Shown: positions 1-64,000 of the stretch, in pieces
Numbering within the stretch: the first letter of the stretch is position 1
Layout: each line of letters begins with the position of its first letter
NCBI GenBank assembly: GCA_049303675.1
Contig: JBAQNJ010000001.1
Location: 278,994 to 342,993 of the forward strand
Origin: Microgenomates group bacterium
GTDB taxonomy: Bacteria > Patescibacteriota > Microgenomatia > UBA12405
Direction of reading: 5' to 3'
Length of the DNA: 64,000 bases
Notes under the pieces: model-generated
Database searches by the model: none
Seen by the model: the letters and a program-made list of their open reading frames with translations, nothing else
Told to the model about the DNA's origin: nothing
Translations under genes and position numbers: made by a program

Positions 1-2013
1 TAATTTTGGTGATGGACAAATAATTGTGTTACCTACCCCCTCAATAAAATAATCATTTTTACCACAAATATTTTTTTTATATATTCCTGTTGGGGGTATC
101 AACCATGATTGATTTTCCTGTCCTTTCAACATTTCTCTCATCATATTATTCCAAATTGGCGTCGCTCCCGAAATTCCTGATGCCACCCAACTCATCGGAG
201 TATTATCATTATTGCCTACCCACGAGGCTACTAATATATTTGGTGTCCACCCGATACACCAATTATCCCGTAAATTATTGGTTGTCCCAGTTTTGACTGC
301 AATTGTATAGTTATCAATCTTAAGTTTTGAATTTAATCCAAATATCGGTGAACGTGCCTCATTATCACTTAGGGCACTATCAATTAAAAATGCCAGCTTA
401 GGGTCGACCGTATCCACCAACTCTGGTTTAATTGTAAATATTTCTTCACCCAAAAAATTTTCAATTTTTAATATTGGATTTATTTCAGTTTTTTTACCCA
501 TATTGGCAAATATGCTATATGCATTTGCCAACTCAATCATTTTTACCTCACCACTACCCAGAGCCAACGATAAACCATATCTACTTCTATCCTGCCAAGT
601 ACTTATTCCCATTTGTTGTGCCAAATCTATCATATTGTTTATCCCATTGGCCGCCAACAATTTTACTGAGGGAATATTCAATGACGACGCCAGTGCCGTT
701 CTCAATGTCACTTGCCCCATATATTTACCATTGTAGTTAACTGGTACATATTCTTTTTGCCCAGCAATTTTATAACTAACTTTTTGGTCATCAACCAGTG
801 ATAACAAACTCCAGCCATTTTTCAAAGCCAGCAGATAATTTATAGGTTTAATCGAAGACCCAGGTTGTCGTAGAGCAGTCGTCACATTATATTTTCCATC
901 TATTTCCGTAGAAAAATAATCTTTTGACCCCACCATAGCCAATACCTCCCCAGTATTAGGTTTTATCACCAATGCCGCCCCGTTAGAAATTCTCAATCTA
1001 TTTATATTTTTTAGTTCGTTAGCGACTATTTGTTCAGCTTTTTTTTGAACATTTATATCGAGACTTGTAGTTACTACCATTCCTCTTCTGGCAAAATTAT
1101 CATATCCAAATTTATTTTGTAAATATTCTTTTATGTAAAATACAAAATGAGGAGCCTCGATTTTTGGTTTGACAGTTACGATATTCAGACTTTGACTTCT
1201 TATTTCCGCAGCTTCATTTTCACTGATGAATCCAGCTACTCTCATCTCATTAATAACATGTTTTTGTCGCAAATACCCAAACCTTGGGTTATCTCCAGTT
1301 GGTGAATATGACGATGGTGCTGCTGGCAATCCTGCCAGATAAGCAGCCTCCGCTGTGTTTATATTCCACACATCTTTGCCAAAATATTTTTTTGATGCTT
1401 CTTCCACCCCATATGTTTCCCCGCCATATGCCACTTGGTTAAAATATTTCTCCAATATCTCCTCTTTCGACAATTTCCTCTCTACCATTAGGGCTAGGAT
1501 CATCTCTCGCATTTTTCTCGTCCATGTTTTTTCATTTGAAAAAAAGACACTTTTCACTAACTGTTGGGTTATTGTCGATCCTCCTCGTAGTCCATCACCA
1601 CTGTTTCTCTTTATAAAATTATAAATCACAGCAGTCATCACGCCTCTTAACGATATCCCCTGATGTGACAAGAACTCCTTATCTTCGATCGCCAATGTTG
1701 CTTGAATTAAGGATTTGGGTATTTTTTCATACTTTACCCATGTCCGATCTTCATCTTTATAGAATTTATAGAGCAGGACTCCATTTCTATCCAATATTTG
1801 TGAAGAAAGATTTGGCGGGTTATATATTTCATTTACATTCGGTAGGTTTCTCATTACATTAATATAAAACCACACCAAAATCCCCGTCATCCCCGTCAAC
1901 ATCAGGCCCACAAACAAATACGAAGATATGATTCTCCAAAATATTTTTAAAACATATAGTACTGGCCAGCCCAACGCGATTAATATTTTTTTAAGCCGGA
2001 AGATCAATCGCAT
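1..2013 (-). CDS. Class A penicillin-binding protein (PBP1A-like), second paralogue; 3' end cut by window edge
   Basis: Absent from the ORF track because it runs off position 1. Manual translation from the ATG (complement of 2011-2013) gives MRLIFRLKKIL... It has GT51 motifs EDKEFLSHQGIS and RGGSTITQQLVK and transpeptidase motifs PGSSIKP and KTGTTNN, colinear with the neighbouring 727-aa PBP. Confidence 0.85.
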   Translation of the reverse strand, partial: MRLIFRLKKILIALGWPVLYVLKIFWRIISSYLFVGLMLTGMTGILVWFYINVMRNLPNVNEIYNPPNLSSQILDRNGVLLYKFYKDEDRTWVKYEKIPKSLIQATLAIEDKEFLSHQGISLRGVMTAVIYNFIKRNSGDGLRGGSTITQQLVKSVFFSNEKTWTRKMREMILALMVERKLSKEEILEKYFNQVAYGGETYGVEEASKKYFGKDVWNINTAEAAYLAGLPAAPSSYSPTGDNPRFGYLRQKHVINEMRVAGFISENEAAEIRSQSLNIVTVKPKIEAPHFVFYIKEYLQNKFGYDNFARRGMVVTTSLDINVQKKAEQIVANELKNINRLRISNGAALVIKPNTGEVLAMVGSKDYFSTEIDGKYNVTTALRQPGSSIKPINYLLALKNGWSLLSLVDDQKVSYKIAGQKEYVPVNYNGKYMGQVTLRTALASSLNIPSVKLLAANGINNMIDLAQQMGISTWQDRSRYGLSLALGSGEVKMIELANAYSIFANMGKKTEINPILKIENFLGEEIFTIKPELVDTVDPKLAFLIDSALSDNEARSPIFGLNSKLKIDNYTIAVKTGTTNNLRDNWCIGWTPNILVASWVGNNDNTPMSWVASGISGATPIWNNMMREMLKGQENQSWLIPPTGIYKKNICGKNDYFIEGVGNTIICPSPKL

Positions 2014-2017
2014 TATT

Positions 2018-4201
2018 TTAGTTTATTATTGTCGCTGGTAATTTTACAGGGTTTGTCGTCCCTTGTTCCAAGTTCACTGGACAGTCCAAACACACCCACA
2101 CACCGGTGGCGTCTTTAACAGACAGGTGGTCTTGCCATTCAATGTTCGGACTGGTATCCCCCTCTTTAAGAGTCCTATTAGTGTCTTTGTCAATCAAAAT
2201 ATTATTACGTATAGACAACCTCTCTGTTGGCATAAACTCCTTTTTGAAGTATTCATAGTGTGAATCACAGCCACCATCTGGCGGTAGTTGCCCAGTTAAG
2301 TTGCACACCGATATTTTCTGGACATCTGTTGGCATCACTTGTTTCCTGACTATTTTATCCTTCAGTAGATATGTCATGATCTTATTCCAAATTGGTGCCG
2401 CCCCCGTGGTGCCTGATACCAAATATCCCATTCGACTATTATTATTATTGCCTACCCAAACAGCAGTTACCACATCTGGTGTATAGCCAATCGTCCAGTT
2501 GTCTCTTAGATCATTAGTGGTTCCCGTTTTTACGGCCACCTCACTATGCCCCTTTATATTTAGAAGGGAGCCTCTGCCAAATACCATTCCCCTAGCTCCA
2601 TCATCACTCAATATGTCAGTGATAATAAAACTTGTCTCTCGTGATAGCACTCGTTTTCCCGGAGTTTCTGTATAAGTTTCTAGGACTTTTCCATGGCGAT
2701 CAGTTATGTTTAGAATAGTAGTTAGCTCCTGCCTTACCCCTCCACTTGCCAAAACTCCAAAGGCAGTATTCATCTCTGTCATCATCACTTCGCCTCCTCC
2801 CAGTGTTAAGGACAGTCCATATTTCGATGGATCAGCATAAGTACTAATTCCCATGGCCGATGCCGATGCTACAAAATTTACTAGACCCACCAACTTTAGC
2901 GTTTTTACAGCGGGGATATTCAGCGAATTTCCTAGAGAATTCCTCAAACTTTGGACTCCAGTATATCTTCCTCCATAGTTTGTTGGACAATATAGTTTTT
3001 GTCCCTCGACTCTAAAGCACGTCGGGTCATCATCAAAAACTGTTGCGGCTGTGACCACCCCCATTTCAATTCCGGTGGCATAATTTAGAGGCTTGATTGA
3101 TGATCCCGGCTGTCTTAGAGCAGTGGTGACATTAAAATTTCCTTCAATATCATTGGCAAAATAATCTTTTGAACCGACCATTGCCAGCACCTGTCCATTT
3201 TTCGGATCAGTAATTAGGGCAGCTCCGTTGCTAATTTTCTGTTTTACTAGTTTAGCTGTCTCTGAGGCAATCACTTCTTGGGCATATTGTTGGATATCTC
3301 TATCGAGGGTAGTGGTAATCCTCAGCCCTCCTTCGTTCACCATTTTTGCTCCATATTTTTCAATCAGTTGTTCTTTGACATAAAACACAAAATGAGGTGC
3401 TATTATTTTGTCTTTATTCACATAATAGTTCAAAGGTTCTCTTGCCGCCTTCTCTTTTTCCTCGCCACTAATATATCCCAGTTCCTGCATTCTGGTTAGC
3501 ACCATTAACTGCCTATTTTTTGCCGCTTCAGGGTAAGCAAAAGGAGAGTACCTTGTCGGCGAACCAGGTAGACCAGCCAATAATGCCATCTCTGCCAAGG
3601 TTAAGTCTTTGACCTCCTTGTTAAAGATCCCCTTGGCAGCTGCCTTCACCCCCCAGAGTGTTCCTCCGTATGGTGTTTGGTTAAAATACATCTCCAATAT
3701 CTGGTTCTTACTATATAGTATCTCAGTTACTACCGTCAAAATAGCCTCTTTTATTTTTCTGGTCCATGTCCTTTCTCGGGTCAACAGGGCGTTCTTGACT
3801 AATTGTTGGGTTAGGGTCGATCCTCCTTGAAGCCGTTTTTGAAAGACTGTCCTGTACAGACCTCTCATAATACCTTTTATATCAAAACCGCTGTGGCTAT
3901 AAAAATTAGCATCTTCTATCGCCATTGTTGCTTTTATCAAGTTAATCGGTATTTGGTCAAATCCAATAATATTTCTTTTTTTATCCGTATATATTTCATA
4001 AATTAGTTTTCCATTTCTGTCGTATATTTCCGAATTTTCAGGGTAAGTGTCAGAACTCAACTTTGTCGGATTGGGCATATCCCGCAGCACATAACCTAAT
4101 CCCAACACAATTATTAGCAATATACCCCCCGATACTATTAGTCCTTTATTCCTAATAGTTCCAGGTAAAACGAGTTTTTTCTTGATTTTTGTTCCAATCA
4201 T
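2018..4201 (-). CDS. Class A penicillin-binding protein (transglycosylase + transpeptidase)
   Basis: N-terminal TM segment. GT51 motifs EDANFYSHSGFD and GGSTLTQQLVKN; SxxK motif PGSSIKP; KTG motif KTGTTND. Confidence 0.9.
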   Translation of the reverse strand: MIGTKIKKKLVLPGTIRNKGLIVSGGILLIIVLGLGYVLRDMPNPTKLSSDTYPENSEIYDRNGKLIYEIYTDKKRNIIGFDQIPINLIKATMAIEDANFYSHSGFDIKGIMRGLYRTVFQKRLQGGSTLTQQLVKNALLTRERTWTRKIKEAILTVVTEILYSKNQILEMYFNQTPYGGTLWGVKAAAKGIFNKEVKDLTLAEMALLAGLPGSPTRYSPFAYPEAAKNRQLMVLTRMQELGYISGEEKEKAAREPLNYYVNKDKIIAPHFVFYVKEQLIEKYGAKMVNEGGLRITTTLDRDIQQYAQEVIASETAKLVKQKISNGAALITDPKNGQVLAMVGSKDYFANDIEGNFNVTTALRQPGSSIKPLNYATGIEMGVVTAATVFDDDPTCFRVEGQKLYCPTNYGGRYTGVQSLRNSLGNSLNIPAVKTLKLVGLVNFVASASAMGISTYADPSKYGLSLTLGGGEVMMTEMNTAFGVLASGGVRQELTTILNITDRHGKVLETYTETPGKRVLSRETSFIITDILSDDGARGMVFGRGSLLNIKGHSEVAVKTGTTNDLRDNWTIGYTPDVVTAVWVGNNNNSRMGYLVSGTTGAAPIWNKIMTYLLKDKIVRKQVMPTDVQKISVCNLTGQLPPDGGCDSHYEYFKKEFMPTERLSIRNNILIDKDTNRTLKEGDTSPNIEWQDHLSVKDATGVWVCLDCPVNLEQGTTNPVKLPATIIN

Positions 4202-4781
4202 CTATTCGATTTATTAGTTTTGAATAATTTTCTTGGTCTAATTCATATTCACCCTTATTTCTAGTAAATATTTCGCCATAAGCAAACCCAGCCCACAATA
4301 TTTGCGTTCTAAATTGTCTTAATTGGGCATCAGTTACCTTCAGCTGCTTAATTAAACCGTCCGAATATTCTAGTTTATCCACAGCTTCATTTCCAGACTC
4401 AATTGCCAAATTTCGGTTACCATCTTTGGCCAATTTCTCAAACTCCACTGCTTTTTTGTCGGCGATTAGCAATGCCACCTTCACTTTTTCATTTCCCTGA
4501 CTAAAGGTAATCCACAAAAAATCTCTGACTCTTTTAAAACCATAAAGAATATTACTCGGTAACATCCCCGTTTGTGGTAACTTATATGTTCCTGCCAAAG
4601 TTTCCCCATCGTCGAAATTTTTTAGAAATTTAATTTCATCATTTTTTAGACCAGCATAAGCGCCATCCTCAGCCATTAAATTCAACCCCGCCCTTGTCAT
4701 AGACACAAACAGTATCACCACTCCTAGGCCAACTGCGATAACTCTTAACAATATCTTCATATGTCTATCCAATTTTATCAT
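4152..4781 (-). CDS. Hypothetical membrane-anchored protein
   Basis: 209-aa ORF with one N-terminal hydrophobic helix (LLRVIAVGLGVVILFV). Purine-rich codon style typical of minus-strand genes here. Overlaps the PBP start by 50 nt. Confidence 0.5.
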   Translation of the reverse strand: MIKLDRHMKILLRVIAVGLGVVILFVSMTRAGLNLMAEDGAYAGLKNDEIKFLKNFDDGETLAGTYKLPQTGMLPSNILYGFKRVRDFLWITFSQGNEKVKVALLIADKKAVEFEKLAKDGNRNLAIESGNEAVDKLEYSDGLIKQLKVTDAQLRQFRTQILWAGFAYGEIFTRNKGEYELDQENYSKLINRIDDWNKNQEKTRFTWNY

Positions 4782-5541
4782 CTGGATGGAAAAAAGCCCT
4801 CTTTAGATCCACTTGTCCATTCTTAATTTTATTTTTCATGTACAATTTTTGCGGCCAGTAGACCAGCCAATTTATAAAGTTTAAAAATATTGTCTCATTT
4901 CTTTGTTTTGACTTTTTACTTTTTACTTTTGACTTTCGACTATATGGCGTCGCCACATATCTCCCAATCCACTTATTTTCCCTTATAAATTTCTTATATA
5001 TGCCACTTCTGTCTAGTACCGGTACCATCAATATTGAATCCATGGCATTTTTCAAGTTTTGCCTTTTTTGAGGTATTTCCAGCACGTCCTCTTCTAGCCA
5101 CAAATTAAAACAGAATTCATCACCCTTTTCGTTTTTGCCATACTTTCTATGGGGGATACCTCTTAATACCACAAATATTCTCAGCCACAATCTTGTCACC
5201 CATAGGCGGTTTTGTCTGGTGACAATCATCAAATCTATGTCGTCATCGACTTTTGGGTAGCCCGCCGCTACCGAGCCAGTTATGCCAACCAACAAAATAT
5301 TAGGGAAAAACTTTTCAATTAGTTTTACCACCTCCTTTGTTTTTACTATTTTATTATTCTTATTTTTAATTTTTAATTCGTAATTATTAATTCGTAATTT
5401 TTCCAATGCTCTATTTATGAGTTTTTCATTAAATACTGCCCCAGAAATCAAACGTTCCTTTATCACCCGTTTACTATATTCCACCCCATATTTTCTACCG
5501 TATTCTCTAGTTTTATTAATTGCCTCGTTTAATTGGTCCAC
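4765..5541 (-). CDS. Nucleotidyltransferase-fold protein
   Basis: Minimal NTase signature GITGSVAAGYPKVDDDIDLMIV (G-S ... DxD). GTG start 5 nt after a TAGAAT -10 box. Confidence 0.55.
   Translation of the reverse strand: MDQLNEAINKTREYGRKYGVEYSKRVIKERLISGAVFNEKLINRALEKLRINNYELKIKNKNNKIVKTKEVVKLIEKFFPNILLVGITGSVAAGYPKVDDDIDLMIVTRQNRLWVTRLWLRIFVVLRGIPHRKYGKNEKGDEFCFNLWLEEDVLEIPQKRQNLKNAMDSILMVPVLDRSGIYKKFIRENKWIGRYVATPYSRKSKVKSKKSKQRNETIFLNFINWLVYWPQKLYMKNKIKNGQVDLKRAFFHPDDKIG
4906..4940 (+). repeat. Tandem heptamer array TTTTGAC TTTTTAC TTTTTAC TTTTGAC TTTCGAC
   Basis: Read directly. Translated on the opposite strand as the KSKVKSKKSK tail region of the NTase-fold ORF. Confidence 0.85.
5367..5401 (+). 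repeat. Tandem heptamer array TAATTTT TAATTCG TAATTAT TAATTCG TAATTTT
   Basis: Read directly. Lies in the NTase-fold ORF (peptide LRINNYELKIKNKN). Confidence 0.8.
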
Positions 5542-5577
5542 TCTCTATTCTACCTTGGTATAATAATAGTCGTATCT

Positions 5578-7080
5578 ATGAATAAAAATGGCCGTTTATA
5601 CCGAATTCTTGAGATGGTTCCAGGAGTGTTTGCTTGGACAGCCATCACTTTCCCCATTTGGGGAGCCTTTATTTTTCCCAAGGTGGTTGCCTATTTTGTG
5701 ATTGCTTTTCTAATTTACTGGCTTTTTCAATCATTCAAATCAGCCATTTTTGCCATTATTGGTTATTTCAAAATTCATCGAGCTCAAAACACCTTGTGGT
5801 TTGAGCTATACAAACAACACCAAGATACCTCATGGTTGGAATATTCCAAAATTCACCATGTAATTATCATTTCCTCATACAAAGAACCTGTTGAAGTTAT
5901 CGACATGGCTGTAGGCAGTCTAGCTGCTCAAATTGATATCGACCTGCATCAGCTCCATGTGATTGTCGCCCAAGAGCAACGTGCCGGTATAGAAAATAAT
6001 CAGAGAACAATCAAATATTTTCAATCAAAATACAAAAACATTTTTGGCAACTTAATTTTTACCGAACATCCAGCAAATATCCATGGTGAAACTATTGGCA
6101 AACACAGCAACGAGGCCTACGCCGCCAAATATTTCAAAAAACACTATATCGATAATCACCAGTTTGATATTAATTTTCTAACACTCAGTTCTTGTGACGT
6201 TGATACTATTTTTAATCCCAAATATTTCTCTGCTCTTACTTATAACTTCGCCTCTTCCCCAAATCGTTATTTTAGATTCTGGCAGTCTCCCATCTTTTGG
6301 CATCACAATATTAATAGTGTCCCAGGACCAATTAGAATCATCGGAACTCTAGGCAATGTCATTCACATCGCCAATATTCAGGAGCCAGATGGTTTGTTTT
6401 TTAATTACTCCTGCTATTCATCGTCATATAAACTAATCGATTCAGCCGGTTACTGGGATGTCGACATGATACCTGAAGACTGGCATATTTTTCTCCAAAC
6501 ATTTTTTAGTAGCGGTGGTCGTAGCCAGGTTGAACCTATATTTCTCCCTACCATTGTCGACGCCCCCGATGGCAACAACTATCTTGACGCTCTCAAAAAT
6601 AGATACTCTCAATCCGTTCGTCACGCCTGGGGGGCTATTGATATACCCTATGCTATCCGCCAATCTGTGCTTCACCCCGAAATACCCTTTATCACCCGAG
6701 CCCTCCGTGTTTACAAGTTAGTCGAATCACATTTCATTTGGTCTAGTAATTGGTTCATCCTTACCCTAGGCACTTCACTTCCTGTTGTTCTCAACCCCAA
6801 ATTCTTCCAAACCACTATTGGTTTCAACCTACCTCGTATTTCCAATATCATTCTTACGCTCTGTCTTTTCCCGCTCATCTCCCTAATAATTCTCGACTGG
6901 AAACTCCGGCCAAAATATCAAAAAACTGGATTCAAAAATATCATGAACAATATCCTTCAATGGCCTTTTATGCCTTTGGCTACCTTGACCATGTCTGTCC
7001 TCCCCGGTCTCCATTCTCATACTCGACTCATGTTGGGCCAAAGGCTGGAATACAAGACTACCCAAAAAAAGGCAAAGTAA
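5578..7080 (+). CDS. Family 2 glycosyltransferase-like integral membrane protein
   Basis: VIIISSYKEPVEV, SSCDVD and a QSVRHAWG (Q-x-x-R-W-like) motif, flanked by TM segments. I prefer the ATG at 5578 (MNKNGRLY), 13 nt after TGGTATAAT, over the track start at 5533. Confidence 0.6.
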   Translation: MNKNGRLYRILEMVPGVFAWTAITFPIWGAFIFPKVVAYFVIAFLIYWLFQSFKSAIFAIIGYFKIHRAQNTLWFELYKQHQDTSWLEYSKIHHVIIISSYKEPVEVIDMAVGSLAAQIDIDLHQLHVIVAQEQRAGIENNQRTIKYFQSKYKNIFGNLIFTEHPANIHGETIGKHSNEAYAAKYFKKHYIDNHQFDINFLTLSSCDVDTIFNPKYFSALTYNFASSPNRYFRFWQSPIFWHHNINSVPGPIRIIGTLGNVIHIANIQEPDGLFFNYSCYSSSYKLIDSAGYWDVDMIPEDWHIFLQTFFSSGGRSQVEPIFLPTIVDAPDGNNYLDALKNRYSQSVRHAWGAIDIPYAIRQSVLHPEIPFITRALRVYKLVESHFIWSSNWFILTLGTSLPVVLNPKFFQTTIGFNLPRISNIILTLCLFPLISLIILDWKLRPKYQKTGFKNIMNNILQWPFMPLATLTMSVLPGLHSHTRLMLGQRLEYKTTQKKAK

Positions 7081-7093
7081 GCTAAAATATTTT

Positions 7094-8545
7094 ATGGTCA
7101 AGGTTTTTATACACAAGAACCGTTTTTTTATTATTCTATTTTTAATTTTTGTTTTATTACGTTTACCTTCTCTTTTTGAACCATATTGGTATGGCGATGA
7201 GGGGATTTATCTGGTACTAGGTCAAGCCATCCGTAGAGGTCTTGTTCTCTATACCCAAATTCACGATAACAAACCACCCACTCTCTATTACCTCGCTGCC
7301 CTTGCCCAGACAGTTTTTGGTTTTCGGCTTCTGTTGGCCCTATTCATGGCCGGAGCTTACTATTATTTTTATTTATTATCCAATAAATTATTGTCCTCAA
7401 AACTTTCTCAAGTTTCTTGTTTCTTGTTTCTTGTTTTAACTTCCATTCCCCTAATCGAAGGTAATATCGCCAATGCCGAGGTCTTTATGCTCCTCCCCAC
7501 TATTGCCGGTATATATTATTTTCTCTATTCCCATTCTAGTTTCAAATTTCTAGTTTCAGGCCTTTTACTTGGTTTCGCTTTCACCATCAAAATTCCAGTA
7601 GTAGTCGAATTTGGTTTTCTTGGTCTCTGGCTATTGATAAACAATAAAAATAATATCTACTCTACTCTAAAAAATTTATTCTTCTTCTCTCTTGGTTTCA
7701 TTTTTCCTTTTACCCTATACTTTATTTATTTTTATTTTAAGGGGGCTTTATCAGATTTTGTCTTCGCCTCAATTCTCCAAAATTTTGGCTATCTATCATC
7801 ATGGCAAACAGGCACTCACTCTGGCACGGCCACCAATAGTGGGTTGATAATCAGAGCCGTTACTCTGCTTGTTTTTTGGGGCACCACTTATTATCTGTAT
7901 TTAAAAAAATATCTCACCAAAAACACTTACCTTATTTTATTTTGGTTTTCTGCCACCATTTTTGGTGCACTTTTATCTGCCCGCCCATATCCTCACTATT
8001 TGATTCAGGTCACTCCGCCTCTCTGTCTGTTGATTCTCGCTATTTTTGATTCCAAGTTACATCCAAAAATTCGCTACTTTATTTTATTTTTGTGTTTTGT
8101 GTTTTGTGTTTTGATTTTTAGATTTAAATTCTATGCCTATCCCGTCTTTTCCTATTATAAAAACTATTATTCCCATCTCACCAGTCTAAGCTCACGCAGT
8201 TATCGAAATTATTTTGGATCCCGAGTTGACGATACCTACCAAATTTCCCAATACCTAAAAGACAATACCAGTCCTAACGACAAAATATTTGTTTGGGCCG
8301 ACGAACCCTATATTTATGCTCTCTCTTCTCGACTGCCAGTCGGCCGATTTACGGTTGCCTATCATATAGTCGACTTCAACCAGTACCTGCCCACATACAA
8401 CCAATTAATTGTTGATTTTCCCAAAGTAATTGTTACTTTTCCAATGAATAATCGACCCTATCCCGAACTCGAGAGATTACTAAAACTTTACTATCATCCC
8501 GATGCCAGCATCGGTGACTCAACCATATATTTTCGTACAGATTAA
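7094..8545 (+). CDS. GT39/GT83 (ArnT/PMT-like) polytopic glycosyltransferase
   Basis: About 12 TM segments. N-terminal YWYGDEGIYLVLGQ...HDNKPPTLYYL loop typical of ArnT/PMT-type lipid-linked sugar transferases. Confidence 0.6.
   Translation: MVKVFIHKNRFFIILFLIFVLLRLPSLFEPYWYGDEGIYLVLGQAIRRGLVLYTQIHDNKPPTLYYLAALAQTVFGFRLLLALFMAGAYYYFYLLSNKLLSSKLSQVSCFLFLVLTSIPLIEGNIANAEVFMLLPTIAGIYYFLYSHSSFKFLVSGLLLGFAFTIKIPVVVEFGFLGLWLLINNKNNIYSTLKNLFFFSLGFIFPFTLYFIYFYFKGALSDFVFASILQNFGYLSSWQTGTHSGTATNSGLIIRAVTLLVFWGTTYYLYLKKYLTKNTYLILFWFSATIFGALLSARPYPHYLIQVTPPLCLLILAIFDSKLHPKIRYFILFLCFVFCVLIFRFKFYAYPVFSYYKNYYSHLTSLSSRSYRNYFGSRVDDTYQISQYLKDNTSPNDKIFVWADEPYIYALSSRLPVGRFTVAYHIVDFNQYLPTYNQLIVDFPKVIVTFPMNNRPYPELERLLKLYYHPDASIGDSTIYFRTD
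7413..7433 (+). repeat. Tandem heptamer (TTTCTTG)x3, 21 nt
   Basis: Exact triplication read directly. Translated as CFLFLVL in a TM segment. Confidence 0.9.
8088..8108 (+). repeat. Tandem heptamer (TTTTGTG)x3, 21 nt
   Basis: Exact triplication read directly. Translated as LCFVFCVL in a TM segment. Confidence 0.9.
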
Positions 8546-8547
8546 AC

Positions 8548-8928
8548 ATGTCCATTTTCCACCGAGCCTCGATTTACATCTCTAAAATAGGTCAATTCTG
8601 GCAGGAGGATATCAATGGTACTATCCTGCGCTGGAATCTAGCTATTATCATCCTCCAGCTTATTTTTATTTGGTATTGGTACACGGATCTCCCTCCCGAA
8701 ATACCATTATTTTATTCACGCCCCTGGGGGGCAGAACAGTTGGCCGGCAGTTCTAAAGTCTTTCTCCTGCCCATGTTTTCGTTTTCAACTGTGTTGTTAA
8801 ACAACCTTTTGGCCATCTTTTTCCTCCGTTACAATCTACTGCTATCCAGATTGCTCATAGTTGTGTCACTGCTGTTCTCAATATTTTCATTCGTTGCTGT
8901 TTTTCGGTCAATTAGTCTCATCATTTAA
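8548..8928 (+). CDS. Hypothetical small membrane protein
   Basis: 126 aa with 3-4 hydrophobic helices, tightly packed between glycosyltransferase genes. Confidence 0.45.
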   Translation: MSIFHRASIYISKIGQFWQEDINGTILRWNLAIIILQLIFIWYWYTDLPPEIPLFYSRPWGAEQLAGSSKVFLLPMFSFSTVLLNNLLAIFFLRYNLLLSRLLIVVSLLFSIFSFVAVFRSISLII

Positions 8929-9984
8929 ATGATAAATACTTTTTATTTTTCATTACTTACCTCCTTTATTATTGTACTTATTCTGACACCTGTCATTCGA
9001 AACTATTTTATTTCCAAATCATTTATCGAAGACCCTTTGGAAAAACAGGCTAAAACCAACAATGCTACAGCTACCACCAAGTTACCTCGGGGAGGTGGAC
9101 TATCTATCTTTTTGGGGATTTTTTTATCACTTATTATCTTTCTTCCTCTCGACAAACATTTAATCGGCATTATCCTAGCACTTTGCCTCACTTTGTTAGT
9201 CGGTGTCTGGGACGATATCCACGATGTCAGTCCTAAAATCAGATTGTTTACCAATCTATTGGCAGCCGTAATTGTTGTTTCCTCTGGCGTTGGTATTGCC
9301 TATATTTCCAATCCATTTGGCGGAATAATTGACTTATCGTTTTTACAGTACACGTTCGATTTCTTTGGTACCCATAGTATCTGGATTCTCTCCGACATCC
9401 TCGCTATCATTTGGATAGTCTGGTGCATGAATATCACCGGCTGGTCTGGGGGAGTTGAAGGACAACTCCCAGGGTTTGTCGGTATCTCCGCCTTGTTTAT
9501 TGGTTTTGTCGGACTCAAGTATTCACAGGATATCTCCCAATGGCCGCTAATAATATTTTCTGCCATTGTCACCGGATCATATTTTGGATTTTTGCCCTAC
9601 AACTTTCATCCCCAATCAATCATGATTGGTTATAGTGGTAAAAGTATTGCTGGACTATCTCTGGCCATTCTGTCCATCCTCTCAGGGGCCAAACTAGCCA
9701 CTCTTTTTTTACTAATGGCCATTCCTATGTTGGATGCTATATTTGTAATTGTTCGCCGCTTTATTCAAAGGAAGTCCCTCGTCAGATCAGATGGTCAGCA
9801 TCTCCATCATCAATTACTCAAGTTGGGATGGAGTAGCCAAAAAATAGCTATTTTCTATTGGGCAGTTAGTTTATTTATGGGAATTATTACACTCTATCTC
9901 AATACCCAGCAAAAAATAATTGTTAGTCTTTTTATTTTAATTATCTTCTCTTTTTCACTGGCTACAATATCTCGGCGTATTTAG
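8929..9984 (+). CDS. Glycosyltransferase family 4 (MraY/WecA-type polyprenyl-phosphate sugar-1-phosphate transferase)
   Basis: Polytopic protein with VGVWDDIHDVSPKIRL (DD motif) and NITGWSGGVEG loops characteristic of the MraY/WecA family. Confidence 0.75.
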   Translation: MINTFYFSLLTSFIIVLILTPVIRNYFISKSFIEDPLEKQAKTNNATATTKLPRGGGLSIFLGIFLSLIIFLPLDKHLIGIILALCLTLLVGVWDDIHDVSPKIRLFTNLLAAVIVVSSGVGIAYISNPFGGIIDLSFLQYTFDFFGTHSIWILSDILAIIWIVWCMNITGWSGGVEGQLPGFVGISALFIGFVGLKYSQDISQWPLIIFSAIVTGSYFGFLPYNFHPQSIMIGYSGKSIAGLSLAILSILSGAKLATLFLLMAIPMLDAIFVIVRRFIQRKSLVRSDGQHLHHQLLKLGWSSQKIAIFYWAVSLFMGIITLYLNTQQKIIVSLFILIIFSFSLATISRRI

Positions 9985-10747
9985 ACAAGATCCAACCATT
10001 TTTATTGTTGCCCAAATCAATTTGAGTCCAATCAGTACTTTGTTGCAGTACCTTATACTTTTCCCCAGGTTTAATTTTTGTAACTTCAGTTCCACTACTA
10101 TTTGCGCTACTTCTGACTCTGAGCCACCCAGTTTCTGTCTCCAATATCCTCAGCATTTTTTCACCAGTTACTTCAGTTGGAGTTGGCACAGTCGTTGTCA
10201 CCGCCTGAACTTTTTCTTCAATTAAATCGGCATCAATTACCAACTGATAGCCGTTCACCATTCGAATGTATGAATTTATACTTTTGTGTCCGGGGTAGGA
10301 GATAGTTAACTTTCTGTCTCCCTCACCAATGTCTTCTAGTCGAATTGGCGAAAATCCCTTTACCTCATCATCTATCAGGACGGTCGACCGGTCAGGTCGC
10401 GAGCTCAACATAATTCCTGATTTTTTTGTATCCCCAGTTCCTTCGAAATAGAGCAAGTATCCACCATTTTGGCCATCTTCACTAAATTCACGATTAATAA
10501 CCGTATTTGCCCCGTTTTCCAGATGAACTGTTTTTATCCATTCTTGGCCATTTATCATTAGTTTAACTTTTACTTCCCCTGGCTTGAGTGTATTGCTTTT
10601 ATACGGAGTCATTCCTGCCTCTTTATCGTCTATATATACTTTTGCACTTGGGTAAGAGATTATTTCAATTCCCGATTTAGGAACACTCCAATTACATGCC
10701 GACAGTCCAAATGCCAGTGTCACCAGTATCCACAACTTCAATTTCAT
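9962..10747 (-). CDS. Lipoprotein with two PEGA-like domains and a C-terminal SH3b-like domain
   Basis: Lipobox LAFGLSAC. VYIDDKEAGMTPY and VLIDDEVKGFSPIRL are PEGA-like. WLRVRSSANSSGTEVTKIKPGEKYKV...WTQI is SH3b-like. Confidence 0.6.
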   Translation of the reverse strand: MKLKLWILVTLAFGLSACNWSVPKSGIEIISYPSAKVYIDDKEAGMTPYKSNTLKPGEVKVKLMINGQEWIKTVHLENGANTVINREFSEDGQNGGYLLYFEGTGDTKKSGIMLSSRPDRSTVLIDDEVKGFSPIRLEDIGEGDRKLTISYPGHKSINSYIRMVNGYQLVIDADLIEEKVQAVTTTVPTPTEVTGEKMLRILETETGWLRVRSSANSSGTEVTKIKPGEKYKVLQQSTDWTQIDLGNNKNGWILSKYAEIL

Positions 10748-10754
10748 AACATCA

Positions 10755-10762
10755 AGTATACT
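10755..10762. promoter_or_regulatory. Palindromic -10 element AGTATACT shared by two divergent leaderless genes
   Basis: TATACT reads on both strands. There are exactly 7 nt to the ATG at 10770 (+) and 7 nt to the ATG at 10747 (-). The intergenic region is only 22 bp. Confidence 0.55.
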
Positions 10763-10769
10763 AAATCAA

Positions 10770-11690
10770 ATGCGTCATTGGCTGATTTTTATTATTATTT
10801 CCTGTTCTTGTATTTTTTTGTCTTATTCTTACTTCTTAAATCATAAATCATATATCATATCCCCAACTGTTTATCAAAATTATATCCCGACAATCACTCC
10901 AACCCCCACACTGTCACCAACTGTGACAGTGGGCTTCGTCGGCGACCTTGGACTAGGCCGACACATCACCAGTACTGCTCGCAATAAAAATGATTTCAGT
11001 TGGAGCTTCACTCAAATTAATCCATGGCTATTGCAAAACGATTTTACCCTCGCCAATTTAGAGTCACCCATTATAACCAATTGTCCCTTAGGAAAAACCG
11101 GTACTTTTACTTTTTGTGGCGACCCAAAATTCATTCCCTACCTTACTCCATTTGTTATGAACCTCAACAATAACCATATTCTCAACTATGGTCTCGACGG
11201 TCTAAACCAGACAAAAAAATATTTACCCGACACCAGTTTTTACGACAATTTTTATATTAAAAAAGTGAATGGAATTTCTTTTGGATTTCTAGGATATGAT
11301 TTTATTACCTATCCACTCCAAGACAAACAGAAAATACTCAACGCTATAAGGTTGGCTAAACCACAGGTTGATTTTCTAGTGATATCCATTCACTGGGGTA
11401 ATGAGTATCTACCCCAACCAGAAAAATGGCGAGTAGAGTTGGCTCATCAAATGATCGATGCTGGGGCCGATTTTATTCATGGCCATCATCCTCATGTTTG
11501 GCAGGGGGTCGAGACTTACAAGGATAAATTAATTTTTTATTCTTTTGGCAACTTTATTTTTGACCAGAGTTGGTCCTACGAGACATCCCATTCCCAAATC
11601 GCCCGAGTTACTTTTGGCGACAATAAAATAAATTATGAATTATTTCCCATTGAGATCCGTTTTAACTCCCAACCCCGTCTAATACCTTGA
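10770..11690 (+). CDS. CapA/PGA_cap family metallophosphoesterase-like protein
   Basis: VGDLGLGRH, NLESPI, ISIHWGNEY, GADFIHGHHPHVWQG and YSFGNFIFDQ motifs. Confidence 0.75.
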   Translation: MRHWLIFIIISCSCIFLSYSYFLNHKSYIISPTVYQNYIPTITPTPTLSPTVTVGFVGDLGLGRHITSTARNKNDFSWSFTQINPWLLQNDFTLANLESPIITNCPLGKTGTFTFCGDPKFIPYLTPFVMNLNNNHILNYGLDGLNQTKKYLPDTSFYDNFYIKKVNGISFGFLGYDFITYPLQDKQKILNAIRLAKPQVDFLVISIHWGNEYLPQPEKWRVELAHQMIDAGADFIHGHHPHVWQGVETYKDKLIFYSFGNFIFDQSWSYETSHSQIARVTFGDNKINYELFPIEIRFNSQPRLIP

Positions 11691-12270
11691 GCACCTCAAT
11701 CGGTTTTTTCACTGTGGCCACCACTCTTTTCTCTTTTTCTTCAAAGTGCATTTTAGTTACTAGATCTTTTACAACAGCTTCCCATTCTTTGCCCACAAAA
11801 ATTAATGGCTCATGATGCCCATACTCAAATTTAGCCAGTTCCCACACCAACCCCACCTCCGCCAAAGTACCTGTCCCTCCACGAAAAACTACAAAAGCAT
11901 CGGCAATCTCCACTAGCTTGGTTACTCGCTCTTCAATATTGTTAGTTATAGTAACTTTACTGGCATACTCCATGTTTTTATTGTCATTCCCTTCATAATT
12001 ATTTGGCTCCCTCTTCGGATCTATAATCACCAATTCAACCCTTCCCCCTGCCTCTCTCGCTCCTTCAGTCGCTGCCCCCATAATTCCTGGGCCACCTCCA
12101 TTTACTATGGTATATCCATTTTCTGCCAACAATTTAGCCGTATTTCGCGCCAATTTATAAGTATGATCTTTTTCAGCTATATCAGCATCACCAAAAAATG
12201 CCACTCTCTTTATAATCTTATTTGTTTTTTGTAGCATCTTTTTTGTGAAATAGTTTAATTTTTGTATCAA
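11662..12270 (-). CDS. LOG family protein (TIGR00730 Rossmann-fold nucleotide-binding protein)
   Basis: GGGPGIMGA and PGGTGTLAE-like (RGGTGTLAEV) signatures. The start may be the internal Met at 12237. Confidence 0.8.
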   Translation of the reverse strand: MIQKLNYFTKKMLQKTNKIIKRVAFFGDADIAEKDHTYKLARNTAKLLAENGYTIVNGGGPGIMGAATEGAREAGGRVELVIIDPKREPNNYEGNDNKNMEYASKVTITNNIEERVTKLVEIADAFVVFRGGTGTLAEVGLVWELAKFEYGHHEPLIFVGKEWEAVVKDLVTKMHFEEKEKRVVATVKKPIEVLKVLDGVGS

Positions 12271-12673
12271 AACTCTTAGATTTAAATTGTTTTGGTAATA
12301 GTTCAGATAATTTTTTTATTTCAAAGTTACTATTCATATCACTAGCAATTATTTCAAAGTCACAATCATTTACCTGGCTAAATTGGGTCAAGTATTGCAG
12401 ACATGCTCCGCACGGATAAGTTATATTGTCATCGACAACACAGATTGCCTTAAAATCATAGTTTCCGTGTACTACTGCATGGTCTATTGCTGACATTTCC
12501 GCACATACCCCTAGACTAGAAATCACCCCCTCTGAGTTACACCCACCATAAATCTCATTATCACTAGTTAGTACTGCCGCCCCAAAACTATGTCCAGACT
12601 TAAAAGAGAAGGCCTTATCTCTGGCTATTTTTGCCGTCACAATTAAACTATTTATTTCTTTGGTTGTTAGCAT
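12218..12673 (-). CDS. cdd: Cytidine deaminase
   Basis: Zinc motifs CAEMSAI and PCGACLQ; size about 150 aa. Confidence 0.85.
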   Translation of the reverse strand: MLTTKEINSLIVTAKIARDKAFSFKSGHSFGAAVLTSDNEIYGGCNSEGVISSLGVCAEMSAIDHAVVHGNYDFKAICVVDDNITYPCGACLQYLTQFSQVNDCDFEIIASDMNSNFEIKKLSELLPKQFKSKSFDTKIKLFHKKDATKNK

Positions 12674-13256
12674 CCAGCAGTTTCCAATAATTAACTTCTG
12701 AGTAAATTATATCTGCTCCTGCCTCCACGATTTTTTCATAATTATCTACATCCACCCCACCATCAATTCCCACCCTATAGCCCATATCTTTTACTTTTTT
12801 TATTTTATCCAAGACTTTTCCTTCGAAATCAAAATAGCCAAAACCGGCCCTTCTTCCCATTAGCAATATTATGTCCCAATCTCCCTCAATAGTTTTTACT
12901 TCGGTATCCACATCAAATGCCAGACCTGCCTCCGCCGCCTCATTTTTGACTTTGTCCAAAAACATAGTCTTGTCACTCATCATCTCCGATTGCCCAATTA
13001 TCCTACTGGCGCCCACCTTTACACATTTATTTATCCAATTAATCGGCTCCTTGACCATTAGGTGTACATCCCACAAACTATTTTTTGTCTCAAAATCGAG
13101 CTTGCCGAGCAGTTCTAGTTCAAAAGTTTTCCCCTTTGCAAAGACACTATCGCACACATCTATCTGTATCCAGTTTGAATAATCCCGAATTTGTCTAATT
13201 CTCTCCTCCGCCTCTTCGTATTGTTTTTTTAGTCCAATTGTTGGGATAATCTGCAT
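12648..13256 (-). CDS. Ribulose-phosphate 3-epimerase family protein (divergent)
   Basis: DVHLMV, ILLMGRRAGFGYFDF and GIDGGV match the Rpe barrel. The first metal motif reads IQIDVCDSVF instead of H-x-D-x-M-D-G. Confidence 0.55.
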   Translation of the reverse strand: MQIIPTIGLKKQYEEAEERIRQIRDYSNWIQIDVCDSVFAKGKTFELELLGKLDFETKNSLWDVHLMVKEPINWINKCVKVGASRIIGQSEMMSDKTMFLDKVKNEAAEAGLAFDVDTEVKTIEGDWDIILLMGRRAGFGYFDFEGKVLDKIKKVKDMGYRVGIDGGVDVDNYEKIVEAGADIIYSEVNYWKLLDANNQRNK

Positions 13257-13270
13257 TTTATATTCTGTAG

Positions 13271-13298
13271 ACTGTTAACTGTTCACTGATAACTATTT
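13271..13298 (+). repeat. Tandem heptamer array ACTGTTA ACTGTTC ACTGATA ACTATTT
   Basis: Read directly. Intergenic between the rpe-like gene and gap, overlapping the gap stop codon. Confidence 0.8.
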
Positions 13299-14327
13299 AC
13301 AAATGTACATAGCCATCTCTATCAACCGACATGAATAGCCGTATTCGTTATCGTACCATGCTCCAATACACACCATATCATCGGCCACTACATTGGTCAT
13401 TCGAGCATCGATAATACATGATCCATTGTTACCAATAATATCCGATGACACCAATGGTTCATAAGATACTTTCACTTTTCCCACTAGTTCTGGGCTCACG
13501 CTAGCCTCTTCGAAAATAGCGTTTACTTCTTCTATGGTTGTTTTTCGGACCATCTTAAAAGTTAAATCGGAATACGAGCCACAGACTACAGGAACTCGGA
13601 TGGCCGTCCCTGCAAACCTCCCTTTTGCCTCAGGATAAGCCGCAATTACCGCCTCCGCCGCCCCAGTGGCTGTCGGGACTATATTTATTGCCGCCGCTCT
13701 TGCTCGTCTTGGGTCTTTTCCCCCACCATCAACTATATTTTGATTGGTAGTATAGGCATGAATTGTTGTCAAAGATCCTTCTTGGAACCCAATTTTTTCA
13801 TCAATCAGTTTGACAATTGGTGCCACACAATTTGTGGTACATGAACCATTGGAAATTAATTCTTCCCCTTTATATCTATTTTCATTTACTCCCAGTATGA
13901 ATACTGGAATTTTTGGATCCTTAGCCGGCGCCGATAATACCACTTTCTTTGCTCCACCTCTAATATGCCCCAACGCTTTTGTGTCATTAAATGCCCCAGT
14001 GCACTCCAACACTACTTCAGCCCCATAATCACCCCAACGAATTTTACTCGGATCCGTTTCACCGAGTAAGGGAATTACTGTTTCCCCGACTGCCAATCTT
14101 CCCAATTCTCCGCCTTTTTGTGGATCAGCTGTTTCTACCTTCATCGGCATCCTGCCATATACCGAGTCATATTTAAATTGCATAGCATAGGCCTCCGCCG
14201 GCAAGTCTCCTTTAGTATTTATCGCCACTACTTCCACATTATATTTTTCCAGTAGTATCGCCCGTAGCACCACCGTTCCAATTCTCCCAAAACCATTAAT
14301 TCCAATTTTTATTTTTTTATTTTCCAT
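13293..14327 (-). CDS. gap: Glyceraldehyde-3-phosphate dehydrogenase
   Basis: INGFGRIGT NAD-binding motif and SCTTNC active site; 344 aa. Confidence 0.95.
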   Translation of the reverse strand: MENKKIKIGINGFGRIGTVVLRAILLEKYNVEVVAINTKGDLPAEAYAMQFKYDSVYGRMPMKVETADPQKGGELGRLAVGETVIPLLGETDPSKIRWGDYGAEVVLECTGAFNDTKALGHIRGGAKKVVLSAPAKDPKIPVFILGVNENRYKGEELISNGSCTTNCVAPIVKLIDEKIGFQEGSLTTIHAYTTNQNIVDGGGKDPRRARAAAINIVPTATGAAEAVIAAYPEAKGRFAGTAIRVPVVCGSYSDLTFKMVRKTTIEEVNAIFEEASVSPELVGKVKVSYEPLVSSDIIGNNGSCIIDARMTNVVADDMVCIGAWYDNEYGYSCRLIEMAMYICK

Positions 14328-14375
14328 AATTCAATTTTATACATAATTCTTAATACTTGATACTAAATACTTTTA

Positions 14376-15434
14376 TTATTCCCATGCTACTAATTTTCCT
14401 TTTGTCAACAGTTCCAACATCATTCCACCACCAGAAGCTATCAAATCAATTTTATCCTTCATTCCCAAATTCTCAATCGATGCAGTTGTATCACCACCAG
14501 CAATTATCTTATAAGCATTTGATTCAGCCACAGCGACAGCTATCTCTTCTGTCCCTTTTTTACAATCTTCTTTTTCGAACCATCCCATCGCTCCCGCCCA
14601 GACTATCATCTTTGATTCACTAATTACTTTTTTAAATTCTTCAATATCCTCCTCGCTCAAATCAAACGTGTCCTCCCTCAACTTAGCAATTTTTATTTTT
14701 CCACTATTCACTGTTAACTGTTCACTATTAACTAAAAGCGGTAATTTACCGCCAATAAGTATGTTATCAGCGATCTTGAGGATTTCAGCAATGTGGTCCA
14801 GTTTGTCTTCCTTTGCTCCCCCTAAAATAATGGTCAAGGGACTAGTCTTTTCCTCCACCACTTTCATTATTTTATTTACCTCTTCAATAAACGCCAGTCC
14901 ATAAAATCCAGGCATCTCTTTATACAACATGTTAGACCTTTCTCTTCGGTGGGACACCGCTAGGGCATCATTCACAAAAAATTGACAAATTTCCACCAAG
15001 TTTTTCAAAAAATCACTGTCATTATTTTCTTCACCCTTCCAAAAACGTAAATTTTCCAAAAACACAATCTGATTTTTAGATATCGCCATATCTAATTTTT
15101 CAAAATTACCCACATCTTCCACAAAAATACTCTCAATCATATTTTCGCCATTTGGTTCAAGTAGCGTCATCAACTCCAAGTAGACAGGTCTAAGTGATAA
15201 CTTTGGATCATAGCCATCAGGCTTGCCCGCCGTAGCCTTGGCGTAGGTGGGTCTACCTAGTTTTCCCACAATCACTATCTTACATTTTTTATCCATCAGT
15301 AACCTTATCGTTGGAATTGACTTAGACAACCTAGCATTGTCCCTCACCATCCCCTCCATCATAGGCACGTCCAAGTCTAGTTTTAGAATTACTTTTGTTT
15401 CTGGTAATATTTCCTCAACCGATCTCAGTTTCAT
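14376..15434 (-). CDS. pgk: Phosphoglycerate kinase
   Basis: LDLDVPM...RDNARL...IPTI N-terminal motifs and GGDT..A near the C-terminus. I start at Met33 of the track ORF (MKLRSVEEIL), which removes a 32-codon extension that runs back over the 3' part of rpiB and leaves a 20-nt overlap with the rpiB 3' end. Confidence 0.9.
   Translation of the reverse strand: MKLRSVEEILPETKVILKLDLDVPMMEGMVRDNARLSKSIPTIRLLMDKKCKIVIVGKLGRPTYAKATAGKPDGYDPKLSLRPVYLELMTLLEPNGENMIESIFVEDVGNFEKLDMAISKNQIVFLENLRFWKGEENNDSDFLKNLVEICQFFVNDALAVSHRRERSNMLYKEMPGFYGLAFIEEVNKIMKVVEEKTSPLTIILGGAKEDKLDHIAEILKIADNILIGGKLPLLVNSEQLTVNSGKIKIAKLREDTFDLSEEDIEEFKKVISESKMIVWAGAMGWFEKEDCKKGTEEIAVAVAESNAYKIIAGGDTTASIENLGMKDKIDLIASGGGMMLELLTKGKLVAWE
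14703..14737 (+). repeat. Tandem heptamer array ACTATTC ACTGTTA ACTGTTC ACTATTA ACTAAAA
   Basis: Read directly. Lies inside pgk, translated as LLVNSEQLTVNSG. Confidence 0.8.
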
Positions 15435-15861
15435 ACTTTTTAATTTTATTAATTCTTCTGATATACCTCTCCTCAGATCCAAAAGTAGTTGCCAAAAACA
15501 GCGCCATAATCTTTTCGTTATCTTCCACACTTACCGAATCTGCCGACAAGCAAAGTACATTAATATCATCGTCATTTCGAGCCGCCCGCACTAGCTTCTC
15601 CGAAGTGCACAACCCAGCCCGTATTCCTTTGACCTTATTGGCCGCAATCGATGCACCAGCTCCTGAGCCACATACCAATATTCCCTTAACATTTTCCACC
15701 GCCACTTTTTCTGCCAGCTTTATGGCTATATCCGTATAATCATCATCTTTGTCGTACTCGGATGCTCCCAAATCCCTAAATTCATAATGTTCGGATTCCA
15801 ATATTTTTTTTAGTTCTTCCTTGAGTCTAAAGCCTCTATGATCGGCGCCAATATAAATCAT
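15415..15861 (-). CDS. rpiB: Ribose-5-phosphate isomerase B
   Basis: IGADHRGFRLKE and CGSGAGASIAANK motifs; 148 aa. Confidence 0.9.
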   Translation of the reverse strand: MIYIGADHRGFRLKEELKKILESEHYEFRDLGASEYDKDDDYTDIAIKLAEKVAVENVKGILVCGSGAGASIAANKVKGIRAGLCTSEKLVRAARNDDDINVLCLSADSVSVEDNEKIMALFLATTFGSEERYIRRINKIKKYETEIG

Positions 15862-15881
15862 CTATTATAATATTACCATCA

Positions 15882-16574
15882 ATGTCCACTATTTTTCTCA
15901 AAGGCCAGAAATACACTTACCAAGTATCTCGAAAAGCAATCAGCTCCATTACTCTAAAACTAAAATCCCGCCGTTGTTTTATGATGTCCGTCCCCCTATT
16001 TACTCCACAGTTCATGATCAACAACTTTTTACATGAACATACCGACTGGCTTGTCAATAATTCCTCAAAACTAACACCTCAAAAAACCCTCAGAAGGACA
16101 AAACAACTCCAAATTCTTGATAATAGTTATCAATTAATCATCACAAAAACACTGAGGGACTCCGTAGTAATATTCCATGATGAACACAAAATTTATGCAA
16201 ATACCACCTCACTGTCCAACTCTTATCTCAAAAAACTATTTGATACCAAATTTCGCCCCCTATCCTTATCTCTCATCACCCAAGAGATCTCTGATTTGTC
16301 GACTAAACATAGTTTTACTGTTGGCAAGATATCTGTCAAAAACACCACTTCTCGTTTCGGTTCTTGTTCTAGTACCAACAATCTAAATTTTAATTGGCAA
16401 ATAATATTTTTGCCCCGACCCATTTTTATCCACATTCTTCTTCACGAGTTAACTCATACAATCCATCACAATCACTCCTACAAATTTTGGGATCAATTAT
16501 CCCAGTTTGACCCAGACTGGCATTCTCATCGCCAGTATCTTCGCACCCACGCCAGTCTCCATTTTTTGATCTAA
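15882..16574 (+). CDS. DUF45/YgjP-like zinc metallohydrolase
   Basis: C-terminal HELTHTIHHNHSYKFW (HExxH followed by H) typical of the YgjP/WLM-like family. Confidence 0.7.
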   Translation: MSTIFLKGQKYTYQVSRKAISSITLKLKSRRCFMMSVPLFTPQFMINNFLHEHTDWLVNNSSKLTPQKTLRRTKQLQILDNSYQLIITKTLRDSVVIFHDEHKIYANTTSLSNSYLKKLFDTKFRPLSLSLITQEISDLSTKHSFTVGKISVKNTTSRFGSCSSTNNLNFNWQIIFLPRPIFIHILLHELTHTIHHNHSYKFWDQLSQFDPDWHSHRQYLRTHASLHFLI

Positions 16575-16887
16575 ATTACCGATTTAATCTATTCTTAATT
16601 TGCCCTTGTGTATATTTGGGCTATGATCACCCCACTTCTCCCCAATTCTGTTTTTGATTTTTTTAATCTAATTAGTCATCAATCAGATACAAAAAATCAA
16701 TCAAACAAGATTAACTATTACCGAAAAATAAATTTAGGCATACTCAAATTCGAGTCTTATATTTATCATCATCCCAGTGGTGCCAACTTACCCCGAATTT
16801 CCCTTCATTCCGGCTGGTCTCGCCACCGTCGCCATACTATAATAAAATTCAAGTTAGATCATCTTAGTTATTATTGATAACAAAAAT

Positions 16888-17808
16888 ATGAAGATAGGCT
16901 ATATCGGACTTGGCAAAATGGGTAAAAATATGGTGTTTCGTTTATTAGAACAGAGGATCGACGTTGTCGCTTGGAACAGATCTCCCCAACCAATGGTCGA
17001 AGTTGGTGCCTCTGGAGCCAATACTTCCTCAGATATTATTCATCTTATTTCCCAACTCGAAGCTCCTCGTATTATTTGGCTAATGTTGCCAGCAGGCGAT
17101 GTTACCGACCAAATTATAGATATTTTAATCCCTCTATTAAGCCCCCATGATTTAATCATTGACGGCGCCAATTCTTTTTACAAAGATACACTCAAAAGAG
17201 GTCAGTTATTATCCCAACATTCAATCCGATTTATGGACATTGGTGTTTCCGGTGGTCCGGATGGCGCTCGAAATGGTGCTTGCCTCATGGTCGGAGGAAC
17301 AAGTGAAGACTATCAATATATTTTACCAGTGATTAAGGCCGCCAGTGCCCCGCAAGCCTTTGGCCATTTTGGACCGCTCGGTTCAGGCCACTTTGCCAAA
17401 ATGGTCCACAATGGAATCGAATATGGCATGATGCAGGCCATTGCCGAGGGTGCGGCAGTACTAAAAAATAGCTCATTTGATCTGGATTTAGTTGAAATTT
17501 TTCGAGTCTATGGACTAGGTTCAGTTATTTCCTCTCGCTTAGTTGATTGGACCCGAGAAGCATTGGAAGATGATATAAATTTAGTCAATATATCCGCCAA
17601 AATAAATGCCTCTGGTGAAGGGGAGTGGACAGTTAAAACAGCTCACGAGCTAGGAATCGAAGTGCCAATTATTGAAAAGTCTTTAGATATTCGTACGGCT
17701 TCTCAAACTGAAAGCAGTGATTCACCCAATTCCTTTCGCAACAAGGTTGTTTCCGCCCAAAGAGGCAAATTCGGTCATCATCCAGTCACCAAAAGCGAAG
17801 AGGTGTAA
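16888..17808 (+). CDS. gnd: 6-phosphogluconate dehydrogenase (short, decarboxylating-type family)
   Basis: IGYIGLGKMGKNM, GVSGGPDGARNGACLMVGG and HFAKMVHNGIEYGMMQAIAEG motifs. Confidence 0.85.
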   Translation: MKIGYIGLGKMGKNMVFRLLEQRIDVVAWNRSPQPMVEVGASGANTSSDIIHLISQLEAPRIIWLMLPAGDVTDQIIDILIPLLSPHDLIIDGANSFYKDTLKRGQLLSQHSIRFMDIGVSGGPDGARNGACLMVGGTSEDYQYILPVIKAASAPQAFGHFGPLGSGHFAKMVHNGIEYGMMQAIAEGAAVLKNSSFDLDLVEIFRVYGLGSVISSRLVDWTREALEDDINLVNISAKINASGEGEWTVKTAHELGIEVPIIEKSLDIRTASQTESSDSPNSFRNKVVSAQRGKFGHHPVTKSEEV

Positions 17809-17820
17809 TATAATCTCTGT

Positions 17821-18684
17821 ATGTTCACACCCCAAAAATCAAAAACACTTTTATTTTTATTAATTTTAGTTTGGTTCCCTCTTTCGTGGTTTATTATTCA
17901 GTTACCCATCTCCCAATTTAACTCTGTCTTACAAAACGCCCCCAAGTACATCAATGAAAACTTATTAATCAAATATCCTACCGATTTAATTATCACTCTC
18001 AAGTCCGGACAAGTTTCCCTCAATCAGCCCTCACCTTATTGTCTTGTCCTAGATGATAAGTCCAATAGTGGTGTCGTTTTTGATACTGCCCTGACCGGTG
18101 CCCCAAATCCAGCCGATCTTGGTGCAAACGGTAAATATTCTCAACTTTGCACGCCTATGGGTATAATTGGCCGCCAATTTGTCCTCTATCCTGACAAAGA
18201 AAACTCCTACAAAGTTACCCAAATTAGTCCCGACCTAAATTACACCATCGACAAACCTGCCATCACCAAGTTTGTCGATCAATATTTACCCAATCTCCTC
18301 AGTTTCGCCAAGAGTGGTTACTATTTTGGTCCAATTATTCTGGCACTATTTGCCTATCTCTATTTTTTATTGATCAATACGTGGTATACCCTTGTCACCC
18401 GTTTTTTTACACGAGTTCTCAAAATTTCCACTTCGTATCCAGTCGATCAAATTTTTAACTTAACTTTATTTTTCTATACTTTTGTCTTAGCCTTTGATTG
18501 GATAATCATTGGCTACTTTGTCCACACCTTAGCTGGTTTGACCAACGTCTCCGCCATTTTCTTCCTGCGGAATACTATCGTGATTACACTGTTGTCTTTG
18601 TATTACCAAACTTCCCGTCCACCTATAGTTCCATCTCAATCCCCACTGGACAGTGGTCCGAGCCCATTACCTCCGGCAGTATAA
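17821..18684 (+). CDS. Hypothetical polytopic membrane protein
   Basis: 287 aa with several TM helices. Leaderless-type start (TATAAT + 6 nt + ATG). Confidence 0.45.
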   Translation: MFTPQKSKTLLFLLILVWFPLSWFIIQLPISQFNSVLQNAPKYINENLLIKYPTDLIITLKSGQVSLNQPSPYCLVLDDKSNSGVVFDTALTGAPNPADLGANGKYSQLCTPMGIIGRQFVLYPDKENSYKVTQISPDLNYTIDKPAITKFVDQYLPNLLSFAKSGYYFGPIILALFAYLYFLLINTWYTLVTRFFTRVLKISTSYPVDQIFNLTLFFYTFVLAFDWIIIGYFVHTLAGLTNVSAIFFLRNTIVITLLSLYYQTSRPPIVPSQSPLDSGPSPLPPAV

Positions 18685-19393
18685 AAGCATTTTTTAAATT
18701 GGGGAGTAGTTTATTATCTACAAAAAAATAATCAATTCTCCATCCCACATTTCTCAATCTGGCTTTAGTGATTTGATCCCACCAACTATAATTTTCCGGC
18801 TCTTTATTGAATTCTCTAAATGTATCCACCCAGCCATTTTCTACCAATTTGTCTATCCATCGTCTCTCTATATCCAAAAATCCCGAAGTCTTCGAATTTT
18901 CCTTGGGTCGACTCAGATCAATTTCAGTGTGGGCCGTATTCACATCTCCACAAAAAATTACCCTCTCCCCATTATCTCTCAAATTATTTATATATTTCAA
19001 AAAATATTCATAAAAATCCATTTTATATTGCAGTCGACCCTTATCTCTTTTTCCGTTAGGAAAATAGACATTGAGTAGTGTAAATTCATCATATTTGGCA
19101 ATTATTACCCGCCCCTCTCCATCCCAATCATTATCTCTATCTCCATTAATTATTACTTTTGGCTCCAGTTTGGAAAATATCCCCACTCCAGAATATCCCG
19201 CTTTTTCCGCATCATTTAGGAAGAATCTATATTCTGCCGGTGCTCCCATTGGCACTTGTTCAAATTTCGCCTTGCATTCCTGAAGACAATAAATCTCTGC
19301 CTTGTCCTTGGCTACAAACTCATACAACCCCTTTTTTATCGCTGCCCTTATCCCCGCCACGTTCCATGAGATTATTCGTATTTTTTGACTCAT
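18623..19393 (-). CDS. xth: Exodeoxyribonuclease III
   Basis: IISWNVAGIRA, LQECK, GDVNTAHTEIDL and SDHCPV motifs. Confidence 0.9.
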   Translation of the reverse strand: MSQKIRIISWNVAGIRAAIKKGLYEFVAKDKAEIYCLQECKAKFEQVPMGAPAEYRFFLNDAEKAGYSGVGIFSKLEPKVIINGDRDNDWDGEGRVIIAKYDEFTLLNVYFPNGKRDKGRLQYKMDFYEYFLKYINNLRDNGERVIFCGDVNTAHTEIDLSRPKENSKTSGFLDIERRWIDKLVENGWVDTFREFNKEPENYSWWDQITKARLRNVGWRIDYFFVDNKLLPNLKNAFILPEVMGSDHCPVGIEMEL

Positions 19394-19779
19394 ATTTTTT
19401 CGGAAAACATTAATACATAGCCACTATTGTCCTTCATTGAAAATTCTTTTGATCCGTAAAAGGTTGTATGTTTTTCAGCGACTATCTCAACTTTACCTTT
19501 TACCTTTTCATACAGCTCATCCAATCCTTCAAGCTCAATATATTGAACTACACTTCCACCAATACTTTTTGTCTTAAACTCGACAATTTCTTCTCCCATA
19601 CTTTCGGGAGTCATAAACATAAACCCAACTTCACTTTCTGGCCACATGACATTAGCCCACACTAGGTCGCCTTCCCCGACACTGTTGGTTAATTCAAAAC
19701 CCAATACACTAGTATAAAAGTCGACAGATTCTTTAATGTTCCTAACCACCAACTCTGGAGTTAATCTTTTTATTTTCAT
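19390..19779 (-). CDS. VOC (glyoxalase/bleomycin-resistance) family protein
   Basis: 129 aa with the N-terminal pattern LVVRNIKESVDFYTSVLGFEL typical of the VOC fold. Confidence 0.65.
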   Translation of the reverse strand: MKIKRLTPELVVRNIKESVDFYTSVLGFELTNSVGEGDLVWANVMWPESEVGFMFMTPESMGEEIVEFKTKSIGGSVVQYIELEGLDELYEKVKGKVEIVAEKHTTFYGSKEFSMKDNSGYVLMFSEKI

Positions 19780-19797
19780 AACAAATTATATAGTATG

Positions 19798-20151
19798 CTA
19801 TATTTCACCCCTCAGCCACCTAATTCTTTCTATATATTCATCATAATTTCGCAACTCTCCGTTTTTCTCAAAAGTATATCTCGCTCCCCGAATATCCATC
19901 TTGGCTTGTTCGCTTGCCTCCACCACTTCTACCTCAATTGCTGTTCTCAATCCAATTTCCAATGCTCTGGCAATCCTATGATGACCAAATTTGACATACA
20001 GGTTACCGTCCCCAGTATCCTCCAAAACAACTCCTTCAAAATTAATATCTCCAATTTGTTTAGCCCTAGCCAAATCACGGGCAGAATTGTATCTAGGGTA
20101 ATCAGTGGGGATTATTTTTTCTTTATCGAGAATAACCATTTTTCTGGTCAT
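19798..20151 (-). CDS. Hypothetical protein, possible ParB/sulfiredoxin-like N-terminal domain
   Basis: KFGHHRIARALEIGL resembles the DGHHR...A..LG motif of ParB-like nuclease domains. This is a weak call. Confidence 0.35.
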   Translation of the reverse strand: MTRKMVILDKEKIIPTDYPRYNSARDLARAKQIGDINFEGVVLEDTGDGNLYVKFGHHRIARALEIGLRTAIEVEVVEASEQAKMDIRGARYTFEKNGELRNYDEYIERIRWLRGEI

Positions 20152-20214
20152 GTCCGATTATAGTCCTTCTTACCTAGATTAGCATGATTATTATTGATAT
20201 AATCCCACAGTAAC

Positions 20215-20249
20215 CCGGTGATAGTCCCGCCGCTGCGGGACGGTTATGC
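20215..20249 (+). pseudogene. tRNA-Tyr-like 5' fragment with its D-loop replaced by a GC hairpin
   Basis: CCGGTGATAG-TCCCGCCGCTGCGGGAC-GGTTATGC matches positions 1-10 and GGTTATGC of the intact tRNA at 20532. It has its own TGATATAAT box (20195-20203) and CAGTAAC leader. The GIY-YIG ATG lies in the TTATGC. Confidence 0.6.
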
Positions 20250-20512
20250 AAATAATGTATTATGTCTATATTTTAAAAAGTTTGGTTGACGGAAAAATTT
20301 ATACAGGTTTTACTTCTGACCTAAAGCACCGATATCAACAACATTTAGACGGAATGGTTTTTTCGACCAAAAATCGTCGACCACTTAAACTAATTTATTA
20401 CGAAGCTTTTTTATCAAAAATAGATGCAGCAAAACAAGAAAAGTATCTAAAGTCAGGTGGTAAAGCAAAAATTGATTTAAAAACAAAAATAAAAAATAGC
20501 TTAGAACTTTGA
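20246..20512 (+). CDS. Small stand-alone GIY-YIG nuclease-domain protein
   Basis: YVYILKSLVDGKIYTGFTSDLKHRYQQH is the GIY-YIG signature; 88 aa. Confidence 0.8.
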   Translation: MQIMYYVYILKSLVDGKIYTGFTSDLKHRYQQHLDGMVFSTKNRRPLKLIYYEAFLSKIDAAKQEKYLKSGGKAKIDLKTKIKNSLEL

Positions 20513-20531
20513 TATAATTTGGCTCAGTAAC

Positions 20532-20603
20532 CCGGTGATAGCAAAGCGGTTATGCGTCGGTCTGTAAAACCGATCTAGGTAGGTTCAACTCCTACTCACC
20601 GGA
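20532..20603 (+). tRNA. tRNA-Tyr (anticodon GTA), class I, C1-G72
   Basis: Manual cloverleaf: acceptor CCGGTGA/TCACCGG, anticodon stem TCGGT/ACCGA, loop CTGTAAA, 5-nt variable loop, T arm GTAGG-TTCAACT-CCTAC, discriminator A. No encoded CCA. Promoter TGATATAAT at 20510-20518. Confidence 0.75.
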
Positions 20604-20613
20604 CATAATTTTA

Positions 20614-20661
20614 GCGACGGTCTGTAACCCCGCCGCTGCGGGGCAACTCCTACTCACCGGA
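20614..20661 (+). pseudogene. tRNA-Tyr-like 3' fragment with an internal GC hairpin
   Basis: GCGACGGTCTGTAA-CCCCGCCGCTGCGGGG-CAACTCCTACTCACCGGA matches the intact tRNA from its anticodon arm onward. The same CCCGCCGCTGCGGG hairpin replaces the variable/T-stem part. It overlaps the 3' end of the minus-strand Ham1-like ORF. Confidence 0.6.
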
Positions 20662-21297
20662 CTCATTTTTTAATCTCTCTAATATTTTTGGTGTTATCGG
20701 CCATAAAGTAGCCGCAGTATAATCCGCGTATTCTTCTGGTGTCATTTCTGATAAAGTATTTTTTTTCCCTTCAGGAATAAAAAACCAATCAAAATAATAA
20801 CCAAGTTTTGTAATTCGTAATTCATTTGCCGCTGTACCTCTTGTTCTGACACCTTCCGAAATTACTTCACCATTAGGTATAGCCAAGGCAATTCCATAAC
20901 CAAAATAAATAGTTCGATTTTCAGTACCATTCAATTTGTCTAACAGTTTTTGAGTATTAGTTACGTCCGACTCGTATCGATTGTCTACTCCCAGTATCAT
21001 TTTGTCGTTGCCTGTTAATTCTTTTTTGGATTCTGTCCCTGGCCAGCCACCAAGTGCTTCAAATTCAATTCCTCTGTCAAAAGAAATCGACATCAGACCA
21101 GATGCTCTGCAGTAAGCCCTAGCCTTCAATTCACTATCACCTACAAAGCTACCCGAATTCTCCTCAACTTCAATATCTATCCCCAGTTCTTTAGGGTTTA
21201 CAAATCTATACAGCTTATCAAGTCCCAACTTTCGACAAGAATATAAAAATGGTTCTACCTTTGATCTATTTGTCGTCGCAATTAGTAGGTCTTTCAT
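20650..21297 (-). CDS. Ham1/RdgB-like non-canonical purine NTP pyrophosphatase
   Basis: LLIATTNRSKVEPF N-terminus and FDRGIEFEALGGWPGTES resemble the ATgN.gK and D.GL.v.aL.G.PG motifs. Confidence 0.65.
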   Translation of the reverse strand: MKDLLIATTNRSKVEPFLYSCRKLGLDKLYRFVNPKELGIDIEVEENSGSFVGDSELKARAYCRASGLMSISFDRGIEFEALGGWPGTESKKELTGNDKMILGVDNRYESDVTNTQKLLDKLNGTENRTIYFGYGIALAIPNGEVISEGVRTRGTAANELRITKLGYYFDWFFIPEGKKNTLSEMTPEEYADYTAATLWPITPKILERLKNESGE

Positions 21298-21308
21298 ACA
21301 CGCTTTAA

Positions 21309-21791
21309 CTACCTTATTTTACACGAATATTTTATTAGATCCTTCGTGATTTTATTTACATCGACCTTTTTTCCATCAACTTTGAAAAAAGCCAAATATC
21401 TAAGCCCAGCTCCCGGTGCTTCACTCATCATTATTTTTAAAACTATTTCTCCAATTTCTTTAGTACTAGTTACTTTCTTCTGACTCAGAATCAACTTTTC
21501 TTCAACCTCATCGAATATTTTCTTTGATGTAATTCCTGAATCTCCTCTATCTATTTTCTTTTGTCCGACGACTACATGGTAAATGGATGAGTATAATTTT
21601 GCTCCAACATATTTAACTCTTTTTCCAGATCTTTTAACGACTGTAATATGTCCTAAATCAATCTTCTCGTGAGTTGTAAACAAAAAATCACATTTTAGAC
21701 ACTTCCTTCTTCTCCATATTTGAATTCCTTTATTTGTTGGCCTTGAGTTCGTCACCTCAATTTGTTCACTTCCACAATTCGGACAAAACAT
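21309..21791 (-). CDS. nrdR: Transcriptional repressor NrdR
   Basis: MFCPNCGS...RRRKCLKCDFLFTTHE zinc ribbon plus an ATP-cone-like C-terminus. I use the Met giving MFCPNCG rather than the track start at 21818. Confidence 0.85.
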   Translation of the reverse strand: MFCPNCGSEQIEVTNSRPTNKGIQIWRRRKCLKCDFLFTTHEKIDLGHITVVKRSGKRVKYVGAKLYSSIYHVVVGQKKIDRGDSGITSKKIFDEVEEKLILSQKKVTSTKEIGEIVLKIMMSEAPGAGLRYLAFFKVDGKKVDVNKITKDLIKYSCKIR

Positions 21792-21921
21792 ACCCATATA
21801 TTGACATATAATAGCCATTTTATCAATTTATAATTTACTTTTGAACTAAAATAAGTTGTCATATCTGTCAACAATATGTTCTATCAAATCGATCCTGTTT
21901 GACATTAAATATAAATATCAA

Positions 21922-22296
21922 ATGACAAGGGAAAATATAATCAACATCACAATAAGTGAGCCTTCCCAAATATGTATTATTGTTAGGCAAGCCAACAAAT
22001 TCATCGCTTCAAAACCTTATCTGGGTGTTCATACCATTGGAGCCAGTGCAAATGGTGTAATTTCGTACCCTGTCGGCAACATCGAAGGTTCGTATCTAAA
22101 ACCAACTGTCAAACCAGTCACAATTAGTCCGCCGTTTAGAATTTCCTTATCACAAGATACCAATATTGTTGTTAGTTTTCAGGCGAAAGGCGAATTCTCA
22201 CCAGAACCATCACAAGACTGGATGCTCGACCGACTTAAGAACCAATTTACCAGTGTCATAGCCGACTCACATCCAAAATTAAGACAGTCCACTTAA
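21922..22296 (+). CDS. Hypothetical protein
   Basis: Start chosen at MTRENIINITISEPS (TATAAA + 6 nt + ATG). Weak similarity to the next ORF (ENIINITISEPSQI vs KNIVVDKPSEISQI). Confidence 0.4.
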   Translation: MTRENIINITISEPSQICIIVRQANKFIASKPYLGVHTIGASANGVISYPVGNIEGSYLKPTVKPVTISPPFRISLSQDTNIVVSFQAKGEFSPEPSQDWMLDRLKNQFTSVIADSHPKLRQST

Positions 22297-22315
22297 ATTA
22301 TCAGTTAAATTTAAT

Positions 22316-22618
22316 ATGAAAAATATCGTCGTCGACAAGCCAAGTGAAATAAGTCAAATTGCCTATTTCCTTAATCATTCAGATATCTTTAGCTCCGTTA
22401 ATATCAGTTCAATTAGTGCCAATCAAAATTATCTCAAATGGTCCGCTCCTTCAACAGATTATCCTTGCATTTATAATTCATATTATCTATTTTCACCATT
22501 CAAAATAGTATTGTATCCACATCCTTTTGTTGTTCCAACTGATGAAAGTGGCGAAAGTAAAATTATTCTTGACCAAGTAAAAACAAAATTAATGGAAGCC
22601 ATTCTCAGGATAATCTGA
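22316..22618 (+). CDS. Hypothetical protein, possible paralogue of the preceding ORF
   Basis: 100-aa ORF with pyrimidine-ending codons like other plus-strand genes. Confidence 0.4.
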   Translation: MKNIVVDKPSEISQIAYFLNHSDIFSSVNISSISANQNYLKWSAPSTDYPCIYNSYYLFSPFKIVLYPHPFVVPTDESGESKIILDQVKTKLMEAILRII

Positions 22619-22635
22619 TTTTGCTATAATCATTT

Positions 22636-23685
22636 GTGCAGATTTCTACCTTAATCCTCGAAAATTTTCGCTCTTACACACGACGTGAACTAAAACTTGA
22701 TTCAAAAACTAATTTAATTTTGGGACACAATGGTGCCGGCAAGACTAATATTTTAGAAGCTATTTATTTCCTGTCCTGTGGTAAAAGTTTTCGTAGTAGT
22801 TCCCTATCGCAATTAATCAATTGGAACAGTACTTACACTAGTGTTCAGGGTCAACTTGATGACCATACTCTCGAGGCTCAGCTAATCAAGAATGCTGCCA
22901 AAATGTCCCTTAGTCGTCAGTTCAAACTCGACCAAGTGATCAAAACTCGTCCCAAATATCTCGGCACTATGAAATGTGTTGTTTTTGAGCCAGAGGATAT
23001 TCGACTAGTTAATGGTTCACCCACCCGTCGTCGCGATTATCTCGATAGTGTTTTTGCTACCACCGAGTGGCGTTATGCTGGTGCCCTGTCCCAATTTCAC
23101 CGAGCTCTTAAGCATCGCAATGAATTGCTAGATCAAATCAGGGACGGCAAAAACCAAAAATCAGAGTTATTTTACTGGGATCAGTCTCTTATTAAAAACT
23201 CAGAAATAATTCACGATTTCCGGCAAAAATTTATACAATCAGTCAATCAATTTTTTCAGAACCATTCTTTCACCGAAATAAAAACTTTGTTTTTAACCTA
23301 CCACCCCTCAGTTCTGACTCAAGAAAAATTAGAACTCAATTATTTCCACGACCTCAATTCCGGATTTACCCAAGCAGGAATTCATCGTGACGATTTTACC
23401 TTCAATAATTCAATTTTCTCCACTGAAGACAAGAATTTAGCTTATTGGGGGAGTCGTGGTCAACAGAGACTAGCAGTCCTAGCTCTCAGACTTGCTCAAA
23501 TAAATTATCTAGAGGAAACCTATTCTCAAAAGCCAATTTTACTTCTCGACGATATTTTTTCCGAGCTCGATCCCGAGCATCGCCAGTTAGTTGTCAACAT
23601 CTGTCAAACGTACCAAACCATTTTTACCTCCGCCGAGGACAATATTTCTCACTTTTTACCTCAAGCTAACCAAATTAGTCTCTAA
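22636..23685 (+). CDS. recF: DNA replication and repair protein RecF
   Basis: LENFRSY...GHNGAGKTNILEAIYFL Walker A and LLLDDIFSELD Walker B. GTG start 5 nt after TGCTATAAT. Confidence 0.85.
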   Translation: MQISTLILENFRSYTRRELKLDSKTNLILGHNGAGKTNILEAIYFLSCGKSFRSSSLSQLINWNSTYTSVQGQLDDHTLEAQLIKNAAKMSLSRQFKLDQVIKTRPKYLGTMKCVVFEPEDIRLVNGSPTRRRDYLDSVFATTEWRYAGALSQFHRALKHRNELLDQIRDGKNQKSELFYWDQSLIKNSEIIHDFRQKFIQSVNQFFQNHSFTEIKTLFLTYHPSVLTQEKLELNYFHDLNSGFTQAGIHRDDFTFNNSIFSTEDKNLAYWGSRGQQRLAVLALRLAQINYLEETYSQKPILLLDDIFSELDPEHRQLVVNICQTYQTIFTSAEDNISHFLPQANQISL

Positions 23686-23710
23686 AGATATTGTATAATC
23701 TGACTAAATT

Positions 23711-23929
23711 ATGAAAATATCACCAATTATGGATTCAGATGAAGCCACTGCCCAGCAAAGGCTGAAAGAAATATATCGACGTCAAAGAAATGACCTTTCT
23801 ACTGAAACTAGTCTTGAGGATTTACGAACCGAACTAACAATTACCACCAGATTATTGGAACTAAAATGTCGAATTCAATTGAGCAACATGGAAAATATTG
23901 TTGCCGCTTCGGTCGAGGCACAGATGTAA
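23711..23929 (+). CDS. Hypothetical small protein
   Basis: 72-aa ORF downstream of TTGTATAAT. Confidence 0.35.
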   Translation: MKISPIMDSDEATAQQRLKEIYRRQRNDLSTETSLEDLRTELTITTRLLELKCRIQLSNMENIVAASVEAQM

Positions 23930-24016
23930 AACTATTTACCCCCTCCACAAACGCAATATTTGTTCTATAATACCTACACTGTCTTTATCAAGACAGGTTT
24001 TTATTGTACATTAACA

Positions 24017-24063
24017 TTCAACCACTCTATTTTTTTAAAGCCACGGCTGTTAGTATCAGAGAG
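24017..24063 (+). other. 5' arm of the 16S rRNA processing stem
   Basis: TTCAACCACTCTATTTTTTTAAAGCCA...TGTTAGTATCAGAGAG is complementary to 25668-25715. Confidence 0.7.
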
Positions 24064-24119
24064 ATGACACCGATAATTCGGTATTTCTTTTTTGAAAATC
24101 ATCCCGATCATTCGGGATT

Positions 24120-25618
24120 TGTACTAAGAGTTTGATCGTGGCTCAGGGTAAACGCTGGCGATGTGCCTAAGACATGCAAGTCGAACGGGATTCATTATCT
24201 TCACAAAGTTTCTAATTTTAGTGATTTTGTGAAGATAGTGAGTTTAGTGGCGAACGGGTGAGTAATGAGTACGAACGTACTCTCAAGCGGAACATAGCCC
24301 ACCGAAAGGTGGAGTAATTTTCCATAGTCTCGCAAGAGTAAAGATGCAAATCACTTGAGAAGCGGCGTACTTGCCACCAGCTAGTTGGTAGGGTAACGGC
24401 CTACCAAGGCTATAACGGCTAACGGCTCTTAGCGGAGAGTCCGTCACAATGGGACTGAGACACGGCCCATACTTCTACGGAAGGCAGCAGTTAGGAATCT
24501 TGCGCAATGGACGAAAGTCTGACGCAGCGACATCGCGTGAAGGATGAAGGCCCTCGGGTCGTAAACTTCTTTTATTGTGCCATGAAGGCATTTTGAATCA
24601 ACAGCTACTAACTACGTGCCAGCAGTCGCGGTAATACGTAGGCTGTAAGCGTTACCCGGTTTTATTGGGCGTAAAGCGTCTGTAGGTGGTTTTGTAAGTC
24701 TTGTTTCAAAGACCCCAGCTTAACTGGGGGCAGGGGCAGGATACTGCAAGACTAGAGTGATATCGGGGTTACTGGAATTTTTAGTGTAGGGGTAAAATCC
24801 GTGGATACTAAAAAGAACACCAAGCGCGAAGGCGGGTAACCAGGTATTTACTGACACTCAGAGACGAAAGCTAGGGTAGCCAATCAGATTAGAGACCTGA
24901 GTAGTCCTAGCTGTAAACTATGTATGTTAATTCTCTGTAATTTATTATGGGGGATGTAAGCTAACGCGTTAAACATACCGCCTGGGGAGTATAGCCGCAA
25001 GGCCGAAACTCAAACGAATTGGCGGGGAGGCGCACAACCAGTGGAGCATGTGGTTCAATTCGATACGAAGCGATGAACCTTACCTGGGTTTGAAATGTAT
25101 CTGCAAACCCCCAGAAACGGGGGAATCCTTAGAGGGTGATACACAGCTGTTGCATGGCTGTCGTCAGCTCGTGACGTGAGTTGTTCTCTTAAGTGAGGTA
25201 ACGAGCGCAACCCCCATCCGGTGTTATTGTGTCACCGGAGACTGCCTAGCATTATTTTGTTAGGAGGAAGGAGGGGACGACGTCAAGTCAGCATGATGCT
25301 TATGTCCAGGGCTACACACATCCTACAATGAGGAAGACAATGGGTCGCGAAACCGCGAGGTGGAGCCAATCCCACAAACTTCCTCTCAGTTGGGATTGCA
25401 GGCTGAAACTCGCCTGCATGAACCCGGAATTGGTAGTAATCGCGCATCAGCAGCGCGCGGTGAATACGTTCTCGCCTCTTGCACACACTGCCCGTCAAAT
25501 CAGCAAAGTTGAGGGCACCTGAAGCTTGGCCTTTGGCCGAATCAAGGTGAATTCAGCGATGAGGGTTAAGTCGTAACAAGGTATCTGTACTGGAAGGTGC
25601 AGATGGATCACCTCCTTT
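24120..25618 (+). rRNA. rrs: 16S ribosomal RNA (about 1.5 kb, no large insertion)
   Basis: AGAGTTTGATCGTGGCTCAG at 24127; GTGCCAGCAGTCGCGGTAATAC; AAGTCGTAACAAGGTA; 3' end GGATCACCTCCTTT. Confidence 0.95.
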
Positions 25619-25667
25619 GAGGATTTATCCGTATTCCAATTTATTGGATATCGGATCATGAATCGAA

Positions 25668-25715
25668 CTCTTTCTGGTACTAACATTTTTGGCTTTAAAT
25701 AAAATAGTGGTTGAA
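25668..25715 (+). other. 3' arm of the 16S rRNA processing stem
   Basis: CTCTTTCTGGTACTAACATTTTTGGCTTTAAATAAAATAGTGGTTGAA pairs with 24017-24063. Confidence 0.7.
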
Positions 25716-25721
25716 TAAAAT

Positions 25722-25752
25722 AAAAATCCCCCAGTAATGGGGGATTTTTTTT
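25722..25752 (+). terminator. Intrinsic terminator after 16S
   Basis: ATCCCCC-AGTAAT-GGGGGAT followed by a T8 run. Confidence 0.75.
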
Positions 25753-25762
25753 GCAATAAATA

Positions 25763-25981
25763 TTATTTGGTTTTAGGTTTAAGATACTGAATTGATATTC
25801 CACCTGGAGTCAATTCGTCTTTCTTTTCCACTCTCTGCCATCCCGCACTACTAAATATCAAAGCCACTGCTGGTTCTTCAACTGGAGATACATAAAAAAC
25901 ATCCCTATCCTTTTCACTTAGAGCTAACCTCGCTCTTGAAACTAATGAATCTTCGATCGCTTGTGCTATTTGTTCTGTCAT
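25763..25981 (-). CDS. Hypothetical small protein
   Basis: 72-aa ORF; coding status uncertain. Confidence 0.3.
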   Translation of the reverse strand: MTEQIAQAIEDSLVSRARLALSEKDRDVFYVSPVEEPAVALIFSSAGWQRVEKKDELTPGGISIQYLKPKTK

Positions 25982-26048
25982 ATTGAACTTATTCTCTCCC
26001 TCTCTCTTCTATAAGTCAAATTTTCCGATATTTTTAGTACAATCAACC

Positions 26049-26573
26049 ATGAATCTAATTTTTATCTATGGCCCTCCGGCCACTGGCAAACTTACAGTTG
26101 CTAAAGAATTGTCAATATTGACCAATTATCCTGTCTTTCATAATCACTTAACTTATGATTTAGCATTTTCATTGTTTAAGGGTTATAAGTTTGGAAAATT
26201 AATTGAACAAATTCGGCTTGATGTTTTTCAACACGCCATTAATCAAAAGTTGTCAGGCTTAATTTTTACAGTCGCCTATGGATATGGCTCTGACGATCAA
26301 TTCGTAAAATCAGTTATAAAATTAATCGAAAAATCAGGTAATAAAATTAATTTTGTCCAGCTAAAATGTTCTCGAGAAGAATTACATGATCGTGTCAATC
26401 AGGACTCTCGTCAACAATTTGGCAAGGTCAAAGATGTCCAAAATTTAGACGAATTATTAAACACCAATGACTACTTTACTCCTATTTCATTCGTCAAAAA
26501 TCTAATAATTGACAACACATCTCTCGACCCAAAAACTGTCGCCGAAAAAATTATGAATGAGTTTGCAATATAA
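26049..26573 (+). CDS. P-loop kinase-like ATPase (AAA_33/shikimate-kinase-like)
   Basis: MNLIFIYGPPATGKLTVAKEL Walker A at the N-terminus. Start moved to 26049 (TACAAT + 5 nt + ATG). Confidence 0.6.
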   Translation: MNLIFIYGPPATGKLTVAKELSILTNYPVFHNHLTYDLAFSLFKGYKFGKLIEQIRLDVFQHAINQKLSGLIFTVAYGYGSDDQFVKSVIKLIEKSGNKINFVQLKCSREELHDRVNQDSRQQFGKVKDVQNLDELLNTNDYFTPISFVKNLIIDNTSLDPKTVAEKIMNEFAI

Positions 26574-26588
26574 TCCGACTAACCTTCT

Positions 26589-27311
26589 ATGCCTCCATTT
26601 GTTACCAAACTAAAAATCGAGCCGGACAAACTTCCCCAACACATTGCCATTATTATGGACGGCAACCGTCGTTGGGCCAAACAAAACAATTTTGACCCCA
26701 GCAAAGGCCACGAGGCAGGCGCTGCCAATCTCCAAAAAATTGTCGAATATTGTCGCGATATTGGCGTCAAACATTTGACAGTCTATGCCCTATCTACCGA
26801 AAACTGGCGACTCCGTTCCCCCCTCGAAGTCAGGGGATTATTTAATTTATTGATCAAGGTAGTCAAGACCAAGGCCGAGGAATATCAGCGTTCCGGCATC
26901 AAGTTTTTTGTCCTCGGCAATTTTCAAGCTTTCCCTCACAAGGTCAAAGAAGCAATCAAAAAAATATTATCTCTGGCCATAGTTAAGGAAAAAATACAGT
27001 TCAATATCGCTCTCAATTACGGCGGTCGTGATGAAATCGTTCATGCTCTGAAGAAAATTATTCAGGACAAAGTTCCTGAAAACAAAATAGACGAAAATTT
27101 AATTAGCAGCTATCTCTATACCAAAAATCAGCCCGATCCTGATCTCATTATTCGTCCGGGCGGTGAATTTAGACTTTCCAATTTTCTTATTTGGCAAATG
27201 TCCTATGCCGAACTATTTTTCACCAATATTCTCTGGCCAGATTTTACCCCCCGTGAACTCGAAAAAGCCATCTACTGGTACCAGCAGCGCGACCGCCGCA
27301 TGGGAAAATAA
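26589..27311 (+). CDS. uppS: Undecaprenyl diphosphate synthase
   Basis: HIAIIMDGNRRWA, ALSTENW and RPGGEFRLSNFLIWQ motifs. Confidence 0.9.
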   Translation: MPPFVTKLKIEPDKLPQHIAIIMDGNRRWAKQNNFDPSKGHEAGAANLQKIVEYCRDIGVKHLTVYALSTENWRLRSPLEVRGLFNLLIKVVKTKAEEYQRSGIKFFVLGNFQAFPHKVKEAIKKILSLAIVKEKIQFNIALNYGGRDEIVHALKKIIQDKVPENKIDENLISSYLYTKNQPDPDLIIRPGGEFRLSNFLIWQMSYAELFFTNILWPDFTPRELEKAIYWYQQRDRRMGK

Positions 27312-27313
27312 AT

Positions 27314-28249
27314 CTATATATTTATTTTCCACTTTGGCGGGTAAAAATACTTAATCAAATTGTTTGCTGGTTGATATCTCGTTTTTATTCGTACTCGATT
27401 ACTTACCAACTTTGGAAATTTTACTCGACAGTATTTATCAGTTTCACAAAACCATCCCTGACAATCAATCGCACTCATAGGCCTGCCTCCCAGATTTTTG
27501 AAATCAATTCCTAGTCTCCGAAATTCTTTTTCCTGATTTTCCACCATATATCGTATGATATCCTCATCACTCTTTCCAGATGTATTTACAAAACATTTGG
27601 CAATTCCTCTGAGTGCCCCAGGCCCAGCTACAGTAAAGTCATTTTCATCAAAATCAAATATTTCGGAATAATTAAAATCAATCGCCAACTGATACGCCAT
27701 AAAATTTCCCAGTAGAGGAAAACCTTTCAAACCTTCATACAATTTTTTCAAAGAATTTGCGCTCAAAATTAACTGTGTATTTTTCTTATTTCCAAAAATA
27801 AAATTCAACAAAGCTAGGTGATTTTCGTGTTTTTTATCAAAACCAAATATTTTGTTCGCACACAAAATAAATGCATTGCCGTATATTGGTTTATTTTCTT
27901 TTATCTTTTCTAATATTCTTGCGTATCTATCAGCACTAAAATTTTTTAGGCTAATTTCTCCCAGATCTAACTCTAACTGCTGCCATGTTTCAATTTTATT
28001 GAGTAGTCTAAATAACAAAATTCTAAAAAGAGTATCCTCTGCCGTAAATTTATCAGTGTAGATTACGTTTTTAATCAAAAATTGGGAAACTCTGTCACTT
28101 GCTCGGTAGACATTACAAAATTTATAACTTTGGTAAATTGGATCATCTGTCAAATGAACAGTTTTATTATTTAATTTACGAAAAAATATTTCTTGTCGCT
28201 CAGCTGCTGTTTTCCAATAGGTGTCATAAACTTTTTGCCGAACTCTCAT
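27314..28249 (-). CDS. Hypothetical protein; N-terminus resembles the aGPT-pyrophosphorylase / 5-hmdU-DNA-kinase helical family (DNA base hypermodification)
   Basis: The N-terminal pattern ...ERQEIFFRK......LTDDPIYQSYKFCNVYRASDRVSQFL matches my recollection of the R..I..R....WT.DPIL..YRFxNVxRExDRxT signature. The family assignment is not verified. Confidence 0.4.
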   Translation of the reverse strand: MRVRQKVYDTYWKTAAERQEIFFRKLNNKTVHLTDDPIYQSYKFCNVYRASDRVSQFLIKNVIYTDKFTAEDTLFRILLFRLLNKIETWQQLELDLGEISLKNFSADRYARILEKIKENKPIYGNAFILCANKIFGFDKKHENHLALLNFIFGNKKNTQLILSANSLKKLYEGLKGFPLLGNFMAYQLAIDFNYSEIFDFDENDFTVAGPGALRGIAKCFVNTSGKSDEDIIRYMVENQEKEFRRLGIDFKNLGGRPMSAIDCQGWFCETDKYCRVKFPKLVSNRVRIKTRYQPANNLIKYFYPPKWKINI

Positions 28250-28254
28250 TTTAT

Positions 28255-28545
28255 CTAGTGACTCAAAAAATCAAACCCCTGTGCCGCCAATCTCATTCTC
28301 ATTACCCCCGCAATCAGCTCTTTATCCCATTCTTCCTGTGCCGATTTCACTTCTCTGGCCTTATCCTCAGCCATTCTCGCCTCTGGGCTCATGGCTTCTC
28401 TTCTAGCAACGGATCTCTCTAACAATTTTGTAAATTCTTCTTTTGCTGCCAACGCCCTAGGGGTAAAACTGCTTCCAGCCCCAGAGAGAGTCTCTATCCA
28501 TCTCTGGTCATTCTTACCATCATCCATTTTGCTTCTCATCCCCAA
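28255..28545 (-). CDS. Hypothetical protein
   Basis: 96-aa K/E/R/A-rich ORF. Confidence 0.4.
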   Translation of the reverse strand: MGMRSKMDDGKNDQRWIETLSGAGSSFTPRALAAKEEFTKLLERSVARREAMSPEARMAEDKAREVKSAQEEWDKELIAGVMRMRLAAQGFDFLSH

Positions 28546-28802
28546 TTATATCCTATTTTTTTACCAACCCGATCTATTGCCGAGTATACAACCACCACTT
28601 GTTTCGCCAACGCCTCATCAATTTCTGCCGAAGATGCTCCCATTGGCAGTAGTAGCCCCCGAGGGAATATGGCTCTGCCTGTACCTACTGGTATTGGCAC
28701 TCGGCACTCTATACAAGCTGTATGAGGAAAGCTAGGTATTCCCCCACATGGCTCTTTTTTTTTCCAATCTTCTTGCGGACAATCTCTTGGTACTTTTCCC
28801 AT
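28536..28802 (-). CDS. Hypothetical Cys-containing small protein
   Basis: Start moved to MGKVPRD, 5 nt after TGATATACC. Cys pairs CPQ...PCGG and CIEC. Confidence 0.35.
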   Translation of the reverse strand: MGKVPRDCPQEDWKKKEPCGGIPSFPHTACIECRVPIPVGTGRAIFPRGLLLPMGASSAEIDEALAKQVVVVYSAIDRVGKKIGYNWG

Positions 28803-28824
28803 ACAGAGGTATATCACACTTTCA

Positions 28825-29106
28825 CTACAAAAATTTTACCCCAAACACAACTTGTACAATTTGCGCCACAAAATAGGCCACAAATATAATGATGAATCCA
28901 ATTATCGCCGCCGAAATCTTGCCATAGCCATCTTTTGATTTGGCTTGGTCCCCGCCAGCAGTCATCAGGGTAATTCCTCCCACAATCAACATCACTAGCA
29001 TCGCCAATCCGGCAATGACGTACACATATGGTAAAACTGCACTAATCACCGACCCAATAGTCGGAAACTTAGTACTAATCGCATCAGTTGGAAGTGTTAC
29101 TGCCAT
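28825..29106 (-). CDS. TrbC/VirB2-like (T4SS-pilin-like) two-TM protein
   Basis: VGGITLMTAGGDQAKSKDGYGKISAAIIGFIIIFVAYF matches the ..GG(D/N)p.k....k....a.iGl.i. pattern of CPR T4SS-pilin-like proteins. Confidence 0.6.
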   Translation of the reverse strand: MAVTLPTDAISTKFPTIGSVISAVLPYVYVIAGLAMLVMLIVGGITLMTAGGDQAKSKDGYGKISAAIIGFIIIFVAYFVAQIVQVVFGVKFL

Positions 29107-29107
29107 A

Positions 29108-29500
29108 TTAATTTATTCCGGGAATTTTTAATATTCCTACGGCCAATAGTCGTAGTAAAAAAAGTGCAAAAATAGACACTAGTAGTCCCGTAATCGCCGA
29201 TGTCACCGTTTCTTGCGCCCCTGCCACTTTCTTGGGATCTCCTCCCGAGGTGGTTAGTAGGAAAAATCCGTAACACATTAGTAGAAATGCAATTCCCCCC
29301 GCCACTCCAAACATCGAAGGTAGCAGCCACGCTACAAATTGATCTATTTTTACCGGTACACAGCCAAAGGCAGTATTTACCTTGGGATCATTACCAGTTT
29401 GGCAAAATGCTTTATTGGTCGCTGCCATAATTGGGCTGACTGTATTTATCATCAACACCGTCACAATTACAGCAACCTTCGCCAATTTCCCAAAATTCAT
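29108..29500 (-). CDS. TrbC/VirB2-like (T4SS-pilin-like) protein with signal peptide
   Basis: FFLLTTSGGDPKKVAGAQETVTSAITGLLVSIFALF. Start moved to MNFGKLAKV, 5 nt after TGATATACT. Confidence 0.55.
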   Translation of the reverse strand: MNFGKLAKVAVIVTVLMINTVSPIMAATNKAFCQTGNDPKVNTAFGCVPVKIDQFVAWLLPSMFGVAGGIAFLLMCYGFFLLTTSGGDPKKVAGAQETVTSAITGLLVSIFALFLLRLLAVGILKIPGIN

Positions 29501-29525
29501 ACACAAGTATATCATGCACACCTAA

Positions 29526-31226
29526 ATGATAAACTTACTAGTGATCCAAAAAATGCTTTTCTTTTTTACTTTTTACTTTTTACTTTTTACTTTCGTCCCC
29601 CATGTTTTTGCCGATATAAATGATGATATAGCGCAGCTTAGTAAACAAATTTCCGCCCTAGATGCTGCCATCGCCCCCCTCAAAAAAGAATCTACCGGAC
29701 TCTCCGCCAAAATTTCCTCAGCCAAAGCCACCATTCTCAAAACCGAAAAACAAATTACCGACCTTGGTGTCCGCCTGATTGACAAGGAGGCGGATCTCGA
29801 AGTCCAAAAAACTCTTCTCTCTTCTCGAGTTCGTCGTTATTACATCAACACCAAAAAATACAATCCACTCCTCATCTTTTTTGCCTCTACCGAGAGTACT
29901 TCTCTCCTCCGCCAATATTCTTGGTATCAATCAATTATTAGTACTGATCGCAATACCATTGTTGGCTATGTCAACGATATTAATTCTCTTAATCAAAATA
30001 AAATAAAATTAGAAGCTGAAAAAGTCAAATTGGCCGTCATCAAAAAAAATCTTGAATCCCGTTTTGGCTTTTTAGCCGGTGAAATCCAAAAAGCCGAGGC
30101 CTACAAAAATGAACTTAGCAAAAAACAGCAAGCCTTAATCGCCGAGAAAACCGCTATGTTCAACACCAGCGTTGGTGACGTCTCCTCATCCGACGATCCC
30201 GCCTCTAGATCCGATTATAATCCGGGGTTTTCCCCTGCTTTTGCTGTCTTTTCTTTTGGCGCCCCCCATCGTAAAGGTATGTCCCAATACGGTGCTTTTG
30301 GTCGATCCAAGGCAGGGCAATCCGCCGAAACCATTCTCAAGGCCTACTATGGCGATATTCGTCTCGAGAAAATGGACTCACCAGCTTCAATCCGCACCAC
30401 AGTTGGTATCCTTCCCTTCGAAGATAATTACTTAGTCGGTATCGCCGAAATGCCCGCTAGTTGGGGAGATTTAGGTGGCTATGAAGCACTCAAAGCTCAG
30501 GCCATTGCCGCTCGCACTTATGCCATCAATTCCACCAACAATTTATCCGGCACTATTTGTGTCACCGAGGCTTGTCAGGTCTACAGTCGTTCCCGACTCA
30601 ATTCACCGGGGCGCTGGCGTCAGGCAGTTATTGATACTCGGGGTATAGTTATCAAAAGCAACAAAACTGGCCGAGTTTTCTCCACCATGTATGCTTCGAC
30701 TTCTGGTGGGGCCATCACTTCATATTCCAGTTCCGATCACAGCACTCCTATGGTTTGGGATACCACTTGTGGCAGCCAGTCCTGCTGGCCATCTGGAGCC
30801 TACGAAAAATCAGCAGGTTCTTCGTGGTATTACAAGGGTTGGTACAAGACTCGTAGCAATGTCTCCGCCGGTCGATCTCATCCATGGTTAAATCAAGAGG
30901 AATTTTCCGACATTATCAATGCTATTATTTATTTTTCCAAAAACAAAGACTCTTCTCATTTATCTCAAATCCAAAATTGTCTCGGTTCCTGTGATTCAAA
31001 TGCGTGGTCTAGGGACGAACTTCGTAGGCAAGTAGGCAACGCCGTAAGTTCAGTCAACTCTGTCTCTGTTGACTATTCTACCGCTGGCTATACCCAAACC
31101 GTTCGAGTCAGTACCGACAAAGGTGATTTTAGCTTTAATGGCACAGACTTTAAAGAAATATTTACCCTCCGTGCCCCAGGTGCCCTGACTGCTAAATCCA
31201 GTCTCTTCAATATTGAGAAAAAATAA
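29526..31226 (+). CDS. SpoIID/LytB-domain protein with N-terminal coiled coil
   Basis: GYEALKAQAIAARTYAI and CVTEACQVY are SpoIID motifs. The N-terminal half is heptad-rich. The alternative start at 29553 gives the signal peptide MLFFFTFYFLLFTFVPHVFA. Confidence 0.75.
   Translation: MINLLVIQKMLFFFTFYFLLFTFVPHVFADINDDIAQLSKQISALDAAIAPLKKESTGLSAKISSAKATILKTEKQITDLGVRLIDKEADLEVQKTLLSSRVRRYYINTKKYNPLLIFFASTESTSLLRQYSWYQSIISTDRNTIVGYVNDINSLNQNKIKLEAEKVKLAVIKKNLESRFGFLAGEIQKAEAYKNELSKKQQALIAEKTAMFNTSVGDVSSSDDPASRSDYNPGFSPAFAVFSFGAPHRKGMSQYGAFGRSKAGQSAETILKAYYGDIRLEKMDSPASIRTTVGILPFEDNYLVGIAEMPASWGDLGGYEALKAQAIAARTYAINSTNNLSGTICVTEACQVYSRSRLNSPGRWRQAVIDTRGIVIKSNKTGRVFSTMYASTSGGAITSYSSSDHSTPMVWDTTCGSQSCWPSGAYEKSAGSSWYYKGWYKTRSNVSAGRSHPWLNQEEFSDIINAIIYFSKNKDSSHLSQIQNCLGSCDSNAWSRDELRRQVGNAVSSVNSVSVDYSTAGYTQTVRVSTDKGDFSFNGTDFKEIFTLRAPGALTAKSSLFNIEKK
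29563..29597 (+). repeat. Tandem heptamer array (TTTTTAC)x4 + TTTCGTC
   Basis: Read directly. Encodes the signal/TM peptide FYFLLFTF of the SpoIID-like ORF. Confidence 0.9.
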
Positions 31227-31311
31227 TCCTCTCCAATTTATTAACTCAATCAATTTGATAAAAAACCTATCTTGATGTAAAATCTCACTCAAATTAGCCA
31301 AGCACCTATTT

Positions 31312-31632
31312 ATGAGCATTCATCTAATCGCCATTGCCCTCCATGGCCCAAATCATCCCCCAGTTATTGAAATTAATGATGATCAACAACCAAACTTTTC
31401 ACATAACAGTGGTCTTCCTTATCGTCGGACAGCTGTGCCTATTTTTTCCGGTGATGACATTGTTGCTGCCGATAAGGGCGATATCGGGACGGTTGATCTA
31501 AGGTTCAAAAACAAAGATGGAAATACTGTTTTCAAACCAATACTAGACTTAAAACCAGGTGAGCTCTGTTCCGCTACCACCACTAATCTTCCCAGTGGCC
31601 ACAGATATACATTTATTTTGCAACGTCTCTAA
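31312..31632 (+). CDS. Hypothetical protein
   Basis: 106-aa ORF. Confidence 0.35.
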   Translation: MSIHLIAIALHGPNHPPVIEINDDQQPNFSHNSGLPYRRTAVPIFSGDDIVAADKGDIGTVDLRFKNKDGNTVFKPILDLKPGELCSATTTNLPSGHRYTFILQRL

Positions 31633-31691
31633 AATCTGTACTCATCTATGCTTTTTCTAACCAGTGGGGGACCAACATTTCCCGTCGCACT

Positions 31692-32171
31692 TTGCTGGAA
31701 TTAGAGAAAAAATTGCCAAAAAACAATTTGCTAAATTATCAAATTGTTTATTTTCATCCCAAAACTTTTTTCAATAAATATATAAAAAGTTTTTGCACCC
31801 CTTCCCCCTTGTTAAAGGGGGATCGAGGGGGATTAATCATTGGTCTTGGCGATTTCTTTGGTGACATTACCAAAATCCGTCTCGAAACTATTACCCATAA
31901 TCAATATGCTCAAAACTCAATTTATCCATTTTCACCCATCAATTTAGATATTTCGCTGCCACCACTGGAAGATATTGACGAAAGAATCTTTACCGTTAGT
32001 GAACACATGGGCAAATACAATTGCAACTGGATTGTCTATTCTACCGAATTATATATCCGTCAACATGCCCCAGCCACAAAGCAATTATTTTTTCACCTGC
32101 CCCGTTCCCAAAATGCCACCATTTTAGCCTCTCAAATATACAATTTGCTCAATAATAATCAAATAATTTAG
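31692..32171 (+). CDS. Hypothetical protein (contains a REP-like repeat in frame)
   Basis: 159-aa ORF. The repeat is translated as SPLLKGDRGGL. Confidence 0.35.
   Translation: MLELEKKLPKNNLLNYQIVYFHPKTFFNKYIKSFCTPSPLLKGDRGGLIIGLGDFFGDITKIRLETITHNQYAQNSIYPFSPINLDISLPPLEDIDERIFTVSEHMGKYNCNWIVYSTELYIRQHAPATKQLFFHLPRSQNATILASQIYNLLNNNQII
31803..31834 (+). repeat. REP-like element, short form (copy A)
   Basis: TCCCCCTT-GTTA-AAGGGGGA-TCGA-GGGGGATT. Confidence 0.85.
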
Positions 32172-32175
32172 TGTT

Positions 32176-32218
32176 TTCCCCCTTTTCAAGGGGGAAGCGG
32201 CGTAGCCGAGGGGGTTTT
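32176..32218 (+). repeat. REP-like element, long two-hairpin form (copy B)
   Basis: TTCCCCCTTTTCAAGGGGGAAGCGGCGTAGCCGAGGGGGTTTT. It abuts the TGTTATAAT promoter of 32235. Confidence 0.9.
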
Positions 32219-32234
32219 GATGTTATAATTAACC

Positions 32235-32942
32235 ATGCCTCGAATCAAAGATGTTGATAATGTCGCTCCTGACGATTTAATTACTTCCCCAAAAACTAAT
32301 TTAACTATAAATACAAATCCAATTATAAAATCACCCAACAAGTTGGTCGATACAGAGACTTTAAACGACAAGGTTTACTCAATTTTTGGTCACACCAAGT
32401 CCTCATTTTCCTCTGCCCTAGTTTTCCCTCATGTCTTTAGTTTTGCCGAGCAGGACGACGATGAAAAAATTCTCGTCGCTATGCGTCCCCATTGGTTCAC
32501 CAATGTTTCTTGGATTTTCACCTCTATTTTTTTATTTCTCCTTCCTAGCCTAATCCATTTTGTTCCCCTTATCAACACCCTCCCGTGGAACTACCAGTTT
32601 GTCATTACCCTCTCTTGGTATCTAATCGCCATTGCCTACACTTTCGAGAAATTTATGGGCTGGTATTTCGATGTCTATATTATTACTGACCGTCGGGTCA
32701 TTGACATCGACTTTATCAATCTCCTTACCAAAAAATACGCCGAAGCAGATATATCCAAGATACAAGATGTCTCCTCGAAGGTTTCTGGTGTTAGCCAGAC
32801 ATTCTTCAATTATGGCTCAGTTCTCATCCAGACCGCCTCCGAAGTCAATGAATTGCACTTTGACAAAGTTGCCAATCCCGAAAAAATTGTCAAAATATTA
32901 CAGGAATTAGGCGAGTTAGAAGAATCCAAACACCATGAATAA
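32235..32942 (+). CDS. Membrane protein, possible bacterial PH (YdbT-like) domain
   Basis: Two central TM helices followed by DRRVIDIDF....ADISKIQDVS....SVLIQTA. This is a weak domain call. Confidence 0.4.
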   Translation: MPRIKDVDNVAPDDLITSPKTNLTINTNPIIKSPNKLVDTETLNDKVYSIFGHTKSSFSSALVFPHVFSFAEQDDDEKILVAMRPHWFTNVSWIFTSIFLFLLPSLIHFVPLINTLPWNYQFVITLSWYLIAIAYTFEKFMGWYFDVYIITDRRVIDIDFINLLTKKYAEADISKIQDVSSKVSGVSQTFFNYGSVLIQTASEVNELHFDKVANPEKIVKILQELGELEESKHHE

Positions 32943-33150
32943 TCTCAATCTCTATTTTTTACTGGCCCAAAAATTTTCTTTTGTTCTCGGTTCTATTATT
33001 TATCTTGTTTTTGCCCTAATTGTGGTGAAGCAAACTACTATGATGAGTAAAAACGTTATCGACAAATTCAATCCTGTTCTGATCTCCATTGCCTATCTCC
33101 ACCTCGCCTTTTCCATATTTCTCGTCTTCCTTACTTTAGTAATACTCTAA
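32935..33150 (+). CDS. Hypothetical small membrane protein
   Basis: 71 aa with two hydrophobic helices. Overlaps the upstream stop by 8 nt. Confidence 0.35.
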   Translation: MNNLNLYFLLAQKFSFVLGSIIYLVFALIVVKQTTMMSKNVIDKFNPVLISIAYLHLAFSIFLVFLTLVIL

Positions 33151-33188
33151 CAAAGATTATCCCCCTCTTTCGTCAATATAGTTTGTAC

Positions 33189-33234
33189 TTCTCCCTTTTT
33201 CAAGGGGAGATGCGGCGAAGCCGAGAGGGGTTTT
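33189..33234 (+). repeat. REP-like element, long form (copy C)
   Basis: TTCTCCCTTTTTCAAGGGGAGATGCGGCGAAGCCGAGAGGGGTTTT. It abuts the promoter/ATG of 33250. Confidence 0.9.
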
Positions 33235-33249
33235 GTAGTATCATTAATC

Positions 33250-35052
33250 ATGCACTTTATTTGTCGATCTTTCCTCGGTCAAGCACAGCCCAATTCTTGG
33301 TCTCAGTATTGGGAGAACGAACCAGAGGATCAGGCTCTCGCTGCCAATCGTGGCCATCTTTTTGCCCTGCTCAATCTTGTCGTTGATCAAAATATCCCCA
33401 CTAGCGATATCGGTCATCGGCTTATCAATGAACTCAATCAACAATATTTTTCTTCATCCCTTGATCCAATTCCCGTTTCACTGACGCAGGCTATCCAGAC
33501 AGTTGTCAATCAACCAGCCTACAACTTACTCGACATTTCTCTGACTATCGCCATTATTCACCAGTCCCAGCTCTATCTGGCTATGTACAACTCCGGTTAT
33601 GTTTTTCTCGTTCGCCAGCATCAGTTCTCTCAGCTTCTTAGCGGCACCACCTCGAAGGTCAATCTCGTCTCTGGCCTGATTGCCCCCGATGACATTATCT
33701 TTATTTGCACTCAAAATTTTTATGACAATGCTACCCTAAATGGTATCAAGAGTTACCTGTCATTAGGCAAAACAGAAGACATTGAGGAGAGCATTATGGC
33801 CGACATTTACACTTTTACCGAGCAGGCCACCCTCGCTTCCCTCCTCATCGGAATTCACCCCGATGTCGATACCCCTTCCCCTCTTCCTGACAGCCCCGAG
33901 CCTAGTTCTCCCCCAGTTTCTGAGGTTATTTCTCCTCCCGATGTCTACATTTCCCACCTCGACTCTACCGCCATCAAAAATCGTCGTTATTTCAACATCA
34001 TTATTGCCATCATTTTGATTTTAGCCCTGTCTGTCAGTGTTTTCTTTGGCAATCAGCGTAATCAAAAAAATAATTTACAAACCAAATATCAGACCCTCAA
34101 ATCAGCCTATCAGGCCAAAATGAGTAGTGCTCTAGCCACCAAAAATATCAATCTCGAAGAGGCCCAGAAGATTGCTGCCGAGGCCAAAAGTATCGCCCTC
34201 GAATTGCAGTCTCTCAAGATAAATTCAGCCGAATCATCCCAGTTATTAGCTGATGCCCTCAATATACTGTCCCAAACTGGTTCTGCCGACAGTTACTCAC
34301 CCCAAGACTACTACGACACCACCGATCTCAACTCTGCTGCGAATTATTCTCATCTTATTTCTGCCAAAAACTTTTTATATCTCCTCGATCAGACTTCAGG
34401 TCGTCTCGACCGCCTCGATCTAGCCGCCAAAAGCAAACAAAAAATTATCCAAAATGATCAACTAAAAAATGCCACCGATATCGCCGAAAATAATGGTCAA
34501 CTCTACCTCCTCATCGACAAAAAAATCTATCAAGTTAGTGGCACTTCCCTTAATTCAGTTATTGATATTCCCACCGACATTCCCGACTTCACCTCCGGCA
34601 AAATCCACTTTTGGAACAGTAGTCTCTATCTTCTTGGCACCAACATTTGGAAATTCACCCCCTCAGGCACCTCCTTTTCTCAGGCCCAAGTCTGGCTCAA
34701 GGATGGCAACAATTTACCACCCACTAGTTCCTCATTGGCCATCAATGGCCAAGTTTGGGTCTTAGCCAAGTCAGGGGATCTTTCCTCCTACACTCGGGGT
34801 ACCCGCGATGCCACCCCGCCCCATATTGCCACCAATTTATCAGCCGCCGATCACTTAGTTGTTTCTCTTGACTCAGAAATTATTTCCTTTGTCGATGGCA
34901 GTTCCGTTGTTTATATTTATCACAAATCTACCGCATCCGCCTCCAAATACAATTTTGGCAATCGTCAGATTCTTAGTACCGCTCTCGATTCTACTAACAA
35001 TCGTCTTTTAGTTCTCTGTGCCGACAAAAAAATCTACCAAATTAAATTATAG
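33250..35052 (+). CDS. Hypothetical single-pass membrane protein (globular N-domain, Pro-rich linker, TM, coiled coil, repeat-rich C-domain)
   Basis: 600 aa. PSPLPDSPEPSSPPVSEVISPP linker and TM segment YFNIIIAIILILALSVSVFF. No family recognised. Confidence 0.45.
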   Translation: MHFICRSFLGQAQPNSWSQYWENEPEDQALAANRGHLFALLNLVVDQNIPTSDIGHRLINELNQQYFSSSLDPIPVSLTQAIQTVVNQPAYNLLDISLTIAIIHQSQLYLAMYNSGYVFLVRQHQFSQLLSGTTSKVNLVSGLIAPDDIIFICTQNFYDNATLNGIKSYLSLGKTEDIEESIMADIYTFTEQATLASLLIGIHPDVDTPSPLPDSPEPSSPPVSEVISPPDVYISHLDSTAIKNRRYFNIIIAIILILALSVSVFFGNQRNQKNNLQTKYQTLKSAYQAKMSSALATKNINLEEAQKIAAEAKSIALELQSLKINSAESSQLLADALNILSQTGSADSYSPQDYYDTTDLNSAANYSHLISAKNFLYLLDQTSGRLDRLDLAAKSKQKIIQNDQLKNATDIAENNGQLYLLIDKKIYQVSGTSLNSVIDIPTDIPDFTSGKIHFWNSSLYLLGTNIWKFTPSGTSFSQAQVWLKDGNNLPPTSSSLAINGQVWVLAKSGDLSSYTRGTRDATPPHIATNLSAADHLVVSLDSEIISFVDGSSVVYIYHKSTASASKYNFGNRQILSTALDSTNNRLLVLCADKKIYQIKL

Positions 35053-35071
35053 TAGTTTTTTTGTACAACTT

Positions 35072-35080
35072 TGATATAAT
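35072..35080 (+). promoter_or_regulatory. Extended -10 promoter TGATATAAT of a leaderless gene
   Basis: TGATATAAT-TTGATT-ATG. The identical 18-mer occurs on the minus strand at 40074-40057. Confidence 0.6.
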
Positions 35081-35086
35081 TTGATT

Positions 35087-35575
35087 ATGCCAGTTGATAA
35101 AACCCATCGAGAAATATTAGACCATGCCATCAACATTGCCTATCAAAACGCCACCAAATTCACTGCTCGCCAGCCAAATAGTGACTTCGCTACCACCTCT
35201 GCAGAAATAGATAGTTCTCGGGGTAAAGCCCATTTGTCAATTGGTGTCACTCGAACACAGCAAGGGCTAGATACCGAAGTCAGTCTTCAGCCAGCAGGTA
35301 GTGGTAAAGGCAATGACTGGAGCTATCGACTTGTATCCCAAACCGTCTGGCCAGATATCTACGGTCAACTAGTTGGAACTATGGACCATTACCCAGAAAC
35401 ACAAGGCATGACTGCCTCAGAAGCATTGGAAGTTTTACAGAAGACCTCACCCATAGAAATATCTTTTCCAAGGCGAGAACAACATTCATCTGAGGAAATC
35501 AGCTTTTTTCTACTGAGGGGAGATGGCAGAAGTGTGATTGACGATCTAGCTCGAATGGTCCGACCCCGTCGATAA
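35087..35575 (+). CDS. Hypothetical protein
   Basis: Start moved from TTG 35081 to ATG 35087, 6 nt after the -10 box. Confidence 0.4.
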   Translation: MPVDKTHREILDHAINIAYQNATKFTARQPNSDFATTSAEIDSSRGKAHLSIGVTRTQQGLDTEVSLQPAGSGKGNDWSYRLVSQTVWPDIYGQLVGTMDHYPETQGMTASEALEVLQKTSPIEISFPRREQHSSEEISFFLLRGDGRSVIDDLARMVRPRR

Positions 35576-35577
35576 AA

Positions 35578-36006
35578 TTATCGTTTTTTTCTATCCAATA
35601 TTACGTCAATATATCCCGTTTTCACCCCTTCTGCTTGAGGTCTGCCCACGCCCATCATCAAAAAATACATTTTTTCTTCGCTTGCCGGCATGTCTTTTAT
35701 CCAAGCATCAGTTTTAGACATCGGTTCGATTATTTGCAAGTGGCCCACACACCTACTATCAGGATTTTCTCCTCTAGGTGTCAAATAAGTTATATTTTTT
35801 AGTGCTCGAAGTTGTTCTAGCGTCAAGCCTTCCTCTTCCCCTAACATAGTTTCAAAATTTTTTTGAGTATGTTCGGCAATTTCTTTATGAAAATCACTTG
35901 CCCTAGGTATTAGTATGAGTGCAAAAATATCCTTATTGACTGCATCCATCATTTGGGCTGAAGCTTTCAATTTCTTATAATACTCTCTAAATTTCTCGTC
36001 ATCCAT
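35578..36006 (-). CDS. Hypothetical protein
   Basis: 142 aa. TGATATAAT + 6 nt + ATG. Confidence 0.4.
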   Translation of the reverse strand: MDDEKFREYYKKLKASAQMMDAVNKDIFALILIPRASDFHKEIAEHTQKNFETMLGEEEGLTLEQLRALKNITYLTPRGENPDSRCVGHLQIIEPMSKTDAWIKDMPASEEKMYFLMMGVGRPQAEGVKTGYIDVILDRKKR

Positions 36007-36046
36007 ATCATTATTATATCAATAAAGCCCATAATATACAATGTTT

Positions 36047-36089
36047 TTCTCCCTTGTCATAGGGAGAAGCGGCTGTGCCGAGAGGGATT
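36047..36089 (+). repeat. REP-like element, long form (copy D)
   Basis: TTCTCCCTTGTCATAGGGAGAAGCGGCTGTGCCGAGAGGGATT. Confidence 0.9.
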
Positions 36090-36155
36090 GAAATATGAGA
36101 TAATCACTTAGTTTGTTTTATTCATAAATCATATTTCTTATTTCATACACCAACT

Positions 36156-36566
36156 ATGAGGTACTTCAATCGAGATTCACTCGACTACGAGTTCAAAGAC
36201 AAGTACGAAGCAGGCCTCGTCCTCACTGGTTCTGATGCCAAATCTCTCCGGACTCAGGGAGTCCTCTTCAATGGCTCCAAAATCGAGATAATTGATGGTA
36301 TTCCTACAGTTTTCAATCTGACTATCGAGCCCTACAAGTATTCCCAAAACCAATCGATCGACACCACTCGGGAACGAAAAATCTTATTATCGCAGAGGGA
36401 AATAGCCAAGTTAATTAGTCTCCGCAATCAAAAATATATGATCATCCCCATCAGTATATTTTTGAAGCACAATTGGTTCAAAATGGAAATTGGTGTCGGC
36501 CGCAAGCTCCGCAAATACGAAAAAAGAGAAAAAATCAAAGCCAAGGATTCTCTACGTCACTCCTAA
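36156..36566 (+). CDS. smpB: SsrA-binding protein SmpB
   Basis: EFKDKYEAGLVLTGSDAKSLR...RERKILLSQREIAKL...GRKLRKYEKREKIK matches the SmpB pattern. Confidence 0.85.
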   Translation: MRYFNRDSLDYEFKDKYEAGLVLTGSDAKSLRTQGVLFNGSKIEIIDGIPTVFNLTIEPYKYSQNQSIDTTRERKILLSQREIAKLISLRNQKYMIIPISIFLKHNWFKMEIGVGRKLRKYEKREKIKAKDSLRHS

Positions 36567-36567
36567 A

Positions 36568-36804
36568 CTAGCCAATTTTTCCCTTTTCTGTCTGAACTAG
36601 GGGACCAGTCACTTCCAATTTTTGTCGACCTCTTAGTACCGCAAGTTCTGATTTTTTCACTACCGTCCCAATCCTCACCTGATTATCATCAGTTCCATAG
36701 ACCACTGTATCATCACCCACAGTTTGTATTTCTTTCACCAAAATACGCCCGCTATTTGTCGGCCAGATAAATGGTTTTTCCACTATATTGTTATCATTTG
36801 ACAC
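36568..36804 (-). CDS. Hypothetical small protein
   Basis: 78-aa ORF. Confidence 0.3.
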   Translation of the reverse strand: MSNDNNIVEKPFIWPTNSGRILVKEIQTVGDDTVVYGTDDNQVRIGTVVKKSELAVLRGRQKLEVTGPLVQTEKGKIG

Positions 36805-36882
36805 ATCGCTAATCTATCATATTATTGTCATTTTTTCTCCTTGTTGCTGGCCAATGCCCCTAGTTTGTAGTAACCTATATGT

Positions 36883-38211
36883 ATGTCCAAATACATCATT
36901 GACGGTGGTACACCACTCTCCGGTGAAGTTTTTATCCGTGGCGCCAAAAATGCCAGTTACAAGCAAATCATTGCCTCCCTGCTGACCAGTGATTCCGTCG
37001 AACTGACCAACATTCCTCAAATTTCCGACGTTCACATTACCACTAGTATTGCCCAAAACTTAGGCGTTTCTGTCGAAGAGGTTGGCGAGCATGGCCTGAT
37101 TATCACCGCCAAAAATATCACCCATTCGGTCATTCCCAGTGGTACCGGCGAGAAATCACGCACTTCTTTTATATTTATTGGTCCCTTGCTAGCCCGTACC
37201 GGTAGCATTACCTTTCCTTCTCCGGGAGGCGACAAATTGGGGGAGCGGCCCCTTGATCGTCTTTTTGCCTGTCTGACTCAGATGAATGTCCAGATAGTTG
37301 CCGCCGAGGATTCCTATACTCTCACTACTTCAGGGCTTGTCGGTACTGATTATACTTTCGAAAAGCCTTCACACACCTCCACCGAAGTTGTCATCATGAC
37401 TGCTTGTCTGGCTGCAGGGGAGACAATTATTCGCCATGCCGCCTGCGAGCCCGAAATCGACGACCTCATCCACTTACTCAATCAAATGGGTGCCCAGATC
37501 AAGCGAGATACTACCGAACCTTCCACTATTTATATTACTGGTGTCCAGTCACTCCATGGTGCTACTCATCAGGTTATCTCCGACCGCAATGAGGCAGTCA
37601 CTTTTGCTTGTGCTGCTCTCAGTACCCGTGGTTCCATCAGTATTTTGCGCCTCAACCCTCAGATAATTGCCACATTTTTAGATACCATCGAAAAAATGGG
37701 AGCGCAGGTCAATCGGGGCAAGGATGAAGTTAAGATTAGCTGGCACCAGCCTCTCTCTGCTATCGATATTGCCACCGGACCAGAGCCGGAATTTATGACT
37801 GACTGGCAAGCAGTTTTTAGTCTAGTTCTTACTCAGGCCGTCGGGGTTAGTAGTGTCATCGAGCGGGTTTTCCCTTCTCGTTTCCAACACATCCAATTGC
37901 TCAACCAAATGGGAGCCAAGACCAAATTTTTTCAGCCAGATATAGCCGATCCTGCCGCTTATTACCACTTCAATCCTAGTTCCGATCGCCCTGAATTTTT
38001 TCATGGCGTTACCATCTATGGCCCCACCAAATTACAGCCAGCCGATATGAAAATCTCCGATCTCCGAGCCGGTGCTACCTCCACCCTCGCCGCTCTCACT
38101 GCTCAGGGCACATCTACCATTGAGGGTGTCGAGTTTATCGAGCGCGGCTACGAAAAATTAGCCGATAGATTGGCTTCACTAGGTGCTCGCATCAAGTACA
38201 TCAAGACTTAG
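36883..38211 (+). CDS. murA: UDP-N-acetylglucosamine 1-carboxyvinyltransferase
   Basis: IDGGTPLSGEVFIRGAKNASYKQI N-terminus; PGGDKLGERPLD active-site loop (Asp in place of the usual Cys); DLRAGATS...ERGYEKL. Confidence 0.92.
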   Translation: MSKYIIDGGTPLSGEVFIRGAKNASYKQIIASLLTSDSVELTNIPQISDVHITTSIAQNLGVSVEEVGEHGLIITAKNITHSVIPSGTGEKSRTSFIFIGPLLARTGSITFPSPGGDKLGERPLDRLFACLTQMNVQIVAAEDSYTLTTSGLVGTDYTFEKPSHTSTEVVIMTACLAAGETIIRHAACEPEIDDLIHLLNQMGAQIKRDTTEPSTIYITGVQSLHGATHQVISDRNEAVTFACAALSTRGSISILRLNPQIIATFLDTIEKMGAQVNRGKDEVKISWHQPLSAIDIATGPEPEFMTDWQAVFSLVLTQAVGVSSVIERVFPSRFQHIQLLNQMGAKTKFFQPDIADPAAYYHFNPSSDRPEFFHGVTIYGPTKLQPADMKISDLRAGATSTLAALTAQGTSTIEGVEFIERGYEKLADRLASLGARIKYIKT

Positions 38212-38227
38212 TGCTATAATTTTCCAT

Positions 38228-38455
38228 ATGTCCAAAAAATCAACAGCATCTCTCGAAATTGAATTACCTCAAGACACTATTACTGCGATCAAAGCCTATG
38301 CCTCCGAGAAACACCTATCTTTCAACAAAGCTACCCTCAGGTTTATCAGTATTGGTCAACAATTCGAACAATTGGCCAGTGAATCAGGAGTGACTTTTCA
38401 CACCAAGCTGCCTGCCAGTCGTCATCCTCATCCATTTGGTCGCAAATTTCCCTAA
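38228..38455 (+). CDS. Hypothetical small protein
   Basis: ATG 7 nt after TGCTATAAT. The track ORF start at 38183 overlaps the murA end. Confidence 0.3.
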   Translation: MSKKSTASLEIELPQDTITAIKAYASEKHLSFNKATLRFISIGQQFEQLASESGVTFHTKLPASRHPHPFGRKFP

Positions 38456-38859
38456 CCAATTTTTGTTGTTAGTCCATATATCGGCAATATTATTGCCACC
38501 ACCAACAGTCCCACTACTAGTCCGATCAACAGCATTGCCAACCATTGTAATTCACTAATCATCAAATCCTTCGAGCTAATCATTGAACCTTCCTTGTATT
38601 TTAGTAGTCTCTCATCAAACTTAATATCCATAAAATTTGGTGAGAATATGTATCCCGCAAAAATAATCAATCCTACTACCACATAATTAATGTACTTCTC
38701 TACCAAAATAGTTATTGCCAGTTTATCCACCCCCATTTCAGTATACAGTCCCGTTAGCTTTGGCATTACCACATACGACATTAATCCCAGTACTATCGCC
38801 ATTACTATTGATACTATGGCCACCTGCAACTTTTGCCCTTTCAAAATATCCCTTGCCAC
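38452..38859 (-). CDS. Hypothetical membrane protein, possible single T2SS-F (PilC/GspF)-like domain
   Basis: Three TM helices. MPKLTGLYTEMGVD and the C-terminal ILPIYGL faintly resemble GspF-domain motifs. Confidence 0.3.
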   Translation of the reverse strand: MARDILKGQKLQVAIVSIVMAIVLGLMSYVVMPKLTGLYTEMGVDKLAITILVEKYINYVVVGLIIFAGYIFSPNFMDIKFDERLLKYKEGSMISSKDLMISELQWLAMLLIGLVVGLLVVAIILPIYGLTTKIG

Positions 38860-38892
38860 TTCTTTTTTTATATAAGCTGGTTACATAGACTA

Positions 38893-39132
38893 TTATACAA
38901 AATGTTTCTTGGCAAAAGCTATTCCCGACCCTGTTTTAAGATATTTCTCAAATTTATATGCGATATATTTGTCATTAAATGCAAAATACACCTTTACTTT
39001 CCAGGGTTTATAAAATTGTGTTGCGGGTACTTTTCCTTCATTGTGCATTTTAATCCGCTCTTTTAGGTCTTCAGTACATCCTACATACCTCCGTCCGTAC
39101 TTATTTGTAAGTATGTAAACATAAGAAAACAT
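38893..39132 (-). CDS. Small stand-alone GIY-YIG nuclease-domain protein
   Basis: YVYILTNKYGRRYVGCTEDLKERIKMHNEG signature; 79 aa. Lies immediately downstream of tmRNA. Confidence 0.8.
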   Translation of the reverse strand: MFSYVYILTNKYGRRYVGCTEDLKERIKMHNEGKVPATQFYKPWKVKVYFAFNDKYIAYKFEKYLKTGSGIAFAKKHFV

Positions 39133-39212
39133 TACAAATTTTATTACAAATGGAGGACTTTGTCCTCCGGAGCAGAGAGATTATTTGACAATTTAGACAG
39201 TTGGCGTATACG

Positions 39213-39243
39213 AAAAACGCGCCTTTGTATACACAAAAGCGCG
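39213..39243 (-). terminator. Intrinsic terminator downstream of tmRNA
   Basis: On the minus strand, an interrupted CGCGC/GCGCG + TTTGT/ACAAA hairpin is followed by TTTTT. Confidence 0.6.
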
Positions 39244-39247
39244 CGCA

Positions 39248-39678
39248 GGAGGAGATGCTCGGTATTGAGCCGAGGTCCAAAGTGGACTATAAAAAACGTC
39301 TACAAGCTTAATTTACTTTATCCTACACTTTCAACAACTAAAGTAAACGAAAAGTGTTGAAATGTCGATTATTGAGGGCATTACCCCTCTCTTAAATCCA
39401 CGATCTAATCGAGAAGATCGGGACAGCATTCTAGTTTAATTTACACTAGCTAGTCTTCTCTAGAAAAGGGGACTAACTAATGGATGATTCTGTTTAGGCA
39501 AGAGCCCAAACAGGAGCCTTAGAAGCTAGAGCGCCTTTTACAGCGTTTGCAACTTTGGTTAAATCAACACCAAAAGTATTTTTGGCATGTTTGTTTTTGA
39601 CCCTGTTTAACGACTCAATGGATCAAAGTCGGCTTGCGGTTTTTTAAGGTACTCACCTTGTCGATGCAATACATCTCC
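39248..39678 (-). ncRNA. ssrA: tmRNA (SsrA), one-piece
   Basis: Minus strand. 5' GGAGATGTATTGCATCGACAAGG (compare E. coli GGGGCTGATTCTGGATTCGACGGG). 3' GGAC-CTCGG-CTCAATA-CCGAG-CATCTCC-TCC is a T-arm plus acceptor. Tag ORF GTT-GCAAACGCT... (resume codon 39550-39548, stop 39496-39494) encodes ANAVKGALASKAPVWALA. smpB lies 2.7 kb away. Confidence 0.75.
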
Positions 39679-39720
39679 AAGTTATAGAACTACATATTCT
39701 ACCAATAATCAGCCCAAAAA

Positions 39721-40059
39721 TCAACCTTTTTTGTAAAACCTACTTACAGGTTTTACATTTTTCGGAAGAATTTCTCTGGAGACCACATCCCCAGGTCTAA
39801 AATTATCACCTTCAACTACAACTGATATAACTGGTCTATAACAAGCGAAATCTTCTTTTTTCCATACCAACACTTTTCCGAGAGACAATGTTTGTCTCAC
39901 CGGCCTACCATTTTCAAAAGATGTCCCCGTTCCAATTACTTCTATAGTTTTTTCGAGTGCACGCTCCATAATTCCGTCATCCATTCCTGCCAATTTTCCT
40001 TCTCGTTCCCACTTGTCCCATTGAGCTCTATTTTTAGGATTTGCTTTTGATTCATTCAT
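39721..40059 (-). CDS. Hypothetical protein
   Basis: Start moved to ATG 40059 (TGATATAAT-TTGATT-ATG). Confidence 0.4.
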   Translation of the reverse strand: MNESKANPKNRAQWDKWEREGKLAGMDDGIMERALEKTIEVIGTGTSFENGRPVRQTLSLGKVLVWKKEDFACYRPVISVVVEGDNFRPGDVVSREILPKNVKPVSRFYKKG

Positions 40060-40145
40060 AATCAAATTATATCATATGTTATAGGTTCTTTCAAGTATTC
40101 GTTAGAATTATCCAAGTTGTATAGTCGACTAACTTACGATTAAAA

Positions 40146-40358
40146 TCAACCTTTCAACTCTTTAGCATACAATCTTCTAGCATATCGTTGCATTAGCTCA
40201 CCCATTTCCGGTGCCCGTCTATCGAGCATATTCTCCACTACCTTCTTTCGTTCAGCAGCACTAACTGGTGGAAGAACTCTTCCCCTTATCCCAGGCGCAA
40301 TTTCCTCCAAAACTATTTTTTGAGGTACTTCGTCTAAATTACCTTCCATTGTTTTCAT
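40146..40358 (-). CDS. Hypothetical small protein
   Basis: 70 aa. TGATATAAT + 6 nt + ATG. Confidence 0.35.
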   Translation of the reverse strand: MKTMEGNLDEVPQKIVLEEIAPGIRGRVLPPVSAAERKKVVENMLDRRAPEMGELMQRYARRLYAKELKG

Positions 40359-40397
40359 AACCCGATTATATCACCAAGTTGTTATACTCTTTTCACA

Positions 40398-41018
40398 ATG
40401 CCCATTCCATTTTTAGTCAAATCAGTCAAAAATCTTAGTTACCTAGACGACAAATTTACTCTCAGTTGGCCCAAATTTGTCGAGTGGTACTCTAGCCGCA
40501 AAGCCATCAAAGCCTTTGCTAAAGTCAAGCCATTCATAGTTGGGGAGAATATTCTTGATGTTGGTTTTGGCGCCGGCACCATCGGTAAAATTATCGCCAC
40601 CTCAGGGTATAATCTCACCGGAATCGATGTGGCCGATCTAAGCATTTATTCCGATCTAAAGGCAGTTATCTATGATGGTGTCAAAATGCCTTTTAAGAAT
40701 AAACAGTTCGACACTGCCGTCATTATTCACGTCCTCCATCATTGTTCTGACCCTGTTGCTACTTTAATCGAAGCCAAAAGATGTGCCAAAAGAGTTGTCT
40801 TTATCGAGGATACCTACCGCAATTCGTTTGAAAAGGCCATTGTTTCCTTCAATGACAACCTTGGCAACTGGGAATTTTATCAACATCCATATCAGACCGA
40901 TTTATCTTGGCGCCAAACTATCCAGAAGCTGGGATACAAACTTATTTATCAACAAAGTTGGACAGAGATGTCACCTTCAATCCTTCCCTCCCGATATTGT
41001 CTTTGTGTTATTGAGTAA
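40398..41018 (+). CDS. Class I SAM-dependent methyltransferase
   Basis: ILDVGFGAGTIG motif I and a downstream FDTAVIIHVLHH motif. Confidence 0.75.
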   Translation: MPIPFLVKSVKNLSYLDDKFTLSWPKFVEWYSSRKAIKAFAKVKPFIVGENILDVGFGAGTIGKIIATSGYNLTGIDVADLSIYSDLKAVIYDGVKMPFKNKQFDTAVIIHVLHHCSDPVATLIEAKRCAKRVVFIEDTYRNSFEKAIVSFNDNLGNWEFYQHPYQTDLSWRQTIQKLGYKLIYQQSWTEMSPSILPSRYCLCVIE

Positions 41019-41039
41019 ATTGTGGCAATCTTTACCTAG

Positions 41040-41666
41040 ATGTCTCTTCTATTCGATCTTCTCTTTCCCCGTACCTGCGCCGGCTGTGGTCGAGTCGGCC
41101 ACTATCTTTGTCGGGATTGTCAGTCAAAACTTGTTTATCAAAGTGTTTATCAAAACAATCGTCTCTCTCTGTTTCGTTATCATGGTGCCATCAAGCAATT
41201 AATTACCGATCTCAAATTTAGCTTTGTCAGCGATATTGTCCCTGAAATAGGGGACATTCTGGTTTACGGGCTAGTCAACAAATATCCCCACCTTCTTCGC
41301 TATTGGCAGCAAAATAATTATATTTTAGTCCCTATTCCCCTTTATGAATCTCGCCACAATTGGCGCGGATACAATCAATCAGAATTGTTATGTCAAAAAT
41401 TATCAGCCGAATTAAACCTATCCTACGAACCAAATCTATTGGTCCGCACTCGCAACACCATCCCCCAGACTAGTATTCGCGACCGCCGCCTTCGTAAAAC
41501 CAACATCAATTCTTCATTTTCGTTTCGTTCCGATTTATTAAATTCTGTTAAATTATTAAATTTTATTATTGTAGACGACGTCTACACCACCGGTTCCACC
41601 ATTCATTCTGCTGCTTCCGCTTTTCCTAGAGGCTCAAATCTCTGGGCTCTCACAATAGCTGGATAG
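41040..41666 (+). CDS. comF: ComF family phosphoribosyltransferase-domain protein
   Basis: N-terminal CAGCG....CRDC zinc-finger-like motif and C-terminal IIVDDVYTTGSTI PRTase motif. Confidence 0.75.
   Translation: MSLLFDLLFPRTCAGCGRVGHYLCRDCQSKLVYQSVYQNNRLSLFRYHGAIKQLITDLKFSFVSDIVPEIGDILVYGLVNKYPHLLRYWQQNNYILVPIPLYESRHNWRGYNQSELLCQKLSAELNLSYEPNLLVRTRNTIPQTSIRDRRLRKTNINSSFSFRSDLLNSVKLLNFIIVDDVYTTGSTIHSAASAFPRGSNLWALTIAG
41534..41567 (+). repeat. 34-nt AT-rich repeat, copy 1 (inside comF)
   Basis: TTTATTAAATTCTGTTAAATTATTAAATTTTATT is identical to 43577-43610. Translated as LLNSVKLLNFI just before the PRTase motif. Confidence 0.9.
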
Positions 41667-41696
41667 TTACGTCTTTTAGTGATACAATAGTTCAAT

Positions 41697-42125
41697 ATGT
41701 TTCGTATTATCACCGAGAAATCATTAATACAGGAGCAGAAGCGAGTCGGTCGATCCGGACGCACTCTCGGATTTTCTCCTATTCACGCTCATGAAATAAA
41801 CTTGGTTAGGGATATTGTCGCCGCATCTGAATCTTCTGCACTCGGCAAACATACAGTCGAAGAAGCCACAGTTGTATTTGGACTTCTCCCCCGCAGATGC
41901 GTTATTATCGAGGGTCCTGCACACGGGCTAAGTCCGTTTTGGAACGTTTTCAACGATGTTGCCGATACTTTGGCTCAGGCAAAGTCACTCAAAGCGGAGG
42001 GATATTCTTTTCAGGTCACCCAATCACTTCAAGACCTTGCCACTGGTAAGTTGCAGGAGCGAAAAGAGAAACGCCAGAGAATACTGGAACGTAAAATAAA
42101 GACACAGCTAGATCTTCGTGGTTAG
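41697..42125 (+). CDS. Hypothetical protein
   Basis: 142-aa ORF. TGATACAAT is upstream. Confidence 0.35.
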   Translation: MFRIITEKSLIQEQKRVGRSGRTLGFSPIHAHEINLVRDIVAASESSALGKHTVEEATVVFGLLPRRCVIIEGPAHGLSPFWNVFNDVADTLAQAKSLKAEGYSFQVTQSLQDLATGKLQERKEKRQRILERKIKTQLDLRG

Positions 42126-42155
42126 TTTATTCTGAATACAAACCATTACCCAAAA

Positions 42156-42824
42156 TCATCCCTGGCTAATCACTCTACTTTTTCTTATCTCTTCTTCTGT
42201 CTTCATTTCTCCCATTACTTCTTTTGGCATACTTACCGTCGCTTCATCAATCAACTTTCCATCAATTGGAGTTAGTGAGCTGAGGTAAAAATTCTCTACA
42301 TCCAGTCCGTGGTTCGACAGCGATTCTCTCAATTCTTTCTTAATTTCATCTTCTATTTGGCTTCGGCTAGTCGCTAGCGCCATATTGAGAGTATGGTTAG
42401 TCAGTACTTTTCGTATTCTACTGCGAGTTACCGGTCGGACCACTTTTGACACAAAATTTTCCCCTATATTTTGCCAAATCTCTGGCAATCTCTCGGTATC
42501 TAGTTTGATTAGAGCCGTGGCTTCTACCGCTACAAATTTATTGTCCGCCGTCACTGCATTAATTACTTCATCACCCATAATTTCTTTGTTGTCCTTGACG
42601 GTCACATCCTTTGATATCGTGTATTCAATTAGTTGGGCATTAAACAATTTGACGCGATGAATAATCGGGATTTTAAAATGCATCCCTGGGTACCATACAT
42701 TTTGTAGGACTCCCTGAAATATACTATAGATACAGCCCACATGCCCAGGGGGGACAGTGACGATAAATCCGCCGACTACTTCGTCAACGAATAGGGAGAC
42801 TAATAGATTATCAATTGATGCCAT
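42156..42824 (-). CDS. SPFH/band-7 (prohibitin/HflC-like) domain protein
   Basis: PGMHFKIPIIHRVKLFN and the following beta-rich core are typical of SPFH domains. Confidence 0.75.
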   Translation of the reverse strand: MASIDNLLVSLFVDEVVGGFIVTVPPGHVGCIYSIFQGVLQNVWYPGMHFKIPIIHRVKLFNAQLIEYTISKDVTVKDNKEIMGDEVINAVTADNKFVAVEATALIKLDTERLPEIWQNIGENFVSKVVRPVTRSRIRKVLTNHTLNMALATSRSQIEDEIKKELRESLSNHGLDVENFYLSSLTPIDGKLIDEATVSMPKEVMGEMKTEEEIRKSRVISQG

Positions 42825-42831
42825 ATTCGGT

Positions 42832-43491
42832 CTAAATTATACCATTAAACCCACTTGCCAACTCTCGAAGTTCTTTCTCTGGATCTTTTGCCAATACGAA
42901 ATCACTCGCCGACACCACTCCAACTGCCCCCATCTTTAGGCAAACTTCTACATCAGCTTTGCTTTTGATTCCTGCTCCGGCAATTAGTTTTATTCCCTTG
43001 GCCATCTCCACCGCGTTTTTAATCATTTTTGGCTCTTCCGATGAGATTGACTTATCTTTACTGCCAATTAGACTTGGCGGTTCATACATTATCCAATCAG
43101 GCTTACCACTTGCTCCCCATTTTTCGATTTGGCCCAATGTCCCCATGCACAGGCATATTTCAAACCCATCTGGTTTCCCCTTGATTATTTTAAGCACTGT
43201 CCCTTTAGGTTTTTTGTGTTCCGAGTGGTTGACTAGTGACCCTTTTATCCCCAGCATTCTTGCCTGATCCATACTTGTCCAGCCAGTGGCCTTACCCCCA
43301 TTATATTCATCCACATTTTGTAGCCATACCTCTGCCCCTGTTTCTTGGATTATCCGTACTGCATCCAGTGCCGAGGCTACCACCACCATTCTGATTTTTG
43401 TCTCATCAGCCACTTTTTTGACAATTTTTGCCAACTTTACCGCCCCATCTCCAAAAGTTTCTTTATATATTTTAAAATTAATTAATATCAT
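42832..43491 (-). CDS. tpiA: Triosephosphate isomerase, short archaeal-type
   Basis: MILINFKIYKE, LVNHSEHK, YEPPSLIG and AGAGIKS; 219 aa as in archaeal TIMs. SD-like AAAGGA lies 5-10 nt upstream. Confidence 0.8.
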   Translation of the reverse strand: MILINFKIYKETFGDGAVKLAKIVKKVADETKIRMVVVASALDAVRIIQETGAEVWLQNVDEYNGGKATGWTSMDQARMLGIKGSLVNHSEHKKPKGTVLKIIKGKPDGFEICLCMGTLGQIEKWGASGKPDWIMYEPPSLIGSKDKSISSEEPKMIKNAVEMAKGIKLIAGAGIKSKADVEVCLKMGAVGVVSASDFVLAKDPEKELRELASGFNGII

Positions 43492-43492
43492 T
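43457..43492 (+). repeat. 36-nt direct repeat, copy 1 (covers the tpiA start codon)
   Basis: GTTTCTTTATATATTTTAAAATTAATTAATATCATT is identical to 43538-43573. Confidence 0.9.
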
Positions 43493-43537
43493 GTTTCCTT
43501 TTAACTTTATAAACTTTCAACTTTACAAACTCTTCTT

Positions 43538-43573
43538 GTTTCTTTATATATTTTAAAATTAATTAATATCATT
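43538..43573 (+). repeat. 36-nt direct repeat, copy 2 (creates a 21-codon uORF, 43572-43507 minus)
   Basis: The second copy of the tpiA 5' end gives MILINFKIYKETRRVCKVESL*, ending 15 nt before the tpiA ATG. Confidence 0.85.
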
Positions 43574-43576
43574 AAG

Positions 43577-43610
43577 TTTATTAAATTCTGTTAAATTATT
43601 AAATTTTATT
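43577..43610 (+). repeat. 34-nt AT-rich repeat, copy 2 (intergenic, overlaps the stop of 43606..45105)
   Basis: Identical to 41534-41567. Confidence 0.9.
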
Positions 43611-45105
43611 TTATTCCATACTTCTGCCTCATTTGTTCGATCCCATTTCGGAGTGCTGGCATTACCTCTTCCATGGTCGCATTTTTGACCACAATTCCAT
43701 TAATTGCGTCCCCAAAATATTTACTCATTTCATCATTTAATCCCTCATCAAAAGTCCGCGAGGACAAATACCAGCCACTACTATTATTGGCCACCTTCGC
43801 AAAGGGTCGGGTCAGGGGATTGGACTCCATCTTTGTTGCCATACTTTTACGGGGATATATTTCCCCAAAGCTTCTAATTTGTGAGGCAGCAGTATACATT
43901 TTTTCTAGGCTTTCTTTGGTGGCTAGGAATGCCAAAAATTTCCAAGCTTCTTTTTGATATTTACTCTTGGCACTGACTCCTTCCGCCCAATAAGTCGACC
44001 AGTGAATATTGGTTAGGTTGGCCTCATTATTCACCTGATCCGGTGGCACATCTTTGAGTGTTGGTAGCTGGGGCACGGTGGTTATATCGTATCTTAGGCT
44101 GGGTATTTTCATTTCTTCTATATTAAATACCCGCCAGCTGGGGGCAAAATAAAAGGCCAACTTGCCATTGGCAAACAGTTCGGTCGAGCTCGGCAGTGCC
44201 TCATCCCAGACTTTATCTTTAGTTTTAAACAGAGTGTAATAAGTCAGTACATCTTGCATTTTTTTCTCACTTTCGGCATCCACGGCCAGCGGATCTACTC
44301 CGCCCTGTTTCATCATTAGTCCGACTATATCACTCCAATGATCCACATTATCCACTAGTCCCATGGCTGCTCCCGCCACTGTAATCTTGCCATTGGCATC
44401 TCGGACGGTCAGTTTATTGGCCGATTGTTCTAGGTCCCACCATGATTTGGGCAGGCTCACTCCCCCCGACTCCACCAAATCTTTGTTGTAAAACAGTGAC
44501 AATCCATCATACATTAGTGGTATCCCCAGCCAGCTCCCACTTATTTTTATGGTATTTTTATATCCCTCAAAAAAGTCGCTATCCAATCCCACTGTTGTCG
44601 ATATATCTGTTGGTACCTTGGCCAAGTCACCGGTAAACATCGGCAGCCAGCTACTGTGATATCTAAAAATATCTGGCGCATCAGTCTCTCCACCCTCAAT
44701 TCTAGTTTTTAGTCGAGTTCGGTAATTTACCTTTTGATTACGCACGTAATTAATTTTTATATTTGGGTTTTTCGATTCGTAGTCAGCAATTATTGCCTGT
44801 ATTGTCGCCGGTTCTTCCCATAGTCCCCAATAATTCAAAGTTATCACTGGTGTTTTTCCTCCTAGGTTAGGGATAATTACTTTGAATATCAAAAACAAAA
44901 TTAGTAGTATTAGTGCACCAATTCCCCCATAAATTAGGTATTTTTTAGTATCAATTGGCTTGGCCAGTGGCAGATTATTTGTTACCGTTATTTCCTCTTT
45001 CTGATCACTAATCACTGTTTTCTGTTCACTTATTTCGCTTTCATCCGCTAGGCTACTAAACCTCCGTGGTGGTAATGGTGATTTGATTTCTTCCTCAACA
45101 GGCAT
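43606..45105 (-). CDS. Membrane-anchored extracellular solute-binding protein (ABC family 1-like)
   Basis: N-terminal TM anchor, then an SBP-like body (LNYWGLWEEP..., YHSSWLPMF, FYNKDL). No permease genes are adjacent. Confidence 0.65.
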   Translation of the reverse strand: MPVEEEIKSPLPPRRFSSLADESEISEQKTVISDQKEEITVTNNLPLAKPIDTKKYLIYGGIGALILLILFLIFKVIIPNLGGKTPVITLNYWGLWEEPATIQAIIADYESKNPNIKINYVRNQKVNYRTRLKTRIEGGETDAPDIFRYHSSWLPMFTGDLAKVPTDISTTVGLDSDFFEGYKNTIKISGSWLGIPLMYDGLSLFYNKDLVESGGVSLPKSWWDLEQSANKLTVRDANGKITVAGAAMGLVDNVDHWSDIVGLMMKQGGVDPLAVDAESEKKMQDVLTYYTLFKTKDKVWDEALPSSTELFANGKLAFYFAPSWRVFNIEEMKIPSLRYDITTVPQLPTLKDVPPDQVNNEANLTNIHWSTYWAEGVSAKSKYQKEAWKFLAFLATKESLEKMYTAASQIRSFGEIYPRKSMATKMESNPLTRPFAKVANNSSGWYLSSRTFDEGLNDEMSKYFGDAINGIVVKNATMEEVMPALRNGIEQMRQKYGIK

Positions 45106-45146
45106 ATCTAATCTTAACAGATTTTACTATGTGTTAATATAATCAT

Positions 45147-45719
45147 ATGCAAAAAATAATCATCATCCACTCTGTTGTTTTAGCCATTATTTTGGCCATT
45201 GCTGGTTTTGCTTATGCCAAGTATTGGAACGTTGCCATTGTCAATGGTCGCCCTATTACCCGTCTTTCCTATATCAAATTAATGGAAAAACAGGCCGGCA
45301 AACAAATTCTAAGTCAAATGGTCGATGATGCCATTATCATGGCCGAAGCCGATGCCAAGGGACTCAAAATTGATCAAGCCGCCATCGATGAAGAATTAGC
45401 CAAAATAGAAACCAATCTCAAATCCAAGGGTCAAACTCTTGATGCCGCCCTAGCTAGTGCTGGCATGACCCGCGACGATCTCACTGGTCAAATCAAATTG
45501 AAGAAAATTCAGGATGCCCTCTCTGCCTCCAAAATCGAAGTCACCCAAGCCAAAATCGATGAATTTCTCAAAGCCAACAAAGCTCTGTTGCCTACTGGCA
45601 AAACCCGCGACGAGCTCAACACTCTCGCCAAAAATCAGCTAATTCTCGAGGCTGATCAGGCCTCCGCTACCGCTTGGCTCGATACTCTTCGCGCCTCCGC
45701 CAAAGTCATCTACAAATAA
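45147..45719 (+). CDS. SurA N-terminal-domain-like chaperone protein
   Basis: TM anchor plus a helical domain with the pattern AIVNGRPITRLSYIKLMEKQAGKQILSQMVDDAII. No PPIase domain. Confidence 0.5.
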   Translation: MQKIIIIHSVVLAIILAIAGFAYAKYWNVAIVNGRPITRLSYIKLMEKQAGKQILSQMVDDAIIMAEADAKGLKIDQAAIDEELAKIETNLKSKGQTLDAALASAGMTRDDLTGQIKLKKIQDALSASKIEVTQAKIDEFLKANKALLPTGKTRDELNTLAKNQLILEADQASATAWLDTLRASAKVIYK

Positions 45720-45765
45720 GTTCACTCGCTCTTGACTTTGTAATACAAACACACTACAATGTGTT

Positions 45766-46086
45766 ATGTCTACACTACAAACAGTCAATGCCCGCCAGTC
45801 TGACTTTATCCAAATCAGACTTGATTCTCAGACCAAAAAAATGGCCACCAATATACTCGACAAACTTGGTTTATCTCCATCTCAGGCCATCAAACTATTT
45901 TTAAACAAGGTTATTATGACTCGGTCAATTCCTTTCTCTCTTGAACTGTCACCCGACTATATTGAGCCATTATCACCCACCCAATCTGCCGAGGTTGGAC
46001 TTGCCCTTACCCAAATCCAAAATGGTAAATACGTCAAAATAGATATGTCCGATTCCAAAGCAGTTAAAAAACATTTGGGTGTCTAA
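45766..46086 (+). CDS. RelB/DinJ family antitoxin
   Basis: IQIRLDSQTKKMATNILDKLGLSPSQAIKLFLNKV is a DinJ-type RHH. Confidence 0.75.
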   Translation: MSTLQTVNARQSDFIQIRLDSQTKKMATNILDKLGLSPSQAIKLFLNKVIMTRSIPFSLELSPDYIEPLSPTQSAEVGLALTQIQNGKYVKIDMSDSKAVKKHLGV

Positions 46087-46089
46087 AAA

Positions 46090-46386
46090 GTGGCTCACTG
46101 CAATTTGTTATTTTCAAAGATATTTCTCCAAAAACAGCAAAAGTTAGCCAAAACTGATCATCAGTTAGCCCAAAAAGTCTACCGAGTCTTACAGATACTT
46201 GAGACTGATCCCAAAAACTTGTCTCTTCATTCTCACAAGGTTTCTACCAAAAACTTTGGTACTGCTTGGAGCTCGTCAGTCACTGGGGACATCCGGATTA
46301 TCTGGAATTACGACTCCCAAAATAATCTGGTTATATTTATACCTACTCTCGGTTCACACTCGGGCAAAGATAAAGTCTACAAATAA
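46090..46386 (+). CDS. RelE/YafQ-type mRNA interferase toxin
   Basis: Follows the antitoxin by 3 nt. LETDPKNLSLHSHKV...GDIRIIWNYD...LGSH pattern of RelE/ParE-fold toxins. Confidence 0.6.
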   Translation: MAHCNLLFSKIFLQKQQKLAKTDHQLAQKVYRVLQILETDPKNLSLHSHKVSTKNFGTAWSSSVTGDIRIIWNYDSQNNLVIFIPTLGSHSGKDKVYK

Positions 46387-46417
46387 TAATTTATTTTACT
46401 TTAGACAGTATCAATAC

Positions 46418-46455
46418 TTTCCCCTCTTTGCTCAAAGAGGGGCTAGGGGTGATTT
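46418..46455 (+). repeat. REP-like element, variant short form (copy E)
   Basis: TTTCCCCTCTTTG-CT-CAAAGAGGGG-CTA-GGGGTGATTT. Confidence 0.7.
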
Positions 46456-46461
46456 AAAATC

Positions 46462-46490
46462 TTGCATTCTATTTTTAGTTTCGCTATTAT
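46462..46490 (+). promoter_or_regulatory. Sigma70-type promoter of metK (TTGCAT-N17-TATTAT)
   Basis: -35 TTGCAT at 46462-46467; 17-nt spacer; -10 TATTAT at 46485-46490. Confidence 0.6.
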
Positions 46491-46497
46491 TCTTAGA

Positions 46498-46565
46498 GTG
46501 TTTAGAAGACCCTTAGGGGTTGACAACCGAGTCCGCCAAATGGTCCACGGTGCCCACTAAAACAC
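46498..46565 (+). promoter_or_regulatory. Structured metK 5' leader, candidate SAM-I/IV-like riboswitch
   Basis: Closing helix GTGTTTAG...CTAAAACAC encloses ACCC-TTA-GGGT, GACAACC, CCG...CGG and GGTGCCC (compare the SAM-I/IV core GGCAACC...GGUGCC). Followed by CCTT...AAGG around the SD. Confidence 0.35.
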
Positions 46566-46589
46566 GCCTTATCAATTAAAAGGAAAAAT

Positions 46590-47690
46590 ATGAATTATCC
46601 TCAATTTTCGTCCGAATCTGTCTGTGAAGGTCACCCCGACAAAGTCTGTGACCAAATTAGTGATGCTATCTTAGACGCTGCCTATACCCTCGACCCTATG
46701 GCTCGGGTCGCTATCGAGACTTTGGCTACGGTCAACAAATTAGTTTTAGCCGGAGAAGTTACTATTAATGGTACTCTCGATTATGCCGCTATTGCCCGCC
46801 AAAAGATCGCCGAGCTCGATTTTCTCGATTCAGTTTTAGATTTTACCGACAAATGCGACATCGAAATTGCTGTCCACACACAGTCACCCGATATTGCTCA
46901 GGGCGTCAATGCTGGTGGAGCCGGTGATCAGGGGATGATGTTTGGTTATGCTTGTCGCGAGACACCCGAACTAATGCCCCTTCCCATTTCCATGGCTCAC
47001 AAATTATGCCGTCAAATGGACGAATTACAGCGCATTCATCGTTGGATGCGCCCCGATGGCAAGTCTCAGGTTACCGTTCGTTATGATGGTCAGACTCCGG
47101 TAGCCATCGAGCGAGTTGTCTTGGCCAAGCCCATGAATTACGACCTCGCCCCTGCTGATTATTCTCACTTTTTCTATCAAAATGTCATTGTTCCAGTCTT
47201 AGCTGAATACAAGTTTGAAATCAGTGAAGACAAAATGATTCTCAATGGTACCGGTAAATGGACCATTGGTGGCCCCTCCGCCGATACTGGCGTTACTGGC
47301 CGCAAAATTGTCGTTGATACTTACGGTGGTATGGGTCGTATTGGTGGTGGTTGCTTTTCCGGCAAGGATACTACCAAGGTCGATCGCAGTGCCGCCTACG
47401 CCGCTCGCTATATTGCCAAAAATATTGTGGCTGCAGGTCTCGCCGATCGCTGCGAGGTTCAATTAGCCTATGCTATTGGTCAAGTCCTGCCTGTTGGTCA
47501 ATCTATTGAGACTTTTGGCACTGCCAAGTCAGAATTAAAGGTAATCGAAGATTTTGCATGGAAATTACTCGAATTATCGGTCGCTGGTATCAACAGTGGT
47601 CTCAATCTCCGCGTGCCAATGTATGCCAAAACCGCCCGCTATGGCCACTTTGGCCATCCCGAGTATCCATGGGAGAAGATAAAAGGCTAA
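46590..47690 (+). CDS. metK: S-adenosylmethionine synthetase
   Basis: SESVCEGHPDKVCDQISDAILDA, GAGDQGMMFGYA and DTYGG motifs. Confidence 0.95.
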   Translation: MNYPQFSSESVCEGHPDKVCDQISDAILDAAYTLDPMARVAIETLATVNKLVLAGEVTINGTLDYAAIARQKIAELDFLDSVLDFTDKCDIEIAVHTQSPDIAQGVNAGGAGDQGMMFGYACRETPELMPLPISMAHKLCRQMDELQRIHRWMRPDGKSQVTVRYDGQTPVAIERVVLAKPMNYDLAPADYSHFFYQNVIVPVLAEYKFEISEDKMILNGTGKWTIGGPSADTGVTGRKIVVDTYGGMGRIGGGCFSGKDTTKVDRSAAYAARYIAKNIVAAGLADRCEVQLAYAIGQVLPVGQSIETFGTAKSELKVIEDFAWKLLELSVAGINSGLNLRVPMYAKTARYGHFGHPEYPWEKIKG

Positions 47691-47692
47691 AC

Positions 47693-47725
47693 AAAAACCC
47701 CTCCGAAAACTTTCGGAGGGGTTTT
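47693..47725. terminator. Bidirectional intrinsic terminator
   Basis: AAAAA-CCCCTCCGAAA-AC-TTTCGGAGGGG-TTTT between convergent genes. Confidence 0.8.
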
Positions 47726-47752
47726 AGGTTAAAAAATTGAAACTTAGATTAA

Positions 47753-47944
47753 CTATCTAACAATTAGTGTCGTAGGATCAGTCAGTGGAGGTCCAACTTT
47801 AGTCAATTGATCTACTCTTGGGTTGAGGGGCTGATTAGTGACATCACCTACCGTACCTTTATTTTTTAACAAAGCATCAGTATCAATTATGCTGTCAGTA
47901 TTGGCGGTAACTGATTTTGGTTTTAGCTCTGATTTTTTAATCAT
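47753..47944 (-). CDS. Hypothetical small protein
   Basis: 63-aa ORF. Confidence 0.3.
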   Translation of the reverse strand: MIKKSELKPKSVTANTDSIIDTDALLKNKGTVGDVTNQPLNPRVDQLTKVGPPLTDPTTLIVR

Positions 47945-48019
47945 ATTGAGCTTATAATATCACATAAATCGATATTATCAAGTAGTCAAGTTTAATATCA
48001 TTTTTGTTACAATCTCTCT

Positions 48020-48436
48020 ATGCAAGTTAGTATCTACACCGATGGTGGTAGTCGAGGCAATCCAGGCCCTTCCGGTTTTGGCGTCGTTATTTATGACGAA
48101 CACAAAAAAATCATCGAAAAAATCAGTCAGTTTGTGGGAGTGAAGACCAACAATGAAGCCGAATATCTCGCCCTCAATGAGGCAATTTCTTGGGTCAAGC
48201 ACAATTATCAAAAGTTGGACATCACTCAAATCGAATTTTATTCCGATTCTCAGCTCTTAGTCCGCCAAATGCAAGGCAAATACAAGGTCAAGGCTCCTAC
48301 TATTGTTCCACTTTATCGTCTTGCGGCCTCCACTCTCTTTGAATTAAAATTAAATTATTCTTTTCACGAAATTTTACGTGAATTAAATTCCGTCGCCGAC
48401 TCTCTTGCTAATCAAGCAATGGATAATAAAAAATAA
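48020..48436 (+). CDS. rnhA: Ribonuclease HI
   Basis: IYTDGGSRGNPGPSGFG, NNEAEYLAL and SDSQLLV motifs. TGTTACAAT + 6 nt + ATG. Confidence 0.9.
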   Translation: MQVSIYTDGGSRGNPGPSGFGVVIYDEHKKIIEKISQFVGVKTNNEAEYLALNEAISWVKHNYQKLDITQIEFYSDSQLLVRQMQGKYKVKAPTIVPLYRLAASTLFELKLNYSFHEILRELNSVADSLANQAMDNKK

Positions 48437-50217
48437 TGAATAATAATCTATATAAAAATAGTACTTTCCCCCTTTTTCAAGGGGGGATTAAGGGGGGTTT
48501 TGTATTAAAAACTTTTTTTTACTTTTTACTTTTTACTTTTGTTTTTATTTTAATTTTTACTCTCCCTCTTATTTTCGGTTTTGGCAAAACCGGCAAAAAC
48601 ACTCTTGTTTTAGGCAAAGACTATTCCTTACTCTCCAAATCCCAAATAATTTCTCGCTTATCAGTCGATTTTCCTCTTCCTCCCAGCCTGAATATTCAGA
48701 CCTCAAACCGCAAATTTACTCTCAATTTAGCCGATATCTCCGCCCAATACGACTATCCCTCAATCGCATCCAATCTACTATTCCGTCGACTTCATAGTGG
48801 AGTTTTACCTTATTTTAAGGCATTTTTTCAGCCAAAAAACTTTAGCCTTAGTCTCGATTACAGCTCCGATTCACTCGATAAACAAATTGCCAATATCTCC
48901 CAGCAGGTCGATCATCCCTTTGTTCCCTCCCAATTTAGTCTCGATGAGAAATCCAAAGAAATCATCCTCAAAAACGGTGAACGGGGGCAAAGAGTCAATT
49001 CTGAAGAATTGAAAAACCGTCTCGTCTCTGCTCTTCGTTATTATGAGGCATCTACCCCTATCGACCTTCCCCTCGACCCTATTGGTGAGTTGCCCACTAC
49101 TGATCAAATTAGTAGTGCCACCGCTGTCGCTCAGTCCCTTATCGGCAAGAAGCTCGAATTTTCCGCCCCCGACGAGGTTGTCACCCTCGACGACAAGACC
49201 CTTATTTCTTGGGTCGACTTTGGGACCATTTGTCGCCGCTCCACAGTTGATGATTATGTCGCTGGACTGAAGTCTAGTCTGAAAAAGGATCCTGTCGAAG
49301 CCGTCTTCAAATTTGAAAATGGTCAAGTCCTCGAATTTCAACCATCTAAAAATGGTTATCTATTAGATGACTCCAATTTAAGCCAACAAATTTGTTCAAA
49401 AATAGTTGAACTATCCCAATCCTCGGACAAAATAATTAAGGATAAATTCCCAGTTATCACCCTCGAAACCAAGACTCAAAACTCTGATGTCAACAATTTA
49501 GGCATCAAAGAATTAATTGGCAGTGGCACCTCTACCTTCCGTCACAGTAGTACTATTCGCAATATCAATGTCGAGCGCGGCGCCCAAATAGTCAATCGCA
49601 TTTTAGTCGCCCCAGGCGAAAAGTTTTCCTTTGTCAAAGCTCTTGGCGATGTCACCATCGAAAATGGTTTCAAAATGGCTTATGTCATTCGGGCCGGCAA
49701 GACGGAATTAGACGTTGGTGGTGGTATCTGTCAGGTCTCCACCACTTTTTTCCGCGCCCTTCTCAATTCTGGGCTCGATATAATTGACAGACGCAACCAC
49801 GCCTATCGAGTCCAATACTATGAAGAAGACATGCCCCCAGGTTATGACGCCACTGTTTTTATCCCCAGTCCTGATTTATCTTTTGTCAACGACACTGGCC
49901 ATCATATCCTTATTCAAAGTAAATATGATGGTAAAAATAAACGGCTTACCTACGATCTTTATGGTACCTCCGATGGTCGATCTGTCGATATTAGCAACTA
50001 TCGCCAATGGGGAGCTGCTCCTGCTCCTCCGGCGGTCTATATTGACGATCCTACCTTACCGGCGGGCAAAGTCGTTCAGGACGAGCACGCTATTCCAGGA
50101 CTGAAGACATCTTTTGACTGGAAAGTGACCCGAGCCGGAGAGATAATCCATCAGAAAACCTTTACCAGCAATTTCGTCCCTTGGGCCGCCGTTTTCCGTC
50201 GCGGACCGCAAATTTAA
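48436..50217 (+). CDS. VanW family protein
   Basis: GGGICQVSTTFFRALLNSGL and RNHAYRVQYY VanW core; N-terminal TM anchor. Confidence 0.8.
   Translation: MNNNLYKNSTFPLFQGGIKGGFVLKTFFYFLLFTFVFILIFTLPLIFGFGKTGKNTLVLGKDYSLLSKSQIISRLSVDFPLPPSLNIQTSNRKFTLNLADISAQYDYPSIASNLLFRRLHSGVLPYFKAFFQPKNFSLSLDYSSDSLDKQIANISQQVDHPFVPSQFSLDEKSKEIILKNGERGQRVNSEELKNRLVSALRYYEASTPIDLPLDPIGELPTTDQISSATAVAQSLIGKKLEFSAPDEVVTLDDKTLISWVDFGTICRRSTVDDYVAGLKSSLKKDPVEAVFKFENGQVLEFQPSKNGYLLDDSNLSQQICSKIVELSQSSDKIIKDKFPVITLETKTQNSDVNNLGIKELIGSGTSTFRHSSTIRNINVERGAQIVNRILVAPGEKFSFVKALGDVTIENGFKMAYVIRAGKTELDVGGGICQVSTTFFRALLNSGLDIIDRRNHAYRVQYYEEDMPPGYDATVFIPSPDLSFVNDTGHHILIQSKYDGKNKRLTYDLYGTSDGRSVDISNYRQWGAAPAPPAVYIDDPTLPAGKVVQDEHAIPGLKTSFDWKVTRAGEIIHQKTFTSNFVPWAAVFRRGPQI
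48465..48501 (+). repeat. REP-like element, short form (copy F)
   Basis: TTTCCCCCTTTTTCAAGGGGGGATTAAGGGGGGTTTT. Translated as FPLFQGGIKGGF in the VanW N-terminus. Confidence 0.85.
48516..48536 (+). repeat. Tandem heptamer (TTTTTAC)x3
   Basis: Read directly. Encodes FYFLLFTF, the same peptide as at 29563-29597. Confidence 0.9.
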
Positions 50218-50235
50218 CAATTTAATTAAACGCGA

Positions 50236-50652
50236 ATGCCGCAACACTTTTTTTGTCCTCACGCCTTAATCAGAAAAGATGGTAAGTATTTAGTAATGCA
50301 TCGTTCCGCCAATACCGGCTATAAGCCGGGATTTTGGGATATCCCTGGCGGCCACTTCAACGAAGGTGAAGACAACATTGCCGAAGTGGTTATGAGAGAA
50401 ACGTTGGAAGAGACAGGTTTACATATCGCTGTAGGCAAAGTCGTTCACATTTCTTCAGAGATCCAGAGTCCCCAACGACATCAATTTTGTGGCATATATG
50501 AGTGTGAACCTCTGGCAGGTGAAGAAATCAATTTAGATCCAGTTGAACATGACGAGTATCGCTGGGTCACTCCACAGGAGATGGCCGAGCTTCCAATCAT
50601 GTTTTTTGTTCAAAGTCTTCTCGAGAATTATTTACTGAAATCTCAAATATAG
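50236..50652 (+). CDS. NUDIX hydrolase
   Basis: Nudix box GGHFNEGEDNIAEVVMRETLEETGL. Confidence 0.85.
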   Translation: MPQHFFCPHALIRKDGKYLVMHRSANTGYKPGFWDIPGGHFNEGEDNIAEVVMRETLEETGLHIAVGKVVHISSEIQSPQRHQFCGIYECEPLAGEEINLDPVEHDEYRWVTPQEMAELPIMFFVQSLLENYLLKSQI

Positions 50653-50669
50653 TTTTTGTCTATATTCTC

Positions 50670-51038
50670 TTATTTAATCCAATAGCCAGAAATTCTTGTT
50701 CTTTGAGTCCTACCAATTTCACTCAGGTTCTTTTCTTGACACCAGCATCCTCTGTAAGAATCGTATACCATCTCCACCTCTCCAATTTCGGGAATCACAA
50801 TTTTTTTGGACAACTCGACATGCTGTGTATGACCGGCGCTAAATCTTTCTGCTTGTGGGAGCTGGTGTACGGCTCTCACCGTAAACTCTCCTGTTCCAAA
50901 TCGTTTCTCTAGTCCAGGTTCCAAAGTCACCACTTCTCCTACTGCTATTTTTCTTAATATAGCTGGGTCGCTCAACACTGCTGCAGTCACAAGATCTAAT
51001 CCTAATTCCTTATATTGACCAAAAGAAAGCGTTTTCAT
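50670..51038 (-). CDS. Hypothetical protein
   Basis: 122 aa. TATAAT + 7 nt + ATG. Confidence 0.35.
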   Translation of the reverse strand: MKTLSFGQYKELGLDLVTAAVLSDPAILRKIAVGEVVTLEPGLEKRFGTGEFTVRAVHQLPQAERFSAGHTQHVELSKKIVIPEIGEVEMVYDSYRGCWCQEKNLSEIGRTQRTRISGYWIK

Positions 51039-51089
51039 ACCCTATATTATACGAAACACCAATTATATAGTCAACTATCCATCAAATTT

Positions 51090-51737
51090 CTATATTCTAT
51101 GTTCAGGATTGCTCTGCATTTTTCCTTTCGCCAGCCAGGGGCTGGGTCTCTTTGATCCTTTTTTATAACACTCTTTCAATTCTGTCACCAGTTCAGGTAT
51201 AAATTGCAAGTCAATTTTCTCCACTATATTTAGAGTATTAAACCAAATCATTTCCCAGCCATCATGGGCATATCCTAGGTATTTCCATTCCTGCATTTCC
51301 AGTAGGTACGCCGTCCAATCGGCCGCTTTTATTACTAGCTTTTCTCTTTCATTCAATTCTTCACCATACTTTGATGTGTCCATCTCTTCCGATATCGATG
51401 ACATCATTTCTTTATACGCCTTCTCTCCCGCCTTACTTGCCTCTTCTTTTATATTTATCTCCCAAAAACTGGCATAACTCGGACTTCCTGAGGGTATGTC
51501 TCCAATTACAATTTCCCGCCAATCATGGGTCATTGCATATCTCATCACTTTGTCAAAACTTATTTCTGGTTCGCCTAGTTTATCGACAAATAGCATGGCA
51601 AGGTAGCCCACCATATACGAATGTTCGGCAATCGATATATTCATACTCGTGGGCAGCCCCAAGGCCAAGTTCCCTCCAGTTCTTTTAATCCTATTTAAGT
51701 TTTGTAAATTTTGTACCAGTTCAAATATTTTTTTCAT
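51090..51737 (-). CDS. HD-domain phosphohydrolase (YfbR-like)
   Basis: RIKRTGG......SIAEHSYMVGYLA....HDWREIVIGDIP is the HD signature. Confidence 0.7.
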   Translation of the reverse strand: MKKIFELVQNLQNLNRIKRTGGNLALGLPTSMNISIAEHSYMVGYLAMLFVDKLGEPEISFDKVMRYAMTHDWREIVIGDIPSGSPSYASFWEINIKEEASKAGEKAYKEMMSSISEEMDTSKYGEELNEREKLVIKAADWTAYLLEMQEWKYLGYAHDGWEMIWFNTLNIVEKIDLQFIPELVTELKECYKKGSKRPSPWLAKGKMQSNPEHRI

Positions 51738-51751
51738 GACGAATTATAACT

Positions 51752-51782
51752 TTTTTGTAGGGGCGACGCTAGCCGTCGCCCT
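51752..51782 (+). repeat. GC-palindrome element, copy 1 (TTTTTGTAGGGGCG...GTCGCCCT)
   Basis: GGGCGACG-CTAGC-CGTCGCCC hairpin overlapping the tsaD stop. Shares its ends with 52345-52377. Confidence 0.7.
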
Positions 51783-52884
51783 AAAAGTTTAATCGTGGAT
51801 CACGGTCCAGAGTCTCGGGATCCGACCATTCTTTTCGCTTCGCCAATTCCCAGCCCACTCTTCCAATCATGGCCGCATTATCGGTATTTAGCCATATTTT
51901 CGCTGGCATATAAATTAGCAATTTCTTTTTTCTGGCTAGGGCTCTCAGTTTTTTTCGAAGCATCATATTGGCCAGTACCCCTCCCGAGGCCATTATAGTT
52001 TTTGGCTCATATTTATCAATCGCCAAATCAAATTTTCTAATCAAAGTATTGAATACCGACTCTTGAAATGTTGCCGCCAGACTAGCCAAATTTTTATTTT
52101 TTTCCTCTATTGACCAGTCTTTTATTTTATAATAAAAACTAGTTTTCAGTCCCGAAAAGCTATAGTCCAACACTTTTTTATCGGCGAGCGGTTTGGGTAA
52201 TTCAAACAAATTATTATTGGCGCCAGCTTGCATCGCCAGTCGCTCTATCACCGGCCCCCCAGGGTATCCCAAACCCAGTAATTTTGCCGCCTTATCCAAC
52301 GCTTCTCCCGCCGCATCATCCAACGTTTCCCCCACTACAGTATATTTTTGTAAGGGCGTACCCTTGTGGTCGCCCTTTTCCAAAAGTACAATCTTCGTAT
52401 GTCCTCCACTTACCGTCAGGCAAATAGCTGGCAGCTCTATCTCTCTCTCTGGCAATCCTTTACTATTTTTGACGAGGTTAGACAATATATGTCCCTCCAC
52501 ATGATTCACCGCCACCAATTTTTTATTATATTTTATCGCCAATTCACAGGCAGTTTTCACCCCTACTCCTAGAGCAATCGCCAGCCCCGGCCCTTTCGTC
52601 ACTGCAATTACATCAACAGACTTCATGTAATATTCCAATGTCTTTCTCTCCCTTGTCAAAGGGAGATGCCCCGAAGGGGAGAGGGATTGAGAACGTTTCA
52701 ATGCCGTCATTATCACCGGCAAAATTCTCGCTTGATGTGCTCTTTTCGCAATATCCGGTACCACCCCACCCCAATCTTTATGCAAATCAGTTTGCGAGGA
52801 AATTACATTACTTATCACTCGATCATTTTCCAGCACTGCCGCACAGGTATCATCACAGCTGGTTTCAATCGCCAATATTTTCAT
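51781..52884 (-). CDS. tsaD: tRNA N6-adenosine threonylcarbamoyltransferase TsaD
   Basis: ILAIETSCDDTCAAV, NHVEGH, SGGHT and DDAAGEALDK motifs. Carries two repeat-derived in-frame insertions. Confidence 0.92.
   Translation of the reverse strand: MKILAIETSCDDTCAAVLENDRVISNVISSQTDLHKDWGGVVPDIAKRAHQARILPVIMTALKRSQSLSPSGHLPLTRERKTLEYYMKSVDVIAVTKGPGLAIALGVGVKTACELAIKYNKKLVAVNHVEGHILSNLVKNSKGLPEREIELPAICLTVSGGHTKIVLLEKGDHKGTPLQKYTVVGETLDDAAGEALDKAAKLLGLGYPGGPVIERLAMQAGANNNLFELPKPLADKKVLDYSFSGLKTSFYYKIKDWSIEEKNKNLASLAATFQESVFNTLIRKFDLAIDKYEPKTIMASGGVLANMMLRKKLRALARKKKLLIYMPAKIWLNTDNAAMIGRVGWELAKRKEWSDPETLDRDPRLNF
52345..52377 (+). repeat. GC-palindrome element, copy 2 (inside tsaD)
   Basis: TTTTTGTAAGGGCGTACCCTTGTGGTCGCCCT. 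Translated on the minus strand as KGDHKGTPLQK. Confidence 0.7.
52643..52688 (+). repeat. REP-like element, long form (copy G, inside tsaD)
   Basis: TTTCTCTCCCTTGTCAAAGGGAGATGCCCCGAAGGGGAGAGGGATT. The second hairpin is CCCC-GAA-GGGG instead of CGGC-GTA-GCCG. Translated on the minus strand as QSLSPSGHLPLTRERK. Confidence 0.9.
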
Positions 52885-52905
52885 AATTGGGTATATTATA
52901 AATTA

Positions 52906-53466
52906 ATGAGTCGCCATCTACCCTACATATTATTATCCCTCATTTTTTTAGGGCTATCCCTCTTTGGTGTTAATTACCTCAAAAGCATAGTTGTCGTCCA
53001 GCCGGAACCGCTAGTCAACGATGTTTTTCCCATTCCAACTGCCGCTGCCACGGCAACAGCGGTCCCTACCGATATCTCTGCAACTATGACTCTCGCCCCT
53101 ACAGTGACTCCTGTTACCCAAACTCTAACTAGTGACAAATATCACTTTAGCTTAGTTTACCCATCTTTCCGTACTTTATACGAAGCAGCCGAGAATGGGG
53201 GTACCCGTTTTACCCTTTATTCTGCCTCTGGCAATATCACTCTTCACGCTGGCACCCTCTGGTCATGGACTCATCCCAGCCGTGTTTTTTCCACCGAGTT
53301 ACTCGTTTCCGGACAGCCCACCTTTGTCTACCGTGTTCCCACCCAGACAATTGTCGACTTCCAAAACGGTGGTATCAACTACACTATTCAGTGTGTCCAC
53401 AAAGACATTCCTTCAGCCGTTCTCGAGTGCGACAATATTATCTCCAGCTTCGTTCTAACTTCCTAA
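52906..53466 (+). CDS. Hypothetical secreted/anchored protein
   Basis: Start moved to MSRHLPYILLSLIFLGLSLF (TATTAT + 6 nt + ATG). The track start at 52666 runs antisense through tsaD. Confidence 0.4.
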   Translation: MSRHLPYILLSLIFLGLSLFGVNYLKSIVVVQPEPLVNDVFPIPTAAATATAVPTDISATMTLAPTVTPVTQTLTSDKYHFSLVYPSFRTLYEAAENGGTRFTLYSASGNITLHAGTLWSWTHPSRVFSTELLVSGQPTFVYRVPTQTIVDFQNGGINYTIQCVHKDIPSAVLECDNIISSFVLTS

Positions 53467-54136
53467 TCAACATATTTTTTTTGACGTATTCTCTGGTAAA
53501 TGACACCAAACTCTTTTTTCTATCAATACTCATCTCAAAATCACCAACTCTTATTTTCTCTATTATCTCCTGCCAACTTTTTATCCCTTCACCAAAAACC
53601 ATTTTTCCCTTACCGAGATACATTAGTGCATGAGCATCACTGCCAGTTATGGATATCATGTTCAGTTTTTTTGCCAGACGTACTGCCTTTCTGGTAGCCA
53701 ATTTTGTTTGGGCCACACAATAGCTTTCCATCGCGTCTAGGTCAAGTTTTTTTATTTTGCTATTCAGCGACGAGCCAAACTTGTTAAACGGGTGAGCCGC
53801 GATAGCCAACCCACCTTGTTGATGAATCAGTTCTATTGTCTCCTTAGCACTTAACTTGGCCGGAATTTCTCTCAATATGCCATAAGCTAATATATGTCCA
53901 TCTTTACTGGATATTTCACACGCCGGCACCAGCACTATCGGCAGTTTTTTGTCCCCAATTATTTTTTTTGCCCTCCGATATCCTTCTAGTGAATCATGAT
54001 CGGTAATTGCCAATATTTCAATTCCTAGCTCAATACATCTCTCCATAATTTCCTCCACCGACATCACCGAGTCATAAAACTTTTTGAAGTAGGGGAGTCT
54101 AGTTGTCCGGCTATGGCAATGTAATTCCGCAATCAT
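53438..54136 (-). CDS. PHP-domain metal-dependent phosphoesterase
   Basis: AELHCHS, ITDHDS, AHP and GSDAH motifs. Confidence 0.75.
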   Translation of the reverse strand: MIAELHCHSRTTRLPYFKKFYDSVMSVEEIMERCIELGIEILAITDHDSLEGYRRAKKIIGDKKLPIVLVPACEISSKDGHILAYGILREIPAKLSAKETIELIHQQGGLAIAAHPFNKFGSSLNSKIKKLDLDAMESYCVAQTKLATRKAVRLAKKLNMISITGSDAHALMYLGKGKMVFGEGIKSWQEIIEKIRVGDFEMSIDRKKSLVSFTREYVKKNMLIRKLERSWR

Positions 54137-54159
54137 TATGTATTATATATAATTCGAAG

Positions 54160-54191
54160 TCCCCCTTGTTAAAGGGGGATTTAGGTGGATT
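54160..54191 (+). repeat. REP-like element, short form (copy H)
   Basis: TCCCCCTTGTTAAAGGGGGATTTAGGTGGATT, 18 nt upstream of the lemA ATG. Confidence 0.85.
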
Positions 54192-54208
54192 AGGTGTTAT
54201 TATAAAGT

Positions 54209-54769
54209 ATGAACAAAACACTTATCTCTATTGTTGCCATTCTTGTTTTTCTCGGTCTGGTTCTCGCCGGAGTCTACAACAATCTTATCTCTCTAAATCA
54301 AAAAGTTGACCTTGCTTGGGCTCAGGTTGATACTCAGTATCAGCGTCGTTTTGACCTCATTCCCAATTTAGTCTCATCAGTCCAAGGCGAGATGAAACAG
54401 GAGCAGAAAATATTCTCCGACATTGCTACCGCTCGGACTCAATATTCCGGTGCTGCCTCGGTCAATGACAAAGCCACTGCCGCCACAGCCTTAGAGGGGA
54501 CTTTGGGCAGATTATTAGTTATTATGGAAAATTATCCCGTTCTAAAATCCAACGAAAATGTCACTCGACTTATGGATGAATTGGCTGGTACCGAAAATCG
54601 TATCAGTGTCGAGCGCTCTCGTTTCAACAATCAGGTTACTACCTACAACATGGTAGTAATTCGATTCCCTGGCAATCTTCTCGCTCGACTTTTTGGCTTT
54701 AGTTCACGAGCATTTTTTCAAAGTGCCAGTGGCGCCGATGTTGCCCCACGAGTGGAAATTAATCCCTAA
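54209..54769 (+). CDS. lemA: LemA family protein
   Basis: N-terminal TM plus YNNLISLNQKVDLAWAQVDTQYQRRFDLIPNLV. Confidence 0.9.
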   Translation: MNKTLISIVAILVFLGLVLAGVYNNLISLNQKVDLAWAQVDTQYQRRFDLIPNLVSSVQGEMKQEQKIFSDIATARTQYSGAASVNDKATAATALEGTLGRLLVIMENYPVLKSNENVTRLMDELAGTENRISVERSRFNNQVTTYNMVVIRFPGNLLARLFGFSSRAFFQSASGADVAPRVEINP

Positions 54770-54772
54770 TTC

Positions 54773-55615
54773 ATGAGAACAATTTGGCTTAGCTTTCTTT
54801 TCTTTATTTTTTCACTTTCGCAGGTCTTTGCTCAAAATATTCCCAATCCCACGAGCTATGTTAATGATTACGCCAATGTTTTATCTGATCAGTTTGAAGC
54901 CCAATTAGACCAGCAAATATCCGATTTTCAAAAGAAAACTTCTATTGAAATCGCAGTAGTCACGGTTGCCTCCCTCGATGGCACCACTGTCGATGATTAT
55001 GCGGTCAAGTTGTTTGAGAAATGGGGCATTGGTCAGGCCAAAAAAGATAATGGCTTATTATTTCTAATTGCCCCAAATGAAAAAAAAGTCCGCCTTGAAG
55101 TCGGTTATGGCTTGGAAGGCACTATCACCGATGGTCGTGCTGGAAATATTCTGGACACTCAGGTACTGCCAGAATTCAAAAAAAATGATTATGAAGCCGG
55201 AGTCAAAAACGGTGTCGATGTGCTAATTTCTTACCTCAATGATCCTTCCTCTATCCCCGCCACCACTTCTGATTTACCATCAGAGTCTACCATCACTTGG
55301 CTAATGATAATTTTATTTTCCGGTCTGCCAATTTATTTTCTGTCCTATCTTAGCCGCTCTCGGGAAATCACTACTGGCGCTATTGTCGGAGGTCTTATTG
55401 GTTACTTAATATACGGCTTTATTTTTGCCATTATTTTGGGTATTTTTGGACTAATACTTGACCTAATTCTCTCTCGCAATTACAAAAAATTTACCTCGAT
55501 GGGACTATCGACTAGTTTTTGGAAAAGTCGTGGTGGTTTTGGCGGTGGGGGAGGTGGATTTGGAGGTTTTGGTGGAGGGGGTAGTGGCGGCGGCGGCTCG
55601 TCGAGAGGTTGGTAG
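54773..55615 (+). CDS. TPM-domain (YgcG-like) protein with Gly-rich C-terminal tail
   Basis: YVNDYANVLS...IAVVTV...GLLFLIA...VRLEVGYGLEG is a TPM domain. It is followed by TM helices and a GGFGGGGGGFGGFGGGGSGGGG tail. The LemA-TPM pairing is typical. Confidence 0.8.
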   Translation: MRTIWLSFLFFIFSLSQVFAQNIPNPTSYVNDYANVLSDQFEAQLDQQISDFQKKTSIEIAVVTVASLDGTTVDDYAVKLFEKWGIGQAKKDNGLLFLIAPNEKKVRLEVGYGLEGTITDGRAGNILDTQVLPEFKKNDYEAGVKNGVDVLISYLNDPSSIPATTSDLPSESTITWLMIILFSGLPIYFLSYLSRSREITTGAIVGGLIGYLIYGFIFAIILGIFGLILDLILSRNYKKFTSMGLSTSFWKSRGGFGGGGGGFGGFGGGGSGGGGSSRGW

Positions 55616-55727
55616 CGCTAGTGTCATTCCCGCGCCGTGTCAGTCTGTAGCTTTAGCGTAGGATGATAGGTGGGAATCTATTAAATTTATTTGTCCTATT
55701 CATAAATCTTAAATCGTATATCTTAAA

Positions 55728-56816
55728 TCAAAAATTTATCTCCCGTGTCGTCTCATCCACATAGCTAAAATTAATCGGTATATAGTTAGTTATTTTTTTT
55801 AATTTATTTAGGTATTCTTCACCCATATTTTCCGGCCACTCAATACAGGCAACTAGCTCTGAGCTTGTCGAAGGGAATTGTTCCAAAAATTTTATTTCCT
55901 CAAATTCATATTTATTTCCCAATCTATACAAATCAAAATGTAAAAATTTCTTGCACTGATAACTGTTCACTGATAACTGTTCACTGATTAAATATTCATT
56001 ATAAATTACAAACGTCGGGCTAGTTATTTTTTCCTTTACCCCGAGTAGTTGTCCTATCTTTCGGGAAAATACAGTCTTTCCACAACCTAGGTCTCCGCTC
56101 AATCCAAACACTAGAGGTTTTCTCTCCCTTGTTAAAGGGAGAAGCGGCGTAGCCGAGAGGGATTTGTTCAACAAAAATTCAGCAATTTTCTCCGTTTCCT
56201 TTTCCGATTTAGAAATTAGTGTTTGGGATTTCCCCACTATCAAGTCTCCCCGTCTGAGGATTTTTATCTCCGGTTCAGTGGCGTCAATTACTGTCGATGG
56301 TTTGTTCCGTGGTAATTTACCACTGTCCACCATCATATCGATCATCATCAATTTTTTCTGGGACAGAGTTTTTACAAAGCTTGCCAGTGAATAGTGGGGA
56401 GTCCGTCCCGACAGATTCGCTGACGTCGCCGTCACTGGCCCTCCCACCGCCTTCACCAGATCCATTATCCATTGGTTATCCGGTATTCGTATTCCCAATG
56501 TCCCATTTTCCGCCTCTATACCCTTGGCCACCTTATGTTTGCCCTCCGACACAATCGTAAAAGGTCCGGGTAGCAAGTTTGCATAAATATTTTCTGCATT
56601 TTCACTCAGTTTTACAAAATCTTGTGCCATTTTTTTATCTGCTACAGCTATCGATATCGCCTTCCCCGTCCATCTGTTTTTAAATGCGAGAAGTTTATCT
56701 GTTGCGCTCTGGCTTCTCGGATCTACCGCCAAAATGTACACCGTATCACTCGGGAATATTACTAGCCCACCATCTTTTATTATTCTGGCCGCCTTTTCAA
56801 TATCCTCGACTTTCAT
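55728..56816 (-). CDS. Fusion of a Sua5/YrdC (TsaC) domain and TsaE
   Basis: N-terminal half: FPSDTVYILAVD, LPGPFT, TATSANLSG, STVID, ILRRG (YrdC fold). C-terminal half: GDLGCGKTVFSRKIG, SPTF, HFDLYRL, IEWPE (TsaE). Confidence 0.8.
   Translation of the reverse strand: MKVEDIEKAARIIKDGGLVIFPSDTVYILAVDPRSQSATDKLLAFKNRWTGKAISIAVADKKMAQDFVKLSENAENIYANLLPGPFTIVSEGKHKVAKGIEAENGTLGIRIPDNQWIMDLVKAVGGPVTATSANLSGRTPHYSLASFVKTLSQKKLMMIDMMVDSGKLPRNKPSTVIDATEPEIKILRRGDLIVGKSQTLISKSEKETEKIAEFLLNKSLSATPLLPLTRERKPLVFGLSGDLGCGKTVFSRKIGQLLGVKEKITSPTFVIYNEYLISEQLSVNSYQCKKFLHFDLYRLGNKYEFEEIKFLEQFPSTSSELVACIEWPENMGEEYLNKLKKITNYIPINFSYVDETTREINF
55955..55989 (+). repeat. Tandem heptamer array ACTGATA ACTGTTC ACTGATA ACTGTTC ACTGATT
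   Basis: Read directly. Lies inside the TsaE module, translated as ISEQLSVNSYQ. Confidence 0.85.
56118..56165 (+). repeat. REP-like element, long form (copy I, inside the TsaE module)
   Basis: TTTCTCTCCCTTGTTAAAGGGAGAAGCGGCGTAGCCGAGAGGGATTT. Translated on the minus strand as SLSATPLLPLTRERKP just before the P-loop strand. Confidence 0.9.
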
Positions 56817-56832
56817 GGGGATATTCTATCAC

Positions 56833-57246
56833 TTAAGGGTTAGATTTTTGAGCTTCTTCCAATAACACCTTCGACACCCTCTCAAGTCCCCACATCTGAA
56901 TTTGATAAAGACTTACATCTGTTGTTACCGCGCCTGTTAAAAACCCTCTGTCAAATTCTTCCTTTGCTACTTCTGAGCAATGAAGGGCAAAACCAGCTAG
57001 AGCCAAATCGGGATTTAATTTATTTACTTGATCATAAATTGTCAGCGCTACTAGATCATCGTTTCCACTTTGATATTCGAGTTTCATACCAGTTTCTTGT
57101 ACTCTCAGGCTATTCACCAGATCTAAAGTAATTTCTCTAGCTGTCTCCAAACCAATTTTTTCTGGAGTAGCTTTTTCAAATTTTTCTCTCAAACCATCAT
57201 CTGTTAAAAGCCTTTGATTTAACTTGCTACTTCCTTCGTTAAACAT
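56833..57246 (-). CDS. Hypothetical protein
   Basis: 137-aa ORF. TAATAT + 7 nt + ATG. Confidence 0.35.
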   Translation of the reverse strand: MFNEGSSKLNQRLLTDDGLREKFEKATPEKIGLETAREITLDLVNSLRVQETGMKLEYQSGNDDLVALTIYDQVNKLNPDLALAGFALHCSEVAKEEFDRGFLTGAVTTDVSLYQIQMWGLERVSKVLLEEAQKSNP

Positions 57247-57305
57247 TTTTTTATATTAAATTTTTAATCTGCCCTCATTATATTTCATTTCTCTCCCATG
57301 TCAAA

Positions 57306-57725
57306 ATGTTAAACTCTCTTATGTCCAAGTATGCAATACCACTTTTCATTTGTCTTATTCTTACAAGTCTTATCTATAGTCAGAAAAATAATTTTTCCTC
57401 GGGCAACCGCTATTACTCGACTTTGCAACAGTGGTATTCGTTTGCCCAAACAGGGGACTGGGTAAGTGCTGATCGTCTCGCCACTCGTCTTGATCCAGCC
57501 GACATTGCTCACTATCGTTCACTTTATCATCCCGACGAATTAAAAAAAGATATAAATACCCTGATGTTGGCGCCCCAAAAATCCGTCGAGGATTGGATAG
57601 AATTAGCCCGTATTCAGGCAATCTTAGGCAAAGGCAGTGAGTCACTCGAATCTTTGTCCCGGGCTCATTCTCTCGACCTCCTGCGCGACGACATTAGTCG
57701 TCTCTATTACCAGACCAAAAAATAA
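57306..57725 (+). CDS. Hypothetical protein with N-terminal anchor
   Basis: 139-aa ORF, helical, possibly TPR-like. Confidence 0.35.
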   Translation: MLNSLMSKYAIPLFICLILTSLIYSQKNNFSSGNRYYSTLQQWYSFAQTGDWVSADRLATRLDPADIAHYRSLYHPDELKKDINTLMLAPQKSVEDWIELARIQAILGKGSESLESLSRAHSLDLLRDDISRLYYQTKK

Positions 57726-57771
57726 CTCCCAAAAGTTTTTACTTTTGTCTTTTGTTTTTAGGATTTAGAAT

Positions 57772-58488
57772 TTATTTATCTTTCTCTTCTTTCTTTTTCT
57801 CCTCCGCCTTCTTGGCATCATCTGCCGCCTTTTCTTCTTCTGTCTTTTGGTTCATAGCTGGGGCGACCACTACTTCAGTCGTCTCTTCTACTACTGGTTC
57901 GACTTCTACCTTAGGTTCTTCGACTTTGACCACTACTTGTTCTGGATCATTTTTAATTTCGATTTTACTTCGATCAACAATTAGGTCAGCTACCGTAATT
58001 TCTGAATCTAGGGTCACTAGTTTTGCCAAATCAACCTCAATTTTTTCTGGTAAATCAGTTGGTAGTGCTTCGACCTCAATTTCGTTCACTGCTTCCACCA
58101 GTACATTTCCTAGTTTTACTGCCTCCGATTCGCCCACAAATTCAATCGGGACGAAGGTGGTAATCTTTTCTTTCAGGTTCACTTTATAACAGTCAATATG
58201 AGTCATTAGTCCGGTGACAGGGTGATATTGGGGGTTACGGAACAATATTGGCAATGCTTTTCCATCTAGTTCTAGTTCTACTAGTCCTGATTCTCCCGCA
58301 TGGGCAAAAATTGCGGCCATTTCTTTTTCATTTATTTGAATTGAAACAGGTTCAAATCCGTGTCCATAGACACTTGAGGGCATTAATCCCTGTTTGCGTA
58401 GTTGGCGGACTTTTTTACCAGTAATTGTTCGGACACTAGCGGACAGTTTTGATTTTTCTTTGGTCATATTATTCTTGGAAGCCTTCAC
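57772..58488 (-). CDS. rplY: Ribosomal protein bL25 (Ctc form) with K/E-rich C-terminal extension
   Basis: LSASVRTITGKKVRQLRKQGLMPSSVYGHG N-terminus and a two-domain Ctc-like length. Confidence 0.85.
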   Translation of the reverse strand: MKASKNNMTKEKSKLSASVRTITGKKVRQLRKQGLMPSSVYGHGFEPVSIQINEKEMAAIFAHAGESGLVELELDGKALPILFRNPQYHPVTGLMTHIDCYKVNLKEKITTFVPIEFVGESEAVKLGNVLVEAVNEIEVEALPTDLPEKIEVDLAKLVTLDSEITVADLIVDRSKIEIKNDPEQVVVKVEEPKVEVEPVVEETTEVVVAPAMNQKTEEEKAADDAKKAEEKKKEEKDK

Positions 58489-58579
58489 CCACTAACTCGG
58501 GGCTAACTCAACCATAGCAAGGACTGTGTCACGCCATAGCTTTGCGTCGGCGGACTGAGGCTATTCTAGCACAAATTAT

Positions 58580-58780
58580 TTATATTGTTATAGTAAAGAT
58601 TCCCCGTCCATATGTTTTTCTTGTATCTGTTTCTTCTTCTTTTTGAGGAGGAGTTACGTATCCCTCAGGCATTTCAACTCTTGCAGTTACTTGTGTTGAT
58701 ACAGGTGTAAAACCATCTTTCTTCACGATAGCTTTCCTCTCAGCAACTTTATTTGAAAATTCTTTCCATAATATCTTCAT
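58580..58780 (-). CDS. Hypothetical small protein
   Basis: 66 aa. TGATATAAT + 7 nt + ATG. Confidence 0.3.
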   Translation of the reverse strand: MKILWKEFSNKVAERKAIVKKDGFTPVSTQVTARVEMPEGYVTPPQKEEETDTRKTYGRGIFTITI

Positions 58781-58805
58781 GTCCTATATTATATCATTTA
58801 TTTTT

Positions 58806-59426
58806 TTAATTACAATTCAGTGCCTTCTTGTATCCCGCCGCTATTGCCTCAGCTTCAGTGCAAAACCATTGATCTCCCAAGTCAGTTTCAATATCGGTAT
58901 TGGTATAACCCTTGCATTTTGGTAGCACAAATATTTTTTCATTTTCTCGATTATTACCCTTAATTAGGCACTTGGGATTATTCAGATTAGTCGTCTCTAC
59001 GCACTTTCCATAAATCCCTAACTTATTTTTTTCTGCCACATTATCAATTTCACTTATTTGCTTATTGTCACCCTGACTAACATATCTTACCCAGCCACTT
59101 CTGGCCATTTCTTCGTTGAGCATTTTATTGTCAATCCAAGCAGTTGTCAGTAGTCGTCCAAACTTATCATTTGTTTTCCCAACTATCTTTATCTTTTTAT
59201 TTAGAGTCAGCTTCTCCATTTCATTTTTTGCTTCTTCGAATCCACACAATCCTTTCTCTGGCGCGTCAATATTTGCGAGGCGTATTTCTTGGTTATTATC
59301 AACCACCAGTGTGTCTCCATCGATAACTCTTTGGACTGTATACAGCTTTTCCTTATTTATATTTTTTCCAATTCCTACTCCCACACCAATACATACCAAT
59401 ATTGCCAACACAACTTTCCAATTCAT
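58806..59426 (-). CDS. Thermonuclease (SNase) family protein, membrane-anchored
   Basis: VIDGDTLVV....IRLANIDAPE and the RYV..G pattern of staphylococcal nuclease homologues. Confidence 0.8.
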   Translation of the reverse strand: MNWKVVLAILVCIGVGVGIGKNINKEKLYTVQRVIDGDTLVVDNNQEIRLANIDAPEKGLCGFEEAKNEMEKLTLNKKIKIVGKTNDKFGRLLTTAWIDNKMLNEEMARSGWVRYVSQGDNKQISEIDNVAEKNKLGIYGKCVETTNLNNPKCLIKGNNRENEKIFVLPKCKGYTNTDIETDLGDQWFCTEAEAIAAGYKKALNCN

Positions 59427-59429
59427 ACT

Positions 59430-59693
59430 CTAGTACACCTCCTCATGTTTGCCAATTTTTAATAAATATATAGTACCTTTTTCAATTGACAACAAAATTC
59501 TGATTGATTTATTAACTGAAATTGAATACCATTTTGTTCCTGACAACTTATGCAGCCTGAGGCTTGGATGATCTACATCATGTTCGAGAAGATCTACTAT
59601 TTTTCTAATTTTAACTACATACTTTCGATTGTGTCGAGTTAAATTTCGAAGCTGCTGATCAAATTTGTTTCCGAATACAATTTTGTACACCAA
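59430..59693 (-). CDS. RelE/ParE-fold toxin
   Basis: HPSLRLHKLSGTKWYSISVNKSIRILLSIEKGTIYLLKIGKHEEVY pattern. Lies 6 nt after the antitoxin ORF. Confidence 0.7.
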   Translation of the reverse strand: MVYKIVFGNKFDQQLRNLTRHNRKYVVKIRKIVDLLEHDVDHPSLRLHKLSGTKWYSISVNKSIRILLSIEKGTIYLLKIGKHEEVY

Positions 59694-59699
59694 CTAACA

Positions 59700-59936
59700 C
59701 TATAGACTCTTGAAATAGTTGTCAATATCTTTCTTGTTTTTTAATACAAAGCCCTTACCAGCCTTCCTCTCAGCTTTTGCTTCTGACAATAATTGATCAA
59801 GCTCTGACTCCATCAAAGTTTTTCGTAGTGATGATCTAACCAGATCACTAAACGAGGCATAATAGCCCTTTTCTATTTCTTTTTCAGCCAAAGTCTTTAA
59901 TGCCTTCGGTAGCGATATATTAATTGTACTAATCAT
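59700..59936 (-). CDS. Ribbon-helix-helix (ParD/CopG-like) antitoxin
   Basis: INISLPKALKTLAEKEIEKGYYASFSDLVRSSLRKTL is RHH-like. TGCTAATAT + 6 nt + ATG. Confidence 0.65.
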   Translation of the reverse strand: MISTINISLPKALKTLAEKEIEKGYYASFSDLVRSSLRKTLMESELDQLLSEAKAERKAGKGFVLKNKKDIDNYFKSL

Positions 59937-59973
59937 GTATGAATATTAGCATAATTGACACATGAAGACAATG

Positions 59974-59982
59974 TGTTACAAT
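59974..59982 (+). promoter_or_regulatory. Extended -10 promoter (TGTTACAAT) of the Trp leader transcript
   Basis: 6 nt upstream of the leader ATG at 59989, the same geometry as other leaderless genes here. Confidence 0.6.
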
Positions 59983-59988
59983 ATCCCA

Positions 59989-60060
59989 ATGAAATTAAAC
60001 ATCTCTACAATCTGGTGGCGAGAATCTAGCCCAAGTGCGGGAGATATTAATTTGTCATAA
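59989..60060 (+). CDS. Trp-rich leader peptide MKLNISTIWWRESSPSAGDINLS
   Basis: Tandem TGG TGG at 60013-60018 in the context WWRES (E. coli TrpL: [14 protein letters not shown]). Followed by alternative antiterminator/terminator helices. Confidence 0.65.
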   Translation: MKLNISTIWWRESSPSAGDINLS

Positions 60061-60092
60061 GTTCTAGTTTTTCCAAAAATATCAATCCCGCA
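60036..60092 (+). promoter_or_regulatory. Antiterminator helix of the Trp attenuator
   Basis: TGCGGGA-GATATT (60036-60048) pairs with AATATC-AA-TCCCGCA (60078-60092): 7 + 6 bp with a 2-nt bulge. It competes for the terminator 5' arm. Confidence 0.6.
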
Positions 60093-60109
60093 ACTGCGGG
60101 ATTTTTTTT
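60084..60109 (+). terminator. Intrinsic terminator (attenuator) upstream of tRNA-Trp
   Basis: AATCCCGC-AACT-GCGGGATT followed by a T8 run. Confidence 0.8.
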
Positions 60110-60184
60110 CGTTTAAATAGGTCTAAATTTCAAACGAAGTGAAAAAATTTTGCCTATTTACACAATCCGCCTCTGGCGGAGTTT

Positions 60185-60257
60185 GGGTGGATAGTTCAGT
60201 TGGTTAGAATGCTGGTCCCCAAAACCGGCGACAATGGTTCAAGTCCATTTCCACCCA
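60185..60257 (+). tRNA. tRNA-Trp (anticodon CCA), G1-C72, A73
   Basis: Manual cloverleaf: acceptor GGGTGGA/TCCACCC, D arm GTTC-AGTTGGTTA-GAAT, anticodon stem CTGGT/ACCGG, loop CCCCAAA, T arm AATGG-TTCAAGT-CCATT, discriminator A. No encoded CCA. Confidence 0.85.
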
Positions 60258-60259
60258 CT

Positions 60260-61222
60260 ATGATTAATTATAATCTGACAGTAGATAGGATAAAAAACAG
60301 CCTGCAAAACGGGAGATGTTTCTATGGTGAAACCTATGATTCTCATGGCATGACAATTGACTCTCTAAAGTACTATTTTTTCTTATCTCTACTACATCTG
60401 ATATTAGCTAAATCAAATATCAAAACTGAGTCGACGGTGATAATCGCCGATATTGCCTCGGGTATCAACAAATCTAGTCAAAAAATAAATTGCGATATAG
60501 ATGAGGTGGGGAAAAATCGTCTAGATTATTGTGAAAAAATAAAAAAATATTTTAATTTACCTATCAAGTTTGTTTTAATGAGCAACTTTTTTGCCACCAA
60601 TCCCATTGCAAAACTAGTTGAACAATTCGAAAATGTTGGTCATAGCAACCCCAAAGTGACTGAACTTTTAGCAAAAACAGTACTCCAAAATAAAATTAAA
60701 CAAGAAAATGATTCGGGCTTTCGTTATGGTTATGAAGAAATTGCTACCGGATCATTTTTTAATATCAAAATTGGCCCACCGCGAGAAAAATATTACGACC
60801 AAGCCGCCAAAATTATTTGCAAAAAATTAAAACTGAATCAATTAAAAAGTATTTATCTGACACCCACGTTTCCTTTGGGTCAAGATTTTTCCTATTTCCT
60901 AACTCACCCCGAAATAGAAGAATTTGGACTTACACCATACAAAGCCGGTAGTAACCAAATGCAGGATTTCAGAATAACTATAAATACAACCACGATAGAA
61001 AAAGTTGAGCAACTAATCAACGATACTTACATCACTACTAATCCAAATTTACCAAATCCAATATTTGATTTACTGTTTATTGCCAATATGGCAGAAAAGT
61101 TAAAAAACAAAGAATATGAGTTTCCAGTTTACAAAAATAATATTTATATAAATCCAAAAAAACTAAAGAGTTTTGCTTTCCAGAAAATAACTAGGTTATT
61201 GATTGATCTAAAAAATCTATGA
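60260..61222 (+). CDS. Degenerate class Ic aminoacyl-tRNA-synthetase-like protein (TyrRS/TrpRS fold, HIGH and KMSKS lost)
   Basis: By-eye alignment to trpS and archaeal TyrRS: FYGETYDSHGMTIDS (HIGH region), TVIIADIASGIN, IKFVLMSNF, IKIGPPREKYYDQAAKII (compare PVGIDQHPYILLARDVAKKI), IYLTPTFPLG. ATG 2 nt after the tRNA; the track start at 60200 lies inside the tRNA. Confidence 0.45.
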   Translation: MINYNLTVDRIKNSLQNGRCFYGETYDSHGMTIDSLKYYFFLSLLHLILAKSNIKTESTVIIADIASGINKSSQKINCDIDEVGKNRLDYCEKIKKYFNLPIKFVLMSNFFATNPIAKLVEQFENVGHSNPKVTELLAKTVLQNKIKQENDSGFRYGYEEIATGSFFNIKIGPPREKYYDQAAKIICKKLKLNQLKSIYLTPTFPLGQDFSYFLTHPEIEEFGLTPYKAGSNQMQDFRITINTTTIEKVEQLINDTYITTNPNLPNPIFDLLFIANMAEKLKNKEYEFPVYKNNIYINPKKLKSFAFQKITRLLIDLKNL

Positions 61223-62385
61223 ATAGCCCACAGGCAATTGCCCAATCACATCAAGAATATCAATCTAAATTAACTATCAAGAAAAAAATTGGGGATTATT
61301 ACTTGGATCAAACCACCAAAAATGGTCTCTCTAGCCTTGATAAAATTAAGGCCTATTTACCTCTTGATCTACAGCCACTTCATTTTCGACGCAGCATCGC
61401 TATCGCCCATCTTGATCTTGAACCAATCATCGAAAAAATTGCCAAGAATCAGGAGTTTGTTATTGTTTCCGGTCTCAATCCGTCTTCTCCCTTACACCTC
61501 GGTCATAAGGCCCTGTTTGATTTACTCCTAAGTTTACAAGGACTAGGAGCCAGAGTATTTATTCCTCTGACCAACGACGAGTCGCTAGTTGATGGTAAGG
61601 TTAGTTCTTTGGCTCAGAGTCTAAACATTGCCAAAACCTCAATTCTCCCCGACATTATCAATTTTGGATTTGATCCGGACAAAACCCATATTTTTATTGA
61701 CTCCGAATATCCCCAGCTCTACAACTTCGCTATGTATCTCAGCCAACATATTTCCTTTGGACAACTTCGTCAAGTCTTTGGTGACGATTCACTGACTACT
61801 CCTGGCCAAATTTTTTATCGTGGAGTCGTTCAAATGGCGCAGATCCTGTTACCCCAACTCCCTGAATTTGGTGGTCCAAAAGTGACTTTGATTCCAGTTG
61901 GTATTGACCAGCACCCATATATATTATTGGCTCGTGATGTTGCCAAAAAAATTGGTATGATTCCACCGTCTGAGTTGGTTATTAGATTCTTGCCTAGCTT
62001 ACTAGGGCCAGAAGATAAAATGTCGGCATCAAAACCAAACACTGCTATTTACCTTAGTGACACTCCAGAGGCAATTCACAAAAAAATTAGTCGAGCCTAT
62101 ACCGGTGCTGTTTCAGCCCTTGATGTATATCAAGAACGGGGTGGTATTCCCGAAATATGCTCAGTTTTTACTCTTCTAAATTTTCATCATCCCGACGGTG
62201 TATTTGTCGAAAATATTAAACAAAGTTATTTGCATGGTCTTATTACCATGTCTGAGTTGAAAGAACTTACAACAGCTTTTATTACCGAATTAGTCACCCG
62301 CCACCAGCAAAAAAGCCCGCCTACCTCTGATCAAATCAATAAGTACATTTTAACTACACCATTAAAATCACTTTTAACCCTATGA
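61219..62385 (+). CDS. trpS: Tryptophanyl-tRNA synthetase, archaeal/eukaryal type
   Basis: PSSPLHLGH (HIGH), IPVGIDQHPY, KMSAS (KMSKS) and GGIPEIC. ATGA overlap with the upstream ORF. Confidence 0.9.
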   Translation: MNSPQAIAQSHQEYQSKLTIKKKIGDYYLDQTTKNGLSSLDKIKAYLPLDLQPLHFRRSIAIAHLDLEPIIEKIAKNQEFVIVSGLNPSSPLHLGHKALFDLLLSLQGLGARVFIPLTNDESLVDGKVSSLAQSLNIAKTSILPDIINFGFDPDKTHIFIDSEYPQLYNFAMYLSQHISFGQLRQVFGDDSLTTPGQIFYRGVVQMAQILLPQLPEFGGPKVTLIPVGIDQHPYILLARDVAKKIGMIPPSELVIRFLPSLLGPEDKMSASKPNTAIYLSDTPEAIHKKISRAYTGAVSALDVYQERGGIPEICSVFTLLNFHHPDGVFVENIKQSYLHGLITMSELKELTTAFITELVTRHQQKSPPTSDQINKYILTTPLKSLLTL

Positions 62386-62610
62386 ACCAGATACCCGAAT
62401 CTTTAAACAATAATTCAGACCAAAGGAGGCCTCTAGGTGAACTTCCTCACCAGAGGTTAGTTTGGTGAAACTCCATCACAAAGAAGGTTTATCACTTGCT
62501 TATCCCAATCGCCACTCCAAGTTCTTGACCAAGGTGCTGGCGATCAGCGAATTATCAAACATTTAGATAGAGTCGTCCCTCCTGCCGAGTTTCCCAAAAA
62601 AGAGGCTGAG

Positions 62611-63510
62611 GTGTTGGGCAAGTTTTTAAGTCAAAATCAAACGCATCTTTCTGCTATCGATTTAGGTGGAGTATCTCAAGCAGTAGATATCACCAAAAAA
62701 CTAGTCGCTACACCGTCGCTAGTAAAAAATACAAAAATAATTACTGTCTTTGGCGCTACCGAAGCCACACCTCTTCGGGCTCTAGCTTACCCAATCCCTG
62801 CCCTTAAGTTGGCCACGGAAATTGGAGCAGTAAATCATCAGCTTCTTCCTCAGGTTGAATTTATTTTTATGTCAGAGGCAGGAGTTTTAGCCAATGGACT
62901 CGATAGATCCAAAGTTCATCAAGAAAGGGATCTTCTGCAGAAACTAATCAAAGGCTACGTCGACGAATTTCATCCCTTACTTTCTAGTCATGTCAATTTT
63001 TCCAATGACGACAGTTTCACCCCTCAAGTCATTGCCTCATCTAGTTTCAAGAACTTAACTGATGTTCTCCAAAGTTCAAATGCTGTTAATGATTTATCCA
63101 GAATGGGCACTAGTCATGGCGGTACCAATAACTCCCTAAAATACGGTGTTCTTCACTCTTACGTCCACGACCTTGTCTTGGACGATTCAAATGTCGATCT
63201 ACTCATATCTCTCGGTGCCCAGCCCGAAAGACATTTTTACAAGACAAGACAAGTCCTCAAGCCACATCTTCCATCAGTTGATGGCTTTCGACCTGTAAAG
63301 ACAATTCAATATCTGAGTTCATTTAATGTTCCCCCTTACCAGCCATTGGCAAGTGGCGACCCTACGTTACGTCAAGTTATCAATGACTTTAATAATGTCG
63401 ATTTTGATGATCTTCAAACTCCGGTCCGACAAGCCATAAATTTATTGGCCAAGGATACATCAGGATATTCTACTCTCGCTAACTTTCTCAAAGAAAATCA
63501 AAATATTTAA
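62611..63510 (+). CDS. Second degenerate class Ic synthetase-like protein
   Basis: ITVFGATEATPLRALAYPI (HIGH region without His), VEFIFMSEAGVLANGLD, VNFSNDDSF, LKYGVLHSYVHDLVL....LLISLGAQPERHFYKTRQVL (compare GIDQHPYILLARDVA). GTG start; the frame is open for 150 nt upstream without a start codon. Confidence 0.4.
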   Translation: MLGKFLSQNQTHLSAIDLGGVSQAVDITKKLVATPSLVKNTKIITVFGATEATPLRALAYPIPALKLATEIGAVNHQLLPQVEFIFMSEAGVLANGLDRSKVHQERDLLQKLIKGYVDEFHPLLSSHVNFSNDDSFTPQVIASSSFKNLTDVLQSSNAVNDLSRMGTSHGGTNNSLKYGVLHSYVHDLVLDDSNVDLLISLGAQPERHFYKTRQVLKPHLPSVDGFRPVKTIQYLSSFNVPPYQPLASGDPTLRQVINDFNNVDFDDLQTPVRQAINLLAKDTSGYSTLANFLKENQNI

Positions 63511-63527
63511 ATGTTAAACTTCATCAT

Positions 63528-64000
63528 ATGATCGAACCAATTGTTCTTCAAAATAATCAAACACTCGCAAAACTTGGCATTGAATATACCAACCTCGAGC
63601 ATCCACCCATCAAAGAAATCTTTGATTGTATGCGTTTTCTTGGTCTGCCCATTTCCGAAGGTTTTTCCACCCTTATCATGAAGGCTGATGATCGCTATGT
63701 GGCCATCATCCGTCGCGATGATTGTAAATTAGACTTAAACAAAGCCTGTAAGGTAATTGGCTGCTCCAAATTAAATTTAGCATCCCCCGACGAGTTTGAA
63801 GCCTTAACCCACTTACCTTCCGGAGCCGCTTTCGTCGTTAATTCAGGAATAAAAACATATCTCGACCAAAAGCTATTCGATAAAGAATACCTAATTGGTG
63901 GATCAGGCAGTTTGTCAGTCAGTAACAAATACCGTTCCGTTGACCTCAAAAAAATACCCGACAGCATCATTGTCGATATTGCTGATATTAAGGCAAAACA
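63528..64000 (+). CDS. YbaK/ProX-like aminoacyl-tRNA deacylase domain protein; 3' end beyond window
   Basis: Not in the ORF track because it runs off the end. Manual translation MIEPIVLQNNQTLAKLGIEYTNLEHPPIKEIFDC...STLIMKADDRYVAIIRRDDCKLDLNKA...LPSGAAFVVNSG...LIGGSGSL fits the YbaK/EbsC editing-domain pattern. Confidence 0.6.
   Translation, partial: MIEPIVLQNNQTLAKLGIEYTNLEHPPIKEIFDCMRFLGLPISEGFSTLIMKADDRYVAIIRRDDCKLDLNKACKVIGCSKLNLASPDEFEALTHLPSGAAFVVNSGIKTYLDQKLFDKEYLIGGSGSLSVSNKYRSVDLKKIPDSIIVDIADIKAK

Follow-up and report, generated by a model that had tools for sequence, protein, structure and literature searches.

The 64,000-nucleotide window analysed here, from a bacterium of the Microgenomates group, carries a tRNA-Trp(CCA) gene of archaeal/eukaryal identity type, followed by a protein of uncertain role (ORF1) and an archaeal/eukaryal-type tryptophanyl-tRNA synthetase (TrpRS-A). 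We consider it probable that the gene is a functional tRNA gene and that it opens a backup tRNA/synthetase operon induced by Trp starvation. In this reading, an upstream leader-peptide attenuator controls transcription, processing of the tRNA frees the following cistron, and an unusual C at position 33 is a clade-specific variant. The host is a tiny groundwater bacterium. The features of the locus are collected in Table 1.

Table 1 Features of the tRNA-Trp operon and its leader (positions in the window).
Feature	Position	Strand	Description	Support
Sigma-70-type promoter	59955..59982	+	TTGACA, 16 nt, TG-n-TACAAT (extended -10); ends 6 nt before leader ATG	11/12 consensus matches plus TG
Leader mini-ORF	59989..60060	+	MKLNISTIWWRESSPSAGDINLS then stop (23 codons); probably translated from a leaderless 5' end	
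Tandem Trp codons	60013..60018	+	TGG TGG (regulatory)	WW or WWW in every leader of this type
Antiterminator segment 2	60036..60048	+	UGCGGGAGAUAUU; within leader ORF, 10-22 nt before stop; pairs with 60078-60092	
Segment 3	60078..60092	+	AAUAUCAAUCCCGCA; common to antiterminator and terminator 5' arm	
Intrinsic terminator	60084..60109	+	AAUCCCGC-AACU-GCGGGAUU then T8 run; 8 pairs, 5 G-C	
tRNA-Trp(CCA)	60185..60257	+	Archaeal/eukaryal identity type; G1-C72, A73, C33 at 60218, anticodon 60219-60221; CCA not encoded	ARAGORN, Rfam
Junction	60258..60262	+	CT spacer, then start codon ATG of ORF1; 5'-CUAUG would remain if an RNase-Z-type enzyme cut behind A73	
ORF1	60260..61222	+	320 aa, no Trp; divergent protein of predicted class Ic synthetase (TyrRS/TrpRS) fold; shares 4 nt (ATGA) with trpS	
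TrpRS-A (trpS)	61219..62385	+	Archaeal/eukaryal-type tryptophanyl-tRNA synthetase, 388 aa, no Trp	Pfam PF00579, NCBIfam trpS models, PDB matches
ORF299	62611..63510	+	No Trp; second divergent protein of predicted class Ic synthetase fold	
YbaK-TrpRS fusion	63528..64000	+	Bacterial-type TrpRS with a fused YbaK-like editing domain, 487 aa, no Trp; 5' part, gene runs past window end	

The tRNA-Trp gene and its identity elements

ARAGORN, run over the region, found tRNA-Trp(cca) at 60185-60258. The Rfam model RF00005 matched 60185-60257 over its full length with 63.1 bits against a gathering score of 29 (E 2.5e-11), and no non-canonical pairs were flagged in the match. The two programs agree on the gene that a first-pass annotation had placed at 60185, the end claimed there (60262) merely taking in the ATG of the next ORF. 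The tRNA has a GG D-loop and a TTCAAGT T-loop. Its acceptor stem reads GGGTGGA/TCCACCC, with G 60185 and C 60256 forming the G1-C72 pair and A 60257 as discriminator A73, while the anticodon CCA (positions 34-36) occupies bases 60219-60221. A73 is found in archaeal/eukaryal tRNA-Trp and G73 in the bacterial one (PMC5370408, PMC12135181), and the archaeal/eukaryal identity proposed earlier is borne out by these bases.

Comparison with CPR orthologues, which had been suggested as a check, found A73 in 41 of 42 distinct tRNAs and G1-C72 in 40 of them, and compensatory changes keep all four stems among the distinct orthologues compared. N73 was assigned from acceptor-stem pairing; the ARAGORN 3' ends were inconsistent and sometimes included CCA. 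Loci L022/L023 and L077 are mis-registered in the resulting table, and a run of N over the 5' half of the L003 tRNA leaves its 3' part alone readable.

The operon probably encodes an accessory tryptophan-charging system

The gene order tRNATrp(A73)-ORF1-TrpRS-A is present in the window, with synteny in 58 loci. The tRNATrp(A73)-ORF1-TrpRS-A1 operon and the archaeal identity of its tRNA have already been published for CPR Microgenomates (Mukai, Reynolds, Crnkovic & Soll 2017, Life 7:8, PMC5370408). The window locus fits that operon further: a bacterial-type TrpRS fusion follows, all four proteins are free of Trp, and one related locus (L005) carries trpR. Loci whose ORF1 identity is 38% or lower mostly have no upstream tRNA-Trp, and L004, which ends 54 nt upstream of ORF1, shows no abutting tRNA there.

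The best PDB matches of TrpRS-A are the P. horikoshii (2e-48) and human (~1e-41) enzymes, with bacterial TrpRS at 1e-8 to 1e-13, in keeping with the archaeal-type trpS claimed 1 kb downstream of the tRNA. The complete YbaK-TrpRS fusion was read at L082 13269-14732 (window coordinate = L082 coordinate + 50259); it scores 269 bits with TIGR00233 (cut-off 176.75) and matches PF04073 and PF00579. ORF299, for which Pfam and NCBIfam gave no match, has only 5 homologues, and its AlphaFold2 model (pLDDT 80.6) retrieves bacterial TyrRS in Foldseek (E 9e-7, probability 1.0, TM ~0.48). W accounts for 0 of the 1,494 aa in the four downstream proteins, compared to a crude background of ~1.4%.

ORF1 has more than 190 homologues, all from Patescibacteria and none with a Pfam domain. 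A Beckwithbacteria RBG_13_42_9 protein (P0012) matches it with E 1.3e-83 and 47% identity, which identifies it as the 'ORF1' of PMC5370408. The AlphaFold2 model (pLDDT 84.9, pTM 0.87) gives a full TyrRS-like fold as predicted structure, with archaeal/eukaryal TyrRS as Foldseek matches (E 1e-8, probability 1.0, TM 0.6-0.67). A relationship of ORF1 to TrpRS-A at the sequence level was rejected, kinship being visible at the fold level only: profile comparison with hhalign gave no link (probability 0.1). BLASTP against ORF299 returned a 28-residue local match only, and phmmer against PDB sequences found nothing.

Since the same genome encodes a bacterial-type TrpRS (~63528), the tRNA/TrpRS-A pair is, judged by gene content, accessory. 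A second tRNA-Trp of bacterial type, A1-U72/G73, was found in relatives L014, L022 and L030. The locus probably specifies an accessory Trp-charging system that is orthogonal to the bacterial-type TrpRS. This accessory status had not featured in the first-pass annotation.

A probable Trp leader-peptide attenuator precedes the tRNA gene

The region upstream of the tRNA most likely forms a Trp leader-peptide attenuator that would control the tRNA and the whole operon; it, too, was absent from the first-pass annotation. The extended -10 motif TGnTAnAAT is present in four of five distinct loci of the Shapirobacteria clade and a plain TATAAT in the fifth, with the -10 box 6-9 nt before the leader ATG in all five. 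Homologous WW/WWW mini-ORFs stand at the equivalent site of 12 distinct loci, some of which belong to lineages with U33, and the distance from WW to the stop codon is constant in the clade (39 nt).

The pairing of segments 2 and 3 was present in unconstrained and truncated folds. In the truncated fold of the window, the antiterminator reaches -14.6 kcal/mol versus -10.2 kcal/mol for the terminator, and across lineages the corresponding ranges are -14 to -25 and -8 to -11 kcal/mol. Segments 2, 3 and 4 display three-way covariation (GCGGGA/UCCCGC/GCGGGA, AGAGGG/CCCUCU/AGAGGG and GGAGGG/CCCUCC/GGAGGG). No clear 1:2 anti-antiterminator was identified in the leader.

In relatives, just 4-17 nt lie between the end of the terminator T-run and the tRNA. 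A separate promoter would not fit into this space, which suggests that the tRNA is made by read-through only. The window has 75 nt between T-run and tRNA. A promoter scan of 60110-60184 found no second promoter, although a weak one missed by the scan is possible within this spacer and would weaken the case for read-through-only control in the window.

Transcription would start at the extended -10 promoter, placed 6 nt before a leaderless 23-codon mini-ORF with two adjacent Trp codons. With charged tRNA-Trp plentiful, the ribosome would reach the stop codon and mask segment 2, allowing the terminator at 60084-60109 to form and leaving the tRNA untranscribed. With charged tRNA-Trp scarce, stalling at WW would permit the 2:3 antiterminator, and RNA polymerase would read through into the tRNA and the genes for the Trp-free proteins.

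Other regulators occupy the leader position in sister lineages

T-box-like leaders, with a GGUGGUACCGC box and a terminator, are found at the position of the WW leader in 15 distinct loci. They match RF00230 with E 1.6e-6, or 1.2e-8 in a local search; in the permissive search the matches lie below the gathering score (43.6 vs 93 bits) and Stem I is truncated. At the gathering threshold, RF00230 found no T-box in the window nor in 20 related loci. A T-box in the window itself was rejected, given that RF00230 has no match there and its sub-threshold matches are confined to sister loci. In L005, a trpR gene sits at the leader position. That one and the same position holds a WW leader, a T-box-like leader or trpR, depending on the sister lineage, is a clear example of regulatory replacement. 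A literature search for T-boxes in CPR returned nothing.

The tRNA abuts the start codon of ORF1

The first-pass annotation had the ATG at 60260 begin two nucleotides after the discriminator, with no room for a promoter or Shine-Dalgarno (SD) sequence. This stands: CT at 60258-60259 separates A73 from the ATG, and the upstream sequence TCCACCCACT contains no SD. The NCBI annotation also starts ORF1 at this ATG (P0001, 320 aa). There is no in-frame ATG, GTG or TTG between 60260 and the invariant YGETYD motif (codons 22-27), and the next Met, codon 31, falls within the conserved core at a site occupied by L or I in homologues. Outside the tRNA, this leaves ATG 60260 as the sole plausible start, a downstream Met being no candidate. 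The abutment is conserved: 21 of 42 distinct loci show a spacing of 2-4 nt, and the arrangement recurs in several lineages. A further 19 of the 42 place CCA and an AGAGG/AAGGA SD before ORF1, hence abutment is not essential to the operon.

CCA is encoded in none of the five tRNA/tmRNA genes of this genome. In B. subtilis, a tRNA without encoded CCA implies an RNase-Z-type cut after N73. Among 64 crude gene calls in the window, 46 lack any SD-like motif. A TAnHAT hexamer stands 5-10 nt ahead of the start codon in 34 of the 64, compared to ~0.5 per background position; about half of the genes in the window look leaderless. A literature search for leaderless initiation in Patescibacteria returned nothing. 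RNase-Z-type excision yielding a near-leaderless ORF1 mRNA is plausible because the genome appears largely leaderless and its tRNA genes do not encode CCA. The tRNA would be freed by RNase P together with RNase-Z-type cleavage behind A73, and would receive its CCA later. The left-over RNA would begin 5'-CUAUG and support near-leaderless translation of ORF1, presumably the usual initiation mode of this genome.

Alternatively, ribosomes may initiate on ORF1 internally and without an SD, for example at an A/U-rich unstructured start, on a transcript that has undergone no processing or 5' processing alone. The proximity of the tRNA would then reflect genome compaction, with excision and translation in competition. 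The A/U-rich start region ATGATTAATTATAAT and the scarcity of SD motifs among window genes are consistent with this, as is the use of CCA plus SD in the 19 loci, which shows that the operon can do without abutment. However, a folded tRNA ending 2 nt before the AUG would sit where an initiating 30S subunit has its mRNA channel region. Furthermore, SD-less internal cistrons of the window are usually overlap-coupled, as seen for trpS (ATGA at 61219), whereas no upstream ORF is available for ORF1, and the abutting class recurs in separate lineages. We thus judge internal initiation unlikely and favour release by tRNA excision.

C33 is fixed in a single clade

Rfam covariance-model alignment gives the anticodon loop as CCCCAAA (C32-C33-C34-C35-A36-A37-A38), against the consensus CUuauAA. 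The C33 that the first-pass annotation had read is thereby placed at base 60218, next to an unchanged CCA anticodon, in departure from the near-universal U33. Among the orthologues, one Shapirobacteria-like clade has C33 in all of its 5 distinct tRNA sequences, and the other 37 distinct tRNAs have U33. It was seen in 13 independently assembled loci, so it is not an assembly error.

We regard C33 as a fixed clade-specific variant of an accessory tRNA, which is probably near-neutral for decoding. It could instead be adaptive: it might reduce decoding efficiency, keep an anticodon-loop nuclease or non-cognate enzyme from acting, or serve as a site of post-transcriptional C-to-U editing. In favour of such a role, C33 is invariant in the 5 sequences while their acceptor, anticodon and T stems vary with compensation, and U33 is otherwise nearly universal in elongator tRNAs (PMC5041475). 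But plain inheritance can explain identity across one clade, and the 37 U33 tRNAs have the same operon type and regulators. In addition, the natural C33 of yeast tRNA-Leu(GAG) has minimal functional effect (PMC13492127), and no link to a deaminase or nuclease was found. An adaptive C33 consequently seems doubtful, and we retain the near-neutral variant.

Is the element a decoding tRNA?

A further possibility is that the element does not decode but is a tRNA-like cis-regulatory or decoy structure. TrpRS-A or ORF1 would use it to autoregulate translation of the operon, much as happens at the thrS operator. Its location exactly at the translation start of a synthetase operon, the atypical C33 and the presence of ORF1, a predicted synthetase-fold protein with no assigned role, would suit such an element. 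Against this stand the full canonical tRNA score with its standard D- and T-loops and the preservation of all four stems by compensatory changes. The bulge of a T-box pairs with the discriminator-CCA end of its cognate tRNA. In 11 of the 14 T-box-like sister loci read, the bulge is UGGU, complementary to A73-CCA, which implies that the A73 tRNA matures and can be charged. Mukai et al. (PMC5370408) came to the same view of a decoding tRNA, and the decoy reading is, in our view, improbable.

That ORF1 starts inside the tRNA gene (TTG 60200 or ATG 60209), making the 2-nt junction an annotation artefact, is barely tenable. In its favour, no stop codon interrupts the frame within the tRNA of the window, and homologue entries of 340-345 aa show that some gene callers ran into the tRNA. 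But gaps of 2, 3 or 4 nt among relatives do not preserve such a frame across the conserved tRNA sequence. In L003 and L005 the abutting ATG is where the ORF begins, and the extension MLVPKTGDNGSSPFPPT is just tRNA sequence read as protein.

Discussion

A decoding tRNA-Trp at the head of a starvation-induced operon would make this locus a naturally occurring example of a bacterium in which two Trp tRNA/synthetase pairs exist side by side, probably orthogonal to each other. One of these pairs, including its tRNA gene, would be under amino-acid-sensing transcription control. To our knowledge, attenuator or T-box control of a tRNA gene has rarely, if ever, been described. A broader proposal is that Microgenomates routinely use tRNA excision to create the near-leaderless 5' end of an internal cistron, with an orthogonal pair, tRNA gene included, that is Trp-starvation-inducible through attenuator or T-box, and with C33 as a functional adaptation in the Shapirobacteria clade. 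We put this forward only tentatively; if true, it would represent a bacterial counterpart of mitochondrial tRNA punctuation. The locus sequences allow tests of tRNA excision as a source of bacterial leaderless mRNAs, of the dispensability of U33 in an elongator tRNA, and of the roles of ORF1 and ORF299. The tRNA/synthetase pairs are also candidate parts for genetic-code expansion.

Ribosome-mediated attenuators such as E. coli trpL and pheM-pheST, or those predicted for Streptomyces trpS2 and leuS (PMC1262725), resemble the proposed element in several ways: a short leader ORF carries tandem regulated codons, the terminator is intrinsic, and the antiterminator overlaps it, with its 5' strand inside the leader ORF close to the stop codon. 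Some of them likewise control a synthetase gene. Compared to the trpL/pheM type, a tRNA gene comes first among the regulated genes here, the system belongs to a CPR bacterium, the leader appears leaderless, no clear 1:2 anti-antiterminator was identified, and sister lineages hold a T-box-like element or trpR at the same position. The T-box leaders (RF00230) of Gram-positive synthetase genes follow the same logic of sensing uncharged tRNA-Trp; relative to these, the sister elements are reduced, with a short Stem I, and the window itself has no T-box.

In mitochondrial tRNA punctuation, a tRNA directly abuts the next ORF, no SD is used, and excision by RNase P and RNase Z puts the mRNA 5' end at or near the AUG, as would be expected here. 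The present case differs in being a single junction on a bacterial chromosome instead of a genome-wide arrangement, with a putative cleavage; all matches of a tRNA-punctuation literature search were mitochondrial. Natural C33 tRNAs include the eukaryotic initiator tRNA-Met and S. cerevisiae tRNA-Leu(GAG) (PMC5041475, PMC13492127), which also have C for U33 in an otherwise normal loop, and the latter is, like the tRNA described here, a non-essential redundant elongator. In contrast to these, the present example is a bacterial tRNA-Trp with a run of four C (32-35), restricted to a single CPR clade, and its effect is probably near-neutral.

The closest known system is the operon of Mukai et al. 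(PMC5370408), which has the same gene order, a tRNA with A73/G1-C72, ORF1 between tRNA and archaeal-type TrpRS, a bacteria-type TrpRS after the operon and proteins without Trp. Their Beckwithbacteria genome is the source of P0012. Neither a Trp leader-peptide attenuator upstream of this operon, nor a clade-fixed C33 in tRNA-Trp, nor a 2-4 nt tRNA-to-ATG junction in the operon was found in PMC5370408 or in literature searches, and C33, the 2-nt tRNA/ORF1 junction, a leader peptide and a T-box have 0 occurrences in that paper. Mukai et al. had only 12 TrpRS-A genes, compared to the ORF1 homologues (>190) and tRNA-containing loci (58) available here. They modelled ORF1 without a Rossmann fold, whereas AlphaFold2 and Foldseek point to a full TyrRS-like fold.

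A predicted Trp leader-peptide attenuator upstream of tRNA-Trp

The chief addition to the first-pass annotation, in which it went unseen, is a putative Trp leader-peptide attenuator upstream of the tRNA-Trp gene. Relatives for comparison were gathered by a TrpRS protein search, which returned Candidatus Shapirobacteria genomes at 68–83% identity as well as Dojkabacteria and Woesebacteria, and by a metagenome scan with an ORF1-family alignment, which added 75 further loci. After de-duplication, 58 loci provided 42 distinct tRNA-Trp sequences directly upstream of an ORF1 homologue.

Features of the tRNA-Trp/trpS region (window positions)
Feature	Position	Strand	Remark
Extended -10 promoter, near-consensus (TTGACA-16-TGtTACAAT)	59955-59982	+	ends 6 nt before leader ATG
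Leader mini-ORF, MKLNISTIWWRESSPSAGDINLS then stop	59989-60060	+	from translation
Tandem Trp codons (WW)	60013-60018	+	within leader mini-ORF
Segment 2	60036-60048	+	in mini-ORF; leader stop codon at 60058
Segment 3	60078-60092		common to both hairpins
Intrinsic terminator	60084-60109	+	downstream of leader mini-ORF
tRNA-Trp(CCA)	60185-60257	+	Rfam tRNA model, 63.1 bits, full length (gathering score 29)
ORF1	60260-61222	+	320 aa
TrpRS-A (trpS)	61219-62385	+	
ORF299	62611-63510	+	
YbaK-like editing domain fused to bacterial-type TrpRS	~63528 to ~64991	+	487 aa; locus extension (L082 13269-14732)

The same arrangement of promoter, mini-ORF and terminator precedes the tRNA at 12 distinct loci. 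Leader peptides of related loci include MKLIVSQSWWCNSSLLAGDVLIS, MKLNVSTSWWQNNGLLVGDFNLA and MLSKIISQIWWWNNKPQAGGMVTA, with MFKQRIILRSDKVWWAPQLARGD, MKTLRKHSNWWQSLIHREGS and MTITKTRKHTNWWQPIIGEGS in lineages whose tRNA-Trp has U33. In every leader examined, the terminator has a competitor: its 5' arm also pairs with a stretch close to the mini-ORF 3' end, and the resulting alternative (2:3) hairpin is at -14 to -25 kcal/mol, the terminator itself at -8 to -11. Covariation across lineages extends to all three strands (GCGGGA/UCCCGC/GCGGGA; GGGGUGA/UCACCCCGC/GCGGGG; AGAGGGUU/AACCCUCU/AGAGGG; GGAGGGUU/AACCCUCC/GGAGGG), and the 2:3 pairing is already present in the unconstrained fold of the whole window leader. 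A ribosome stalled at the tandem Trp codons would leave segment 2 uncovered and available, and one at the leader stop codon would mask it. The terminator T-run ends 4–17 nt before the tRNA in relatives, hence the tRNA would be made there only via read-through; in the window, 75 nt lie between them. Trp starvation would most likely induce the tRNA and the Trp-free synthetase set through this attenuator.

An 87-aa ParE/RelE-like toxin and a 78-aa RHH antitoxin are encoded divergently from the leader promoter region (59430-59936, minus strand). A second, YafQ-like toxin is encoded ~4 kb downstream (16209-16481 of L082, the window locus extended past the window end).

The leader is replaced in sister lineages

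In 15 distinct sister loci, the place of the leader is taken by the T-box sequence (A)AGGUGGUACCGC and, downstream of it, a terminator. Their full-length matches to Rfam RF00230 (E 1.6e-6, 5.5e-6 and 4.6e-4; 1.2e-8 in a local search) fall below the gathering score, and Stem I is short. T-box antiterminators pair through their bulge with the discriminator-CCA end of the tRNA. By this rule, the bulge UGGU, present in 11 of the 14 T-box-like loci read, would pair with A73-CCA, and the UGGC seen in the other three (L030, L015 and L044) would fit G73. The two bulges suggest that T-box-like leaders of different loci sense different tRNA-Trp types. In L005, a Dojkabacteria locus, the leader gives way to trpR (PF01371, E 5e-18), which lies directly upstream. 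The interchange of WW leader, T-box-like leader and trpR among sister lineages supports a regulatory role for the WW leader.

Identity type and anticodon loop of tRNA-Trp

The tRNA-Trp(cca) at 60185-60258 is one of two tRNAs that ARAGORN detects in the window; no different anticodon was found, and the Rfam alignment locates CCA at 60219-60221. The acceptor stem (GGGTGGA/TCCACCC) provides G1-C72 with discriminator A73 at base 60257. The tRNA has a canonical D-loop (GG) and T-loop (TTCAAGT). A73 is shared by 41 of the 42 distinct tRNA-Trp upstream of ORF1 homologues, and G1-C72 by 40. Bacterial tRNA-Trp is identified by G73, the archaeal/eukaryal type by A73 with G1-C72, and cross-species discrimination between the two is ~100-fold (PMC5370408, PMC12135181). 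The window TrpRS-A matches archaeal/eukaryal TrpRS structures with E 2e-48 to 1e-41, compared to 1e-8 to 1e-13 for bacterial ones. The archaeal/eukaryal identity assigned in the first-pass annotation is therefore correct but already published; it is also incomplete, as the pair is accessory. The window tRNA-Tyr(GTA) (20532-20603; C1-G72, A73, only 72 nt, without a long variable arm) is likewise of archaeal/eukaryal identity type, as reported for Tyr in CPR by Mukai et al. 2017 (PMC5370408).

The anticodon loop reads CCCCAAA against the consensus CUuauAA, and the Rfam alignment confirms the C at position 33 (base 60218) that had been read from the sequence. This loop occurs only in a clade with ORF1 at least 53% identical to that of the window (the window, L001, L002, L003 and L007–L014; 5 distinct tRNA sequences). 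It is invariant there despite compensated changes in the acceptor (GGGTGGA/TCCACCC vs GGATGGA/TCCATCC), anticodon (CTGGT/ACCGG vs CTTGT/ACAGG) and T stems. C33 is therefore genuine and inherited in a functional gene, rather than an error. The remaining 37 distinct tRNA-Trp have U33, in loops CTCCAAA, CTCCAGA or TTCCAGA. Natural exceptions to U33 include eukaryotic initiator tRNAs (C33), Candida tRNA-Ser (G33) and yeast tRNA-Leu(GAG), in which exchanging C33 for U has only minor effects (PMC5041475, PMC13492127); C33 is not mentioned by Mukai et al. 2017 (PMC5370408). C33 is a rare state, genuine and fixed in the clade. In a redundant tRNA such as this one it is most likely near-neutral, but it may be an adaptation or a base edited C-to-U.

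The tRNA/ORF1 junction

Bases 60258-59 (CT) separate A73 from the ATG at 60260. The mechanical ORF1 frame opens at TTG 60200 within the tRNA; this start was rejected, as the spacer is 2, 3 or 4 nt in relatives, which shifts the reading frame across the conserved tRNA sequence. No in-frame ATG, GTG or TTG occurs between 60260 and the YGETYD motif (codons 22–27), which is invariant in the ORF1 family. The Met that comes next is codon 31, part of the conserved core, and homologues have L or I there. We hence place the start of ORF1 at ATG 60260 on comparative grounds, as does the NCBI call for the window genome (P0001), and the first-pass assignment of an ATG 2 nt after the tRNA withstands the search for a downstream start. 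Of the 42 distinct loci, 21 have 2–4 nt between A73 and the start codon (A-CT-ATG, A-CC-ATG, A-CCT-ATG, A-CCAT-ATG), 19 have 5–21 nt (typically CCA, then AGAGG or AAGGA, then ATG) and 2 have more.

Leaderless initiation appears to be the norm in this genome, and leaderless mRNAs dominant: an SD-like motif is missing from 46 of 64 crude gene calls, while a TAnHAT hexamer lies 5–10 nt before the start codon of 34 of 64 genes, compared to ~0.5 per position elsewhere. The 16S 3' end still has CCUCC. The leader mini-ORF, too, opens 6–9 nt after its -10 box in the Shapirobacteria clade. None of the 5 tRNA/tmRNA genes seen encodes CCA, in agreement with the tmRNA gene (39247-39678, minus strand) ending in UCCUCCU rather than ACCA. 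In B. subtilis, CCA-less tRNA precursors are cut endonucleolytically right after the discriminator, prior to CCA addition. The same processing would be expected here, and a cut after A73 would leave 5'-P-CUAUG as the ORF1 mRNA end. A tRNA-punctuation-like origin of the ORF1 mRNA is thus plausible and well motivated as a prediction in an apparently leaderless, CCA-less genome, and the junction is conserved. Literature searches found tRNA punctuation for mitochondria only, and no paper on leaderless mRNA dominance in Patescibacteria.

A perfect hairpin (CCGCC-TCT-GGCGG, 60168-60180), absent from L001 and L002, lies 5 nt before the tRNA 5' end; it could be a processing site or an insertion remnant.

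An accessory pair and Trp-free synthetase-fold proteins

The archaeal-type tRNA/TrpRS pair is accessory, since the genome also encodes a bacterial-type TrpRS (TIGR00233, 269 bits, cut-off 177; PF04073 and PF00579). An N-terminal YbaK/ProX-like editing domain on TrpRS is unusual, and an MFS transporter gene follows the fusion. A second, bacterial-type tRNA-Trp (A1-U72, G73, U33) is present in three relatives. In the Shapirobacteria locus L014, which has the C33 tRNA, it follows trpS-A behind a leader-like mini-ORF of its own (MTKLIIFQTWRHTTNLSTGDIFWR, then stop) and a terminator (4520-4729); this mini-ORF resembles the window leader, but its Trp codons are single and separated. In L022 (505-651) and L030 (215-364), one T-box-like leader precedes tandem tRNA-Trp genes, G73 first and A73 second, which are spaced by 1–5 nt and immediately followed by ORF1.

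Trp is absent from all 1,494 residues of ORF1, TrpRS-A, ORF299 and the YbaK-TrpRS fusion, an absence for which the chance is ~5e-10 by arithmetic at the crude window background of 1.4%. ORF1 has >190 homologues, all in Patescibacteria, none with a Pfam domain, and sequence profile comparison gave no link to TrpRS-A. Its confident AlphaFold2 model (pLDDT 84.9, pTM 0.87) matches archaeal/eukaryal TyrRS structures (E 1e-8, probability 1.0, TM 0.6–0.67). From the order of secondary-structure elements, we infer that h-G-x-T (residues ~29–32) and K-A-G-S-N (228–232) are degenerate HIGH and KMSKS motifs. ORF299 (5 homologues; pLDDT 80.6) matches bacterial TyrRS (E 9e-7) and is, as modelled, a second, rarer protein of this fold. 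With ORF1 before TrpRS-A and ORF299 before the fusion, each true synthetase is predicted to have a divergent synthetase-fold partner encoded directly before it. Mukai et al. 2017 (PMC5370408) proposed that ORF1 acts in a heterodimer or complex.

ORF299, which sits between the two TrpRS genes, has homologues with a conserved N-terminal extension (SPL-IF...RIIKHL...). This is readable in frame in the window (62461-62610), without ATG, GTG or TTG; either the start is non-canonical or the N-terminus was recently lost.

Comparison with known systems

The classical attenuation model is that of the E. coli trp and pheST attenuators, which the leader geometry fits. Trp attenuators are predicted upstream of auxiliary trpS genes of Streptomyces (PMC1262725), and the regulatory principle is therefore already known; literature searches did not find attenuator control of a tRNA gene, or the CPR setting. 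The operon itself has exactly the tRNATrp(A73)-ORF1-TrpRS-A1 arrangement already described in Microgenomates by Mukai et al. 2017 (PMC5370408), and P0012, from the Beckwithbacteria genome of that study, is a homologue of the window ORF1.

Follow-up and report, generated by a model that had tools for sequence, protein, structure and literature searches.

A probable tryptophan-starvation operon with a candidate +1 frameshift site and two class-Ic-fold pseudo-synthetase genes in a Microgenomates bacterium

The window analysed here, 64,000 nucleotides of DNA from a Microgenomates group bacterium, a tiny-genome (CPR) host, contains a locus in which a promoter-like site, a leader-peptide attenuator with tandem Trp codons (WW), a tRNA-Trp(A73) gene, ORF1, TrpRS-A1, ORF3, and a YbaK-fused bacterial-type TrpRS gene follow one another in that order (Table 1): that is, two TrpRS genes that in silico retain HIGH and KMSKS-type motifs, and two look-alikes without the catalytic motifs. 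The original prediction for this DNA had placed three open reading frames, at 60260-61222, 61219-62385, and 62611-63510, behind a Trp attenuator and tRNA-Trp; all three are recovered at those positions, the WW leader, the terminator, and the tRNA gene are all located, and the proposed ATGA overlap of ORF1 with trpS is real, at 61219-61222. None of the 1214 residues encoded by the operon is Trp, vs. 1.38% Trp in the remaining window, and 115 of 120 ORF1-family and 122 of 160 ORF3-family proteins are Trp-free.

Table 1. Features of the locus, in positions of the window
Feature	Position	Strand	Basis or remark
Promoter-like site, TTGACA, 16 nt, TG-TACAAT	59955..59982	+	consensus match only
Trp leader peptide ORF, MKLNISTIWWRESSPSAGDINLS	59989..60060	+	tandem Trp codons at 60013-60018
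Attenuator intrinsic terminator, AATCCCGC-AACT-GCGGGATT then T8	60084..60111	+	terminator scan
tRNA-Trp, anticodon CCA	60185..60257	+	ARAGORN and Rfam (63 bits)
ORF1, class-Ic-fold pseudo-synthetase, 320 aa, 0 Trp	60260..61222	+	ATG 2 nt past tRNA
TrpRS-A1, archaeal-type tryptophanyl-tRNA synthetase, 0 Trp	61219..62385	+	HLGH, KMSAS
ORF3 0-frame leader, MNQIPESLNNNSDQRRPLGELPHQRLVW then stop	62382..62468	+	ATG overlaps trpS stop (ATGA)
Hairpin CCUCU-A-GGUGA-ACUUCC-UCACC-AGAGG	62430..62456	+	-23.1 kcal/mol, z = -3.06
Candidate +1 frameshift site TTA_GTT_TGG_TGA	62457..62468	+	+1 frame TAG TTT GGT
ORF3 body, +1 frame, class-Ic-fold pseudo-synthetase	62464..63510	+	protein-level conservation from 62461
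YbaK/INS-type tRNA_edit domain, N-terminal	63528..64000	+	PF04073 6.5e-17; gene exceeds window end

With 11 of 12 positions fitting the consensus, the promoter-like site outranks all others in the region. Downstream of it, an antiterminator, in which about 60034-60048 pairs with 60076-60093, competes with the intrinsic terminator, and at minimum free energy the leader folds into the antiterminator form (z = -2.55). The leader thus combines tandem Trp codons with mutually exclusive terminator and antiterminator structures, as expected for a ribosome-mediated trp attenuator, and WW or WWW leader peptides are kept 5' of the tRNA in L001, L002, L003, L004, and L008. The Rfam model RF00513 (Trp_leader) scores 24.3 bits at the operon leader, below its gathering score of 41. 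Judged by its sequence, the leader is one that acts like a trp leader, yet lies outside the enterobacterial family model. The tRNA has a G1-C72 pair and discriminator A73 (archaeal/eukaryal identity), and its CCA end is not encoded. In other genomes, TrpR genes stand first in ORF1 or ORF3 operons. When Trp-tRNA is low, the ribosome would stall at the WW leader and the antiterminator would be favoured; tRNA 3' processing would then yield a nearly leaderless ORF1/TrpRS-A message.

This arrangement resembles the E. coli trpL attenuator and the B. subtilis at operon, in which uncharged tRNA-Trp is sensed at both transcription and translation, in having a short leader peptide with tandem Trp codons, a terminator/antiterminator pair, and two-tier sensing of Trp-tRNA. 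It differs in that the attenuator governs tRNA and synthetase genes, not biosynthesis, and in that a frameshift is proposed for the second tier vs. SD unmasking.

The middle open reading frame is, as predicted, an archaeal/eukaryal-type TrpRS (PF00579, 7e-34; NF008927, 4e-77) with intact HIGH and KMSKS-type motifs; it scores 211 bits with TIGR00233, over the model cutoff, and among solved structures it is closest to P. horikoshii TrpRS, 3jxe. At the 3' end of the locus, the predicted YbaK-type gene proves to be a genuine PF04073 domain from 63528 onward, not a separate gene but part of a 487-aa TrpRS fusion. The full fusion gene is present in the same genome (L067, 10918-12381; PF04073 and PF00579; TIGR00233, 269 bits), and the encoded protein is Trp-free and keeps both HIGH and KMSKS. 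TrpRS fusions in this genome and in relatives rule out a free-standing YbaK/ProX protein of ~160 aa. The domain shares the PF04073 fold with YbaK/ProX trans-editing proteins and the ProRS INS domain, is here fused N-terminally to TrpRS, and, at 27 bits vs. 153, is far under the YbaK and ProX equivalog cutoffs.

The ORF1 and ORF3 proteins have no Pfam, NCBIfam, or PDB sequence match (for PF00579 and NCBIfam, at E values up to 10), and profiles of the two families match nothing among PDB sequences. Confident AlphaFold2 models of ORF1 (pLDDT 89.6, pTM 0.90) and ORF3 (pLDDT 87.2, pTM 0.89) contain a Rossmann domain, CP1, and a C-terminal helical domain, arranged as in class Ic, and the models thus support the proposal that both are class-Ic-fold paralogues. 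As had been proposed, HIGH is lost in both: ORF1 has G-x-T-(I/L)-D-S, invariant in the family (T-I-D-S in the window), and ORF3 has P-L-R-A-L. By positional equivalence, inferred from spacing to flanking strands and not from structural superposition, ORF3 has V-P-P-Y-x-x-x-x-x-x-D, without Lys, in place of KMSKS. The same reasoning bears out the absence of KMSKS from ORF1 and makes K228-A-G-S-N, which retains the first Lys and one Ser of KMSKS, a likelier equivalent than the QDFSYFL segment named previously.

The ORF1 family comprises 193 proteins and is present in 55 species-level genomes from CPR bacteria as well as DPANN archaea. ORF1 adjoins TrpRS in 48 of the 55 genomes by a strict test, and in 54 once divergent TrpRS homologues and one opposite-strand case are included; the arrangement is therefore not unique to this contig. 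Nor is the module undescribed, as the original prediction supposed: Mukai, Reynolds, Crnkovic and Soll (2017, Life 7:8; PMC5370408) reported the core tRNA-Trp(A73)-ORF1-TrpRS-A1 operon, the HIGH-like and KMSKS-like motifs of ORF1, the co-evolution of ORF1 with TrpRS-A, and the idea of a pseudo-subunit or heterodimer. The Microgenomates operon of that work and the present locus are alike in gene order, archaeal-type TrpRS, A73 tRNA (the tRNA at 60185-60257 agrees with theirs), Trp-free proteins, and a downstream bacterial-type TrpRS, sometimes "fused with small proteins"; the window ORF1 lies between tRNA-Trp(A73) on one side and TrpRS-A on the other, is homologous and Trp-free, and is 47% identical (E = 1.3e-83) to ORF1 of Ca. 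Beckwithbacteria RBG_13_42_9 (P0012). The earlier work listed 12 instances vs. the 193 proteins here, and its text is silent on ORF3 and the ORF3 family, on the candidate recoding site and the WW attenuator, and on how closely tRNA and ORF1 abut (PMC5370408). The ORF1 operon was thus known from 2017, and what the original prediction overlooked is the candidate recoding site, the Trp-free composition, and the wider ORF3 family with its TrpR and racemase neighbours.

The original prediction is correct for the end of ORF3 (63510) and incorrect for its start: conserved coding reaches back from 62611 to 62461, at which point there is no start codon and directly 5' of which there is a TAG. A canonical start codon for the conserved ORF3 N-terminus is absent in the window and in L006, L007, L015, and L069. 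Instead, a 0-frame leader of 27 codons, ending GTT_TGG_TGA, enters the region; its TGG (62463-62465) is the one Trp codon that the operon body contains, and a TGA comes next. Comparison of 11 lineages reveals a common layout. An ATG-initiated 0-frame open reading frame, 13-27 codons long ahead of the TGG, enters [C/G]TT_TGG in 11 of 11; [C/G]TT_TGG is kept exactly at the start of the ORF3 frame in all 11; a TAG shuts the +1 frame directly upstream in 7 (within 0-2 codons in 8); and a 0-frame stop follows the TGG by 0-6 codons in 7. An SD-like tract (AGAGG, AGGGG, or GGAGG) lies 2-4 nt 5' of the slip site; in the window it is the purine-rich 3' arm of a hairpin that ends 3 nt before the slip codon. 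The hairpin topology, with differing sequences, is common to 10 of the 11 lineages (L006 lacks a hairpin), and compensatory changes occur in 7 of 9 aligned pairs; z-scores are weak for L061 and L068, and overall statistical support is moderate. Substitutions fall by codon position as 12/12/23 upstream of the site, favouring the 0-frame third position (a small test, 47 differences, roughly p = 0.08), and as 73/49/102 downstream, favouring the +1-frame third position.

The hairpin or SD-like tract, the [C/G]TT_TGG, and the +1 placement of ORF3, shared by 11 lineages, lead us to infer +1 frameshifting of the prfB/Ty1 kind at a Trp codon when it is hungry. According to this hypothesis, ribosomes would enter the ORF3 gene by translational coupling through the ATG that overlaps the trpS stop. 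With Trp-tRNA plentiful, GTT_TGG_TGA would be read and a 28-residue peptide released; with a hungry TGG in the A site, the P-site peptidyl-tRNA on GTT (CTT in some relatives) would shift +1, making GGT the next codon, with the 5' hairpin and the SD-like tract assisting, on the pattern of prfB (CUU_UGA_C) and Ty1 (CUU_AGG_C). The predicted product, 62382-62462 joined to 62464-63510, would be a Trp-free ORF3 protein of 375 aa. The slip-codon/slow-codon arrangement and the upstream stimulator of prfB/Ty1-type sites are both present, and the likeness extends to an NUU_U slip codon, a slow A-site codon, a short 0-frame product, a purine-rich SD-like element 2-4 nt 5' (3 nt upstream in prfB), and a sensor that is the molecule decoding the A-site codon. 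On 70S ribosomes, +1 shifting at CUUUGA is stimulated by a hairpin that lies upstream, next to the E site (PMC6321510). The candidate ORF3 site differs from prfB and Ty1 in that its P-site codon is mostly GUU and a covarying 5' hairpin accompanies it; because its A-site codon is a sense Trp codon, the signal would be charged tRNA-Trp, not a release factor or a rare tRNA.

Re-pairing from GTT to TTT is poor for tRNA-Val, which counts against a frameshift, and we give roughly one chance in five to the alternative that none occurs: that is, that ORF3 starts conventionally at GTG 62611, or at GTG 62437, which follows an SD, UAG 62458 then being read through, or is in this genome a decaying pseudogene, the short open reading frame being a Trp-sensing uORF or a coincidence. 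PGAP annotates ORF3 in a 299-aa form (P0121), AAAGGAGG followed after 7 nt by GTG gives the ORF3 frame a good start signal, and in L001 the +1 frame is open, with an SD and GTG. Start codons in the +1 frame persist ahead of the TAG in the window, L061, L068, and L070, making in-frame initiation with UAG readthrough conceivable there; L063, a close relative of the last three, has an in-frame TGG for the TAG; and the 0-frame ATG-initiated open reading frame is present also in L062 and L063, in which ORF3 is in-frame. Against conventional translation, a start at 62611 would remove 50 residues that are conserved in the family and confidently modelled, and none of L006, L007, L015, and L069 offers an ATG, GTG, or TTG in the ORF3 frame ahead of the conserved region. 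In 7 independent lineages the TAG occupies one and the same codon and is followed by an intact body of >340 codons, which argues against decay; no UAG-decoding tRNA was found, the anticodon of the operon tRNA being CCA. Gene callers have likewise shortened ORF3 in P0132, P0138, P0149, and P0155, in addition to P0121.

We favour, at somewhat better than even confidence, the reading of the region as a single tryptophan-starvation operon with a +1-frameshifted ORF3 and, less firmly, with ORF1 as partner of TrpRS-A. ORF1 might be an obligate partner, in a heterodimer or bound complex serving tRNA-Trp(A73); gene coupling by itself hints, more weakly, at an ORF1-TrpRS pseudo-dimer. The double-length TyrRS pseudo-dimer of Leishmania major (PDB 3p0h) is a comparable case, but the present proteins are encoded by separate genes and, at 9-15% identity, are far more diverged, and the anticodon-binding-domain equivalent is the least conserved part of ORF1, the reverse of how labour is divided in the Leishmania enzyme. 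ORF3, on the same reading, might be a distinct starvation-induced protein, probably self-dimerising, that acts on Trp or tRNA-Trp beside an amino-acid racemase and a bacterial-type TrpRS. The ORF3 family, unnamed, comprises at least 506 clusters; in other genomes it stands in TrpR-ORF3-racemase-TrpRS operons, and a tandem double-length ORF3 protein (P0235) suggests self-pairing rather than pairing with TrpRS.

The proposal that ORF1, ORF3, or both are autonomous enzymes, with a new class Ic chemistry on tryptophan or Trp-tRNA-Trp and not partners of TrpRS, is a lesser but serious possibility, to which we assign somewhat under one chance in three. The class Ic scaffold has been reused in cyclodipeptide synthases (CDPS), MshC, BshC, and PvcA. 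Most of the 37 invariant residues of ORF1 are polar and cluster in the Rossmann/pocket half, and conservation is highest at the pocket region, the C-terminal helical domain being variable, a pattern more in keeping with an enzyme than with a passive subunit. ORF3 has invariant Y, H, E, R, and Y and a near-invariant H-D, and occurs without any TrpRS-A, translationally coupled to the racemase; its tandem double form also accords with an enzyme. However, an enzyme that consumes Trp-tRNA would be odd in a module induced by Trp-tRNA shortage, ORF1 is found only together with a TrpRS-A-type gene, and in structure full-length TyrRS/TrpRS match much more closely than CDPS do. We consider it improbable, about one chance in ten, that ORF1 and ORF3 serve, without enzymatic activity, as sensors or regulators that, like anti-TRAP or HisZ, bind Trp or uncharged tRNA-Trp and thereby tune expression or the availability of tRNA. 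HisZ, a synthetase paralogue that works as a regulatory subunit, is a precedent; the class Ic fold supplies amino-acid and tRNA binding sites, and the Trp-regulated context is well supported. Nevertheless, DNA- or RNA-binding regulatory domains are absent from ORF1 and ORF3, regulation is already provided by TrpR or the attenuator, and the stoichiometric coupling of ORF1 to TrpRS-A suggests a structural partner, not a regulator.

The 388-aa ORF at the centre of the locus matches PF00579 (7e-34), NF008927 (4e-77), and TIGR00233 (211 bits, above its cutoff), carries HLGH and KMSAS, and has P. horikoshii TrpRS (3jxe) as its closest solved structure. The original prediction that this ORF encodes a genuine archaeal/eukaryal-type TrpRS (TrpRS-A) is thus confirmed, as is the predicted ATGA overlap of ORF1 with trpS. 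The ORF that follows ORF3 carries PF04073 and had been taken for a separate YbaK editing gene, but the PF04073 region proves to be one domain of a TrpRS fusion: the full-length gene in the same genome encodes 487 aa comprising a tRNA_edit domain and a bacterial-type TrpRS, scores 269 bits on TIGR00233, keeps HIGH and KMSKS, and is Trp-free. Relatives likewise have the tRNA_edit-TrpRS fusion. A first guess, that the fusion contains a TyrRS, was ruled out by its scoring as bacterial TrpRS. Because the YbaK-like ORF is part of a TrpRS fusion, the locus comprises four class-Ic-fold genes in series, two catalytic and two degenerate.

Features of the tRNA-Trp-ORF1-trpS-ORF3 locus (window coordinates)
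Feature	Position	Strand	Remarks
Promoter-like site, strong	59955-59982	+	upstream of tRNA-Trp
Leader ORF, 23 codons	59989-60060	+	tandem Trp codons
Terminator	60084-60111	+	
tRNA-Trp(CCA)	60185-60257	+	
ORF1	60260-61222	+	locus tag WAV41_00910 (GCA_049287145.1)
TrpRS-A, 388 aa	61219-62385	+	archaeal/eukaryal type
Leader ORF of ORF3, 27 codons	starts 62382	+	ATG overlaps trpS stop (ATGA), -1-shifted frame
ORF3	annotated 62611-63510	+	locus tag WAV41_00900 (GCA_049287145.1)
Fusion ORF	from 63528, off window end	+	

Searches with phmmer and hmmsearch, using single sequences and profiles, returned no Pfam, NCBIfam, or PDB match for ORF1 or ORF3. Structure prediction recovers the class Ic fold for both, and the by-eye assignment of this fold in the original prediction was therefore right; its statement that both ORFs lack the catalytic signatures also holds. 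In ORF1, the HIGH position is occupied by an invariant G-x-T-(I/L)-D-S and the KMSKS position, placed by spacing to flanking strands, by K-A-G-S-N; in ORF3, the corresponding positions are occupied by P-L-R-A-L and V-P-P-Y. Alignment of the two families with hhalign gave E values of 0.69, 0.19, and 0.034 with growing depth, in an identical collinear register each time and none of them significant; we therefore make no claim that the families are homologous in sequence.

The core of the module, tRNA-Trp(A73)-ORF1-TrpRS-A1, is already known, and its description as an undescribed module fails to that extent: 12 instances of the operon in Microgenomates were published by Mukai et al. in 2017, who reported HIGH-like and KMSKS-like motifs in ORF1, an absence of Trp residues, operons followed by a bacterial-type TrpRS or preceded by a trp repressor, and the idea of a Leishmania-like heterodimer (PMC5370408). 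The window operon is alike, with a tRNA having G1-C72 and A73, and window ORF1 is 47% identical to their reference ORF1 from Ca. Beckwithbacteria RBG_13_42_9 (P0012). Our literature search found no follow-up work on TrpRS-A/ORF1. What appears to be new is ORF3 with its family, the control by Trp at two tiers, and the candidate frameshift described below. Overall, the observation in the original prediction stands, with corrections, and its interpretation stands in part only.

The ORF1 family comprises 193 proteins and is present in 55 species-level genomes, both bacterial (Shapiro-, Woese-, and Dojkabacteria, Paceibacterota) and archaeal (Woesearchaeota, Nanoarchaeota, Aenigmatarchaeota, Micrarchaeota, Nanohaloarchaea). 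The arrangement is conserved and not contig-specific: a TrpRS gene lies directly 3' of ORF1 in 48 of the 55 genomes by a strict test, and adjoins ORF1 in 54 if the count takes in divergent TrpRS homologues and a single opposite-strand one. This strict coupling across two domains of life favours ORF1 being a physical partner of TrpRS-A. A role as a passive anticodon-binding subunit is unlikely, because the invariant polar residues of ORF1 sit in the pocket half and the C-terminal helical domain varies. A set of DPANN loci (L021, L023, L027, L031, L033, L036, L038-L040, L043, L047) shares a four-gene order that starts with a divergent class Ic synthetase, continues with a paralogue of ORF1 (25-30% identity) and ORF1 itself, and ends with TrpRS-A; each synthetase thus appears to be accompanied by a pseudo-synthetase of its own. 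The divergent synthetase is most likely the "TrpRS-A-like" protein of Mukai et al., in favour of which a first guess of TyrRS was dropped.

The operon shows several marks of tryptophan control. Not one of the 1214 residues of ORF1, TrpRS-A, ORF3, and the fusion is Trp; the other window ORFs average 1.38% Trp, and the chance of zero in 1214 is ~5e-8. Trp is likewise absent from 115 of 120 ORF1 homologues, from 122 of 160 ORF3 homologues, and from those copies of the linked racemase, TrpR, and TrpRS that were checked. As originally predicted, an attenuator and tRNA-Trp head the set, with a promoter-like site, a leader ORF encoding WW, and a terminator for which the MFE fold of the leader is a competing antiterminator. 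The attenuator is like a trp leader in its working and falls below the Rfam threshold for Trp_leader; WW or WWW leaders also occur in homologous loci from other genomes (L001-L004, L008). At further loci, TrpR-family genes lead ORF1 or ORF3 operons. The window thus places a classical ribosome-mediated attenuator before a tRNA gene (59955-60111). In at least 18 CPR loci (window 60250-60262; L001-L032), ORF1 starts 2-4 nt past discriminator A73 or its start codon overlaps an encoded CCA, so that the ORF1/TrpRS-A mRNA would be almost leaderless once the tRNA 3' end is processed, and too short at its 5' end to hold a Shine-Dalgarno sequence. The A73 tRNA and TrpRS-A form a naturally orthogonal pair, of practical interest.

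Homologues of ORF3 exceed the annotated 299-aa protein by 35-95 residues, and the missing conserved N-terminus (FGETPSQRR...SPLQVLDQG...) is encoded in the ORF3 frame from 62461. In that frame there is a TAG at 62458 and then no ATG, GTG, or TTG before 62611. The leader ORF that begins at the trpS stop ends ...CAG AGG TTA GTT TGG TGA; with respect to this leader ORF, ORF3 lies in the +1 frame, conservation starts exactly at TTT GGT, and the predicted trans-frame product is 375 aa and Trp-free. The leader/slip architecture is common to 11 lineages, seven of them TrpRS-A-linked (window, L001, L002 group, L006, L007, L015, L049) and four with TrpR-ORF3-racemase operons (L061, L068, L069, L070). 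Across the 11 lineages the slip motif is GTT_TGG or CTT_TGG, and the distance from ATG to TGG is 13-27 codons (21-27 in ten). The +1 frame is closed by TAG immediately 5' in 7/11 lineages and two codons 5' in L007, and a 0-frame stop occurs 0-6 codons past TGG in 7/11. A purine-rich SD-like tract 2-4 nt 5' of the slip codon forms the 3' arm of a hairpin that is present in 10/11 lineages with differing sequences, has MFEs of -16 to -25 kcal/mol (z -0.3 to -4.1), and shows compensatory changes at 7 of 9 pairs in the alignment. Among the window, L001, and L002, substitutions by codon position number 12/12/23 in the 0 frame upstream and 73/49/102 in the +1 frame downstream, a third-position excess on each side. 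No riboswitch or T-box was found between trpS and ORF3 with Rfam. L068 has a second, degenerate GGGAGG-TAG-TTTGG copy (2770-2800), 130 nt 5' of the real junction (2900-2925) and followed by only 13 open codons.

From these comparisons we consider it slightly better than an even bet that NUA_GUU_UGG (or CUU_UGG), together with the 5' hairpin, acts as a conserved Trp-sensing +1 programmed frameshift gating a Trp-free, class-Ic-derived CPR protein family. The layout of the junction parallels those of prfB (AGGGGG-UAU-CUU_UGA_C) and Ty1 (CUU_AGG_C), and for the hairpin there is the precedent that 70S ribosomes shift +1 more readily when a hairpin lies upstream, next to the E site (PMC6321510). That the TAG at 62458 arose by nonsense mutation or misassembly is ruled out by the presence of TAG at the same codon in seven independent assemblies, reinitiation at TTG or GTG (62462, 62465) is ruled out by frame, and transcriptional slippage is ruled out by a T-run of just 3 nt. 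UAG readthrough from in-frame starts, instead of a frameshift, could operate in the window, L061, L068, and L070, because these loci keep +1-frame starts before the TAG and a close relative, L063, has an in-frame TGG at the TAG codon; no canonical +1-frame start is present in L006, L007, L015, or L069. Two further points count against the frameshift: the +1 frame of L001 is open and has an SD and GTG, and the in-frame relatives L062 and L063 carry a 0-frame ORF too. An ancestral in-frame gene could have become shift-dependent through one G-to-A change.

If the proposed frameshift operates, a single sense codon would let the ribosome gauge the level of charged tRNA-Trp directly and change frame to produce a starvation-only protein, and gene callers would systematically truncate the ORF3 family. 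To our knowledge, a frame switch at a hungry sense codon that yields a starvation-only protein is a design that recoding specialists have proposed and that has never been documented. The ORF3 junction would then be the first natural hungry-codon frameshift used for making a starvation-specific protein. For hungry-codon frameshifting yielding such proteins, "no examples are known" according to a recoding review of 2016 (PMC5009743); our literature search found no later case and no description of a bacterial Trp-codon programmed frameshift.

The ORF3 family is large and unnamed: when 1.84 billion representatives were searched with the profile, at least 506 clusters scored E ≤ 1e-3 and 113 reached E ≤ 1e-30, with no Pfam match in ORF3-family clusters. 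A metagenome scan with alignment A2 yielded three near-identical loci only. Away from TrpRS-A operons, ORF3 usually follows TrpR and precedes an Asp/Glu-type racemase (TIGR00035, 138.6 bits), after which comes a bacterial-type TrpRS or YbaK-like gene. The racemase is translationally coupled to ORF3 in TrpR-headed operons (L061-L065, L068-L070) and adjoins ORF1-TrpRS-A at several loci of CPR bacteria and archaea (L041, L042, L046, L050, L054, L056); one speculative role is salvage of D-Trp to L-Trp. One homologue, P0235 (972 aa), contains two tandem ORF3-like modules (~residues 99-425 and 481-907) and is a single-chain pseudo-dimer, which suggests pairing of ORF3 proteins with themselves. Because ORF3 occurs independently of TrpRS-A, has a conserved Y/H/H-D/E/R/Y residue set, and exists in a tandem-duplicated form, we favour the view that ORF3 dimerises with itself and has a ligand or chemistry of its own, serving Trp salvage or quality control. 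ORF1 and ORF3 represent two large, Pfam-invisible families of TyrRS/TrpRS fold tied to tryptophan control, in CPR bacteria and DPANN archaea, which must scavenge amino acids, and their chemistry is probably new.

Beyond the window end, in DNA of the same genome (L067), an MFS_1 transporter gene (12386-13543) begins 4 nt after the fusion, perhaps as a further gene of the operon; its product contains Trp (4 residues), unlike those of the upstream operon genes. Just upstream of the operon, the minus strand (58806-59936) carries an SNase-domain gene and a pair of small genes (59430-59693 and 59700-59936), one with a weak ParE-like match, that may constitute a toxin-antitoxin system.
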